Source: Paraspadella gotoi
Taxonomy: Eukaryota > Animalia > Chaetognatha
DNA length: 64,000 bases
Direction: 5' to 3'
Assembly (NCBI GenBank): GCA_051294375.1
Contig: CM119264.1
Span: 27,229,340 to 27,293,339, forward strand
Shown here: positions 1 to 64,000 of the stretch, piece after piece
Layout of the letters: every line of letters starts with the position of its first letter
Numbering within the stretch: the stretch's first letter is position 1
The notes under the pieces: model-generated
Seen by the model: the letters and a program-made list of their open reading frames with translations, nothing else
Told to the model about the DNA's origin: nothing
Databases searched by the model: none
Program-made: the position numbers and the translations under genes

Positions 1-2195
1 CAAGGACGCAAAAAAAAAAACCGGGCACGCGACAAAATCTCACGATTAAAAGCACGTACTAAAATCTCACGCGCCAAAAATCGCACGCCGAAAAGCACGC
101 GCCAAATTCTCGCGCTCCAAAATCTCACACGCAAAGGTCCCTCTGAAACTCGCGCGCCGGAAACCGCAAAACGGGAGCGTCACGCTAACCGAATCTTCAG
201 TTGCAAGAGAAAGAAAAACTGAGCTGAAGAAATTGATATTGATATTGAGCGTTTTTTCAAGATATCTCATGTTTCACTATATAAATAAATGTTTTGTTTT
301 AACGCGGTTCGTCATATTTAAAATATAATTTCAATTTTATTCAATAACAAAAAAATTATCATAAAAAATAATTTTTAAAGACAAGAAAAGTCGGATGAAA
401 AAAAAAATGTAATCCGTTTTTGAGGCCGAGATGGAGGCGTCTTCGGACGAGAGAGCGAATGAGCTTACGAGAGAGAGAGGGAGAGACACCGAGCGACCGA
501 GCGAGAGTGCGAGCGATATGAGGAATTACCGCGGGACGTTTGCGCCGAGAGGGCGCGCGTGTCTTTCGAGTCCAGAGGCTCTGGCAGAGCTCTGGCAGAG
601 CGCACGTACCGTTTCACGATCCCACGGCACCTGCGTAGTTTCTTTACAAGCTCTGGCTTTATTTTTTTTTTTCCCCCAACACGAACGCGCGCGTACTTTT
701 AGTGAGGTGTCCGTGTTTTCGCGGGAAACTTTTCCTCAAAACATAAAAACCTCTTTCGCTGTCGAGAAGAGAAGGAAACGTTGAGCTTAGGGGATCTGCG
801 GCCGGGGCGTCGCTGAAGGCAGAGACTCGTTTCTTGTGGAAAGGCTCGACCGATGACCCCTGAGCCGCATGGGTGAGGACGGGATCTCTGAAAGACTGCC
901 GGTCAACGCGCTCGATCCCGATATTAGACTAAATTAGACTAAATTTTAGAACGAATTAGTTTATTATATTTCTTAAATTAAATTAAATTTAATAATATTT
1001 TTTTCATATTTTATAATATAATGGGCTCAGGGATGTTAGTGTTGTCTTCTGTAAATTGATGGAGCATCTTTACAACACAAAGTTAAAATTACTTTCTGCC
1101 CTGGCAGAAAAATCAAAGGTGTCAAGGGAATAATTTGGGATTAAGGTTAAGGGGTAATACTACTATAATGTGCTGATTGCCAACCATTAGAGGCTTTTAA
1201 ATCGCCTCTTGCCTTTTCTGTATACGTAACTGAGTGTAAGGGTTAAGTTAGTCTACGTAGAATGGGAGCGAAAAATATGGGATGGGATAAAGAAAAATCT
1301 CGTTTGGTAAAAATTTAAAAAAACGAATGTCCTGCGAGGGGAAAACAAGAAGTGACTTTGTATTCTGCTCACGACTACAAGACAAATTCATGATTCGAAA
1401 CAGAAAAAGTTTCAAATAACGCAACTAATAGCTTTTGTTTTTTGTTTGTTTTGTTTGTTTTCCTGTTAGAGCAAATCAAAATCAACAGAAAATTGTAGAT
1501 CGATTGATATCTCTTTTTCTCTCTCGTTCTTATTTTCTCCTCTTCTTTTCTATTCTTTTCTCCTCTTCTTCTCTATTCTCTTCCATTCCCAAACTCAAAA
1601 TATTTACGAGCTCATAATAAGAAGTCAACGTTGGTGTCGCCTTTTTCTCGACCGCGGGATCTCGAATCCTTTTTCTCTTTATCCCAGGATTCATCATCGC
1701 TTTCTTTCGTCGCCGCCGAACCACCATTTTACCACCAGACTCAGTTTTACAAGCATTTTCGAGTGCCTTGTCCTAAATGAAATGGAAAGTGTTAACTGCT
1801 AAATGATTCGTGCTGTGAAAAGGGCTTAGTGTTAATAATGTTTAAAGATACGTACTAGTGGCTCACGTCGTTGAGTTCTTTAATCATTGAAAATTAACTC
1901 ATAATACATAATACTAGTTGCTATTGTCATCGTCCTAAGTTTTGTTTTTTTTAATATCTTTCCTAGGCTACACATGCAGGCAATCTCAACTAGATGAAAA
2001 CAAATTATAAATTTATATATTAGCTTAGAAAAATCGTGACCAGAATTTTGGCTCGTTCGCACGTTTTTTAATGAAACATATTTCACTCCAAGCGTTTTTT
2101 ATTTTCATTATTTTTCGCTTTTCCAGCTTTAAAAAATGTAGTTTTTATTTATTTGTTTAGTACAAAAAAATATAATGACATAAATGTAACCCAAT

Positions 2196-2196
2196 A

Positions 2197-2288
<92 letters not shown>

Positions 2289-2290
2289 AA
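2196..2290. repeat. (AAAG)n microsatellite
   Basis: Direct reading of a near-perfect tetranucleotide run. Confidence 0.98.
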
Positions 2291-3110
2291 AGAAAGAGAG
2301 AAAGTACTCAAAATTCATTGGAGGACCGAATTGGAACGAAATCAGCGCCGACCCGAACCCCCCGCAGGGAATCGAGCCCCATGGGGCCGACGAAAAGGGG
2401 TTGAGGGAGCAAAGCTCTAGGGGAGCAGACCGTGGGAATTGATGTAGCGGAATCAGCAAGAGAGGGAGAGAAAATAGCGCGAGGATTTACAGGAGCGGGA
2501 GCGACAAGTTACTGGAGCGATTAAAGCGTGGTAGAAAGGGTAGCGATGAAGAGAGACTATCAAAAGAAGAGAGATAATTAAGAAGAATTCGACGAATAAG
2601 AAGCTGGCGGGTGACATCAATGATGCAGATGACGACGACAGTGACGACGAAGACGACGACGATAACGACGATAGTACCAAACCAAAGTTTCTCCAACAAA
2701 TGAGACGGAATAAAGTTCGGCGCCTTTGAGCCGCGCGGTTTTGACTTGAGCCCTTTTGTCGCCGACGATAAGAAGCTTATTGTTTGTCATGAAGGTCGTC
2801 GTTTCGAGGACCGATTGCGCTTTCAAATGTCCTTGAGTGGCCCACCATTTTGTCCTGACTGGGAATAACAACAACAACATCGCGGCGGCAAGAGAAGTTC
2901 GGGATGACAAGATTTGAATTCCCCAATGACATTATCACATAGTTTTTACGAGGAGCAGTTTTGTTTATTTCTCTGTTTGTTTTGAAGACGTTTTTGCCGG
3001 GTTTGTTTATCGAGAACCTGATTTAGCGTAATGAAGCATGCTTTTCTTGCGTGCGCGCTCGGGCTTTCGAGTGTGAGAGCGTGCGCGCGTGCATTTGCCT
3101 TTGTGAAGAG

Positions 3111-3219
<109 letters not shown>

Positions 3220-4356
3220 CTGAGACTCAGTGGGAGCCTGGGAAGGAGGCAAAGAGAATGAGAGGGAGAATTCAAAGCTTCAATTTTATAGCGTTTTCAG
3301 CGCCCAAACACAAGCGTCGCCGATCGAGTTTAATGGGATGTCTTTCTCTCTCCCTCTCTGTCTTTCTCTCTTTTTCTCCATCTCTCTCCCTCCTTCTCTC
3401 TCTCTCCTACTTCCGACCACTATCTCTGCGAGTGTGACCGGCGGTGACACCTCAATTACTTCAACCAAGGCCCCGTAACAGATCCCAAGAGCTATATGGA
3501 TGTGATGGGGGGGAAAGGGGGATAAGAGATGAGAAAAAAGTAAGCGAAAGACCGAGGGAAAATAAAAAATGAAAGAGAGAGAGAGAAAGAGCGAGAGTAT
3601 TGGATAATAAAAAAGGGAAGGTGGAACAGAATGGGGAAAAAAAGAGATAAAAAAAAGACAGTTGGAGAAAAAAAAAAGCGAACGCGAACGAGAAAAGGAA
3701 AAAGTTCGTCACTAAGTTAACGATAGAGACAGAGAGCGAGAGAGAAAGAGAGAGGAAAAGAGTGAGAGAGAAAAAGAGAATAAAGGAGCGACTTAATGTG
3801 CAGAGAAAATGAAATCCGTGCAGCCAAAATAGTTCTTTTCTCTTCGGGAAAATCCAATCGTAATTTTGTGACACTTTTCTTTCTTTTTTTTTTCAAAAGT
3901 TTGGTTCACTTCGTTGGTTCTTTTGCTGTATTTTTTACTATTTTTAGTACGAAAGTCTTATCATATAACATATTCTATACTTGATAAGGTAAAATATTTT
4001 CTAACAAAAATTAACTTGTGTACAATTTATCACGAGTGCTTCACCACTTCAGAGACGCATGCACGTCGCTGAGATTCTGACCCGCTGCCTGTCTCGGTCT
4101 GGCGTCCGTGTTTCCCGAGAATAACGCAAAGGATAAAAAGAAAAACCAAATAAATGATAAGTATCGCTTTACGCGTGGCCGAAAGAGCAGAGAGAAAGGG
4201 AGAGAGACAAAGAGAGAAAGGGAGAGAAACGGGACACAGACAGACGAGAGCGTCCCGCTTTGGGATTTTCTCCGGGGTTGAGCCTTTCTTATCCGGCCAA
4301 CAAATCTACTACGAGTGTGGTGCGTATGGGGGAAGAGGGATTATCGCCTGGGAATC

Positions 4357-4464
<108 letters not shown>

Positions 4465-4915
4465 CATGGGATTTCCGGTTTTTAATTCGTTCCTTCTCTA
4501 TTGTCTGCGTTAACTAACTACGACGAACCCTCCCCTGGATGAGAGTCGGGAGGTTAGTGAATTAGTGTAACAAGTATACCTAATTAGCTTAATCATATGA
4601 CGAATCGATTTTAGAAAATAGATTTCACGGTCCAAATAGAAAGGTAAATCACGACGGGACTTAAATTTTTTTAAAAATTTAAAAAATTAACAAAATATTA
4701 TCTGAATAACTCAGTAAGGTAGTTAAGAAATTTGAATTAATCACCTGCTCAAACGAAATTTAGACATTTTTTAAAAAAATTTAATAGACAAAAAATTTGT
4801 AATATTACTCTATACCCCATATATTAATATTTTAATATTTATTTATAATATATATATATAATATATTTATAATTATATTTTTATGTTCTATCAGAATCAA
4901 TAAAAAAAGTTAAGA

Positions 4916-4970
4916 TTGTAAGAATGATGGAGGCCTTAAACCACCAAAGCCTGTCCAAAGTCAGGGGCAA
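4916..4970 (+). ncRNA. Degenerate type-P5 twister ribozyme-like motif
   Basis: GA-UGG-[AGGCCU]-UAA-ACC-AC-CAAAG-CCUG-UCCAAAGU-CAGG. P4, T1 (CCA/UGG) and T2 (AC/GU) can pair; P2 is broken. Confidence 0.45.
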
Positions 4971-5913
4971 GATAGCTTATTTATTTAATGAATGGATATT
5001 TTTTATTGGTTGTACCAATTTCATAGTAATATTGTAATTTTGATAGCAAGAATAAAAGCATTAAAATCGAACTTTTTAAAAAAAAATTTTTTACCTGAAA
5101 GTAGACTACAAGACTAAAGTTTTGTACCCCCGCCGCTATTAAATTAAATTTCATAGAAGATTTCTAATATAGGTATGGGTCAAAATATTCAGAAAATAGC
5201 AATAAAATAAATATTTTCAAGGAAATTAGTGTTGTCTCACGGCGATGCTCTTTTGCTGGATTCTGTTTCTCTTCTTTTCCGCTTTCGATTTTCGGTTTCA
5301 ACTTTTATTCCTTTTTCTTTTGTTTCTTTTTTATTTTTTTATTTTTTTCTTTTCTGCATAAACAAAGGTTGGCATCGGCCATTCGTCCGTCCGTCCGTCC
5401 GTCTGCACGCCGCCATCGTCGACGCACGATTCCACGTTTCCCTTCCGGTTTCCGTCCGGTTTTCGTCCGGTTTTCGCTTTCCGGACGACCACGCTGTCCC
5501 ACGTTTATTTTGTTCGTTAAGGGTGGAAAAAGTCTTAACCGGGATTTTGTTTTGCCGCCTTTCCGTTGCCTTGTAATTTATTATAATTTATTAACCATTA
5601 ATGCCGCTCGCTCTGTTATAGAATCGATCTAGAATCGGATTGTTTGAATCGGATTCTCACTGTGAATTTAGCTTGGAAAACGAATTTTTCGCCGTTTTAC
5701 TGTTAGTTTTTTTTTTCCGCATTCATGCCCAACCACAAAGAAAATGCATGTAAAAATTTAAAAAAAATATTATTCTGTCACTTTACCGTTTTCTCGCACA
5801 AAGCTTATTCCCGCTTTTAATTGTAAAGTCCGGACGATCATCTACAACTCAGATGCTCTTCATGAAGTCTGCTTCTTACCTGACCTTCCTTTCCCCAGAT
5901 ATTCCCCCCTTTG

Positions 5914-8885
5914 ATGGCCGACGGTTTGAACTTTAACATCTTTGACGAACTCGAGAACGACGACCCGCGCGTCGCCCATTTCCTTCAAAGCCGTCTTCGT
6001 TGGAAGAACCCCGCTGAAGCGTGTCCGCAACGAGGCCCGACCGCGCCCACCGTCCCCACTCGCGTCTACGTGGCCAACGTGCCGGAGCGAATCCACGAGT
6101 TCGCGCTCAAGGAGATACTGAGTCAGTTTGGCGGGAATTTCGTGGAATATCGTCGACATCGGGATTCCAGGCACAAGACTTGCGATTTGAAAAGTTATAA
6201 AAAAGAAACTTCCCCGCCCAAGAATAACTTATCTTCTCCCTTCGATCCAGACTCGGTCGTCACGGCCTCACCTACCTCTTCGCCACCTTCGACTCGGAAG
6301 CGACCGCCTCCGCCGTCGTCCAAGGCTTGAAGACTCTGAACCTCGGCGCCGGCGTCCTCGAAGCGCAGCTCGCCGTCGACAAAGTGAGGCGGAAGCGGGA
6401 GGCGTTGGAGGCCAAGGAGGCGGAGATTTTGAGGGAGCGACGTCTGACGGAGGAATTTCTCGAGGAAAGTCGAAGGCGTCGGGATCAGTTGTGTCGCAGG
6501 TTCGTTTCTTGGGGCACGAAGTCGATGACCGAGAATGAGCTATGCCTCTTTGCCTCTTTGCCTAATGTCCTTTTTCCCAATGTGAGCAAAAGTTAAAGAA
6601 TTGGTGTTCCCTCCTCCTCCTCAAAGCGCTGACGCGTCCGCGAAAGACTCGAAGACAACGATGATGGAACTCCCTCTTAACAAACCGATAAACGTGAGCT
6701 TGGCTGAAATCGACACTGGCCGCCATTTTTATTTCCTGCCTAATGGTTGGTTCACTGCGATGCCGTCGAATCTAGATGAAGTTAATCCTAACCTCTTAAC
6801 TCAGGTGAGACCAGTTCAAGATTGTACATAAATTTTACGGGAAAATTTGATAATTTATAGTTTCTGTTTAATTTTGAATTTTAACATATTTAAAACGCTC
6901 GACAGATCAAGCGCATGGAATTGGAGATCTCCAATTCCCAGAGCTTCATCGATGGGCGACGCCCGCCGGACCCGCTCCTCCCCGGCGCTGACGTGTTCGG
7001 GTGGTACGAAGACAACTACTTTCGCGCCGTCGTCCTCGAGCTTCTTCCGCGGCAAGAGTCGAAAATCTTCTTCTTTGACTATGGGAACGTCGAGGTGGTT
7101 AAGAACGACCAGCTGAGGCCGCTCACCCAAAAATTCCGGGTAGGGTAATCTCGGCTTTAATAATGTATTTTGAGAATCGAGAGTAAAAGTTTAACGAATT
7201 TTGAATTTAGTCTATTCTTCGTAGGATATTTGTCCTCGAATAAGGCATCTGTGCAAAATCGCAAACGTCGAGCCTAAGAATGGAGGGTTCGCTCCGGACA
7301 ATTTGCGCTGGATGACTGATTTTATCTCTGCCGAACGTCGCATCGTCGGAATCGAGGTTATTTTGCTCGATAAAAAGCCATGACAGAGTTTATTTTTAAA
7401 ACATAGATAAACTAATATAATAACGTATATAATTTATGATTATGTATAACGGAAGACGAATGAAATCTCACACGATTTTACTTTCATTTACAGGTGGTGG
7501 CGAAGGAAAAACTACCAAACTTGGTCCTTCATAGCGCGAAAGTGACTGTTCGCGATTCTAGCCTTCAAAGCACTATTTCTCTGCAGGAAGAATTACTTAA
7601 TCTTAACTTCGTTGTTTCTACGGAGGCGACTTACTCGAGTTATCCCGTGAAATTTTACGACATGCCGACGAAGCGATTCGACAGATCCCAGACCTTTCGG
7701 TGCATCGTCTCGGATTATAACGATCCTTCCAATTTTTGGGTGTCTCCGGAGAAAGACGATCACCGGCTCACTCGTTTACAGGAGGAGTTGCTCGCAGCCG
7801 CGAGAGGCGAGCACCCGCCTTCTAACCCGCCGGAACTGGACGACATGGTGGCGGCGTTGTGGTCAGATGGTGAACAGGAGCCCGCCTTTTATCGCGCCCG
7901 CGTCATCTACGTCCGCTCTGAAGGGATCGGCGTTCGTTTCGTCGACTACGGCAACGCCGACGCCGTCCAACTCCGCGACGTTCGACCTCTGCGACCGGAA
8001 ATGGCCAAGTTAGAAATGCAAGCGTTTGATTGCGCTCTATTAAATTGCCAACCGCTGGACGGACGAGGTTGGGACGTGCCGAGTATCCAGAGAGCGCGAC
8101 AGACGCTCGCGTCGAACAATTTGCGTTGCGAAGTTAGGAACACCATAGACGGAAAACGCAACGTTATTTTGAGAGACGGAGAAAACTCGACCGTCAACGA
8201 AAAGCTGTTGAGTATGGGCATAGCCGCCCCCTCCGCCCCGGTTCGCGGCGCGTTTCCACCGGCCGATCGCGGAGGGCCGCGAGGTGGTGTCGGTCCGTAT
8301 TCGGTTCCTTCTCTCGTTGAGCAGCCGCAACTTCCGCGATTAAAAGAACCGCCGCCGACTCAGAGGCAGAATTACGGATACGACGGTTTTGAAGACCGTA
8401 ACCAGCGCCCTCAAGGTTTTGACATCCCCCCGTCCTTTCCTGTTGACTCGCCGCCCCGAAATGCTCATCTGGCAAGGCCTGTTCCCTCCATGGCGCGCCC
8501 CAACGGACTCCTACGCTCACCTCTCTCCCCTCATTCCACGTCTGGACCACTCTCTCCCTCCGGGTCTGGCTCGGATCCTCCGCCGTCTTATTCCACGGCG
8601 ATCGCCGTCGAATCCTCCAGCTTCGGATCCTCCAAGCTCTCCGCTCTTCCACAGTCAACGGGTCTAGTAGACGAAGTCTCGCTCCTACGCCATCGCGTGG
8701 AGCAGTTGGAGTCGACCGTCGAGGAGCAGAGGAAGACGATCTTCAACTTAGAGGCGCTGCTTAAGTCGCGCGAGGAATCGGCGCTCGACGTTCAAAGACT
8801 AGAGAACCTGGAAACCACCGTGGCTGCTTTAAAACGTGCGCACGAGGGGGTCGAGAAAGACCTTATAAGGAAGGGGTTGCTTTAA
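5914..8885 (+). CDS. RRM plus tandem Tudor-domain protein (Vreteno/TDRD-like), multi-exon
   Basis: RRM motifs RVYVANVP and TYLFATF, joined across a GC-AG intron at 6171-6250. Tudor motifs YFRAVV...FFDYGN and FYRARV...FVDYGN. Pro-rich linker and C-terminal coiled coil. Confidence 0.8.
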
Positions 8886-9184
8886 AATTGTTTCAAATTA
8901 ATGAAAAACTGTTCGGATGAGTGAGTGTGACTGATAATCGTTTATCTACAACTAAATTCAAAAGGAGTTTCAATTTTTCCCTTCATTTGTTTATGATAGA
9001 AAAAGAATTTCATGTTTATAACGAGATTGAGCTTTTTTGGCTGATTCCGTTTCGTAAAAGATTTTTTCTTCTGTTATTTCGAGGCTATCATGTTTCTCAA
9101 CGATCGTTTTTATCACATATTTACCTTTTCAGGGTTTGACCCATCCCGCGGGTATTTTTTTTTTCATTTCCCGTCCTGATTATT

Positions 9185-10458
9185 ATGCCCCCATTTGAAC
9201 CGGAAATGACAAGCTGGGCCGATCGCGTTGAACTTGAAGAACAAACTGAGGGAGATTTGCCCCCCCCAACAGAACATTATGACGAACGAAAGGGCATTAA
9301 GACCCGGACAGAATACAAGGTAAGTTTTATCGTTTGTCATAATAGCTGTATCATGATTGCGTAACGTGTAAAGATAGATTTTTGTAAATCACCTTTGATA
9401 TTTATCTACAGTACGAGGACGGGAAAAAGATGAAGGTGGTTCGGACCTTCAAGATCGAGAAGCGGAAAGTGGCCAAGAGCGTCGCCGCACGGAAAATGTG
9501 GAAGAAGTTTGGGGCATCGAAGAACGACAAGCCGGGTCCTGACCCCGCCACCACCATTGTGTCTGAAGAGATCTTCATGCAGTTCGTCTCTGCCAAGGAC
9601 GGCGACGGTGGTGAGCTGGATAGTGGATAGTGCGGTTTCGTTAGATCCAATTTTAATATTAAAGAATAGGCGACTTAAAATCAATATTTGCTCCTTGACA
9701 GGGTCCTCACAAAACCAAGGAGACGACGATCCTATCGGAAAGCTCAAGGGACAGAAGATCGTGCAGTGTCGCGTGTGCAAGGGCGACCATTGGACCACCA
9801 AATGTCCCTACAAGGACAAATTAGCTCCCATAGAGGTAAAGGTTCATTCGACGACGCTATTTCAGATATTCTGTTGACAAAGAAATAAAAACGCTCATCC
9901 GCGCCGTCAACGCTGCGATTTTCCAGGAAAAGCTCACGGAGGCTGAGCTGGAGGGCACGACCAAAGAGGGCACTCCTACAGGCGGCGCGGGCGCCAAGGC
10001 TTCCTCCGGTCCCTCGGGTTCATCAGGCGGAGGACGGCAGGAGAAATACGTTCCGCCCTCATTGAGGGACAAAGGAGGAAAGGGCGAACGGGGTGGAGAG
10101 TCCATGCCCGGCGCCCGAGGAGCTCGGGACGAATCCGCCACAGTCAGGGTCTCCAATCTTCCCGAGGATGTCAGGGAATCCGATCTTCAGGTGATCCTTT
10201 CTTTGTTTTTAATTTTTAATTGAGGGAGTGTACTTATTCTATTCTCTCTCGTTTTTCGAATAGGAACTCTTCCGCCCTTTCGGGAACATCGCGCGAATCT
10301 ACTTGGCCAAGGACAAGGTGACGCACCAACCCAAAGGATTCGCCTTCATCAACTTCCATCGGCGCGAGGACGCCGCCAAAGCCATCGCCGGCGTCTCCGG
10401 CTACGGATACGATCACCTCATTCTCAACGTTGAGTGGGCCAAACCGTCGGGCAATTGA
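9185..10458 (+). CDS. EIF3G: Eukaryotic translation initiation factor 3 subunit G
   Basis: SWAD N-terminus, [15 protein letters not shown] zinc knuckle, C-terminal RRM ending [17 protein letters not shown]. Confidence 0.97.
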
Positions 10459-10887
10459 GACGGTTGCGTCTCGCCTTTGCCCTTGCTCTTTTCTCTTGAA
10501 AGGGGGATTCACTTTTCAAAAGACTTTTCGGAAAACTTGGACCAATCCGAGTTCGAAACTACTCAGTTTGTAGCTATCGATAGTCGTACGCTTATCTTTA
10601 GGTTTAATGATTAAGATTAGATCTTTTTAGTACTTGAAAAATGACTGTTTTTTGTACCGACGAAAAAATGATGAAATGGTTTTGGCTTTTGTTTGTGAGG
10701 CGAAAAAGAAAAATAAATAACTAAGCATTTTCAATTTAATCTAGTTTATTTGGTCTCTTAAATTTTCATCCATTTTAATTTTGATTAGTGCTTATTAATT
10801 AACGTTAAGCATTGGCGTTTGACAAAGGTTTATAAGATTTGCTGTATACGAAAAACTCATTTTGATCATCGGAGACACAAAGACTGA

Positions 10888-12831
<1,944 letters not shown>

Positions 12832-13183
12832 TTGTAGACTGACAAAATTGGGGCATCAAAAAAACCACTCAAAAAGCAAATAAACGTTACTTAATGAATA
12901 TCACCTGTTTCGTTGCTTATCATTCCAAATTTTCATTTATCGTTTTATTCGAATTTTGTAACTTTTATCATTTAAAAGTAAAGCAAAAAAAGATTGCTTT
13001 TTTTTCCTTACCAAATATTTTTTACTGCAGTCCCCAGTAGATTATTCTTCTTTCATCCTCATGACTTTTAATTAATATTAAAATTCACTTTTACGACATT
13101 TTGAATTTTACCTTTTGTTAACACAACTTTAGGCAGTTTTTGTAGTTTGTGGAAAACTAACGAAAAAACAACAACTATTCTAG

Positions 13184-15511
<2,328 letters not shown>

Positions 15512-15823
15512 TAATCCAAGGCTGTGATTTTTTCTCAAAATAAAAGTTGAATTTAGTCAAGCTATCAATCAAACTTGTTAATACTTACATAGACTATTTC
15601 GTTAACTTCGTCTTCTCTCGCCAGTTTCGTAGGTTACGAGACTATCTTTTCCGAGTTGCCACTTGTGCCACCGCATTAGTTTTTTTCATTCCCTTTATAT
15701 ATACAGTATTTTTGATAACCTGGTTTTTGAAAAGGTTCTTTATTATTTTTCACAGTTACTACTTAATCGTATTTATTGATTTGTGAAAATGCTATAGACT
15801 CTAAACACTAACGTAAAGAAACC

Positions 15824-18210
15824 ATGGCCAACTTGAAACTACGCGCGGAGTTGACGAACGCTTTCAAGATGCACGGGCTGCAGCTGCGACAAGAGGCTTT
15901 AAAGTATGGGTTGGCAGTCGTATCTCAGGTGGAACGGTGCCAAGTGGACGAGGTGCTGGAGAAGCTCGTGGACGCGGTGATGGCGCAGACGCTGAGTTCG
16001 AATCTCATCGAAAAGCGACACTTGGAAGAGGCAGTGAAGGAGTTAAACACTCAGGTGAGAGGTTAGTCGAAGAGCAATTTGTTCCTTTGAATGAGAGCGG
16101 CGACGTTCTCGACGCAACTACTACCAACTTGTTTCTGTCGCAGATTCAAGAGGCCGAAGGAGGGACGAACAGGGACGACGCCAAAATATTTCACGTTATC
16201 AACGCATTCAACGTTCCGAGGTTCAAGTACATCGCTGACAGGTTAGAGGGAAGACGAGGTCATTTCAACGTAAAATGATAAGATGATATTACCCCCCAAA
16301 AAAACAAAAAACAGGAAAAAGCTGACCCTGGAAGATCCCGCGCTTTCGAGCAAAAGAAATCTCTATGGAAACGAGGAGGACAAGGTCGGCCTCTTCACTT
16401 ACAGGTTGGGTAAAATTTGAGAAAAGTGATGAACCAGTGCTTGCCTTCGTGCTTGATTTATTGCTTCCTTTACCAGATACGAACTGCTTCTCCAGCGAAC
16501 GATGCGGCACGAACTTTTCTCGCCGACTACCATCGCCGGCGCCGCCTCCGCTTCGGGAAGCAAAACCAAATTTAAATTACGCCCCGTCGAGTTTCTCCTC
16601 GCAAGGTTAAGTTTTATTTATTTATTTAATTTAGGATTGTTAGAAGAATGTCTCCTTGATAATAATCCTTATAATTCAACTAACCCTCCCTTTCTCAAAA
16701 ATAGTTCGGCCAAGGTGGGCGAGGTGATTGTGCTTGGCATGTTGTCGCAACTGAAACACGGCAAATATTTCCTCGAAGATCCTACGGGATTCGTCGAGGT
16801 TGATTTGTCCAAAGCCTTCTATCACACGGGAATATTTACTGGTGAGACTGAAGCCTTTTTCCCCCTTTTGAAGATTCCTTTAGTCAATATTTTGGTCAAT
16901 AAAAATGTCACTTCTTGTTCAGAATGTTGTTACGTTCTGGCGGAGGGTTGGTACGACGACAAAATCTTTCACGTCACCGCTGTCGGTTTCCCGCCCAACG
17001 AACCCACGAAAACCTCGCGCGCGCAATTGGGAAATGTTAATTACTTTGGGTAAGTTAAGCCGATCCGACATCCCAGTTCTTTGTCGATCAAACTTACACT
17101 TTATATATTTTTCAGCGTTCCCGGCCAAACGACCTGCATGAAGATGAGCCAACAAATGAGCGAGGTTTTGCGGGAGAAAGAGGACGCCCTCTTCGTCTTT
17201 TTATCCGACGTTTTTCTGGATCAAACACCCGTCATGAAACGACTGCAGGTAAAAAATGGTTGTATTAAAGTGTTTTTTTTTTAAATTTGAGGGTTCCTTC
17301 TATTATGCTGCAATATGCAAATAATATTAAATTATATTATCTTCTCCCGTCAGATTCTTCTTTCGGGCTATGCCACCATGCCTCCCACTTGCTTCGTTCT
17401 CTGCGGAAACTTCCACTCCAAACCACACGGAAAGTCTTTTCTCACTGAGATGCGTCGCCTCTTCAAATCTCTGGCCGACCTCATCGCCGACCACGCCTCC
17501 ATTCTCCGTCTCTCGCGGTTCATCATCGTTCCCGGTCCGCTCGACCCCGGCCTCGGCTCGGTGCTGCCACGGCCGCCAATTCCCGCAGCCGTTGTCGCCG
17601 ACTTCAAAGAAGCCGTTCCCAACGCTATCTTCGCCAGCAACCCTTGCAGGATTCAGTACTGCTCCAGGTTCGGATTGGTCATTGTTTTCTTCCCATTTCT
17701 GATCCTAAATCCTCTTAATTTATTTTTATCGCTCCCAGAGAAATGGTGGTCTTTCGCGAAAACCTCGTCATTAAAATGTGCCGCAATAGTCTTCATCTCC
17801 CGGAAGCCACCGACGCCGCCTCGGGTTTCGCCTCCCACGTGGCAAAGACGCTTCTGAGTCAGGCGCACCTGTCGCCACTTCCCGTGCACCTGTCTCCCGT
17901 TTACTGGGCCTACGATCACGCCATGTCTCTTTATCCTAACCCCGATATCGTCGTTGTCGCCGGTAAGAAGCCGTCGCCGCCTCTTCTTTTTACGTTTAAT
18001 GATGATTCGCGTATCGAAATCATTACAAGAACAAAGTTCTCTCTTCTTTTTTTTTGCCCAGACACGTTCGATCCTTACGAGGAAAGCGGCCCCGGCAAAG
18101 AGTCAATCGTTATGAACCCTGGCTCCTTCTCAAAAACTGGATTCGGCTTTAAAGTTTATTACCCGTCGAGCGGAGTCGTTGAGGACTGTCAAGTCCCCGG
18201 CGAATCTTGA
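15824..18210 (+). CDS. POLE2: DNA polymerase epsilon subunit 2
   Basis: AFKMHGL N-terminus, [45 protein letters not shown]...FKVYYP. Confidence 0.96.
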
Positions 18211-18403
18211 TGCTCGATGTTTTTTCTCGTTCCCGGAAGTCGTTTCCCTCGCCAATTGAATCATTGTTTTCGTTTAATGGTCCTTCCCCATATTTTGTTA
18301 GCCGTTTAAATTTTTTTACTTTTTACACGTTATTCACTTATTGCCATTGGCGCTGTTATTTTTTCAGTCTTATTGATTAAAAAGAAAAAAAATTTATCGT
18401 AAG

Positions 18404-19942
18404 ATGTGCGGTCGAACGGCGTGTACTCTTGCTCCGGACGAGCTCGTCCGAAGATGCACGTACTCGTCCAAAAGCGGGAAGCGACGACATCCCAAGTGGG
18501 TCGACAACGCGCATCAAGGCCACGGCTACACCACCTCCTACAATAAAGCTCCTGGCAGCGTCTGTCCCGTTATGGTGTCGAGAAGGCATTTGCCAAAAGA
18601 TAAATCGGAGAAACCGGGCATTGAGGACGAGGCTAAGGAATCGGGAAAGGAAACCGAAGCAGAAACCGACGAAGTTTGCCTCTTTCCGATGCTGTGGGGC
18701 CTGGTGCCGCCATGGCATGACGGTCCGCCGCAGAAAACTGGGCTATCAACATCTAACTGCAGGTAATAATTAAACTACACAAATGGTATTTTAGACTTTT
18801 AATTTTATCCCACCTTTTTTTAGGGCGGAAGGCATGCTGGAAAAGCGTACCTTCGCTGAGCCCTTTCGTCGAGGGCAGAGATGCGTCGTCGTCATCGACG
18901 GGTTTTACGAATGGAAGGCGCCGGAAGCTAAGAAGCCAAAATTGACGACGGGGACGGTTAAGAAACAGCCTTACTTTATTTTCGCTGCGTCGGTGAGTTT
19001 AAACGCAATGGCGCGAGAAATTCTGACTGGAGATCATTGTGCAATTGTCCAATACGCTATTTCTCTGTGGGTTTATAAGTATTTTCAATAACTCAGGAAA
19101 CATCCGAAGAAGTTGTCAAAAAAGAACCCGAAGATTCCATCGTCGACTCGAAGACAAAAGCCTCGACTGACGACGCCGATTCAGCGGAAAAGGGCGGCGC
19201 CAAATCCGACGCCGTCGAATCCGTCGACGCCGTCTCTTTCTCCCCCAAAAAAGCTGCTCCCACCCCCGCATCCCCTTCTCGTCCACTAATGATGGCCGGC
19301 CTCTTCTCCGTCCGTTCTCCTCGAGAAGGCGAAGGGCGAGACCCGCATCACTCCCTCTACTCTTACTCTGTGGTGACGGTGTCGTCGTCGTCGAAACTGA
19401 ACTGGCTGCACGAGAGGCAGCCGGCTGTGCTGACCGACGACGAGGAGGTTCAAAGGTTAAAAGTTTAATCGATGGGATAAACCTCATCGAAACTTTAATC
19501 TCACCCTCTTCACTTTACCCAGATGGCTTTCCGAGGGGGAGTTGTCAGGTGACGATTTGAAGAAGCTTATTCGACCTGTGACTTCCCTGCAGTACTATCC
19601 CGTCTCCACTTTGGTCAATAGCGCTGTCAACAACGACCCCAAGGTTCCTTACAAGAATTTAAAATAAGTGCCGTTTTTGGGCCGTTTTTAAATTGTTTTC
19701 GTTTTCTATAGTGTATGGAACCCATAGACCTGAAAGCCGAAGAAGAAAAGGCGAAACCCAAGCCGAATACCCTCACCAACTGGCTTATCAAAAGCGGCGG
19801 CAGCAGCGGCAGCGGCGAGAAAGGAAAACCGGAAGAGAAAAAACCGAAAGACATGATGTCTAGTTGGCTGGAGAAGGGAAAGCGAAAAATCTCAGATGAG
19901 GAATCTGGCGAATATGCCAAAAAAGCTAAGAACGACGATTAG
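18404..19942 (+). CDS. HMCES: Abasic-site processing protein (SRAP domain)
   Basis: MCGRTAC start with catalytic Cys2, MLWGLVPPW, RCVVVIDGFYEW, KQPYFI, WLHERQP. Confidence 0.95.
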
Positions 19943-20156
19943 TTTCCTTCACCTTGATAATAAAAGCATTTATTTATTATCCAAATTATTACTAAGTATA
20001 ATTGTTGGCTTTACCCTGTCTTTTACTTTTCTTTTTTTTCACCTACAACCCGTTTACAACATTTTGTCATAGACAGTTTATTATAGTATACTCTCGTCTT
20101 ATCGGTGATAGCATTCTTCCTCTTCATCATCATCATTTACCTTCGCATTTAGTTGA

Positions 20157-21463
<1,307 letters not shown>

Positions 21464-21668
21464 GGGGAGAGATTAAAATCTAAACTTTGTTAGGCTGTCA
21501 TTTCTTATGATGTTTCTTCTCTTTTTCTTGGAAATTAGAGAAGTTCTTTCCACGAATTAAAATGTCTTATTTGTGCCAATTTTTTTTTGGTAGTAATAAG
21601 AATTGTTATGGTCCGCGCCGTCTCGTGTTTTAAAGAAACGGAAACGACTTTTAGCGGAACCTTTTCTC

Positions 21669-24600
21669 ATGGGCGCCGAGGACGACGTGATAGCGGCTGC
21701 GCCAGCGTCTCATGATGCCGGGGAACCCATGGACGGCCTGACATCGGTCAATGAGGACAAAGACGCCCTCATCAAGGAATCGAGGGTGGCGACGGGACTC
21801 TCGGACAGCGAGGAAAGCGACGACGAAGACTGTGACGCAATTCCGAAGGCATCGAGAAAGGCGCCGTCTGGTTTGACCGACAGTGAAGAGGAGACGACGC
21901 CGACGGCGCCCATATCGCTGAACCGCGATCTTTTTGACGCCGATGACAATTCGGACGACGAAGCCGAGAGAACGCGAAGCGTTGCGACAGAGGGCGTCGT
22001 TGGCTTCACTGTCATTAAAGAGCGTGAAGAGACTACGACGACAAAGAAGAAGAAGAAGAGAGTCGTCAATAGCGACGACGACGACGACGAAGCAATCGAC
22101 GAGTCTTCGACTTTAAAATATGGCGCCGAGCCAGCCGCTATTGACTCAGACGATTCTGATTCGCCTCAAATCACGCTCAAATCCGCCGCGAAAAAAAGCG
22201 TCAAACAAAAAGCGCGAATGACGGGGTCGGATTCAGAGGAAGAGGAGAGAGGAAGCGTAAGTCTCACCTCGGCCAAGAAGAAAAAGGTGCGAAAGATAAT
22301 TTAATATCTATAGCTGTTGCTGCCTGCTGGAACTGACTCTTTAATTTATCCTATCCGATTTCATCGTCAGTCGAAAGCCGAGGAACTCAACGCCATCTAT
22401 TCGGAGTCGCAGCGACTCAAGCGCGAGGAGCGGATGTCTCTTCCTTATCATCGACCGGAAAAGATGAACGTCCTCGACTTTTTGAAGATGTCCATCGGTG
22501 GATCGCAGCTTCTGGGGACCGAAGAAGGTGAGGACTGAAAAGGTTGTAATGAATGAATGCTTTTTGTGATTTTTGAGCTCATCGAAGAAAAGATGGGAGG
22601 AGAATGACTGCAAATATTTCTTTTTTTATGGCAACAGATATACCTAATTTTAATTGACGTATTAAAATATTTATCGATATTTTCTCTATTTTTCATCTTA
22701 ACGTAAGTAACACTTTCTATCTTTTAGCAGCGCCGGTCTGCGTGGATTTCTTCAGCCCCAAAGCGAAGGAACTCGTGACCGAAAAACTGGGAAAAACGCA
22801 GACAAAAGCGGTTGCGGCGGCGACGTTGAAGAGCCCTGCAACAGAAACGGACGCGTCAGAGTTAAAAGAAAGGACCGAAGAGATAACATCGGACGTGAAA
22901 GCCGAAGAGAAAGAAGCCGGCGCGAATGACACAGAAAACGGATCCTGCTCCGCCATTGAGAATACTGACAAAGTTGTTGATGACGCAGATGACTCTCTAC
23001 CCGACATCGTCGTCGATGGAGAGAAAAAATTACGCGACGAAGTCGTGAACTCTTTGCCGACAAAGACTTTGGTCCGTGAGGAAAATTTTGGGGATATTTC
23101 TGAAAAAGATCCAGTCGAACCATCCTCGGATAATGCCGCCGAATCTCCCAACGCTTCTCAACCGATTTTATCTCTCAAATCTCTCGAGAACAAAAAATCC
23201 AGAGTTCTTCACCCTCAACTTCTCGAGACGAAGCCACGTCTCAGCGCAGGAGCATTCGGAGTCGTCAGTCTTGATGAAGATGACGATAACGACAGCCAAT
23301 CGGTTGGACTCGAGCTGTTTGAGAGGTTAGTACCCGTTGCCATAAGGCCTAAATTGTTTGGGTAAACAACTTTAAAACCCCTTAATTTCCAGGTTCGTTC
23401 GCCACTCTCGCATGGAGGCCGTGAAGAAAAACCGAAAGCATGTGGTCAAGATGAAGGTTTTGCGAAAGGCTCCGACACTCACCAGCGAGGATTCCCAGCA
23501 GACCAGCGACAAGCTTAAGTTGCAGGTCTGTGCGATGGTGCTGTCCACGATTTTTAATTTATTTTATATTATTAAATACTATTAAGTATAATTTTAGAAG
23601 TGTTAAGGACATCAATTGACTTCAGGAAATGGACGTGGTGGTAGGCGAAGACGACCCCGACTCCTTCGGCGCCGACGTTCACATCCCCGGCGCCAAACAC
23701 GAAAAACTTAAGGAAAAGCTTCGCGCCGACATGGCAGCCAAGCGCGCCGAGGCGAGGAGGAAGAGGGAAGAGGAAGAAGCTGGGGCGATGGAAGAAGAGG
23801 AACAAGAGGAAGAGGAGGAGCAGGTGGAGGAAAATCCAGAGGCAGAGCTGACAGATCAAACGGACACGGACGAGGAGGAGTTTGATGAGGAAGAGGAATT
23901 CAAGAGGAAGAAAAAGAAGAAAAAATTCGGAAAATCGGAAATGATTGACGAAGAGGTCGAAGTCTCTGGGGAAGAAGAAGAAGACGACGAGGATGAAGAC
24001 GAGGATGAACATGAGGATGAAGACGGGGAAGTTGACTCGAAATCCGAGAAAGTGGAAACTACTCCTAAAAGAACGCGAATCAGGCAAATGTCGAATTCTG
24101 ACGACGACGACGACGTCGACAAATACGATACAAATTTTGAAAAGGACAAGAAATCGATCAACGAAAAAGTGACTTCGAAGCCCTCGATGTCTTCATCGCC
24201 CCCGAGACCCAAATCCGTCTCGGACATCTTCGCCTCTTTCGGCAGCAAAAGCGACTTGGCATCCGACTTTGGCAGCCAAAGACTTTCTGACTTCGGAAGC
24301 CAGAAGCGCCTCTTCGCCGATGACGTCGTCGCTTCATCTCATCAAAACCGCGTCGACGACGACGAGCTGGCGGCGCTCTGCAGCGGCGCCTTTCCTTCAC
24401 AGAAAAGAGTGGTCGAACCTAAAATCGCCTTCGACTCCGGCGATGCGGCCCCGGACGGCGCGGTCGATGACGAGTTAGCAGCGCTCTGCAGTGGCGCCTT
24501 TCCGTCACAACCATCGGGGACTCAGAAGTCGTCAGGCGTGGACCCCTCGTCCAGTCTTAAACTCTCGTCTTCGTTGGAGGATGAAATCGGCGGAGAGCGC

Positions 24601-27600
24601 AGCGGAGCTTTTCGCTACTCGGAAGCTTCTACGGCTCAACTCAAATGTTCACGCGAAGACGACGACGACGAACTGTTGGGACTTTGCAGCGGGGCTTTCC
24701 CTTCCGTAACTTCCGCCGACTCGGCGCCTTCCGTCGACGTGGTTCCGAAGAAGGTCGACGCGGACGACGAGTTGGTCGATCTCTGTTCGGGCGCTTTCCC
24801 GTCGCCTAGCAACAATCCCACTAACTCAAATTCCAGGTCGCGGTTTTCCCTGGGAAGGGAATTAGAATCTTCGAAAGAATTTCTCCTCGGCGGAAAGTCG
24901 TGGTGAGAGAGGAGAGATTGGGTGGTTTAGAATCTGCTAGGAATGTAAAATCAACGCGACTACAACAAGTTAATATTTTTGTAGCAGCTTCGACTTTTCC
25001 CCTTCTTCGACCTCGCCCTCGCGAAAGGAGGAATTTTCCCCGGCGTCGTTTCGCGGCGCCACTCAAATCTTGGACTTTCGCCATGCGTTTGGTTCTCAGG
25101 GTAAGTAATAATTACAATTGGCAACTTATGATTCTTAATTTAATAATCGGTAATTAATTTTAGTAAAATTTAATTGTTGGGAAAAAATGAAGTGAGATCG
25201 ATAGGAACTAAAATACAAAAAGGAACACGAGATATTGCATCTTCTAAACTTTATTTAGGGAGGAGCAGAGTTGATCAACTTGAAACTTTACAAATGACGT
25301 CTGCCTTAAAGATAAGAAATAATATGAGACATAAGAAAAAGAATCATAAAAATAGCAATAATAATTAAGAATTCATTTTTCCGGAAATTTAAAAATAAAT
25401 TATAAATAAATTTAATATAATTTTTATTTTGACATTTAGCAAGTTATTGTTCAAATCTGAAAGCTCACTTGAAAGTTTTAATTTTCCGGCGAAGACGCGT
25501 CCGCAGTTGCGTCCACAAGTTTCTTCATAATTAGTTGGGCTTCGCTTCGATATTGATCGCACTCTCGGTTCATTATCTGCGATTTCGAAAACTCAGATGT
25601 CATTTGTTTAATCCGATTTGTCCCTTCCCGCTTTATTAGAGGCATCTAACCTGGATCAGGGCCATCGCCTCGTCGAGTCGCTTGTTGAGTTTAGCTAATA
25701 TGTTGTCTTTGTTGTCGTACAGCTCGGCGCCAGTTTTTGCGAGTTCGTTTTCAGTGATGTCGACGATTTTGTTCGCAAATATTCGACAGGGAAGAAGTGC
25801 AAAAGTGACAAAAAGACAGACAAAAACGGAACTGTTTTATGATTTGTGCCTCATTTTGTTTTAGTTTTATTTCCTGTTGCTCTTTGGTTCTTGTTATTAC
25901 ATTTTACATGACCATTTGGAGGCTATTATATTCCGTTGTAATATTTCTAGGTGACCCCGTCTTATCACTCAGTTGTGCATGGCCTTCCGCATAATACTGC
26001 CGACCGAAGTTTGTCCCATGCTTCTTCTACTTAGAAACCGCGAGAGTTATAAGCGGGTTTTTTTTTCACGCTCCCAATTATCATTACCAATTAGATATAA
26101 TTTAATCGCGTAATGGAGTAATTTATTTTTTTTGATCAAACGCTGATAAATTTTAAACTTTCGAGAAAAAATTTCTTTAAGACTAAAATAATATTATTTT
26201 TTTTTAATTCGTCTGTTTTTTTTTGTTTTTTTGTCAATATTTCACACCTTGATAGTCGATAAAATATCGCGATTTGCAATACGACGACTACGATAAATAT
26301 CAAGAGATTTCGATAACGATGGGACACCTCAGCGTATTTCTTTATGATCATCATGATAGTCCGATTTTCTGAACAAGTATTGATGTTAGTGAGTGCCGCT
26401 TTTAAGTACGTTGCGAAACTACGATGACGTTTTAAAGCGATAAGCGTTAATTTTTTATCGTCGCAATCGCTTTGCGTTTGCTGCGGTTTTGCACATAAGT
26501 GGCGTCGTCGTCGGCGTTCCAACTAAGCGATCCCCTTTTTCATAATTAAATTTGGGTGAATGAAGCTGAAAATTTATATACAGCTTCTCATCATCGAGGT
26601 CCTTGAAATTGGGTGAGGACAGTTATTAAATATGTTTTGTTTACATTTTATCAAAACAAATTTCCTCTATTATTTTTATGTCTCTTTCTCTCTCTCTCTT
26701 TTCTCTTTTAATTATATGTAGCTTTCTCTCTCTCTTTTCCCCAGGCTGATTCATCGGGAAAAAAAGTCTGCAGCTGGCTCTGCAGGGGCTTTCTTTCTTT
26801 TTCTCTCTTTTCTCCTGCTGCTTCTGCTGCTGCCTTTTGATTTTTTTTTCTGGCTGCCTCTGCTGATTCGTCCGAAAACGATTTGGCTTCTTTCTTTTTC
26901 TCTCTTTTTCTTTCTCTCTCTCTCTTTCTCTTTCTTTCTCTCTTTTTTTTCAGGGGCTGCGTATGCTGATCTGTTTATTTGACAATGAAAAAGTTTACTC
27001 CTGCTGCTTCTGCTGATTCGTCCGAAAACGATTTGGCTTCTCTCTCTCTCTCTCTCTCTGCGTTTTTATTAAAAAAAAATGAATTAGGATTGAACTATCG
27101 CAACATCGGGTTTTTATTTCGTTCTTTCTTCTCGTCACTCTCTTTATTTTTATTTTTTATCTTTTTTTCGTTTCTATTCTTTCTTGCCTTTCTATTCTTT
27201 TTTTCCTTTCTCTTCTTTCTTTCCTTTCTATTCTCTCTATTCTTTCTTTCCTTTCTATTCTTTCTTTCCTTTCTATTCTTTCTTTCCTTTCTATTCTTTC
27301 TTTCCTTTCTATTCTTTCTTTTCTTTCTTTCCTTTCTATTTTTTCTTTCCTTTCTATTCTTTCTTTCCATTCTATTCTTTCTTTACATTTATTTTTATCT
27401 TTTTTTTCTTTCTGTTTATAAATTAATTTTCTTTTTTCAAATTTGATTTTTTTTTAGTATCAAAATTTGTCTTGTGCGATTGCGACGATCCAATTGCTTT
27501 TAAGATTTTTTCCATTAGTGTTGACTGCCATTCTGAAAAGTCGAAAGATCCTATCATTTTTCCTTCGAGGCGAATAAATAAGATTTTTCAATTAACAGGC

Positions 27601-29915
27601 GACGCTTCTCCGTCGTTCAAACGCCCCTTCAGGAAGACCGAAGCCGATTCTCTCGATGGTGGATCGCTTGATCTCGGATCCGCCACCTTTTCCGACTCGC
27701 ACGATTCCGCCAAACTCTTCAAGGTTTTGTTTTTATATTTTCCACATAATTTTAACATCTACATTTTACACATCTACAATTTCATATTTAGTTGGCGTTG
27801 CCCGCCCTTGACGAAGCCGCTTGCGACGGTTTGGACGACGACGACGAGCTGATGGGCCTCTGCTCTGGTTCTTTTGCCGAAAAATCGGTGGCGCCGGCGG
27901 TGGCATCCGAGGAGCCCCCGGCGCAGGCGGCGCCGCCTGCGCCGAGGCGAATCGAATCTTCAGACGAAGAAGGAAACCCAGAAGGAGAAAAGAGGAGGAA
28001 ATTAAAAAAGAAGAGAAAGAGAAGGAAAAAAGCCAAGACGGTGGAAAGCGACGGGGAGGAGGAAGAAAAAGAGGAAGATGGGGTCAGCGAGGAAGACGAA
28101 AAGAGCAGGGAATTGGACGGAGCGGAAGAAGAAGACGAGGAAGACGATGAACTTAAAGTTTTCATGAAGTTGTCACAGCAGAACCAAGGATTGTCAAAGA
28201 AGCTAAAGGCGAGTCATTTTTTAAAGATTTAATAATCCGGATCCTCTCTCTGATAGGGGACTTAATTTAGATTTTTAAAAGACTACATATACATAAAATT
28301 GGTTTTTACATGAACAGAAAAAGATACAGGCGAAAATTCGACGACGTTATTTCGAGAACGAGGCCGAGTTGAGCGGGAGCGAGGCCGGATCCGACGAGAA
28401 CGACGACTTGAAGGAAGAGGACGACGTGATGGAGGCGGAAGCGGGTTAGGAATGGAAACGTCATCTGGTTGACTCGATCGATTCGTCAAATCCTTTGCAT
28501 TTTCCCTTCAGGCGATCAGGACGAACTTCCCTCGGACGAAGAACTACTCCACCAGATTGGCGGCATTCACGCCAAACGGCTTCGTGACGAGGACGCCCGA
28601 CAGTTGAAAGTTATCCAGGACATCGTGCTCGAGGACGGGGATCTTGACGCCGATGGCGCGCAGGGCAGACTGCAAAATTTTAGGTCAGTTTTTTTGGATG
28701 TGTTTATTCGTTGATGAGCCGATGAACAAACTTTTTATTCGTCGTTTATTGGATGCGTTTATTCATTGATGAGCCGATGAACGAACCTTTTATTCATTGA
28801 TGAGCCGATGAACGAACCTTTTATTCATTGATGAGCAGATGAATGAACCTTTTATTCATTGATGAGCCGATGAAGGAACCTTTTATTCATTGATGAGCCG
28901 ATGAACGAACCTTTTATTCGTCGTTTCTTCACAGATGGAAAAACATCGACACGGGAGAGGACGACGGTGACGCCAGGGGAGACGACGAGGACGACGATGA
29001 CGAGGATCCTCTCGTGGCGACGGCAGAGGCGATCGAAGCTCAAAAGAAATGGAGGAAAATGCAGTTTGAACGAGAATTATGGCTAAAGGAAGTAAAGAGC
29101 AAAGAGGTGCTACGAAATACGAGGATGGTTTGCAGTCGATATTGCGATGCCAGAATGGAGGCATTTCTCAGAAATACGTAGTAGTCAGTACTCGCTTCCT
29201 CATCAGGGTAAAGAGAACGAGGCCACCGTCGATAATCTCCTCGACGGTTCTTCCTCTTCTCGTCTTCTCGTCGACGACGACGACGACAGTCAATTCATCC
29301 GTCTCGGTTCTAAGATTCTCGACGAATCCTCCAAATCGACTCCGATGCGGCAATTCTCTTCTCCCGCCGCCGCCAACAACGCCAATTCTCGTCAATCCTT
29401 GCCCTCCAAGTCTAGCGTCTCGTCCACCGAGAATAGTCAATCGCAGGACGCGTTCCTCCGCGCCGCAGCTTCTAGGTGTTTTTTTCTTTTTTCTTTTTTT
29501 TTAGAATGGGGGGAACCTAAATATTTTTTACTCGAACTGAAATCTTTTTGTTCACGTGATCCTTGGCTCGTAAATAGCTTGTTTTGTGGCCCTAAAGTCA
29601 TTTTCCTCTTAAACGTCAAGGTGCGGCTCTATCCTATCCAAAAACGGCGCCTCAGACTTTTTCTCGGCCAAGTCGTCGTCGGCCGCATCACGAGGCGCCT
29701 CCACCGCCCGCCCCTCCTCTGGCTCTAACTTCGCCTTCAAGACTCTGTCTCCGGTCAAACGCCCTCTGGAGGCGGAAGAGAAGAAGCGCAAGTGCGACGA
29801 GGCGGAGGGACAAAAAGTAGCCAAGCGGCCAAAGGGTCCCCCGAAGAAGACCGAATCCAAGGCGGAAAAGCCCAAACAAAAGAGCAACAGCATTTTTAGT
29901 CTGTTGAACTGTTAA
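21669..29915 (+). CDS. CLSPN: Claspin (replication checkpoint adaptor)
   Basis: IYSESQRLKREERMSLPYH, PGAKHEKLKEKL, repeated ExxxLCSGxF Chk1-binding motifs, FENEAELSGSE, DELPSDEEL, C-terminal SIFSLL. Large intron at about 25101-27598. Confidence 0.92.
25478..27041 (-). pseudogene. Decayed antisense coding remnant inside the large Claspin intron
   Basis: Minus-strand helical peptide DITENELAKTGAELYDNKDNILAKLNKRLDEAMALIQ, a 74-nt GT-AG intron (25577-25650), then IMNRECDQYRSEAQLIMKKLVDATADASSPEN*. Upstream parts have in-frame stops. Confidence 0.4.
27170..27385. repeat. 18-bp pyrimidine-rich tandem repeat (TTTCTATTCTTTCTTTCC)
   Basis: Direct reading; intronic. Confidence 0.9.
28703..28927. repeat. 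31-bp minisatellite (TTTTATTCATTGATGAGCCGATGAACGAACC), about 6 copies
   Basis: GAGC(C/A)GATG cores at 28716, 28771, 28802, 28833, 28864 and 28895, inside a Claspin intron. Confidence 0.92.
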
Positions 29916-30056
29916 AAACGCGTATGCCTTTGAATATTCATCGATCGTGCCTTCCTTATAAAATTGTTATCATTAGTCGTTTGTTCGTTCGTTCAACGTG
30001 TTTTCAAACATGTTACTTGTTAAGTTTCTCCCACCGTTTCGATGGGGTTATTTTAA

Positions 30057-32469
<2,413 letters not shown>

Positions 32470-33653
32470 AAAGGCGAAATGGAGGAAAGAAGGCGTCGTG
32501 ATTTCGCGATGTAGCGATGGTGAACCCTAATTGGATTCCCTTTGTTTCATCAGTCGGATTACAACGTTTAACAACGTGCTTTCATCCCGTCGAAGATGCT
32601 TGTTCCATTCAATTGTTTTCTAATTTTTAATTTTAATCAAAATTAATAAATGTTGTTGTTGTTGTTAATGTTTTATTTTTTGTTCACATAGCCGTTAGTT
32701 TCTCTCTCATGATGCGACGATACAAACTAACCCACTATTTACTGTCGATTTATCGCGGTAGCAAACTCGTCCAATATTCAGTAATACATTGTAAGTTAAA
32801 CGATTTGGAAATTAAAAAAAAGTTCATTCCAATTTTGTATTCGCCATGTATTTATGAAAATAAAAAAATACGCAGTCGATCTGGATTCCTGCTCTAATGA
32901 ACTTGTAAATCTCATGTGCAACCTAAAACTTGTGTAGTGTGTACTTAAGCCATAGAAAAAAATGGTTAATTTACTTTTTTGAAATTATCAAATAATATAC
33001 AATAAGCCATATAATCCAGCTTTTTTGTCCAGGCCGGTTTTATCCTTGGTTGAGGCAGTCCTAAGTTCCAAGGCTTTTTTAAATTTTTTTTAACTCTCAT
33101 CGTACGTACTAGTCGGTCTCTTTTTGGAGATATACCAATTTCCCAAGATTACGAAACTCCTTGTATTTCTGTGCCATGAAGGTTTAACCCTCTAGTTACT
33201 TTTTGTAATTTCGTATTGTTTTGTCGGAAACGATTGACGCTCGTGGAGCGAAGAGCGAAAGAAACGGCGTTCGGTGACTCACCGCGTCGTCACGGGGCCA
33301 GTTGGCTGCAAAATGTGATTGTTTCTCTATTTCTTAATTCCCATCGTTATTAACGCATCTTTGTATGTTCTCAAAGTTAAAACAATTTCGATACTCGTGC
33401 GAAATACAATAAAAATACTATGATGTAAATAACATTTAAGTTGCTTTTTTTGTTATATTAAATCAAGCTAGTCAAATAAAAAGGGGGGAAAAAGTTGTCG
33501 ACGGAGAAGAAATGGAAAAAAACTGATTTTGATTCAATCCCGGAGAAACTCAAGGCGCGCGCGAGCGCCTGGAGTTAAGGGAAAAAAACTGTTGATGTGC
33601 GAAAAACGAACATATTCATATCGATCCCAGCTTTAAAATTATACCTCGTTAAA

Positions 33654-36600
33654 ATGGAGATTTCGCCTTCAGAGTTTAAGGTAGTAAGCCCCGTCTCCAA
33701 GTGCCGAAACCCAAACGGGAAAATCTCTCTCGCCATCTGTGCCAAATTTCCCGATCGAACGGACGTTGCGGGTTCCATCGTCGTCGTCAAGTCGCTGCAT
33801 AATCCCCTGGCAGGTGCGTCATTGCTGGCGAGGATGTTGGAAAGTCTGTAATACGGGCTTATTTTTACATTCGCCGACCGGGATTTTGCGATTGGTTTTT
33901 TTTTTTTCGCTTTTTATGAAAAAATTAAAAAAAGATATTGGGGAAGGGTAAAAAAAATTTATATTACAAATCCTTAACCACCCTTAACCCTCACCACCCT
34001 TAATCCCTAACCAACCAAACCGAAACATGTCCGAAATTTTGTTTTTTTATAAAATTCATACGTAAACAAACAGTTCATTTTTTAATTTAAATATAAAATA
34101 TCAATTAAAATAAATTTAAAACAATCCCTATTTATTATAAAATTACAAAATTTGTATTACTGAATAAAAAAAAATTATATTATTGCGCAAACTGAGATTC
34201 GACGTTAGAGGGAAAAGAAAATTAAATGGATTAACAAAGTACCGACCGGTGGAACATAAGCCTTAGGTTGTTTGCGGTCGTCAAATAGTAAAGTTACCCG
34301 GGGTTACTTTTGCCGACCGGGGTTAGGGAGGGGTTAGGGTTAAGGTTAATTTAGGGGTGGTTACTGGTTAGGGTAATTAAATAATTTTTTTTTTAATTTT
34401 TTTTTAAAAAATAAATATTTTTAAATAGTTTTCAAAAGCCGCCAAAACCGCAGTCGGCGAAAGTAAAATGTAGCCGTTACCCGTAATACGTATAATATTG
34501 TAAATTTGGTAATATTATCGTTTTAGAAAAAGCATTACGCTCGGGCGACGAGGAGATGTTCGAACAAAACTACGCAGCGGAAGCCAATCAACTTAGGAAA
34601 ACGAGTTTGAGCAACGAGAGACTCGCGACGGTATAAAGGGGGGGAAAAAAGAAGGAAAAATAGAAAAAGATAATGAACGTGAAGAAAGTGGAAAGGAAAA
34701 AAAAAATTACGAAGGCTAATGAATTTTCTTCTTTTTGACCATATTTGGTCACCTTGCTAGTTTCTCCATTCCAACTTTCGCCCCCTTGTGTGTTTAGTTT
34801 TACGGTTACGCCAAATGCGTCGATACTAGCCACGATCCCCCTCGCTTAGCGCTGATGACCGTTTGGGAGTTTCTGCCTCGGCGCGGACCCGTCCTCGAGG
34901 TGACGAGGGCGTCGCGAAATAAGGGTCACTCGATCTCGTTCGCCCTTAAGTGCAAGTGGATTAAGCAGGTGATGAGAGTACAAACATTGAATTCTCCTAA
35001 GAAGTACGTTCTAGAAGGACTCGTATACATTCTCTCCAGCTGCTCGGCGCCCTCTCCTATCTTCATTCGCAACAAGTCGTTCACGCCAATCTCAAGACGA
35101 AGAACGTGTTCGTCGACGCGGACTTCGATGTGAAATTGACGGACTACTCCTCGCCCAAGTTTCTCGACCTCGCCAACTTTCGATCTCTCCAGCCGGAGAC
35201 ATTCTGGCGCGACGTCTTTCGAGAGGCTTTGCCTTACTCCTCGGCAAGGAGATTGATAGGAAGTAAGTTCTGGATGATAATTCGTTAGTGAGACATCAAC
35301 CCGTTTTAACCATATTTCCACTTATTATCACAGAAATAATACCCGCCGAAGATGTCTACAGTTTCGGCGTTGTTTGCTACGAGATCGCCTCGGACGCCTA
35401 CACCCACGCCACCATCGATTTTTGCGACAAAGTTCGAAAAAAAGTCGAAGATATTACCGCCAGTGGTGAAGTCAACATCGTTGACGAAAGTTTGGCAGCG
35501 CTTCTCGATACCGAACTGTTCAGAAAATATCTTCCTTCCGAAACTCCTCAAACGATACATGATTTGTTGTTAAACGCTCGGGTCCACTATGGAATCCAGT
35601 AAGTTTTCCTAATTTCTGTTGAGGTTATATTTTTACGTACGTCGTTCCTTTTACCCTTTCAAATATTTTTTTATTTACTTTTTTTTCTCCTAGTCAATCT
35701 GCCGAAACCCTTGACGAAGCCTTTGCCCAACGCCTTTCCCACGAATGCGTACGCGGTTGCGTTGACGACGAAGTCGATCGCATTCGCGATCTCGAACCAA
35801 CGACGCCTCACGAGTTCAGAATAGACGACGCCATGATCAAATACGATGCCGCCAGAAGGGAAGAGTCGGCGCTCGGTTTGAGTGACGCCGTTAAGAGGGA
35901 GACGCAACGGCGTTCAGAACGTGGACAACCAACGGGTTCAATGGTGAGTGGAGAAGCGGTTCACTTGTCAAAGGGGGCTAGGCCCAAGACTCTTGCCCCG
36001 ACCTCGGTAGATACTTTTGCTGCAACTTGCGGAGAGAGGCATTTGCCCGTTTCCCCGCCGACAGAAGCTGTGCAACAGCCAATCACCCTGTCAAAATATC
36101 CTTCAGAAGTGGGTTTTACCACAACTTCGACTCAGATTTACAACAAGATTAGCGGGTCAAAAGAGACGAGACATTATGAGACTTCAAATGCGAATCAATC
36201 AACGGCTGTTCTGAAACAACCAGTCGATTGCACTTCGGGTCTTAGACAGCCTATTGATCGAAGACAGGTTCTGGGCACGGCTCGAAATCCTGCCAGTTTT
36301 CAAACTCTTCGATTCGATCGCCCCTCCGACCGCCCCTCCCACCAAAACGTCTTTCACAGTGATTTCCAATCGCGATCACAGCCACCGCAGTATCAGGAAT
36401 ATCAGCAGCATCCGAGTCATCCGCCCGATAACTCGCAGCTTTCTGGGCAGAGCAGATATTTTCATCCACAATTTCAGCCTCAACAAGAAAGAGCTTACCG
36501 ACCGAATGAGGATTTCGTGCCTTCACATGGCCATTACAGGCCGCAGCAAGAGCGTCAAGGACGTTTAAGGCAGCAACAGGAACCGTTACCGCCATCTTCA

Positions 36601-37722
36601 GCCGGCTTTTACCCGACTGTCTCAGCGGATAATTTCGCAAGATTTCCGCAGCAGACAGCATATCTTCAACAGCTTCAGCAGCAGAATTTAGCCGCTTATT
36701 ACCAACAGCAAGAGCCTCCCAGACCCTACGTTCCCGGGTCACCGACTTTACCATTTCCGCGCCAGGAATCCTCGTCGGAGAGCGGGGAATCAAACACGAC
36801 TTCGCTGCGTGAGAATCGCGCAGCACCGTCCGCAGTGGGTCATGAGAATTCGGCATCTTATTATTTACCGACCCAAGAGAATCGCCCACGGTCTTTCGCA
36901 CCGACGTACGAAAGCCAAGAGCCGCCGGAAGTTCGAACCCCATCCTCAGCCGACCTTTCCCAACTCGCTAGCGCTCTTTCGCCCCAGATGGTTGTCGCAT
37001 GCCCATATGGACAGGCCCCGTTTTTACCTCAGCAGTACATGCATCCACCTCCCCCGCATTTTCAGACTTGCAACGAAGGAAATATGTCGATAACCCACGG
37101 TCAATCGCACATCGTGATCAACAGCAAACAAATGATGCCAATTAACTTTATTTCTGGCTCTAAGATTCATATGGGCAACAAGTTCGTCACGAAATCCGTT
37201 CCGCCTCCCTCGGGACCTCCGAGGGTGACGCAGCCGGAGGCGCCGCAACCGTCAGCGCCGCGGACGCCGCCGACGGATCTGTGTCAGAGCGATGAGATGA
37301 TCAGTAATCGCGAATCGCGTCTACTCTTAAACGTCACGATTGAAAAGTGGCGTGATTTCGCCCTTCAACTCGGACTCAGTCCCGGAGATGTAACCGAGGT
37401 GAGAGACGCGATTTCATGAAATTTTTGAGGAGAAAATATAGAAGGGAAGTTATTTACAATTTTTATGTGCTTTTTGCTTCTTCTATTTTAATTCTTCCTT
37501 CGCTTCTTTCCCTTTTCCTTAATGAGGCTTCTTTCCTCTTCTCTTATCTGTTAGATCGAGCACGACTACGGAAGAGAAACTCTTTCGGAAAAGGTGCAAC
37601 GCGTCCTGGAGCGATGGAAGGAGCAGGAGGCTCGCGGCGCCTCCTTACGTCGGTTCGCCTTGGCTCTCTGGAGATGCGGCCAGGGTCAGCTCGCCAGAAG
37701 AGTCGGCGCGACTGATAACTGA
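33654..37722 (+). CDS. Pseudokinase plus RHIM-like motif plus death domain protein (RIPK1/Imd-like)
   Basis: Kinase-fold motifs VVVK, LSYLHSQQVVHANLKTKNVFV, VKLTDYS, DVYSFGVVCYEI. Q/P-rich linker. C-terminal death domain WRDFALQLGL...IEHDYGRETLSEKVQRVLERWKEQE. Confidence 0.85.
33854..34483. mobile_element. MITE-like non-autonomous DNA element in intron 1 of the pseudokinase gene
   Basis: Imperfect terminal inverted repeats (CGGG...TTTTACATTCGCCGAC / GTCGGCGAAAGTAAAA...CCCG), TA on both sides, inverted internal CCCTAA/TTAGGG-like tracts. Confidence 0.75.
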
Positions 37723-38111
37723 TACTAAAATTTTTCATTTAAAAGGAAAAATTTATATTTAGATAAATTGATCTTGATTTCGGACATTAGACTTTTACTT
37801 CTAAGTCAACTAGCTTCTGTGATAAACCAGAATTGTTTTAAGTTTTATTGGGGCTAATGTTGTTTTAATTTTTTTCCTCTTCTCAACTCTTGTACTATAC
37901 TAGTACTACTACTAGTAGTAGTATGCTGTTATTCTTCCAACGGTTTTCGTATTTTCATGTTTTCACAGAAAAGTGTTTTATAGCCCCAATTAATAAAAGA
38001 TAAGCGGGGACAAAGAATAAAAATCAGGTACGCTCGTATCCTCTTGTATTTATCTCCGTTACTACGCAGGTAAATTAATTTAACATATCGCTTCGTCGTT
38101 ATAATTTGCAG

Positions 38112-39447
38112 ATGGCGTCGGCCCCTTGTGGCGATGAGATGGGCGACGGAGAACCCATGACGCCCAGTCTACAAAATGTCGTAGATCAAAAGTCGTTAAA
38201 ATGGATCTTCGTCGGTGGAAAAGGTCATTACTGATGGAAAAGCTGTCTCTAAACGTTAAAAAATGAATATATTTTGCTTCCCCAAATCAGGCGGCGTGGG
38301 AAAGACGACGTGCAGCTGCTCGCTGGCCGTCCAACTGTCTAAATTCCGCGAGCGCGTGCTCATCATCTCCACGGATCCTGCCCACAATATCTCCGACGCC
38401 TTCGACCAAAAGTTCTCTAAAGTGCCGATCCTCGTCAAGGGCTTTCAAAACCTGTGGGCGATGGAGATCGACCCCAGTCTCGGGTTCTCCGAACTCCCGG
38501 AGGAATACTTTGGCGCCGGCGAAGACGAGGAAAGGAACTTTTTCGCTCAGGGCAAACAAGTCATGCAGGTAAAACAAAAGGGTCTGTTTCTGAAGATGGC
38601 TCCGTGCTAAAAGTTTGGACGGTCAAAAAGCTTTCTTCAAATTTACCCAGGATCTCCTCGGCGCTTTTCCGGGCATCGACGAGGCCATGTCCTACGCGGA
38701 AGTGATGCGCCTCGTGAAGGGCATGAACTTTGACGTGGTAGTTTTCGACACGGCACCGACCGGCCACACCCTTCGCCTTCTTTCCTTTCCCTCCGTGGTG
38801 GAGAAGGGACTCGGAAAACTTTTGAAGCTCAAGTCCCAAGTTTCTCCCTTTGTTTCCAACGTGTCCAACCTGCTCGGACTCGGCGCCGACTCCTCCTTCA
38901 ACCCCGAGGAGATGACTTCTAAGTTGGAGGAGACGCTCCCTGTCATCCGCCAAGTCAACCAGCAGTTCCAGGATCCGAATCAGACCACTTTCGTTTGCGT
39001 CTGCATCGCCGAGTTCCTCTCCCTTTACGAGACGGAGAGGCTGGTGCAGGTTATTGTTATTATTTTAATTTCGATTGTTTTTGGTGTTGTTCTAGAATCT
39101 AAGACAACGTTCTTTTCATTTAAGGATTTGGCGAAGATGAACATCGACACGCGAAACATCGTCGTCAATCAGTTGTTATTTCCTCCACCCGGCGACAAAC
39201 CTTGCGGACTTTGCGCCGCCAGATGCAAGGTTGCGCTCAGTTTTCTATTGTTCTATTTTTCCAACAGCTTGTAATTGTAATCTTTTTTAAATTTGACCAG
39301 GTACAAGCAAAATACTTGGAACAGATTGAGGATCTTTACGAAGACTTTCATGTCACGAAACTTCCTCTTCTTGACCACGAAGTCAGAGGGACAGACCAAC
39401 TTTTGGAATTTTCCCAAAATTTGCTCAAACCTTATTCAAACGCGTGA
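38112..39447 (+). CDS. GET3: ATPase GET3/ASNA1
   Basis: [53 protein letters not shown], CxxC motif. Confidence 0.98.
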
Positions 39448-40320
39448 GGGGTGCGAAAAAAATATTGAGTTTTGGGAGATCTGGAGATGTTTACTCGTTG
39501 ACACCAAAATTTAGTTGCGATTCATCTCTAGTCTGGATATATAACTTTTTCGAGATGATTGGTGCTGTTTGTAATTCAAGTCTAAATGAATGGCAAACAT
39601 CCTAAAAACGTTTTTTGTTCTTTTCTCTTTGAGATTCTTCCTCCCTCCTCACTTCTTATTCCCCAGTTTAGTATTCAACATAATTTATAACTTAGCTTAC
39701 GATTTTTACATTAACGCGCGAGACTATAAATTTTTCCCTCCCGGCTTTTTTTTTTTAGGCAGATGCCATGGATTAAATAGATAACTTTAAAATAAAAAAA
39801 ATGACGACCGTTGCATTTATTAACGAACAAATGCAAAGATCCTGTTTACGTCTTCCTTTTCTGTCGTGCCTCCTGAGACTGTTTCTAGAGGAGACACTCG
39901 GAAAGTTTGGTCGGTCTTCCTCAATATCGGTGTGGTCGACGGGTGGATTGCGAGAATCCTTCGCCCTCGCCCATTGAAAATAAATTTGGACGAGGTAAAG
40001 CAATATCGGTACTTAGTAGGGAAATCTTTAGTTTTACGACGCGGCGGAGCGATTGGTAAAAAGCTGTTTGGTGTGAAAGATTTCGACTGGCAAAATTTGT
40101 TCGATTACGATCAAAATCGGATTTTTCAGCTATATAGTATGCTACGTACTTAGAATTGCGTTTGCAATCTTCCGAATAGCTTATTACAATTTTCAGTCAT
40201 AAACTTGTTAAATTATTTATTAATTATTTGCTAGATAGATTTAGTTACAGAAATTTCAGAAAGAGTGATAAAATAAATTAGAAAAGATTAGAGCAATTAC
40301 GTGTAATAACTGAAAATAAA

Positions 40321-42363
40321 ATGGAATCTCTGCCGTCTGAAATTCTGGCGCTGATTTTTGCAAAACTGCCTCACCGAGATCTGGCCAGCGTCGAGCGAAC
40401 CTGCCGAATCTTTCGAAACTTTATCGTCGGGTCCGGTTTGTGGGTTCGACGCTTGAAGAGGATCGACGCCGCCGAACGCGAGCATTTGACGCGGCGATTG
40501 GAGGACTTCGTCCGTATTCCTCGAAGTCGATGGAACAACATGGAATCTGGCGTAGCCAAAACGGCCGTCATTCTGCTCGATTCGAAAATCAAAGAATTGG
40601 AGACGAACTGGAAGTTTAACAGACACACGCGGGCCTCGTTGCGAATACCGAAGGCGCAGGACCGAGCGCGGAGAATATACGTAGATTGGGTCGTCGGGAA
40701 GATCGTCATCCAATACTGCATGGCCAAGAGCGAGAAAGATCAAGGTCAAGCCGATGCGGAGGATGAAGACGAAGACGACGATGATGACGAAGATGGCGAC
40801 GGCGACTATTTCGACGACGTGAAGCCGAAATGGGTCGTAGTCTATGACCTTGCGGATTTTCGAGAGTTGGCGCGTTTCCAGACTAATTGTTTTCTACTCG
40901 GATTTGTTGACCCGAAGTTGGCGATAGCGGAATTTGACGAGAAAAATGTTCTCGTTTATATTTACGATCACGTGAGTGGAACGAAGAGAAAAGTCATTAA
41001 CCTTCAAGTTTGGTACCCAACGTTTTGTCAAGTCCTTTTTCGGAGCGAGCGAGTTTACGCTTGCAGAACGAATCCGAGTCAAATCTGCGCTTACGCCTGG
41101 GACAACGAGGAAGCCGTTGACGATGTTCGTCAAATCTTTCCCGCTGAGGACGATGAATCTCAATTCTTTCAAGAATTTTCCGTCGTTGACGATAAGTAGG
41201 AATTAGAAAGAGTTATCGAGGAAAGTTAAGAGTTTGTTTATATTATTTCTAAAATTAAGCGTTACGACTACAGGGACGATGGGACATTTGTTAGGGGTAT
41301 GAGGCATCTCTCGACAGCTGGCGCTCAGGGCTTTGGACCTGCGGTGACCACTTCATGTCACTGGTGTGTTTATACTGGTACCATCACACTTTAATCAGCA
41401 TGACCGAGAGGGGATTGAACCCGGAAGCGCCTACTTAGCTGTCCAAGCTATTTTGACAAGCTTAGTGAGACCAGAGGTTTGCCACACTACAATATTTAGC
41501 AACTGAATTGTGTGAATGTTGGGGACATCTATTACATTTCCTGAAGTCAACGAAGACCCGTTGAGGTCAGCGCTTATAATTCTCGATCCACACTTAGATT
41601 ATATGCGATCGTCGTCGACTTTCGCCTCCCGTTTATCAACGAGGGAGTCGGTCCCGGAGAATTTGTCGAGTACAGCGGACAAAAGGTCGTCGTAATCTTC
41701 CATCGCGCGACTGGCGCCGTTTTGCATCGGCTCTCTCAAAACAACATTTATGCCAACGTGTCGACGAAAGACATTTGGCAAGAAATCTCGCTGGCCGGAT
41801 CCTTTTTGGAAATCTCTTTGCTGCGAGCGGAGAATCGCAAGGCTGTCCGATCTCGGGTCATCAATCTCGCCGTCGAACCCGTAGGCTCCAAAGCCGCGTT
41901 TTTTCAGGGTCTCAACGGCTATGACTCGAAGCGATGGGTCGTGCGTAAACATTTGACCAACGCGGGCCGTTGCGTGACCGCGTTCATGAGAGCCGACTCC
42001 GCTTTCGAGGTCGGCCATGCATGCCTCACCGTTCTTAATCACGTTGTGTCGAGGGACATACCCAGATTCAACATCTTCCCCACTTTTATATTTATGAACG
42101 ATTTCGATTTGGTTCTGGTGTTCGACCATCATCCCCGGTTGACCCTGCTGCATTATAGTTTTCTGAAGATGGACTCCGGCGAGTCTTTGCGAGTTTGGGA
42201 ACGCTCGACTTGGACTAAGTTGAGCGAGCTCCGTTGGCTCGACTTGGCGCGCGGAGAGTCTTCTTTCAAAGATCCCAAGAAGATTCTTAGAGGAACCATC
42301 GATTACTTAAGAGTCGCCGATCGTCTTCGCTGGGTCAACTTGGAGAGCGACCGAGCCTCGTAA
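40321..42363 (+). CDS. F-box protein, two exons (intron 41196-41597)
   Basis: N-terminal F-box SLPSEILALIFAKLPHRDLASVERTCRIFR; frame kept across a GT-AG intron; C-terminus not recognised. Confidence 0.8.
41270..41490 (-). mobile_element. Twister-bearing SINE/retrozyme-like element, copy 1 (boundaries approximate)
   Basis: 41293-41424 is the reverse complement of 55118-55249 (132 nt ungapped, about 18 mismatches by hand count); contains B-box/T-loop-like GGTTCAATCC. Confidence 0.85.
41317..41399 (-). ncRNA. Type-P5 twister ribozyme fold, probably impaired
   Basis: Minus strand: GCUGAU-UAAA-GUGU-GA-UGG-[UACCAGUA]-UAA-ACAC-AC-P3-CAGG-UCCAAAGC-CCUG-A-GC-GCCAGC. T2 has AC in place of GC. Confidence 0.8.
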
Positions 42364-42609
42364 ATCATCGAAATTGTGTTTGTTCTTCGATCTTTTTAAC
42401 TTTTTCTTGTGCAAGTTTTTGAACGCATCTTTTTTAGACTATGTATTTGAGAATTTATGATTCCTGTTTTGGTTCATTTGAAATTTTGTTTCGCTTTCAG
42501 CAAGTTTGAAAGGCTCATCGCTTCCCGTGACCACTTTCGTGCTCTTTTAAAAAATGTTTATAAACGATATATTTTATCACTGAGCATTATTTCCGAACTC
42601 CACCCCGGC

Positions 42610-43721
42610 ATGCCTTTTTGTCGAGAAAGCGTCAGCGGAGTCATCCTCGACATAAGTGGGGTCCTTTATGACACTGGTCCCTCTGGCGGCGTCGCCATCC
42701 CTGGTTCAGTCATCGCCGTCCGACGTCTCCGCGAGGCCGGCATCCCTTTACGATTTTGTACAAACTCGACGGAGACGCCGCGGAAAACGTTGGTGGGGAA
42801 TTTGAGGTGGGAGAGGAGTGTTTCACTCTGGAGGGGATGATGACATGAGTTTAATTTTGAATGGAGGGAAGTGTGGAGTGCAATAAAGTGTTAAATTTGT
42901 TTTGGAATCACTTCTAAATACCAATGCTTTGAAAAACAAAAAAATTAACAATCCTACGACATTTTTAGGGCGTTAGGGTTCGAGATCGAAGAAAAGGAAG
43001 TGTTCTCTCCGGCGCCCGCCGTGTGTCGCTACTTGAATCAACGCGGCTTGAAACGGCCACACTTTTTGATCCACCCGCGGCTAATGGAAGACTTTGCTGA
43101 AGTCCTGACGTGGCGAGACGACGGCGCGTGCGACTGCGTAATTCTCGGCGACGCCGCCGACGAGTTAAGTTACGCGAATTTGAATCGAGCCTTTCAGATT
43201 TTGATGGAGATGGAGACGCCGGTGTTGATCTCCATGGGAATGGGAAAGTATTATAAGGTGAATATCGGGTGATTTTAAGCGAACGCTCGACTTTCTCGAC
43301 GCCATTCTTGATTTTAACCCCCGTGTACTAGTGAATTGCATCCGGAGTAATGCATTGTTCATAGGAGACGGACGGTCTCAAGCTTGACGTAGGCGCCTTT
43401 GCCCGCCTCTTCCAATTCGCCTGCGACGTGGAACCCGTCGTCGTTGGCAAACCAGCCGCCGAGTTCTTTAAAGCGCCCGCGATCGACATACTCGGTTCGA
43501 CGGAAGCGTCGACGAAGTCGTCGCCGGCCTCTCTCGCCGGCCTCGTCATGGTCGGCGACGACCTCAAGAGCGACGTGGGCGGTGCCCAAGCAACCGGCAT
43601 GAAGGCCGTCTTGGTCCGGACTGGAAAATATCGGAAGGAGAATGAAACTGATCCGGACGTCAAGCCTGACGCCATCGTAGACGATTTGAGGGCTTTAGTG
43701 GACGAACTGCTTGGGAGTTAA
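42610..43721 (+). CDS. LHPP: HAD-family phosphatase, LHPP/HDHD2-like
   Basis: GVILDISGVLYD, RFCTN, VVGKPAAEFF, VMVGDDLKSDVGGAQATGM, LVRTGKYR. Confidence 0.88.
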
Positions 43722-43850
43722 TCGCCGTTTTTGAGAAAAAATATGAGACTGAGTCTTGCCTTTTCTGAACTACTAGTCATTATTATTTGCGCCTTTTTCT
43801 TGCGATACAGAAATTATTATTTTTAAAACATTTGGTGCTAATTATTGAAA

Positions 43851-46248
43851 ATGTCAAAGGAGGAGGAAGAGGAGGCGCCCTTGCTGCAATTTCATCAAAT
43901 GGGCCTCGATGATCGATTGCTCAAAGCAATCGCTGCTCTTAAGTGGAAAGAGCCCACGCTTATTCAAGGTTTGTTTTCTGTAATGACAAATCTCATTATA
44001 TGCATTGTTTGTTAAATCTTTATTATTACCATTAATAGAAAAAGCCATTCCACTCGCTCTGGAGGGAAAGGACATTCTCGCGCGGGCTCGAACCGGATCT
44101 GGAAAAACCGGAGCCTTCTTGATTCCGCTTTTGCAGAAACTGCTCACCACGAAAAAGTCCGCCATCGGTTCGTGCATTTATCGTGGATTCACGAAGACTC
44201 AGTTAAACTATTAAAATAAAGTTTCTAACTTTTTTTACAGGTGGTCAAAAGACGAGAGCCATCATTGTAACTCCGACGAAAGAGTTGGCGTCGCAAACTT
44301 TAAAAAACTTAAACGATTTGACTCTTTGCTGTTCGCGCGACATTCGCTCCGTCGACGTCTCTTCCGCGCAGATGGCGCTGCCGGAGACGCCAGATGTTCT
44401 CGTTGGAACTCCCTCCAAACTCTTGGCGCAGATTCTGGCCAAGAACGTCGACGTCAAAGACTGTCTAGAGTGAGTCCAGTGCCGTCAATTCATTTTAATC
44501 TCATAAAGTCATAAACATTTTGTCTAAATAGTTTTTATTATTATTAAATTTCAGATATTTCGTTGTCGACGAAGCGGATCTTATATTCGCTCTCGGCTAC
44601 GAAGAGGACACGCGGGCGCTGGTTCAACATTTGCCGACGATTTTCCAAGCCTTCCTCATGTCCGCTACCCTCAACGACGACGTCAAGCTGCTCAAGAAGC
44701 TCTTCCTCCACAACCCGGTCATCCTCAAACTCCAAGAGTCCGTCCTTCCTTCGGCCCTGCAGTTGACTCAGTACCAAATCAAATGCGAGGAAGAAGATAA
44801 ATTCGTCCTCATCTACACTTTGTTCAAACTGAGACTCGTCACCGGCAAAACGATTCTCTTCGTCAATTCCGTTGATCGATGCTACAGACTCAAACTTTTC
44901 CTGGATCAGTTCGGGATTCACGCTTGCGTTCTCAACTCTGAACTGCCGGCGAATTGCCGGTGTCACATCGTCAGTCAGTTTAACGAAGGTGAGATAAATG
45001 CAAATACTTTTCAGTTTCGTGCCAATTGGGTTTATATGGTTAACATATAACAAGTTTTTTGCAACCATTCCCGCAATTATTTGTTTGCTCTTTTTTCTTT
45101 TCAGAAAAAAAAAGATTAGGCTATTTCTCTCTCAATAATCTTGTTCTGGTTTAGTTTCCCTTTTATAACTTTTTTATGATCCGAGTAAATTAGAAACTTA
45201 GAAACTTAGCCATAGGATTATGTATTATATATATGTATATAACTATATATATATGTATATGATTTATTATTGTAGAAAGTCATCTACCCTTTTTATTTGT
45301 CTTCAAGGTCTTTACGATATCATCATCGCTGCGGACGAGATATCGTCGCCCCCATCGTCGACGACGACGTCATCTTCCGCAAAATCGAAGAAAGAGAAAA
45401 AAATGGGGAAACAAAAGGCGAAAGCGACCAAGGAGTTCGGAGTCTCGCGCGGCATCGATTTCCAAAACGTCGCCAACGTCATCAACTTCGACTTCCCTCC
45501 CAATTTGGAGGCGTACATTCATCGAGTCGGTCGGACGGCGAGAGCGGAAAATAAAGGTAAAGACTTTGTTTTTTAGTGTAATTTTTTGTTTGTCATGTGA
45601 TGACTTTTTCACTCCTCCCTCATTTTTTTTAGGAACGGCGCTGACGTTTTGCAGGGTGGACGACGAGGGCGCTTTGGTGACGATGGAAGCCCAACTGCGG
45701 GACGACGGAGAACCCGAAGCTCAGATATTTAAACCCTTCAATTTTCGCATGGAGGAAATCGAGGGATTCAGATACCGAGCGAAGGATGCCATGAGAAAAA
45801 TCACTTCCATTGCGGTCAAGGTGAAAGGATCAGTGTTTTCGAATTTAAATCGATTGAAAAAAAAAATGTTTAATTTCGTGGCTTTCTCAATTTTCAGGAG
45901 GCGCGTTTGAAAGAGATTAAGTCCGAGCTAATGACCTCGCAAAAGCTCAAAGCTTACTTCGAGGACAATCCCCGGGACTTGCAGCTTCTCCGCCACGACA
46001 AAACCCTCGCCCCGAAAACCGAGACTCACCTCAAGAACGTCCCCGATTACTTGGTGCCTCCGACGCTCAAGTCGCTGCAGGAGCGACGCGTCGGCGGCGG
46101 CGGCGGCGGCGGCCAAGGATCCGGGAAGCAGCAGGGAGGACGGAGGCCTCAGAGAAACGGAAAGGGCGACGCTTTCAAGAGATTTAAGAGAAAACAGAAC
46201 GATCCTTTAAAGTCTTACCAGTTTTCGTCGAAGCGAAAAAAAGTGTGA
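43851..46248 (+). CDS. DDX56: DEAD-box RNA helicase DDX56 (Dbp9)
   Basis: [57 protein letters not shown]. Confidence 0.96.
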
Positions 46249-46429
46249 TCACAATCGTTTACGGAATCCGTTGTTTTATCGTGGTTTTTGTTTTCTGTTT
46301 CAGAAAATTAAACTTACTGACTCGAGTTCATAACGGACTAAGACAAACCTGAAATTGACTCGCTCGCTGGTGAGCAATTTTTTTTTCTTACCTCGAGGCT
46401 AACTTGAAAATCATGTATTTATTATTAGG

Positions 46430-47308
46430 CGACCACTGTGTAGCTATACGTGAGATGGAACCTGAACAAGACTTATCTGCGAGATTTAGAGAGCCGAGGT
46501 CTTCCGAAGGGAGTCTTGCTTCCATCGACCATTTGGCTCGATGAGAAAGGACTCGCTTCTCGCAAAGAGCTTCGAAAAAGCCGTCCTCAAACCAATAAGA
46601 GGCTCGGGTAAATTTTCTTGAATAAGAAACTGATTTGGTTTTAGTGTAGGTGTTCTATTAGTGATTTTCCTATTTGAGCTTTAAAACAGCTAAATCTAGT
46701 TGTAAAAAACGGCATTGTCACCGCGTCACTTGGCGGAAATTGCTTCTTTTCCCTTTTTAAAGAAAACGTTCAATTTCCTAATGTAAAGTGGCGGTTTTCA
46801 TTGGGTCGTTGACACCCAAAAAAGTCACGATAGTCCAAGAAGAAAGGTTAAAATCTGAAATGAGCAACGGCGGGCTCATGATTCAAAAGTACGTGGAATT
46901 GTTAGGCGAGGTCAACTTGGTCTTTTTCGACGGAGTCTTCACCAACGCCTTTTGGAAACCTCCGCTGCAGGCCGGCGGCAATTTGACCCAGTCGTCGTTC
47001 TCGAATTGTCTTCCCGACAACCGCCTTCAGGAATTGGCGTCGAATATTTTGCCACTCGTGGATGAACAAGTTTTGTACGCGCGAGTCGACCTTGCGGTGG
47101 ACAAGTCCACCGCTGACGACGTTGTCCGATTTGTTCGTCGAACGAAAATGATTGTCCCGTCCCTATCTCTACGTCAAGCGGGCCGTTGTATCTGATGGAA
47201 TTAGAGCTGATCGAGCCTCAGTTGTTTCTGGATGAAATATCGGCCGAATCGGCTTGAGAGTTGGTTTTTGCACGGCTTCGCTCGATGAAAGGAAAAGAAT
47301 CTCTGTAA
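46430..47308 (+). pseudogene. Disrupted RimK/glutathione-synthetase-like ATP-grasp gene
   Basis: RWNLNKTYLRDL, KAVLKP, LMIQKY, GEVNLVFFDG, LYARVDL, LMELELIEPQLFL. In-frame stops, an apparent frameshift near 46575, and no clear start codon. Confidence 0.7.
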
Positions 47309-47483
47309 AAAATTAAAATTAAATGAACAAATACAAATTCAATTTTTTACAATTCTTTATTTGTATTACTCGATACTGAGATTTTCTTTTCACTTGTGTT
47401 TTCTACATATTTTATGAATATAGATATTAAATGGATTTACTCTTTTTCAGAATAAGATTTAGGTCACGAAATAGTAAAACAAA

Positions 47484-48408
47484 ATGTTGAAAGTGGAAGT
47501 TTGCGCGTTTTCGGGACTGAAGATTTACCCGGGCCACGGGAAGAGAGTCGCCCGGGCCGATGGCCGGACTCTCATTTTCCTCAACTCCAAATGCGAGAGG
47601 AACAATAGGCTCAAGAGGAACCCCAGAAAGGTATGTCGAAGGAAACAATATAAGGGCAGGAAGAAAAGGAAATGAGAAAGGAAATTGTATGGAAAACAAA
47701 AAAGGAATAAAGTAAATGAGGTCTAGGCTAAATAAATAAATGAAATTGGTACAACCAATATAAAAATTCATTTAATAAATAAGCTATCTTGTAATCTATG
47801 TATCTATCTAAGCTATCTTATAAATATGTATCTACAAAAGTGTTATAATACTTCCAATCGCCATCTACTTGGGGAAATATTTTTATCCTCGGCTAGGTGA
47901 ACTGGACGGTATTGTACCGCCGCAAGCATCGCAAAGGAATGGTTGAAGAGACAACCAAAAAGCGCACGCGCCGTACGCAGAAGTTCATGCGCGCGGTGAC
48001 CGGTGCCACCTTGGCAGACATCTTGGCGAAGCGAAACCAGAAACCCGAAGTCAGAAAGGCGCAGAGGTGAGAAAGATGCGAGGATGCTTTAAAAATCTGT
48101 TTGAAGTCGGCCAAGAAGAAATAAATAAATTCTGTAATTGACTCCTTGTGAACAGAGAGCAGGCCATTCGGGCGGCAAAAGAAAAGAAGCAGGCTAAAGA
48201 GGCGAAAAAAGCCGAGAAGAAGCAGGCAAGTTGCGAAGCTTGTTTTATGGTTCAGAATTTCCCCCCCCCCAAAAAAAAATAATAAATTGTCTAAATACAA
48301 AAACACTCTTTGCTTCAGGCGCCGGTTCAAAAATCGGCCAAGACCAAACCTGCCAAGGTTGCCGCGCCCAAGATGGCCAAAGCCAAAACCGCCGGCGGAA
48401 AGAGATAA
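47484..48408 (+). CDS. RPL24: 60S ribosomal protein L24 (eL24)
   Basis: [37 protein letters not shown]-terminal GGKR*; last intron is GC-AG. Confidence 0.98.
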
Positions 48409-48617
48409 AAAAAACTCGTTGTCGTTGAAAGAAAGAAAAAAACGCGCGATCCTTTTGTTTGGTTTTTAAATATTTGATCATTTGTTTGGTTAGAAATATT
48501 ATGATTCAAATTATTTTTAGCGATAAATTGCTTCCACTTTCCGCTTATAAAATTTATTCAGTTGTACTCGTAAAGATTAAAAAGGTAGAAACGTCAGAAG
48601 ACTTTTCTCTCCGCGCG

Positions 48618-49737
48618 ATGTCGCGCGAATCGCTTATCCGCCTATTTTCGTTACTCTTTTGTTGGATTTCTTCGATCACCGTTTCCGCCGCAGCCATTGA
48701 TTCTTCCGGTTTTATTCGTCATTTCGTCGACGGGACCTACAGAGGGCGTTTGAATAGGACGGTGAGTGAATGAGGAATAAGCTTCAAAAATGCCCAGATA
48801 GAGTGTCACGATGATGTCGATTTCTTTGCAGTTGCGTCCTCCCGGTCAAGGATTTCACGTCGAAGCGCTGACGACCGTGTCGCTGGAATCTCCATTCTTA
48901 TCTTCTTCCTCACGACTCAACTGTTCCCTGCTTTTAGCTGAGACGCTTCCTTCTGGTCTTTACGTCGATGCTTTCGAGCTACGCCATAGAATCGAGTTTG
49001 GAGGTGGGTCTCTGGGATTTTATGAAGGAGCGTGGGCCTCAATTATATCCAGCTCTTTTTCCTAAGGTCCCCGCATCGTTCTCCCCGCTCCAATCGACGT
49101 CGAAGCTCCGGAGCACCGCTCCTCCACTCGCCGTCTCCTTGCATATCTACCTTTCTCTCTCGACCCGCGCCTTGACGCCCTCATCGCTCGAGCTTCGCTG
49201 CCTGTCCACGTGCGCTACCACGCCCCGGTGTCCGGCGGAGCTCCGCGCGATTTCATCTTTCACGCGCCGGAAGTCTTTGTCGGTTGCTACGACGGGGAAG
49301 GCAGGTCAGGGATTAAAGCTTGTTAAACCTTTGCAAAAAACAGAAGTTAATGCGCGACGCTTTAACTTGACTTTAACTTAAAGTTTAAGTCGTCTCTCGT
49401 ACTCCCTAGATTCGTAGATCCGTCAAGGAGTAGCGGAGCAAAGAAGTGGCCTTGTCAACCACCGAACGAATCGAGTCGTTGCCGGTGGACACCATTCGAT
49501 GCCGGTTAGAAGCTAAATCACAAACTCATGCCAATGCGACACAATGACTAAATCATTTTAACCCATTTTAACACAGAGCCGACGACTCCGCCCATAAAAA
49601 TTCGCGCCCCTCGTGGCGATTCTGATCACGTGATCGGTGTCGTTATCGTTACGCTCGCCACTTGCGCCTGGGGCGTGTCGCTTATCCTTTTCGTGGATGA
49701 CAACAATTTGGCGGGAAAAAGAGAAAAACGAGAATGA
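48618..49737 (+). CDS. PIGX: GPI mannosyltransferase I subunit PIG-X
   Basis: Signal-peptide-like N-terminus, GQGFH, LPSGLYVDAFEL, IDVEAPE, LPVHVRYHAP, PRGD and a C-terminal transmembrane segment. Confidence 0.85.
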
Positions 49738-49866
49738 TCTAATCTCTTCAGCTCAGCGACATTTATCTTGCTTACGATATTTTTTTTCTCACCCCCCCAA
49801 ATCTACGTCGAAATCTTTACTTTTTTATGCCACATTTACGATCCGAGTTTTTTCTCGTCTTCCTTC

Positions 49867-51002
49867 ATGTCCTCCCTCTCTCTCTGGTGGCGTCGCTATC
49901 GTTTTCGTTTCGTGCCTCTCATCGCTCGCGACTTTGACCGACGATGTCGCCGCCCGTCGCCTCGTTTCGGCGCCGAGTTCCGCGTCGACGATGCCGCCGT
50001 AAAGGCGCAGTTGACGAGTTTCTTGACGCAACTTGGCGACGAAAGAGGGCGTCGTCGAGATAGCCTCGGAAGCGCCTTGACAAGATGGCGGCGTCGGATA
50101 ACGCCGACCTCCTCCGAAGAAGATCGGCGAGGCGGCGTCGAAATCATGAAAAGGACTTGGGGTTTCGCCGTAGAGTGTCGGACGAGCGGATTGGGGGAGG
50201 AAGCGGGAAGGGGGGTGTTCGTCCTCGGGAACGACGACGTAGCTGGTGAGACATATTACAGTCCCAGCCCCAGGATTATTGTTAGTCAGGATTTAACGAC
50301 ATTTATTCATCCTCTGTCAGCTGAAACCGTCGTCGTCCCCGCTGGCCATCTGGTTGCTCTCTACCCCGGAACCTTTTACGCTCCTGGCGAACCTCTTCTC
50401 ATCGCTTCCATCGCCAATCCTTACGTCTTTCGCTGCGCCGACGGAATGCTGCTCGACGGAAATGGAAAAAGTGCGCGAGTTCGATATTAGTAAATTTCAT
50501 GTTTTCTCTTCTCTATTTAATCTATCGATCCTAAAGGACTTTCGGGCGCCATCTTCCGTTCACTCTTGCATCGCGACTCCACTGCCCCCATCGATTTTGT
50601 CGCTGCCGACGCGACGTGGACGACCGAGTTTCCGCTCAATCCTCTTTCCGTCGGGCAGATCGTCAACAACGCCGACGACGATGACGATTCCGAAGACTCT
50701 GGAGCGGCCAACGTCACTTACCACGAGATAGCCTTGAAATGTCCCGAGGAATTGTCTTTCGATCTATTGCAAGTAAGAAGTGGAAGATTCTCTGTTCTAA
50801 AGTGAATTCGCATCTCTCTTTATTCTCCGTCTCCTTCTTTTAGCATCTGCCTTACCTCCGTTACTCTCCCGAATCTTCGATCCAAAGCGGAAGTCGCATC
50901 AAATGCGTCGTCCTCGTCTCCACGCGTCCGATTCGTCACGGGGAGGAGCTCTTCTCCGCTTATTTCTCGCTCCTTCCGCTTCGAAAGGACGAGCTCGGCT
51001 GA
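49867..51002 (+). CDS. SETD9: SET domain-containing protein 9
   Basis: WWRRYRFRFVP, AGRGVFV, VALYPGTFY, SIANPYVFRCADG, NPLSVGQIVNN, GEELFSAY. Confidence 0.9.
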
Positions 51003-51220
51003 TATTCTCAAATATTGAAAATATTACTTCCTAATTTATTAATTATTATTGCTCAGTTTTTATGGTTGAAATTTTTATTTTTTCAGTCTTAAAAATGTAA
51101 AAATGCGCAGTCCTATCGTGTAATACAGTCAATGAACAAGGAATGTGTGTTACTCTTTATTGTCTTTATTGACAAATTGAATGTGTTATGCTATTTCTTC
51201 CTGTCAAAGTGTGATAAACA

Positions 51221-51334
51221 ATGACGCACGTTCAGGAATTAATTTCCCTTTGTGGTCGTCTGGAAAGAGGGACCATCACAGGTTAAATTTCGATGTAGTG
51301 TCTAATCGCAGCTGAGTCAATACATCAATCACAC

Positions 51335-51375
<41 letters not shown>

Positions 51376-54300
51376 GTAATAATAATAATAACTATGTCCG
51401 TTGACGAGAATTACGCTCCAACAATAATAATTTCCCTCTCTCACCGACTTCATTCAGATCGTCGGAAAGCAGCGGCCTCGCTCACCGATCTCATCGCCAA
51501 CCCTGACGCCTGCTCCGACCTCGACGAGCTCGGTCGACCCAACACCAACTCTTCGGGTCAGGCCATCGGTGGCCGCTTCACGTGGGACTCGGTATTCACG
51601 TCGGTGGTGGGATTCGTCAAGACCGAGGCCGAGTCTTTAACCAAGGCCGCAGCAAAGGTCTGTCTAAAAGCGTCTACTTAGTAGTTGGGAAAGTAAAAAA
51701 TATTTATGCAGCGGCATCCCGTTAGGGCGGTGCATCGGCGTCGTCGGACGCGTCACGGTCTAAGAAGGCGCGCGAGGCGGCGGACGCGCTTCGTCTCGTC
51801 GCGCGACATTCGGAGAAACACGCCCACTTTTTAGACGCCTCCTCGGTGGTGGCGCAGATCCTGGACGTAGTAAGGGATGAAGAATATTATCGTTTTTTGG
51901 GTGTGGACTTTGTCAACATCTTGGCTAACGAGCTGCTGACGAGGTAATGAAACAAAGTTTAAGTCAAAGTTAACTACATTTACACCAGTTTTTCTTTCCT
52001 CTCCCTCTTGCCAGACGTCACTTTTGGATTAACATGACCCCCATTGAGTGGCGCAATCTCGTCGTCGCCGTTCGAGTTCTTCTCTCCGAACAACGAGTCA
52101 CGATTGTGGGTCGAGGATCAGAGCGTGAGGCTCTCTCGCGCTGCCTCTACCAACTCCTTCGATTGGCTTCCATGCAGGTCAGAAAAGATAGTCATAAATA
52201 TAACCATAAACAATTAACATTACTTTGCCTGACATTTGTTTACAATATTATCCTACGGGCAGCGCAGACATGCATCAAGACGAAGAAGAAGAATACTTTA
52301 TCGTTCTTCGAAAAGTTCTTCGCCGCTGCCGACGTTCACTCGGAGAGCGCCGTCGTCGTCGTCAACATCGTCAAATCCGTCAACGTTTATTGCGAAACGC
52401 TGAAAGAAGACGAACCCATGCAGATTGCAGCTCTCGGCGAAGCGATTATACCCGGTGAGTGGTGACTGTTGTTCGGAAGCGCAGCTTATTGATTAATAAT
52501 TTAAATTTTTAAATACTGTATAGTTTTGGTGAACCTTGGGCGCCGAAAAAAATCTGAGCTTCTCAAACTGGAAACCTTGAAGTTTTTACGCTTTCAATTC
52601 GATCTCCATGAAGAGATCGACGCCGTCGGCGACGAGAGATGGCGCCGATGCGTCCTTGACGTTTTCCAGGTTCTTTTCGATCAGATCTTCGAAAAACAAA
52701 AGGAAAACAAAGTGACGGGAACCTCCGGTCGTAAATCTCTCCTCCTCCCGCCGGCTTTCGTTTCTTTCGCCGCCCGAGTCTTTCGCATCGTTCTCGGTTC
52801 CACCGGCGTCGGCGCCGAGAACTCCTTCGTCGTTGCCGCAAGCGTCCGCGCAAAGCTGGATACCATCGGCCTCGCCGGGTTGCAAGGGAATGATGTGAAT
52901 GACGCGACAGGTAAATCAATTTGCGCCTCCTTATTTTTTTCCCTGATTTAATGGATTTTTTTTTTTGGTTTCTTGTTTTTTTTTGTCAGCTGGTTCCGAT
53001 GACCGAATCTTTGCCGATTCTCCGTCTTCTCCCGCCTCTCCCACTCCGGCCGCCAAGCGCCGCCGACTCGAGATTCCTTCACCTTGGCCCAAATTCACGG
53101 AACAGTTGGCAGCTTTAAAGACGAGCGCGGAGGCGGCTCCTTGGGCACAGCTCGTCGCCGCCTTGCTCCTCGGCGACTTCGGCACCTTCGATTTGGCGGA
53201 AATGCGCGATCTTTTGGAGACGCTCGTAGAGACTCTTTCGTCTAAAGGCGACAAAGGGGAAAGCGGTGGATCGAAAGTGGGTGAAGAAAAGACACGACGA
53301 CACTTTTTACCGTAAATATTTACGCCGTCGATTTCTTTTCCCTAAGGTCGTTCATTCTGTCGTCGCCGGTCAAACTTTGTCCTGCCTTCGAGAGGTTGCG
53401 TTGGCTTGGAGGAGACTGCAACGCGTCGTCGACGAACACTCCGCCGTTCTTTGGCGCCCCGCATGGAACTTGTGCTGGAGACTCTGCCACGACAAGGATT
53501 TGGAGACGAGCGCCCTCGAGGTGTTGTCGGCTATAGTTTCTGGGCGATTGCTAGGAGAGGGTTCTCGCCATCTAGACTTTGAGAGGTGAGTCGATGGTTA
53601 AATTAAGAATTCTTCGTAATTAATTAAATTTAATCCCTCATCCTCATTTATATTCTCTTCAGATGGAAATCTTTTTCTCCTTCTTGCCTCCCCGTCTCGA
53701 CGGCTTCCGTCGTTTTTCTCCTTAGCTGTCTAGCCCACGACGGCTTGCCGCATACTGACGTCTCCGCGGCAGCAGACAATGCCGTTCAAATTCATTCTCT
53801 TCGAACTAGCATCATCCGTTGGCTTCTCGATGCTGGAGATTCAGAAGCCGGACTGGATTCCTCGGGCGACGTCTCCTTCAACGCTACTATGGCATCGACG
53901 ATCGCTAATGCAACATTCGCCACACAGGTTGGTTCAACGTTTAAAGAAAAAACCCTCTGCCTCTACGAAGTAAAATAATCATCGTTTAAAACAAATCTCA
54001 ACTTTCCTGTAAAAAGGGATCCACTCAAGCAGCCAAGACTTTAGCGATCTTGTCAAAACTCAAGTGCCGCTGGCTGCCGCGAGGTCGAGATCGATCCTCG
54101 GGCCGTTCTGGTGCCGATACGCCTGCTGTGGCGCCGGTTATTCTCGCTGCGGCGCTGGTGTCGCTTTCTTTCCACGATCCTGTGGGGTTGTGTATTTGGG
54201 CGACGAGAAATAATAACGAAGATGGGTATTGGGCGAAAACCGCAAGCATAATCGACGCCGTTTGGAAAGAGGTCATAGAATAATTACTAAAATATTATGT

Positions 54301-57300
54301 AAAAATATAATTTGACAGTTAAATTTAAAACATTCCAGGTAGAGGATTCTTTATCCAAAGATGTCGATTCTCTCCGCGACAAAATCCTCAGCGTTCCAGA
54401 AATGACTTCCCTCGTTGCGCCCCACGTTCTCTCTTCCGTTTTTCTGCAAGCGACTCTCGTCAAAACCATTTATAAATTTCGCGTCTTCGTCGATCCGAAA
54501 ACAACGTTCGATCCCGACGGCGCTCTCGCTGCTCCACTGCGTCGGCTTTTACAAGAAGCCGCCCCGATTCTTCATGATTTCGCGACATCCTTCGCCGAGG
54601 GAAACCGGAAGTCGGCCGAGAAGGCCGAGCCGATTCTAAGGAGTTTGATCGAGTTGTACGATGCGAGAGAAGAAGGCGTCGCCCAATTTCTCGCCGCCGT
54701 CATTCCCGATTCCATCACGACCGCTTGTCGGCGTTTCGTCGAATCGACACCGGATTCGGCGGCGTCTTCCTCGAAGCCCAAGCCCGCTAGCGGCGGCGGC
54801 TGCGAGGATGACGATCTCTGGGTAGCAGAAACGGACAAAGCCAACGCCTTCGCTGATCCCACCAACCTGAGATGTCATGCGGACGAACGGCGCCTTGACG
54901 TCTTTGCGAGGTCGTCGAGCGCCGCCTTCGAGCTTCTCGTGAAACATGAGGAATTGGAACGAAGGATCGGCCTCACGTCGCGCGACTCATTTTCCCGGAG
55001 ATTTTTCGAACCAGGCACGTCGTAAAATTGTTTTTAATTGAATCTTTATTGAATTAACAAGTATAATATGGTGGCGAATCCTAAATTCCTAAATCCTAAA
55101 TTCACCAACCGTGAGTCCAGGGTTCAATCCCCTCACGGTCACGTTGGTTAAAGTGTGATGGAGTCGGCATAAACACGCCAGTGACATGGGGTGGTCACTG
55201 CAGGTCCAAAGCCCTGAGCGCCCGCTGTCGGGAGAGGCCTCACACCCCTGCATCGCACATATCCCCCCGTTGCCATAGTATCAATTTTAAGTTTATGCTT
55301 TTTTACTTTTAGGTTTTTTCGATCCTTCCCGTTCGTTGAGCGTTGTGGCTTTGAAATCAACATTGAGTTCATCCGTCGACGCTGATTTGATCTTTGACGT
55401 TGATCTCGTTGGTTCGTTACTGAAGGCCGTTGGCGGCGTCTTCAAATTGAGTCTATTGGTATGCAATGAAACTCCGAGACTTGTTGAAAAGAATGATTTT
55501 GTAAATTAAACCCATCGTCACTTTAAGGATCAAACCATGTATACGGCTTGCATCGCTTTCGTTCATCACCTCATCGGCGTCATAGACCGACTGAGTGGCA
55601 AGGTTTTGCCGTCAAACGACGTAAACGCAATTAATGAAGAAAACCACGGTAGGTTTGCAACAACAATAAAAAAAAAATTGCTTCTCGCTACTTTTCTCCC
55701 AGCCTTGTTGCTTGTTTATTCAATGTATTCCTCGCGTATCGTACTTTAGTGACCCTCATCTTGATGACTGTGGTCAATTCGAGTCACCAGAGTATTTTCT
55801 TTTCCTGTAATCCTTGGCCCGCCGGGCAGTGGACCTCTTTGCTTACGCTTGACTTAGATTTCTTGGACAGATTCTCTCCGATGTCAAATTGATCTAGGAA
55901 GTCGTCACGTTTTTCCTCCGTCAAACTTTCGTCATCGTCATTGGAGCGGCTGTATCGCAACAAAAATGAAAATCTCCAGCGCTAAACGTTCTTCTGGCTA
56001 AAGCTTCAAATCTCTGAAGACAGATCGTGTTTAATACTATCAAACCCTGTCAATTTCGCATTCATTTCGAAATAAATCCTTTTTTTTTTTGTTTATCTTA
56101 ATTTTCACTGATAATTTTTTTCATTGGAAGACTGCAATGGCGAGCAACTTCCCAAAACCACCCGTTCTGTTGGGAGTTCCCGACGAACCAGTCGCATCCC
56201 CTCAAGACTCAAATTACACCACCACGAAATACGGAGGCGCCTGCGACCCAATTCCGCCTTTGACTCGCAGAGATTTCCGACGGTCCTGCCGAATTTGCGG
56301 GAGATCGTCTCAACTTATCTCTCAAATATATTGTCCCTGGTCAGAGAGTCCGTTTCACCGAACCATCTACCTCCTTGCCTGCACCCACCGCGACTGTTGG
56401 AACAAAGAAGAGGGTTGGGTGGCGTTGAGAGGTCAGGCGATTTCCGTCGATGTCGAATCACGAGTGACGACGGAAAAGAAAGCAGACATTTTCGAACTCG
56501 ACGATGAATGGGGAGACGAGGAAGATGACGCCGATGATATAGACTTCCCTTTGCGCAATTTGAGCTCAACTCGCGTGACTTTGCAAGATTCAGCCGTCGA
56601 CGAATCGGAAGACGTCGGTAATCGTCGTCAAGATAATTCCGAATCCGCCAAGATTTGCCAAGACGTCATCGAGGAAGGAAATGTGACGGAAGAGCATTTC
56701 CAGCCTTTTTACATGGCGTGCGTAGAAGATGAAGGAAGCCATGAAGTGACTGACGGTCATGTACAGCAACTTCTCATGAATTACAATCGCTCGGAAGGCG
56801 TTGCGGAGGACATAGCTTCTATGTTGGAGGACAAATGTCAGATCGATGGATTCGGCATCGAAAAATACGAGAAGGAAGTGGCGCGTCATGGCGACGCAGC
56901 CTTCCAGCGTTTCGTCGACACGATCGCCCGGAATCCCTCCCAGATTCTTCGATACTCGTTGGGCGGCGATCCGTTGTTGATGGAACCGATGTCGCAGGCG
57001 GTAGCGCCCTGTCAGAGTTGCGGATCAAAGCGAATTTTCGAGCTGCAACTTTTGCCGACGATGGTCAACTTTTTACGCGCCGACTCTGAACTATCCATCG
57101 ACTTTGGCACGGCTTTGGTCTTTTCTTGCGAAAAGTCTTGCTGGAACGTAGACGAATTGCGGCTCGTGGAAGAAAGGGTCGTTTTGCAATCGGAACCTGG
57201 GAGAGAATTTGTCATGGGAAACTAATTTTGATGACGGAACATTTTTGAATTTTCTAGTTGACCATTATTGAACAGGCTAATTTGACTTCGTTTAGAATAA

Positions 57301-60300
57301 TTTCTTCCTTCCACTCTTTTCTTTAATGTGACCTTTTCTCTGCAAAATTAAAGTGAATTCGTTGTCCTCTGATCGACAATCGTTTACAAATTCTTCCAGC
57401 CGATTCCGCTTCTCCCACCGTTCTCGTCGTCAAATACCGAGAGGCGGCGAAAAAGCTCCTCCTCCACGTCCGCAGTGATCGCCATGCTTTTCCCGTCGCC
57501 GACCAGAGCTTCAAACTTCGCGCGTCCGTCGCCGCCTGCTACGTCGAGTTTTCAAGGGTCGACCCTGGAAGCCGGTGGGGCGCCGACGAATCCGGAATCG
57601 TGGAGGCTTTCGACGTCGTCGAAAGGTCAGAATTTAATGGCGAAGAAGGAAAATACCGGTTGCAAAAAATTAACACATGAATTTATAAATAAAATGTTAG
57701 GATTTGCGAGGTGCTGGTTGAAAAGTCGCACAAGGCGCGATTGGTGGCCGCAAGGGGCTTGTCAAAATTATTCTTTACTTTCGGTGATTCCTCTTCCCGA
57801 TGCAACCAGTCGGACTACGTTGACGCCTTTTCTATTTGGCAGAAGGTGAAGCGAACTTAATAAGTTTACCAATCTCATTTGCATATAGTATAAATTTAAA
57901 GCACCATTGGTTTATGTTCTGTTTAAATATTTGGCTTATTTTTGGGTTTTCTATACGTAATTGTTATTAGCCTGAATAGATAACTTTGTGATATTTTATT
58001 AGATTAAACAATTAAAAAAGAAATCAAATTTTGATCCTTCCTTCTTCAAAGGTGACGTCGTGCGCGGAGACTCTGCTCGAGTCGCTTCCCGACGGCGACG
58101 ACCTCTCAGACGCCGACGAGCGGAAAAACCTGGCAACGACGCTGACGACGGCGTTGATCTCCGTAGTGGAGTCAAGTGAGATCGTGAGACTCGATGCCCT
58201 TCTTCTTTTGGCTCGAAAGCTGCGGGCCAAGGGGGAAGGAGCCGTTTTGTGCGGCGATGACCGCGCGATGTTGGAGAGAATCGCATCTAGAAAACTGAAC
58301 GAAGTCGCGTCGAGAGCGGGTGCGAAGGATTTAAAGGTATATGGCGACTATGGCGGTCGTGATTTCTTTACTATTTTTGCTTCTATTGTGATCAATACGG
58401 GGTGAACACAATCGGTTGTCCAGGATTACGTGCGACCGAAGATTAGACATCTCCTCCACCGATGGATCAACGCTGGCATCTCTCCGCTCGAGTTTCCCTT
58501 CCGTTTAGCGGGTCATTCCTCTCTCGCTCAGATGGTCGAGAGTCACGAGGAACAAATCGTCTCTTCCTTCGTCTACAATGTCGACTTGACGAAAGTCAAA
58601 GAGGTCGCCCAGACTTTGAAACGGGATCCTATTTCCATCGTCCTCGCTGCGCTGCCCATGACCACTGTACTTATTATTGTAAGTTACGATTTGAAGGTAA
58701 AGAGACGAATTTGTTTTGCTTTAATCTTTTTTTTTCGCGCCAAAAAGATGGATTTGATTTCCGTCGAAGATAAAATTCGAGGTGACGCGGAAAAGAAGAT
58801 GGAGTCCATCATCGACATGGTCTCGATGGACGAGTTTCGCGAAAGACTCCGTCAGGCGTCGGACAGGGTGCTCGTGATGCTAATTCAACGCCTCGACTTG
58901 GGGTATGATTTAAGAGTTTAATAATAGAATAATTTCAAAATTGGAAATAATATAATTTAATCACGAAAGACCGGACGCCGCCCCGCCTTCCGCCGACCGA
59001 GTTATCTCCTGCTCTTCCTTGAAACGCTGCGTTTCCCTCTTTGGTCGCCAAGTTGGCTTCGAAATCAAATCCTCGAATCCTTTCATCGACGTCCTCGTCG
59101 ATCCCGGCAGACCCTGCGTCGTCGGCCTCTTTTCCCTCTATGCCACAAAACTTTTAAATTCTGACGCCGGGACGACGGCGGCCGAGCGTCGAAGGCTCGT
59201 CGCCGAGTACAACTTTTTATCGTCTAGTGTCTTCGACGGCGAACAGAACAAAGAACTTTCTTCTTATTTACCCTTTTTAATCGGAGAGACCTGTTCCACC
59301 CTTTGCCATTTTCTGGACACGGAGATTCGCCTTTCACGCTTCGACGAGGCGGTGGTTCGAACCGTTTTGGAGACTTTGCGATTGATTGTCGACGCGGCCT
59401 CGCGATCTTTCCCCCACTTTATCGGCGTACTGTTGCCGCTTGTCATGGGGACCCTGTCCCGTTTGATTGGTGAGGAGAAACATTGAGTTGTCATAAAGAA
59501 ACTTATACTGTCTCTAAATTCGCATCTTTTTTAAAACACAGTTGCCGTCGAGTCTTCGGATCTGATCTCTCAATGTCGAGATTTGCTCAAATTACTTACG
59601 GTGGACAACGTGACGATTCTGTACCCCTACGTCAGAGGTCTCTACCTTTTACCTCGCGACAGCGTCTTTGCCGAAACTCTTAACTTGCAAATTTCTGTCA
59701 GGGGCGGGGAAAACCTGGGACTTCAGGCAAGCGATGAATGACAAGGTCTCTATTTAACTTTATACATTTTATTTTATTGGTAAATATTTTAGGAGGAAAT
59801 TCGACTGTTTCTGAATTCTTATGATTCCGTGTCCAGCACAGAACTGTTAGGGGCTGGATTAGATTACCTTCAAACGCGTTTCAGTGAGCATAGCTCGCAG
59901 GTCAGTTTTTATATTTAAAGGAACTCGGCGTAGGAAATGTCTTAAATATTATTTCACTATAACTTACAGCTTCACTTCATGAATGAGTTACGCGAATCCG
60001 GCCTCATTACTCTCCTCCTCTCAACCCTTTTTCAAATCTTCAAACGAGGTGGCCCCACAATCGGTCGTCGTGTCATGAAGTTGTTGGGTTCCATCGGACC
60101 CGCTCCCTTCGAAAAAATCTCACTGCCCAAAATTCCCGACTTTAAGTGGTGGCCACAGGCAGAGCGGCTCGTCGACGATCTCTTTGGGAAGACTATGCGC
60201 GACTTGACAGTCCTCAAGATGCTCGACGACCGCATCGACGCTGCGAATATGAATGTTCGTCGAGCGGCGCGAAAGGCTTTGTTGAGGGTCTTCCGTTCCG

Positions 60301-63300
60301 TGCCGGACGTGGAGGACTTGTTGGAACAACTCAAAGAGAGGGAGGCTCAGTTCGTTTCCGAAGAAGATCAGAGATTAACGTTTTCTCTGTCGGAGCGTTT
60401 CTTTCCCTTTTTGCGACTCGCGAGGTTGGAAGATGGAGATCGAGAGAATCGCAGCTTTAACGGGGAAAGTGTTGCCGCGTTGGGTGAAGAGCGGTTCATG
60501 AGATTCGCCGATGCCGACAATCAAGGTTGTCAAGTGTATTTTAATAAAGGAGAAATTGCAACGTATATTAAATTATACTAAATTATTTTCTTGAATGAAA
60601 TTATAGATTTCGTGACTGTCCTCTGCAAATCGCTCTTGTCCTCGGGTTTAGTCCGAGAAGCGATCGTCTCCTCCTGCGACGAACTGCTCGACGTAGACTA
60701 CGACTTCGCCTTCCCTTTTCTTCCTCTCGTCGTGGAATCGGCGTTGAGCGGCGGCGAAGTGGATTCCAGTGCGCGGACTCTCCTCTCCGACCGGATCCGG
60801 GAATTCTTCGAGTCGGTGCCGAGTGAGAGTGGGACTCTGACGAGGAACGAGCGGAGAGCAACGGAGGCATTGCTCGGCGTCGTTGCGTACTTAAGACTGA
60901 GACAGCGCCCGCGTGTTGCCAGGTTTGTAGATGGATGACCTTTACAGAATCTGAGATTCGTTCTAACCAAATTTGTCGCATCCTCGCAGGTCGAGATCTT
61001 CCCCTCCTCCTTTCACCGACTGGGCCAACGAGTTTTGGCTCGAGTTGGATCACCTTTGCGTCTCCAAGGCTGCCCTCGCCTGTGGACAACCCTTTGCGGC
61101 AGTCATGTACTTGGAGTTGTGGGTAAAGCAACGACGAAAGAACGACGGCGTGGATGAAAATTCGCAGACGAAAAAGGATATTTTGAAAACGAATTCGGGG
61201 TAAGTGATTTTTATCTTGAAATAGAAAGTCCTTTACGTGGGCTTCGCGTGCGCAACTTATTTTTAAAAATACTGTGGTGGTATATTCACACCACCTCACG
61301 TCCACGATTCGTTCGGCCAATTACCATTGGCTCAGAGGGGGAACACACCATCCCAGGCCTTTTGTTCCATCCAAAGTCAAAACGACTTCCCTCTGCGTTG
61401 GCAAAGCGAGACCGTCCTAGGGTAACCGCGCCAGTGACTGGATGTATCACTGAGGGTCGGAAGCCCCCAAAGCCAACAGTGAGATGCCCCAACTCAATGG
61501 GCATCACAGGCAACCCGGCTGTTGCCATAATACTTTTTTTTTTGTAGATATTCTGGATCTGTGTCCTCTCATTTAAGCGCCGTATATGCTGCATTAGGGG
61601 AATCAGACTGTATTTATGGCTGTGGTTCCGAACTTGTAGCAAATCCCAAGGTAACTTTGCTGTGAATCCAGAATTTGCCTTTTTCTTACTTAAACCATAT
61701 CTATTCTTACATAGGACGCCGTTTCGCTTTACATTTTTGAGAAAAAGTGGGATTCGGCGGCGTCCTCGGCCAACTGCCTTCCTCCCCATGACGCCGCGGC
61801 GCCCCTCGCCAAGTCACTCGTCAACCTCAACCTCCCTAACGTCGCTTTCGATTTTCTGAGTCGAGCCGCGAATTCTTCCCGACTTTGCGCCGAAGAGTCG
61901 GAGATTTTTTACGAGAGCGCCATCAAGCTTTCCAAGTGGAACCTGGACATCGTTCGAAGTCAGTCTAGGTATGTCTAGGTGTGACAATATCAAGACTCGA
62001 GAATGACATTTTTCATCTGTTATTTTTAATAATTTTTTTTTCCTTTAAACAGCAAAGGCGCTTCTTCGAAGGCTCCTCCATTTTATCAGTGCATCTACAA
62101 TTGCCTCTCCGGAATAAAGATCGGAAACCTTCGAGCGGTGGAGGAGTTCGAAGGAGTGGCGATCCAGTCTCTCTTGGAAGATGTCAAGGCCTCGTCTCAT
62201 AGCATTCACTCGGTCAATCCCATCTTGACCAAAGCTAAAACATTCATGGTAATGGAACGATAGTGTTTTTCCAATTTTTCTTTTATTTTAATTTGTACGT
62301 TTCTTGGTGCAGGATATTTGCGAGCTACGTCGTTTGGCAATTGATCCCACGACGACGCCTTTGGAGTGGCGTTCCCTCGCCACAGCTTGGAAGGCGGACT
62401 GCGATTCCCTTCGGCGTCAAGACTTTTCAGTGGCCGACAAAATTATCGCCGTCAGGCTGGCCTGTTCCGATGCGGTTGAGAGGATCGTCGAGTCGTCCTT
62501 TTCTGACTCTCGCGAGAATTTTTCTAATTCGTGGCGCCGAGAGAAGTTGAAACTAGTCTTCGATCTCTGCAAAATCTCTCGAGATCAGGGATGGCATCAC
62601 GCGTCGAAAGGAGCCTTCGCCAGGCTTGGCCAGATGCTTGAGGAGGATCAAGGGGCGAGCCTTGTCCCTTACTGGGAGTTGGAGGAGCCTTCTCTCTATT
62701 GGGAAATGGGGGAAGAGGAAAAGGCTAAGTTTTTGTTAAGAAGAGTCATCGAGGGAGAGACGAAGAGCCAATCTACGCGACTCGTCGTCCCCCTGGCGCT
62801 GAACACGATGGGAGCCTGGCTTTCCGAAAGTAATATGGCGAGGTAAGTCTGGTTCATTCGCGGTTTCGCTTTAGTTTTCCTCAATTGTCGAATCTCTTTC
62901 TTAGTTCCACGACGATCAACGACGACTATCTGCAACGCTCCGTGGATATGTTAAAGCAGACCTCGGCACTCTACGAATCAAAGTCGGACAAAGAAATCCT
63001 CAGTCGCATCCACTTGACCGTGGCCAAGTTCGCCGACGCAGAGTATCAGAGTATCAAGGATTACATGGAGAGCAGTCTCTACGCGGAGAAGCGACAGATC
63101 ATGTCCGAACAAGAGGCAGAACTAGAGGGGTTGATACCCTTGCGCGGCTCGCTCGGAAAAGGTAAACTGAAATCGGCAAATGTACTCATCTGCTGATTTT
63201 TAGATTCTATCGACCAATATTTTTTGTTCTCCTCTTTGGGCAGACGATCAAAAATACCTGACTATCATGAAGAGGACCCGCGACCAAGACGCGAAGGCCG

Positions 63301-64000
63301 ACGACCGAATGATCAAGAGGCGCCGCGAGTTTCTGGCTAAAGCGTTGGAGCATTTTCTCGTCGCCCTCAAGCTCAACGCCTCCGTTTCCGATATCGATCC
63401 CAATATTTTTCGAGTTCTCACTCTTTGGTTCGACAATGCGGATTTGAAGGAGGTGAATCACTTTAACAGACATATTAGGGAAAATAAAGTGACGTAGGTA
63501 CGCATTAAACCGAAAAACTATGTAATAACGAAGTCAGAAACAAAAATTTAACGAGTAAAGTTCAGTACTACAATATGTAAATAAAATTATAGCTTTAATC
63601 TCATTTTAGATCACATTCAAACATCATTTTTTACATTCCTCTCAAGATAACGGAACTGGTCCTCAATCTCGGCAAGGAGATTCCGCCGCACGCCTTCCTT
63701 CCCGTGGTGACTCAGATGGCGACTCGGCTCGGCGACGCGGAGGGCAGCGGGGATGCAGAGGCCGCTTTTCAAAATGCACTCAAGAGAATCCTTGCCCGCG
63801 TTTGCAAGTATTGTCATTCAGTATTGCAACAGTCAGATTATGCCAATCGCTGAATAATATTTCGACTTCACAGGGTTCATCCCCACCATACCATGTACGC
63901 TTTATTCGCTCTCGTCAACGCCAACAAAGAAGAGGAAAAGGTTGGGAATGGCGCCTCTGGCGGCTCCGCCCCTTCAAACGATGACAGAGCTCGGCTCAGG
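51221..64000 (+). CDS. ATM: ATM kinase (PIKK), 5' part; kinase domain lies beyond the window
   Basis: TAN-like N-terminus (LERGTITDRRKA, FTWDSVF), VDPGSRWA, FWLELDHLCVSKAALAC, GESDCIYGCG, FRVLTLWFDN, FLPVVTQMATRLG, HPHHTMYALFALVNANK. Confidence 0.93.
51335..51392. repeat. (TAA)n microsatellite in ATM intron 1
   Basis: Direct reading. Confidence 0.95.
55067..55277 (+). mobile_element. Twister-bearing SINE/retrozyme-like element, copy 2, in ATM intron 55015-55312
   Basis: Homologous to 41293-41424 (reverse strand). Ends UAUGGUGGCG/CGUUGCCAUA can pair. T-loop hairpin ACCGUGAG-UCCA-GGGUUCAAUCCC-CUCACGGU. Confidence 0.85.
55143..55225 (+). ncRNA. Type-P5 twister ribozyme fold
   Basis: GUGU(55153)-GA-UGG-[AGUCGGCA]-UAA(55170)-ACAC-GC-CAGUGAC/GUCACUG-CAGG-UCCAAAGC-CCUG-A. 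P2, P3, P4, T1 and T2 all pair; P1 and P5 are imperfect. Confidence 0.88.
56137..57225 (+). CDS. PDCD2L: Programmed cell death protein 2-like, intronless, nested in ATM intron 55649-57399
   Basis: VLLG, TKYGGACD, CRICG...QIYCP, FHRTIYLLAC, YEK...HGDAAFQRF, PSQILRYS, CQSCGSKRIFELQLLP, DFGTALVFSCEKSCW. Confidence 0.93.
   Translation: MASNFPKPPVLLGVPDEPVASPQDSNYTTTKYGGACDPIPPLTRRDFRRSCRICGRSSQLISQIYCPWSESPFHRTIYLLACTHRDCWNKEEGWVALRGQAISVDVESRVTTEKKADIFELDDEWGDEEDDADDIDFPLRNLSSTRVTLQDSAVDESEDVGNRRQDNSESAKICQDVIEEGNVTEEHFQPFYMACVEDEGSHEVTDGHVQQLLMNYNRSEGVAEDIASMLEDKCQIDGFGIEKYEKEVARHGDAAFQRFVDTIARNPSQILRYSLGGDPLLMEPMSQAVAPCQSCGSKRIFELQLLPTMVNFLRADSELSIDFGTALVFSCEKSCWNVDELRLVEERVVLQSEPGREFVMGN
61273..61528 (+). 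mobile_element. Twister-bearing element of a second subfamily, in ATM intron 61200-61548
   Basis: Flanked by AATAC direct repeats (61268-72, 61529-33). Ends TGTGGTGG...GTTGCCAT resemble copy 2. Contains a twister fold. Confidence 0.75.
61397..61477 (+). ncRNA. Type-P5 twister ribozyme fold
   Basis: GUUGGC-AAA-GCGA-GA-CCG-[UCCUAGGG]-UAA(61423)-CCGC-GC-CAGUGA/UCACUG-AGGG-UCGGAAGC-CCCC-AAA-GCCAAC. P5, T1 (CGG/CCG) and T2 are perfect; P2 and P4 each have one mismatch. Confidence 0.88.

Follow-up and report, generated by a model that had tools for sequence, protein, structure and literature searches.

A predicted circularly permuted twister ribozyme borne by a high-copy dispersed repeat, one copy of which sits within an intron of the likely ATM gene

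In the window analysed here, a stretch of 64,000 nucleotides (64 kb) from an animal with a compact genome, the segment 55143–55225 raises the question of whether an intron conceals a self-cleaving RNA and, if so, whether that RNA belongs to the host gene or to something inserted into it. The initial annotation had read the segment as a circularly permuted, type-P5 twister that cuts between 55170 and 55171, a single hidden ribozyme inside an ATM intron. Proteins encoded in the window found their best named matches in diverse animals (DDX56, 73–76%; PDCD2-like, 31–43%). The parts of the fold, as read from the letters of the copy at this locus (copy 1), were as follows.

55143..55225, plus strand: type-P5-order twister, predicted from the descriptor, the phage-derived model R1 and covariation
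55143-48/55220-25, plus strand: P5 stem, closing the fold; 5 of 6 pairs in copy 1
55153-56, plus strand: P2' GUGU
55157-58, plus strand: GA, with the invariant G at 55157
55159-61, plus strand: T1' UGG
55162-69, plus strand: mini-P1 region, two pairs in copy 1, the first pair being A-A
55170-72, plus strand: UAA, predicted cut 55170/55171
55173-76, plus strand: P2 ACAC
55177-78/55211-12, plus strand: T2 GC
55179-85/55194-200, plus strand: P3, 7 bp
55201-04/55213-16, plus strand: P4
55205-12, plus strand: L4 loop UCCAAAGC

Every core element that had been claimed was found at its claimed position: the invariant core nucleotides of the twister (GA, UAA, GC and U..AGC) are all present, together with P2 and P4. 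As the P5 permutation has it, the fold ends in P5, and P2'-GA-T1' lies upstream of the predicted cut. In the three copies described below, T1 pairs at 3/3 positions in every copy, two of the pairs being compensatory, while T2 pairing is complete in copies 1 and 3 and broken in copy 2. The P1 stem has two pairs in copy 1 and three in copies 2 and 3, with a loop of 2 nt. According to section 12 of PMC5408937, P1 is dispensable in trans; the portion of PMC8501958 that treats twisters without P1 calls them inefficient.

A descriptor of the P5 order, which combined the pairing of P2, T1 and P4 with GA, UAA, GC and AGC, matched the window once in its strict form, at the copy 1 core, and twice when relaxed, and 100 block-wise dinucleotide shuffles of the window gave no match on either strand. 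Comparison with covariance models, which the initial annotation had proposed as a check, went against it at Rfam: the scan of the window at gathering scores returned no match, and the best match of the core in the twister clan was a partial one to twister-P1 (20.8 bits, cut-off 67.2, E 0.087), with one further, lower-scoring clan match hidden in the Rfam listing. From these two results it follows that the core falls below the cut-off of the Twister-P5 model (RF02684; 37.6 bits). When 55135–55200 was scanned separately to bring out the P5 model, only one unrelated weak match was returned.

Phage material was gathered by two pattern scans of viral contigs, and the at least 199 loci obtained yielded 37 distinct cores that passed the descriptor. 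Rfam placed 19 of 20 phage cores above the Twister-P5 cut-off, the remaining one giving two P1 matches. Model R1, an alignment of 29 of the 37 cores with eight near-duplicates left out, scored copy 1 at 27.7 bits (E 2e-5, E-values being rough), rank 1 among the 18 matches listed, in a test that was partly circular, since 10 of the 29 cores had come via a pattern with the T1 letters of copy 1. Copy 2 ranked second (25.3 bits) and copy 3 reached 5.7 bits only; the bit losses were attributable to the tiny P1 and the P3 insert. The next match after copies 1 and 2, at 4921–4968 (13.6 bits), was taken as chance. Among the phage loci, L049:99-198 (minus strand) carries two adjacent twister-P1 matches and also a P5-order core with a 6-nt linker, and so constitutes a natural case of tandem P1 units yielding the P5 order.

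The type-P5 reading and the predicted cut site were thus backed by the descriptor, the phage-derived model and, as described below, covariation with a diverged copy, and these models indicate that copy 1 holds a complete circularly permuted twister fold, which is predicted to be self-cleaving. We regard self-cleavage as highly probable for RNA of the family-majority sequence and as moderately probable for the minimal copy 1.

The twister sits in one copy of a high-copy dispersed repeat of approximately 210–255 nt, a status that the initial annotation had overlooked. Three copies were located in the window.

55065..55276, plus strand: copy 1, subfamily A, approximately 210 nt, ends approximate; flanked by AGTAT at 55060-64 and 55277-81
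41273..41485, minus strand: copy 2, subfamily A, 87% identical over 130 nt, antisense; TGTAGT on both sides
61274..61528, plus strand: copy 3, subfamily B; AATACT on both sides, with the 3' hairpin and the GTTGCCAT end in common

Copy 2 lies in a spliced 402-nt intron (41196–41597) and carries a G to A change in T2 at 41365, which likely impairs its ribozyme. The twister of copy 3 spans 61397–61477, with a predicted cut at 61423/61424, and this copy lies in sense orientation in a 348-nt GT-AG intron (61200–61547) of the same likely ATM gene, predicted from the frame only. Each of the three copies is a monomer, with a single ribozyme inside it and ends like those of the others, and nhmmer with the three as query found no fourth copy in the window. 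Two GTTGCCATA words (22626–22637, minus strand; 23333–23344, plus strand), which resemble the 3' end of the element and stand in opposite orientation about 700 nt apart, gave no nhmmer match and were rejected as element remnants; they also resemble RFX X-box half-sites. Near copy 2, a 315-nt contig of run X9 (41313–41627, depth 24) reads unspliced from the copy into the next exon and represents a retained intron or DNA, and a GAC-rich low-complexity coding stretch at 40744–40831 shows high contig depth in all four runs, likely a simple-repeat artefact.

Summed DNA contig depth over 55112–55195 was 79,588, 49,098 and 21,913 in runs X2 (possibly the source sample), X6 and X8, with flank depths of 27.9, 31.1 and 12.7 (element-to-flank ratios of about 2850, 1580 and 1725); because summed contig depth is no copy number, the family size was taken as hundreds to a few thousand copies. 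The notion of a single hidden ribozyme of ATM found no support: the 64 kb contain three copies, copy 1 among them, and the family stands at roughly thousandfold or more DNA depth. Per DNA run, 36–48 contigs carried identical 30 letters before 55101 and 35–58 carried identical letters after 55248, and contig depth showed no step at the predicted cut site; with head and tail in common and no such step, the copies run through the cut site and are not truncated there. The family majority differs from copy 1 at 55144, 55162, 55223 and 55236, which completes P5, P1 and the downstream hairpin, and restores T2 at position 41365 of copy 2. Copy 1 has accordingly drifted from the majority in these three parts, and its A-box-like segment is gone. 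Since the likeness filter of 85 is biased towards close copies, an unvarying core argues only weakly for selection. A joint of 55247 back to 55104, such as a head-to-tail dimer would give, was found at this likeness of 85, at which repeat artefacts are possible, in one contig per run in 3/3 DNA runs, at single-copy depth. Searched against metagenomes, a family-specific pattern gave no match; a looser pattern gave one metagenome and two prokaryote matches, which were judged by eye to be chance, their pairing being incomplete and one lying in apparent coding sequence.

Across the three cores, 6 of 29 pairs had changed on both sides (two of the three in T1, and one each in P1, P2, P4 and P5). Over the three copies, 90.7% of 86 paired cells were indeed paired, as against 26–40% when the partners were slid as a control, in a set of three related sequences with the structure taken from one of them. 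Of the eight unpaired cells, copy 1 accounts for two (the first of P1 and one of P5), copy 2 for three (one each of T2, P3 and P5) and copy 3 for three (one each of P2, P3 and P4). This covariation supports selection on the fold, short of proof.

Outside the twister, the following features of copy 1 were recognised.

55067..55277, plus strand: terminal helix of 55067-76 with 55268-77; 10 pairs, three of them G-U, no mismatch, predicted p 0.9
55079..55100, plus strand: short TCCTAAAT duplication, in place of the A-box-like hairpin of other family copies
55108..55139, plus strand: hairpin, read from the sequence, with T-loop/B-box-like GGTTCAATCC at 55121-30
55251..55258, plus strand: candidate masking strand, complementary to P2'-GA-T1' (55153-60), predicted p 0.99-1.0 once transcribed

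The A-box-like hairpin stands upstream in copy 2 and before 55101 in the family loose-end consensus. We take GGTTCAATCC to match the B-box consensus exactly, the A-box-like match being weak or lost, and the hairpin that holds it is likely a Pol III internal promoter; ARAGORN found no tRNA genes in the window. The head of copy 3 (61274–61396) is unlike that of subfamily A and had no significant match in Rfam; it contains several stable hairpins, with A-box-like and B-box-like motifs at 61328 and 61364, the former about 55 nt from the 5' end. Copies 1 and 3 terminate in GTTGCCAT, and the ends of copy 3 also form a 10-pair helix with four G-U pairs and no mismatch; a terminal helix of this kind arose by chance in 227 of 20000 windows. 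The flank repeats of the three copies measure 5, 6 and 6 nt, lengths reached by chance in 4465/20000 (5 nt) and 1247/20000 (6 nt) random windows, so that 5 nt alone is weak. SINE traits are present in that the element is short, non-coding, high-copy and dispersed, and no A-tail is visible in the three window copies.

The minimum free energy (MFE) structure of 55130–55240 is not the twister, and its stability is no better than that of shuffles (z 0.27). With pseudoknot energy left uncounted, the price of forcing P2, P3 and P4 rises from 1.3 kcal for a transcript ending at 55222–26 to 4.5 for one ending at 55230, and forcing the twister helices costs 12 kcal once 55251–58 pairs with P2'-GA-T1' in the full element; the family loose-end consensus is likewise complementary to P2'-GA-T1'. 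The fold cost of copy 1 was 3.5 kcal with 10-nt flanks and 4.6 with 40-nt flanks, that of the 37 phage cores at most 1.9 and up to 5.9, respectively, and that of copy 3 3.7–7.0 kcal, and the P1 linker measures 8 nt in copy 1 as against 15–28 in 36 of the 37 phage cores. By these models, the nested-fold cost lowers the odds of efficient cutting by copy 1, and the costs would fit a ribozyme that is active only while being transcribed; section 12 of PMC5408937 gives twister cleavage rates of 1–10 per minute.

On balance, we consider it reasonably probable that the repeat is a non-autonomous retroelement of the SINE or retrozyme type, whose RNA would start from the likely Pol III promoter and cut itself at the predicted U|A site. 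Rare head-to-tail master loci would yield transcripts with two ribozymes, and a helper reverse transcriptase would copy the element into new A/T-rich sites with duplications of 5–6 nt. During transcription the twister fold may be reachable briefly, until downstream strands mask the core; such masking would spare uncut RNA as a template and permit splicing of the host intron. The P5 order and the mini-P1 may have originated in a head-to-tail join of a P1-type twister. Counting against the retrozyme side of this reading, the tandem evidence amounts to one contig per run, and each window copy is a single unit with its ribozyme inside, whereas retrozymes are by definition tandem units bounded by ribozymes; the similar ends of these monomers would not follow from a circle unless the priming site is fixed. 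No helper element for the repeat was found. The fuller proposal, that of a Pol III-driven retrozyme or SINE family with a permuted twister, thousands of copies and at least two subfamilies, in which a co-transcriptional window is followed by masking from the 3' strand, is offered tentatively. Were it true, timed masking would reconcile the upstream promoter with the internal cut, and the family would seed many host introns, that of ATM included, with timed self-cleaving sites.

The same copies could instead be those of an ordinary SINE with a tRNA head and a captured twister, amplified by target-primed reverse transcription of uncut RNA, with the ribozyme mostly off and either playing no positive part or limiting expression; the twister could derive, for example, from the 5' terminus of an RTE LINE and owe its permutation to a head-to-tail join. 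Dispersed monomers with common ends and short flank repeats are what such an element would leave, and the masking of the core in the full-length fold points the same way. RTE 5' ends carry P1-type twisters (in the parts of PMC8501958 and PMC7761336 that concern them), and according to the SINE review PMC5786205, SINE bodies draw on RTE 5' parts, and 5' truncation is to be expected of an element whose RNA-derived head is followed by a ribozyme. Against this, compensatory changes in T1, P1, P2, P4 and P5 between the subfamilies argue for selection on the fold, and the core is intact in the family majority; we thus rate the ordinary SINE as rather unlikely.

A role specific to the host gene depends on what that gene and its intron are.

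55015..55312, plus strand: GC-AG intron of 298 nt in the likely ATM gene, with an RNA-type contig joint and an open frame across

In run X9, typed as RNA by guess only, one contig joins 55012 to 55311 with three letters of slide. The same contig connects five exons over 53661–55648, with a frame free of stops after joining; the other three introns in this stretch measure 67–89 nt, and the insertion of approximately 210 nt accounts for the extra length of the 298-nt intron, whose donor (55015–55016) is a non-canonical GC. X9 lacks cover over the unique 5' part of copy 1, which carries no evidential weight. Two exons at 62.8–63.5 kb gave weak, colinear matches in PDB to human ATM 2356–2425 (E 0.0075) and 2436–2503 (E 0.013); three further exons searched against PDB gave no ATM match, and Pfam found no family in 10 frames of the ATM region. 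Of the placement inside an ATM intron, then, the spliced plus-strand GC-AG intron 55015–55312 stood, and the ATM name was reduced to a likely one that derives from the weak colinear PDB matches, the exons at 55 kb and 63 kb being inferred to belong to one gene. Amid the likely ATM exons, an uninterrupted PDCD2-like frame at 56134–57225 (plus strand; PF04194, E 1.9e-28) appears to be a nested intronless gene on the same strand as the likely ATM gene.

Copy 1 might have undergone exaptation, its race with splicing serving to adjust ATM expression, for which the intronic CPEB3 ribozyme is the precedent (PMC10274809). It is a sense copy, lies 142 nt ahead of the 3' splice site and follows the weak GC donor, another intron of the likely ATM gene holds a second sense copy, and no empty-site joint across the element was seen in three DNA runs. 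The very many copies speak against exaptation, however, as do the departures of copy 1 from the majority that weaken its P1 and P5, the splicing of its intron in the one RNA-type run, and the antisense orientation and broken T2 of copy 2. Exaptation is accordingly improbable: copy 1 is likely a passenger in decay, and an ATM-specific role is unlikely.

A DNA-level element (a MITE or a solo LTR) with the twister as cargo would account for the roughly inverted ends, with TGG and CCA near the termini, and for the flank repeats of 5–6 nt. At the DNA level, however, the inverted ends match at only 7/10 and 6/10 positions, and all the mismatches are G-U pairs on the ribozyme strand, as an RNA helix predicts; copy 2, moreover, lacks the CCA end, and no internal or two-LTR form was seen, which leaves this explanation very improbable. 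A chance match or an intronic C/D snoRNA (GUGAUG near 55155, CUGA at 55214–17), for which the missing Rfam gathering match and the unremarkable MFE z of 0.27 might be cited, can hardly be credited when 100 shuffles gave no descriptor match, copy 3 loses both box-like words while the twister pairings stay, and no snoRNA family appeared among the Rfam matches.

Returning to the retroelement reading, descriptions of ribozyme-bearing non-autonomous retroelements in animals concern hammerheads, and those of twisters place them at the 5' ends of autonomous RTE elements; in the open-licence literature we found no description of a twister-bearing SINE or retrozyme and, on intronic ribozymes and splicing, the CPEB3 work alone. 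A high-copy family that has retained a Pol III-like head together with a P5 twister whose core is intact and covaries would put to the test by what means such elements keep their own promoter from being cut away, and would supply both a biological role for the P5 permutation and, for work on compact twisters, a natural series of mutants. The family further raises the question of how a genome of very short introns tolerates self-cleaving inserts on the sense strand.

Among known systems, the repeat's twister resembles RF02684 in its order P2'-GA-T1'-P1-UAA-P2-GC-P4/L4, and the T1 variant UGG/CCA of copy 1 also occurs in phage, where 10/10 loci with that variant pass the Rfam P5 cut-off. Unlike RF02684, it has a mini-P1 (8-nt linker), a 7-bp P3 and a closing P5, falls below the cut-off and lies in an animal repeat, whereas P5 twister examples are mostly environmental or bacterial. 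In that it is a sense ribozyme within an intron of a host gene, copy 1 is like the CPEB3 ribozyme, which is HDV-like and single-copy. The CPEB3 ribozyme has a shown effect on its mRNA, as the relevant part of PMC10274809 reports, whereas here we deal with a repeat copy any effect of which is hypothetical. With the twister T-variants of Perere-3 (RTE) in S. mansoni, the repeat shares a retroelement-borne twister, a similar P3 and UAAA before P2'; those variants, however, have the P1 order and occupy the 5' end of a LINE that is autonomous, and their target-site duplication abuts the cut (both from the Perere-3 portion of PMC8501958). In the present element the cut instead falls mid-element, with copies reaching about 100 nt or further upstream.

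From the hammerhead SINE of Schistosoma mansoni (Sm-alpha), the repeat differs in bearing a twister instead. Both are short repeats with a Pol III promoter followed by a self-cleaving ribozyme, each of these two being a prediction in the present case (PMC6765202); in section 11 of that source, cutting leaves the Schistosoma promoter at the 3' end of the monomer, and the masters are tandem copies, single copies being unable to spread. Metazoan non-LTR retrozymes, as the pertinent parts of PMC7229834 and bioRxiv 10.64898/2026.07.22.740005 present them, are likewise non-coding, of about 220–250 nt, with one ribozyme per unit and with both dispersed monomers and tandems; those of corals, at 220–245 nt, are circularised by RtcB (PMC7229834). 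Non-LTR retrozymes are, however, defined by type I hammerheads in tandem units and linked to Penelope elements. No hammerhead was found among the Rfam matches of the window elements, which sets the family apart from that definition. Retrozymes are also reported to be depleted from Xenopus introns, whereas here, in a compact genome, 3/3 window copies are intronic. By analogy with these systems, the best reading is that the twister repeat would work like the ribozyme-bearing non-autonomous retroelements while standing outside the retrozymes that are defined by hammerheads.

Follow-up and report, generated by a model that had tools for sequence, protein, structure and literature searches.

Analysis of the window, that is, the whole stretch of 64,000 nucleotides of Paraspadella gotoi DNA presented here, revealed a short intronic multi-copy repeat (element B) that bears a twister ribozyme pattern. 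Our tentative reading, to which we give a probability of roughly 0.4, is that element B is a likely non-autonomous Penelope/Naiad-type retroelement whose twister is predicted to be efficient mainly as a dimer joined through a palindromic P1. The parts of this reading differ in strength. That element B is a mobile multi-copy repeat is practically certain, and that it holds a selected twister fold is highly probable; a Penelope/Naiad element as its mobilising partner has about an even chance, and a strong gain in cutting from dimerisation a chance at or slightly below that. The features on which the analysis is based are collected in the table.

Table. Positions of element B, its host intron and the two other twister-bearing elements in the window.
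Feature	Position	Strand	Basis or remark
GT-AG intron of ATM-like gene, 348 bp; 87 bp minus element B	61200..61547	+	run X9 contig joins across
ATAC, left 4-bp direct repeat, likely target-site duplication	61269..61272	+	
Element B, 257-bp multi-copy repeat, ends TGTGG...CCATA	61273..61529	+	contig depth, contig exits, ends
5'-terminal hairpin GGTGG...CCACC	61276..61295	+	
Type-P5 twister ribozyme pattern with P3	61397..61477	+	descriptor, pairing counts, covariance model
P1 segment UCCUAGGG, 8 nt, fully self-complementary	61415..61422	+	self-duplex energy, hairpin energy, variant listing
P3 hairpin	61432..61452	+	differs from family majority at 61443, 61445, 61446; one stem pair lost
Two hairpins between ribozyme and 3' end	61483-61505, 61509-61526	+	
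ATAC, right 4-bp direct repeat	61530..61533	+	3' end independently set by contigs
Likely GC-AG intron holding element A	55015-55312	+	
Element A, 211 bp, TATGG...GTTGCCATA	55067..55277	+	ends from sequence only
Element A twister, P1 AGUCGGCA	55143-55225	+	
Element C, about 214 bp, flanked by TGTAG repeats	41273..41486	-	ends chosen from repeat itself
Element C twister, T2 GC to AC, P1 UACCAGUA	41317-41399	-	

The repetitive nature of element B was evident from the sequencing runs. Summed contig depth was 0.4–1.3 million over the ribozyme compared to 25–101 on the flanks; it does not equal copy number, which is given as at least hundreds, since contig overlap may have raised the sum as much as about 30-fold. 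Contigs left the element at 61529–61532 and continued into unrelated A/T-rich flanks. In run X3, the 5' end had a summed depth of 0.34 million and the ribozyme reached 0.75 and 1.28 million, a pattern that would be expected from 5' truncation, while the slope may instead reflect the divergence of the 61.4 kb copy at 61303–61323. Signs of tandem copies comprised three joints going back into the element, each from a single contig. Depth in run X9, whose RNA status is guessed, rose relative to the three DNA runs by about 40–70% across 61423/61424; this step was not counted, since contigs cannot show RNA ends. Neither poly(A) nor an ORF was seen in the element B sequence.

Element B lies in sense orientation within its host intron, and this intron is spliced, as a contig of run X9 spans the junction. 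The flanking and downstream exons matched human ATM (E-values of 0.00066 and 0.0075), and the assignment of the gene rests on these matches, since a Pfam search of the exon pieces gave no match. The window also codes for DDX56 and GET3, whose best named animal matches reach at most 76% and 81%, respectively; closer matches, at 83–88%, lie outside the named proteins.

The type-P5 twister class was reportedly described by Roth et al. in 2014. Such twister permutations are documented (PMC10085705, PMC6765202) and are grouped in Rfam clan CL00120. Every helix and fixed letter named in the earlier note was located in the 61.4 kb copy at the place given there: P5 is GUUGGC/GCCAAC (61397–61402/61472–61477), P2 is CCGC/GCGA, T1 is CGG/CCG and P4 is AGGG/CCCC, with GA at 61410–61411, UAA at 61423–61425, GC at 61430–61431 and U-CGG-AAGC, so that the core letters UAA, GC, U-NNN-AAGC and GA are all there, in permuted order. 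Across the three window copies, the 3-bp T1 was paired in nine of nine cells with two two-sided changes, and the 2-bp T2 in five of six, the sole miss being in copy C. P2 and P4 each formed three of four pairs in element B and all four in A and in C, and mismatches in both helices are well tolerated by natural twisters (PMC11662667). In contrast to the hairpin-closed P1 of type-P5 twisters, that of the 61.4 kb copy forms no stable hairpin; since P1 is conserved but non-essential in twisters (PMC5113685, PMC11662667), we regard the pattern as a type-P5 variant. By analogy with the U-A site of the UAA loop (PMC8501958), the cut is predicted between U61423 and A61424.

Statistical support for the fold depended on the stringency of the search. 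A loose descriptor matched 0.19 times per shuffled window, with at least one match in 55 of 300 shuffles, and is therefore weak proof by itself. Once the P3 stem was required, three real matches were found in the window, against eight in 800 shuffles (0.01 per shuffle). Further, a covariance model was built from phage and prokaryote type-P5 sequences only (15 of 23 that bear P3, with five near-duplicates omitted and three misaligned rows removed). At rough calibration, it returned E-values of 0.0024 for the 61.4 kb copy, which ranked second of seven, and of 0.00034 and 0.0074 for the other two copies; the next window match had an E-value of 1.2. An Rfam scan of the whole window with E up to 1 gave neither a twister nor a hammerhead match, and on a 361-base stretch only a partial twister-P1 match was detected (16.2 bits, E 1.1, against a gathering threshold of 67.2); an Rfam assignment was thus discarded, as nothing reached threshold. 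Minimum-energy folding misses the pseudoknotted fold (z-scores of -1.67 for B, -0.38 for A and +0.27 for C). Self-cofolding of the whole ribozyme gave the swapped arrangement in C only, and this result was not counted as evidence because the method ignores pseudoknots.

Comparison with the 55.2 kb copy (element A) bore out the helix changes already noticed, namely four two-sided ones (two in T1, one in P2 and one in P4) plus two A.C mismatches. BLASTN matched element B to neither member of the 55.2/41.3 kb pair, yet one twister model fits all three copies, in line with the earlier view that structure rather than sequence was kept; the 61.4 kb element being multi-copy and unrelated to that pair by BLASTN, at least two ribozyme-bearing repeat families are present. 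As to the covariation proposed previously, the four two-sided changes between two independent families are suggestive but are not a covariation statistic, and the stronger support for the fold is the outside covariance model. The proposal that A61409 and A61453 arose by G-to-A decay after insertion did not hold, as no other letter reached 1% at either position in the four runs. Both are the family's own state, and an RNA "repaired" as A61409G/A61453G would thus be a form absent from the family. Post-insertion changes of the 61.4 kb copy are real at 61443, 61445 and 61446, in P3. Overall, six of 91 places between 61392 and 61482 varied in any of the four runs (differences listed from 1%), and minor C-to-T variants at 61427 and 61429 retain G.U pairs.

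The third twister copy at 41.3 kb and the 8-nt palindromic P1 are both absent from the earlier note. Over 130 nt, copy C and the 55.2 kb copy share 87% identity. Its twister is likely dead, since it has lost the T2 G and twister activity requires G13 (PMC5113685), while core and pseudoknot letters are complete in B and A. The 4-bp duplication is clean in B (ATAC/ATAC) and less clean in A and C. Further matches to GTTGCCATA at 22635 and 23336, and a candidate element at 38127–38768, were attributed to chance.

P1 is the feature that sets these copies apart. Its predicted self-duplex energy was -11.0 kcal/mol in B, -9.3 in A and -0.8 in C, with the monomer at 0; 0.9% and 2.5% of random 8-mers pair as well as the B and A segments, respectively. 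As a 2-bp hairpin, it would be unfavourable (+2.2 to +2.7 kcal/mol, +2.7 for B). No other letter reached 1% at 61415–61422 in any of the four runs. P1 measured 8 nt in all three window copies, compared to 11–30 nt in 131 of 132 unique phage and prokaryote matches, the remaining one having a 3-nt P1 and reading as a type-P1 twister. This comparison set covered the T1 types CCC, CAC and CCA (CAC over 33 of 64 parts) and derived from 202 cores, of which 34 were removed for poor P2/P4 pairing before duplicates were merged. When only the fixed letters and an 8-nt P1 were prescribed, 125 loci were matched (five viral and 120 metagenomic, the latter over 60 of 64 parts), none of which formed the T1, P2 and P4 pairs and ten of which read as type-P1 twisters. 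The family-specific pattern matched no locus among viral sequences, and the T1 CGG/CCG pattern matched three loci, none paired in P2, and so gave no phage type-P5 twister.

The mechanism that we propose starts from a transcript with two copies, either in tandem or as a pseudo-LTR, in which both UCCUAGGG segments would pair as one 8-bp helix. Each active site would then be composite, with one copy supplying P2', the catalytic G and T1' and its partner supplying UAA, P2, P3 and P4. If both copies were cleaved at U|AA, this would release a unit-length RNA, which a Penelope-like reverse transcriptase/GIY-YIG endonuclease could copy into A/T-rich DNA. A lone sense copy, such as that in the ATM intron, would cut poorly and spare the host pre-mRNA. 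It is doubtful, though worth stating, that element B is in full a "twister retrozyme": a Naiad-type parasite with a domain-swapped dimer formed through a loop-less palindromic P1, cutting tandem transcripts only. If so, hundreds to thousands of lone sense intronic copies could persist without loss of pre-mRNA, and the system would, by analogy, be a twister counterpart of the dimeric Penelope-like hammerheads, having arisen independently in a second ribozyme class.

Several observations bear on the Naiad link. Near its 3' end, the Naiad_Mley consensus holds a perfect type-P5 twister with two P1 palindromes, GACGCGUC and AAUCGAUU, and a looser twister with GGGUACCC is found in Naiad-1_Movir (the entry before Naiad-2_Movir, named by file order), both parsed by eye; a non-exhaustive word search detected type-P5 twisters with palindromic P1, close to the 3' end, in two of 54 Naiad consensuses. 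Naiads are devoid of hammerheads, often 5'-truncated and inserted preferentially at TA-rich sites; a 4-bp duplication, CATA, accompanies one of them (PMC8557442). Hammerheads of Penelope-like elements and amphibians with a helix III of 1–2 bp and a palindromic loop work as dimers (PMC4209133, PMC7229834), and insertion in vitro by one Penelope-like element did not need hammerhead cleavage (PMC11167929). No GIY-YIG endonuclease/reverse transcriptase ORF is present in the 257-bp element, nor was a reverse transcriptase-like ORF noticed around it, so element B could only be a non-autonomous or truncated Naiad/Penelope copy. The short inverted ends and 4-bp duplication would suit LTR or DNA elements, too.

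An alternative that keeps the twister and the mobile repeat is that the ribozyme cuts as a monomer, with a minimal 2-bp P1 and a CUAG-type loop, the palindrome being incidental; intronic copies would be tolerated as splicing outpaces cutting, or since intron cuts do little harm. A monomer of this kind may cut: cleavage is not lowered by P1 imperfections (PMC11662667), assayed twisters can dispense with P1 or tolerate wide changes in it (PMC5113685, PMC11662667), and neither B nor A has lost a core or pseudoknot letter. Any pair of hairpin arms also self-pairs, so that the central dinucleotide alone tells dimer from hairpin; it is self-complementary in B (UA) and A (CG), which would occur by chance in two families about once in 16, and copy C, with its non-palindromic centre, breaks the pattern. 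We nevertheless consider monomeric cutting rather unlikely given the unfavourable energy of the 2-bp hairpin, the P1 of at least 11 nt in all 131 phage and prokaryote type-P5 twisters, and the self-complementarity of all eight nucleotides of P1 in B, with the Naiad P1 segments likewise palindromic.

Other explanations concern how the repeat moves. If element B were a solo LTR from an animal equivalent of the plant LTR retrozymes, with a twister replacing the hammerhead and a Ty3/gypsy integrase as the mobilising enzyme, this would account for the flush 4-bp duplication, the TG start and the short inverted ends TRTGG/CCATA common to B and A, and plant retrozyme LTRs of 300–400 bp also bear ribozymes, have 4-bp duplications and are found solo (PMC4918200). 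This is improbable, as element B terminates in TA rather than CA, the 3' loose ends listed are heterogeneous A/T-rich flanks (agreement 0.42–0.50) among which no primer-binding site was found, depth declines toward the 5' end, and the rule TRTGG..CCAYA plus 4 bp also matches the GET3 coding sequence by chance. Quite improbable, too, is a miniature inverted-repeat DNA transposon or dead relic carrying the twister pattern as a passenger without present role. Imperfect 9-bp inverted ends, a short duplication and the two fixed A.C mismatches speak for it, and one recent burst, not selection, could explain the uniformity of the family, but the inverted ends match only by G.T pairs, the 5' end is under-represented, and all catalytic letters and both pseudoknots are kept in two sequence-unrelated families via two-sided changes. 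Finally, tRNA-derived SINEs have an A box and a B box 30–60 bp apart, a tRNA-like head and a tail. A LINE-moved, Pol III-transcribed SINE with a twister in the hammerhead's stead has its precedent in Schistosoma Sm-alpha (PMC6765202), and an A-box-like TGGCTCAGAGG at 61328 in B, a B-box-like GGTTCAATCC at 55121 in A and 41421 in C, and a T-run after element B were found. It is nonetheless very improbable, because no element has clean A and B boxes at workable spacing, the partial boxes belonging to different families; the A-box pattern matches four other window places, no tRNA was called in the window, and an A-rich or repeat tail is lacking.

Few twisters have a known job despite thorough chemical study. 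If the dimer reading of element B is true, a natural twister that requires a partner would mean that the same copy-counting switch evolved in hammerheads and twisters; it would also fill a gap in the Naiads, published as hammerhead-free, explain the tolerance of sense-strand intronic copies and offer a useful concentration- or tandem-gated switch. To this, the window contributes data at family level on a multi-copy form that is short and devoid of an ORF. If the ribozyme cuts as a monomer, the find would be of modest interest: a new animal repeat with a compact type-P5 twister that Rfam misses.

With regard to known systems, the element matches type-P5 twisters in the order P2'-GA-T1'-P1-UAA-P2-GC-P3-P4-U-T1-AAGC-P4', the open P5 and both pseudoknots, and its P3 is combined with the P5 permutation as in 23 phage and prokaryote examples. 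It departs from them in its P1, a loop-less near-palindrome of 8 nt instead of a hairpin of 11–30 nt, and in that element B has two fixed A.C mismatches, falls under the Rfam thresholds and lies in an animal repeat. The twister variants of Schistosoma Perere-3, an RTE LINE (PMC8501958), are likewise weak-P1 twisters in an animal retroelement; however, they are of type P1, occupy the 5' end of their autonomous LINE and cut at the duplication, whereas that of element B is of type P5 and lies internally, 150 nt away from the element's 5' end, in a repeat with no ORF. Plant LTR retrozymes (PMC4918200) resemble it in having a ribozyme within a unit of about 300 bp, a 4-bp duplication and solo copies, but their type III hammerhead, primer-binding site and polypurine tract were not seen here.

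Further parallels come from metazoan non-LTR retrozymes and from Penelope-like elements with dimeric hammerheads (PMC4209133, PMC7229834, bioRxiv 10.64898/2026.07.22.740005). Non-LTR retrozymes with tandem type I hammerheads give circular RNA, whereas element B has no hammerhead match in Rfam; it bears a twister and a 4-bp duplication, those of retrozymes being reported as longer. The likeness lies in a short non-coding animal repeat that lacks poly(A) and is dispersed as monomers, with a predicted self-cleaving ribozyme whose cut-site helix is reduced to 1–2 bp under a palindromic loop. With the Naiads (Craig et al. 2021, PMC8557442), which measure 3.4–4.4 kb and encode an EN-RT ORF in contrast with the 257 bp and no ORF seen in element B, the comparison is one of traits and not of sequence alignment: both are without hammerheads, high in copy number and directed to TA-rich targets, and the 5' truncation of Naiads may have its like in element B.

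Re-reading the sequence confirmed exactly the helices and fixed letters that the earlier note had given for the 61.4 kb copy (element B) against the 55.2 kb copy (element A). The order of parts is the same in A, whose helices read ACAC/GUGU, CCA/UGG and CAGG/CCUG. A third copy (element C), located at 41.3-41.4 kb of the minus strand, shares with A only a central 130 nt, at 87% identity, and B had no BLASTN match to A or C. With the three copies taken together, pairing holds in 76 of 84 cells and 6 of 28 pairs were altered on both sides, which is a tally over two independent families rather than a significance test.

Coordinates of the repeat copies, their parts and neighbouring features (positions in the window)
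Feature	Position	Strand	Remarks
WD40 gene pair	11123-14951		two adjoining copies, exon blocks 79-88% alike; presumably RBBP4/7-like, judging from the translation
Tandem repeat	28703-28950		31-bp unit, ~6 copies, 96-99% alike
Element C	41273-41486	-	antisense, with an F-box gene ORF piece on either side; TGTAG direct repeats
T-loop-like hairpin of C	41400-41432		GGG-TTCAAT-CCC, longer stem, directly upstream of ribozyme
Intron with element A	55015-55312		appears GC-AG, GCACGT start (reading frame only)
Telomere-like repeats	55080-55103		short CCTAAAT(T) repeats in 5' hairpin loop of A
T-loop-like hairpin of A	55110-55143		as in C
PDCD2L-like ORF	56134-57225	+	intronless, Pfam PF04194, same strand, amid ATM-like exons
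Intron with element B	61200-61547		GT-AG, 348 bases; contig of run X9 joins across
Element B	61273-61529	+	TGTGG to GTTGCCATA; flanked by two ATAC; 257 of the intron's bases
Twister pattern of B, 5' half	61397-61477	+	P5 GUUGGC, AAA, P2' GCGA, GA, T1' CCG, 8-nt segment UCCUAGGG, UAA
Twister pattern of B, 3' half	61397-61477	+	P2 CCGC, GC, 21-nt P3 hairpin, P4 AGGG, U, T1 CGG, AAGC, P4' CCCC, AAA, P5' GCCAAC
Variable places	61427, 61429		C>T, ~1%, G.U pairs remain
Variable place	61439		in loop
Variable places	61443, 61445, 61446		P3; this copy unlike most of family

The search patterns were built on the customary helix names, the twister core and the Pol III box consensus. A loose descriptor was weak (0.19 matches per shuffled window); with the P3 stem added, it matched three times in the real window vs. 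8 times in 800 shuffles. Among the public loci listed that carry the fixed letters alone, the helices paired in 0 of 125. An Rfam scan of the whole window yielded no twister match, and searches with short stretches returned only partial, sub-threshold twister-P1 matches (E 1.1 for B, 0.045 for A). We therefore built our own model from 15 P3-bearing type-P5 sequences, drawn from twisters collected in phage and prokaryote contigs, which ranked A (E 0.00034), B (0.0024) and C (0.0074) as the top three of seven matches in the window, the next having an E of 1.2. Element B is a real feature, and it resembles a type-P5 twister in its predicted working. Five single phage contigs each held 2-4 type-P5 twisters, clustered and spaced a few hundred bases apart.

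Six places between 61392 and 61482 varied in four runs, with differences counted from 1%; 61409 and 61453 were not among them, so that both A.C mismatches represent the state of the family itself. The earlier note was right that structure was kept over sequence and that there are at least two families; its G-to-A decay at these positions was wrong. The damage of this B copy itself lies in P3. PMC11662667 describes natural twisters as tolerant of mismatches in P2 and P4, the P4 pair adjoining the loop being the exception; that pair is intact in B. Element C lacks the G of T2, which is among the four positions at which every change abolished activity (PMC5113685), and is therefore likely dead.

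The window is animal DNA rich in introns, and human ATM is matched by the exons adjoining and downstream of B; both B and A lie in sense orientation within introns of this ATM-like gene. A begins with TATGG and has the same end as B, and the duplications at A and C are less clean than that of B. In three DNA runs (6742, 2058 and 1897 aligned contigs), summed contig depth was 25-101 on the flanks of B and reached 0.4-1.3 million across the ribozyme; in run X3, 76, 70 and 48 contigs exited at 61529, 61530 and 61532, continuing into unrelated A/T-rich DNA. It is safe to say that the B family has at least hundreds of copies, summed depth not being copy number. Run X9, which may be RNA, also contained a 1998-base contig (depth 214), near one end of which lies a copy of family B, perhaps within an untranslated region of another transcript. 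The T-loop-like hairpin of A and C, a candidate B-box-like or docking motif, is absent from B.

The unusual part of element B is P1. In 131 phage and prokaryote type-P5 twisters, the segment from T1' to UAA spans 11-30 nt and nearly always forms a stable hairpin (median -13.4 kcal/mol); none has 8 nt, though the patterns admitted segments of 4-30 nt. In each of the three copies in the window this segment is exactly 8 nt long, with no stable lone fold computed for any of them. Self-pairing covers all eight letters in B (-11.0 kcal/mol) and six in A (-9.3), and is weak in C (-0.8). Since its P1 is not a hairpin, B would be a novel twister variant. Neither a palindromic-P1 or dimeric natural twister nor a twister in Penelope-like elements (PLEs) or retrozymes was found in a literature search made mostly at search-result level, with Roth et al. 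2014, Lunse et al. 2017 and the supplement of PMC11662667 outside its scope.

A type-P5 twister pattern with a palindromic P1 was found near the 3' end of two of 54 Naiad consensuses, Naiad being a PLE group, in a non-exhaustive search of the supplementary data of Craig et al. 2021 (PMC8557442) with 35 short words, the matches being parsed by eye. In Naiad_Mley, P5, P2, T1, T2 and P4 are perfect and P1 contains two palindromes of 8 bp. In the other consensus, Naiad-1_Movir by file order, P5, T1 and P4 are perfect, whereas P2 is loose; it carries a GGGUACCC palindrome. The article text nowhere uses the word "twister".

We infer, with a probability of about 0.4 for the whole chain, that B is a short, non-autonomous retroelement of Penelope/Naiad type whose twister, acting as a domain-swapped dimer, would cleave tandem transcripts but would be largely idle in lone intronic copies. 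What the analysis shows is the fold, the repeat, the letters kept by the family and the palindrome; the mobilising partner, the tandem transcripts, dimerisation and cleavage are predicted. Against the dimer, P1 was dispensable in the twisters assayed (PMC5113685, PMC11662667), and dimer and tiny hairpin are told apart by the central dinucleotide only. A monomeric twister within the same repeat is rather unlikely, and a dimer-gated twister retrozyme is doubtful. Improbable readings, close together and in falling order, are a solo LTR from a retrozyme-like element, the twister pattern as passenger of a DNA element or relic, and a Pol III SINE. As the short inverted ends of B also suit LTR and DNA elements and no reverse transcriptase is linked to B, a Penelope/Naiad-type mobilising partner has about even odds.

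Naiads are described in PMC8557442 as without hammerheads, often 5'-truncated and inserted at TA-rich targets, with one 4-bp CATA duplication. Element B fits this picture: it lacks a tail, lies between A/T-rich flanks, has a duplication of 4 bp and shows reduced depth towards the 5' end. In PLE and amphibian hammerheads, a palindromic loop and a helix III of 1-2 bp make the ribozyme act as a dimer (PMC4209133, PMC7229834). In design, element B is similar to the hammerheads that act as dimers in PLEs and retrozymes, and its self-pairing 8-nt P1 mirrors the shrunken helix III with palindromic loop of those from PLEs and amphibians.
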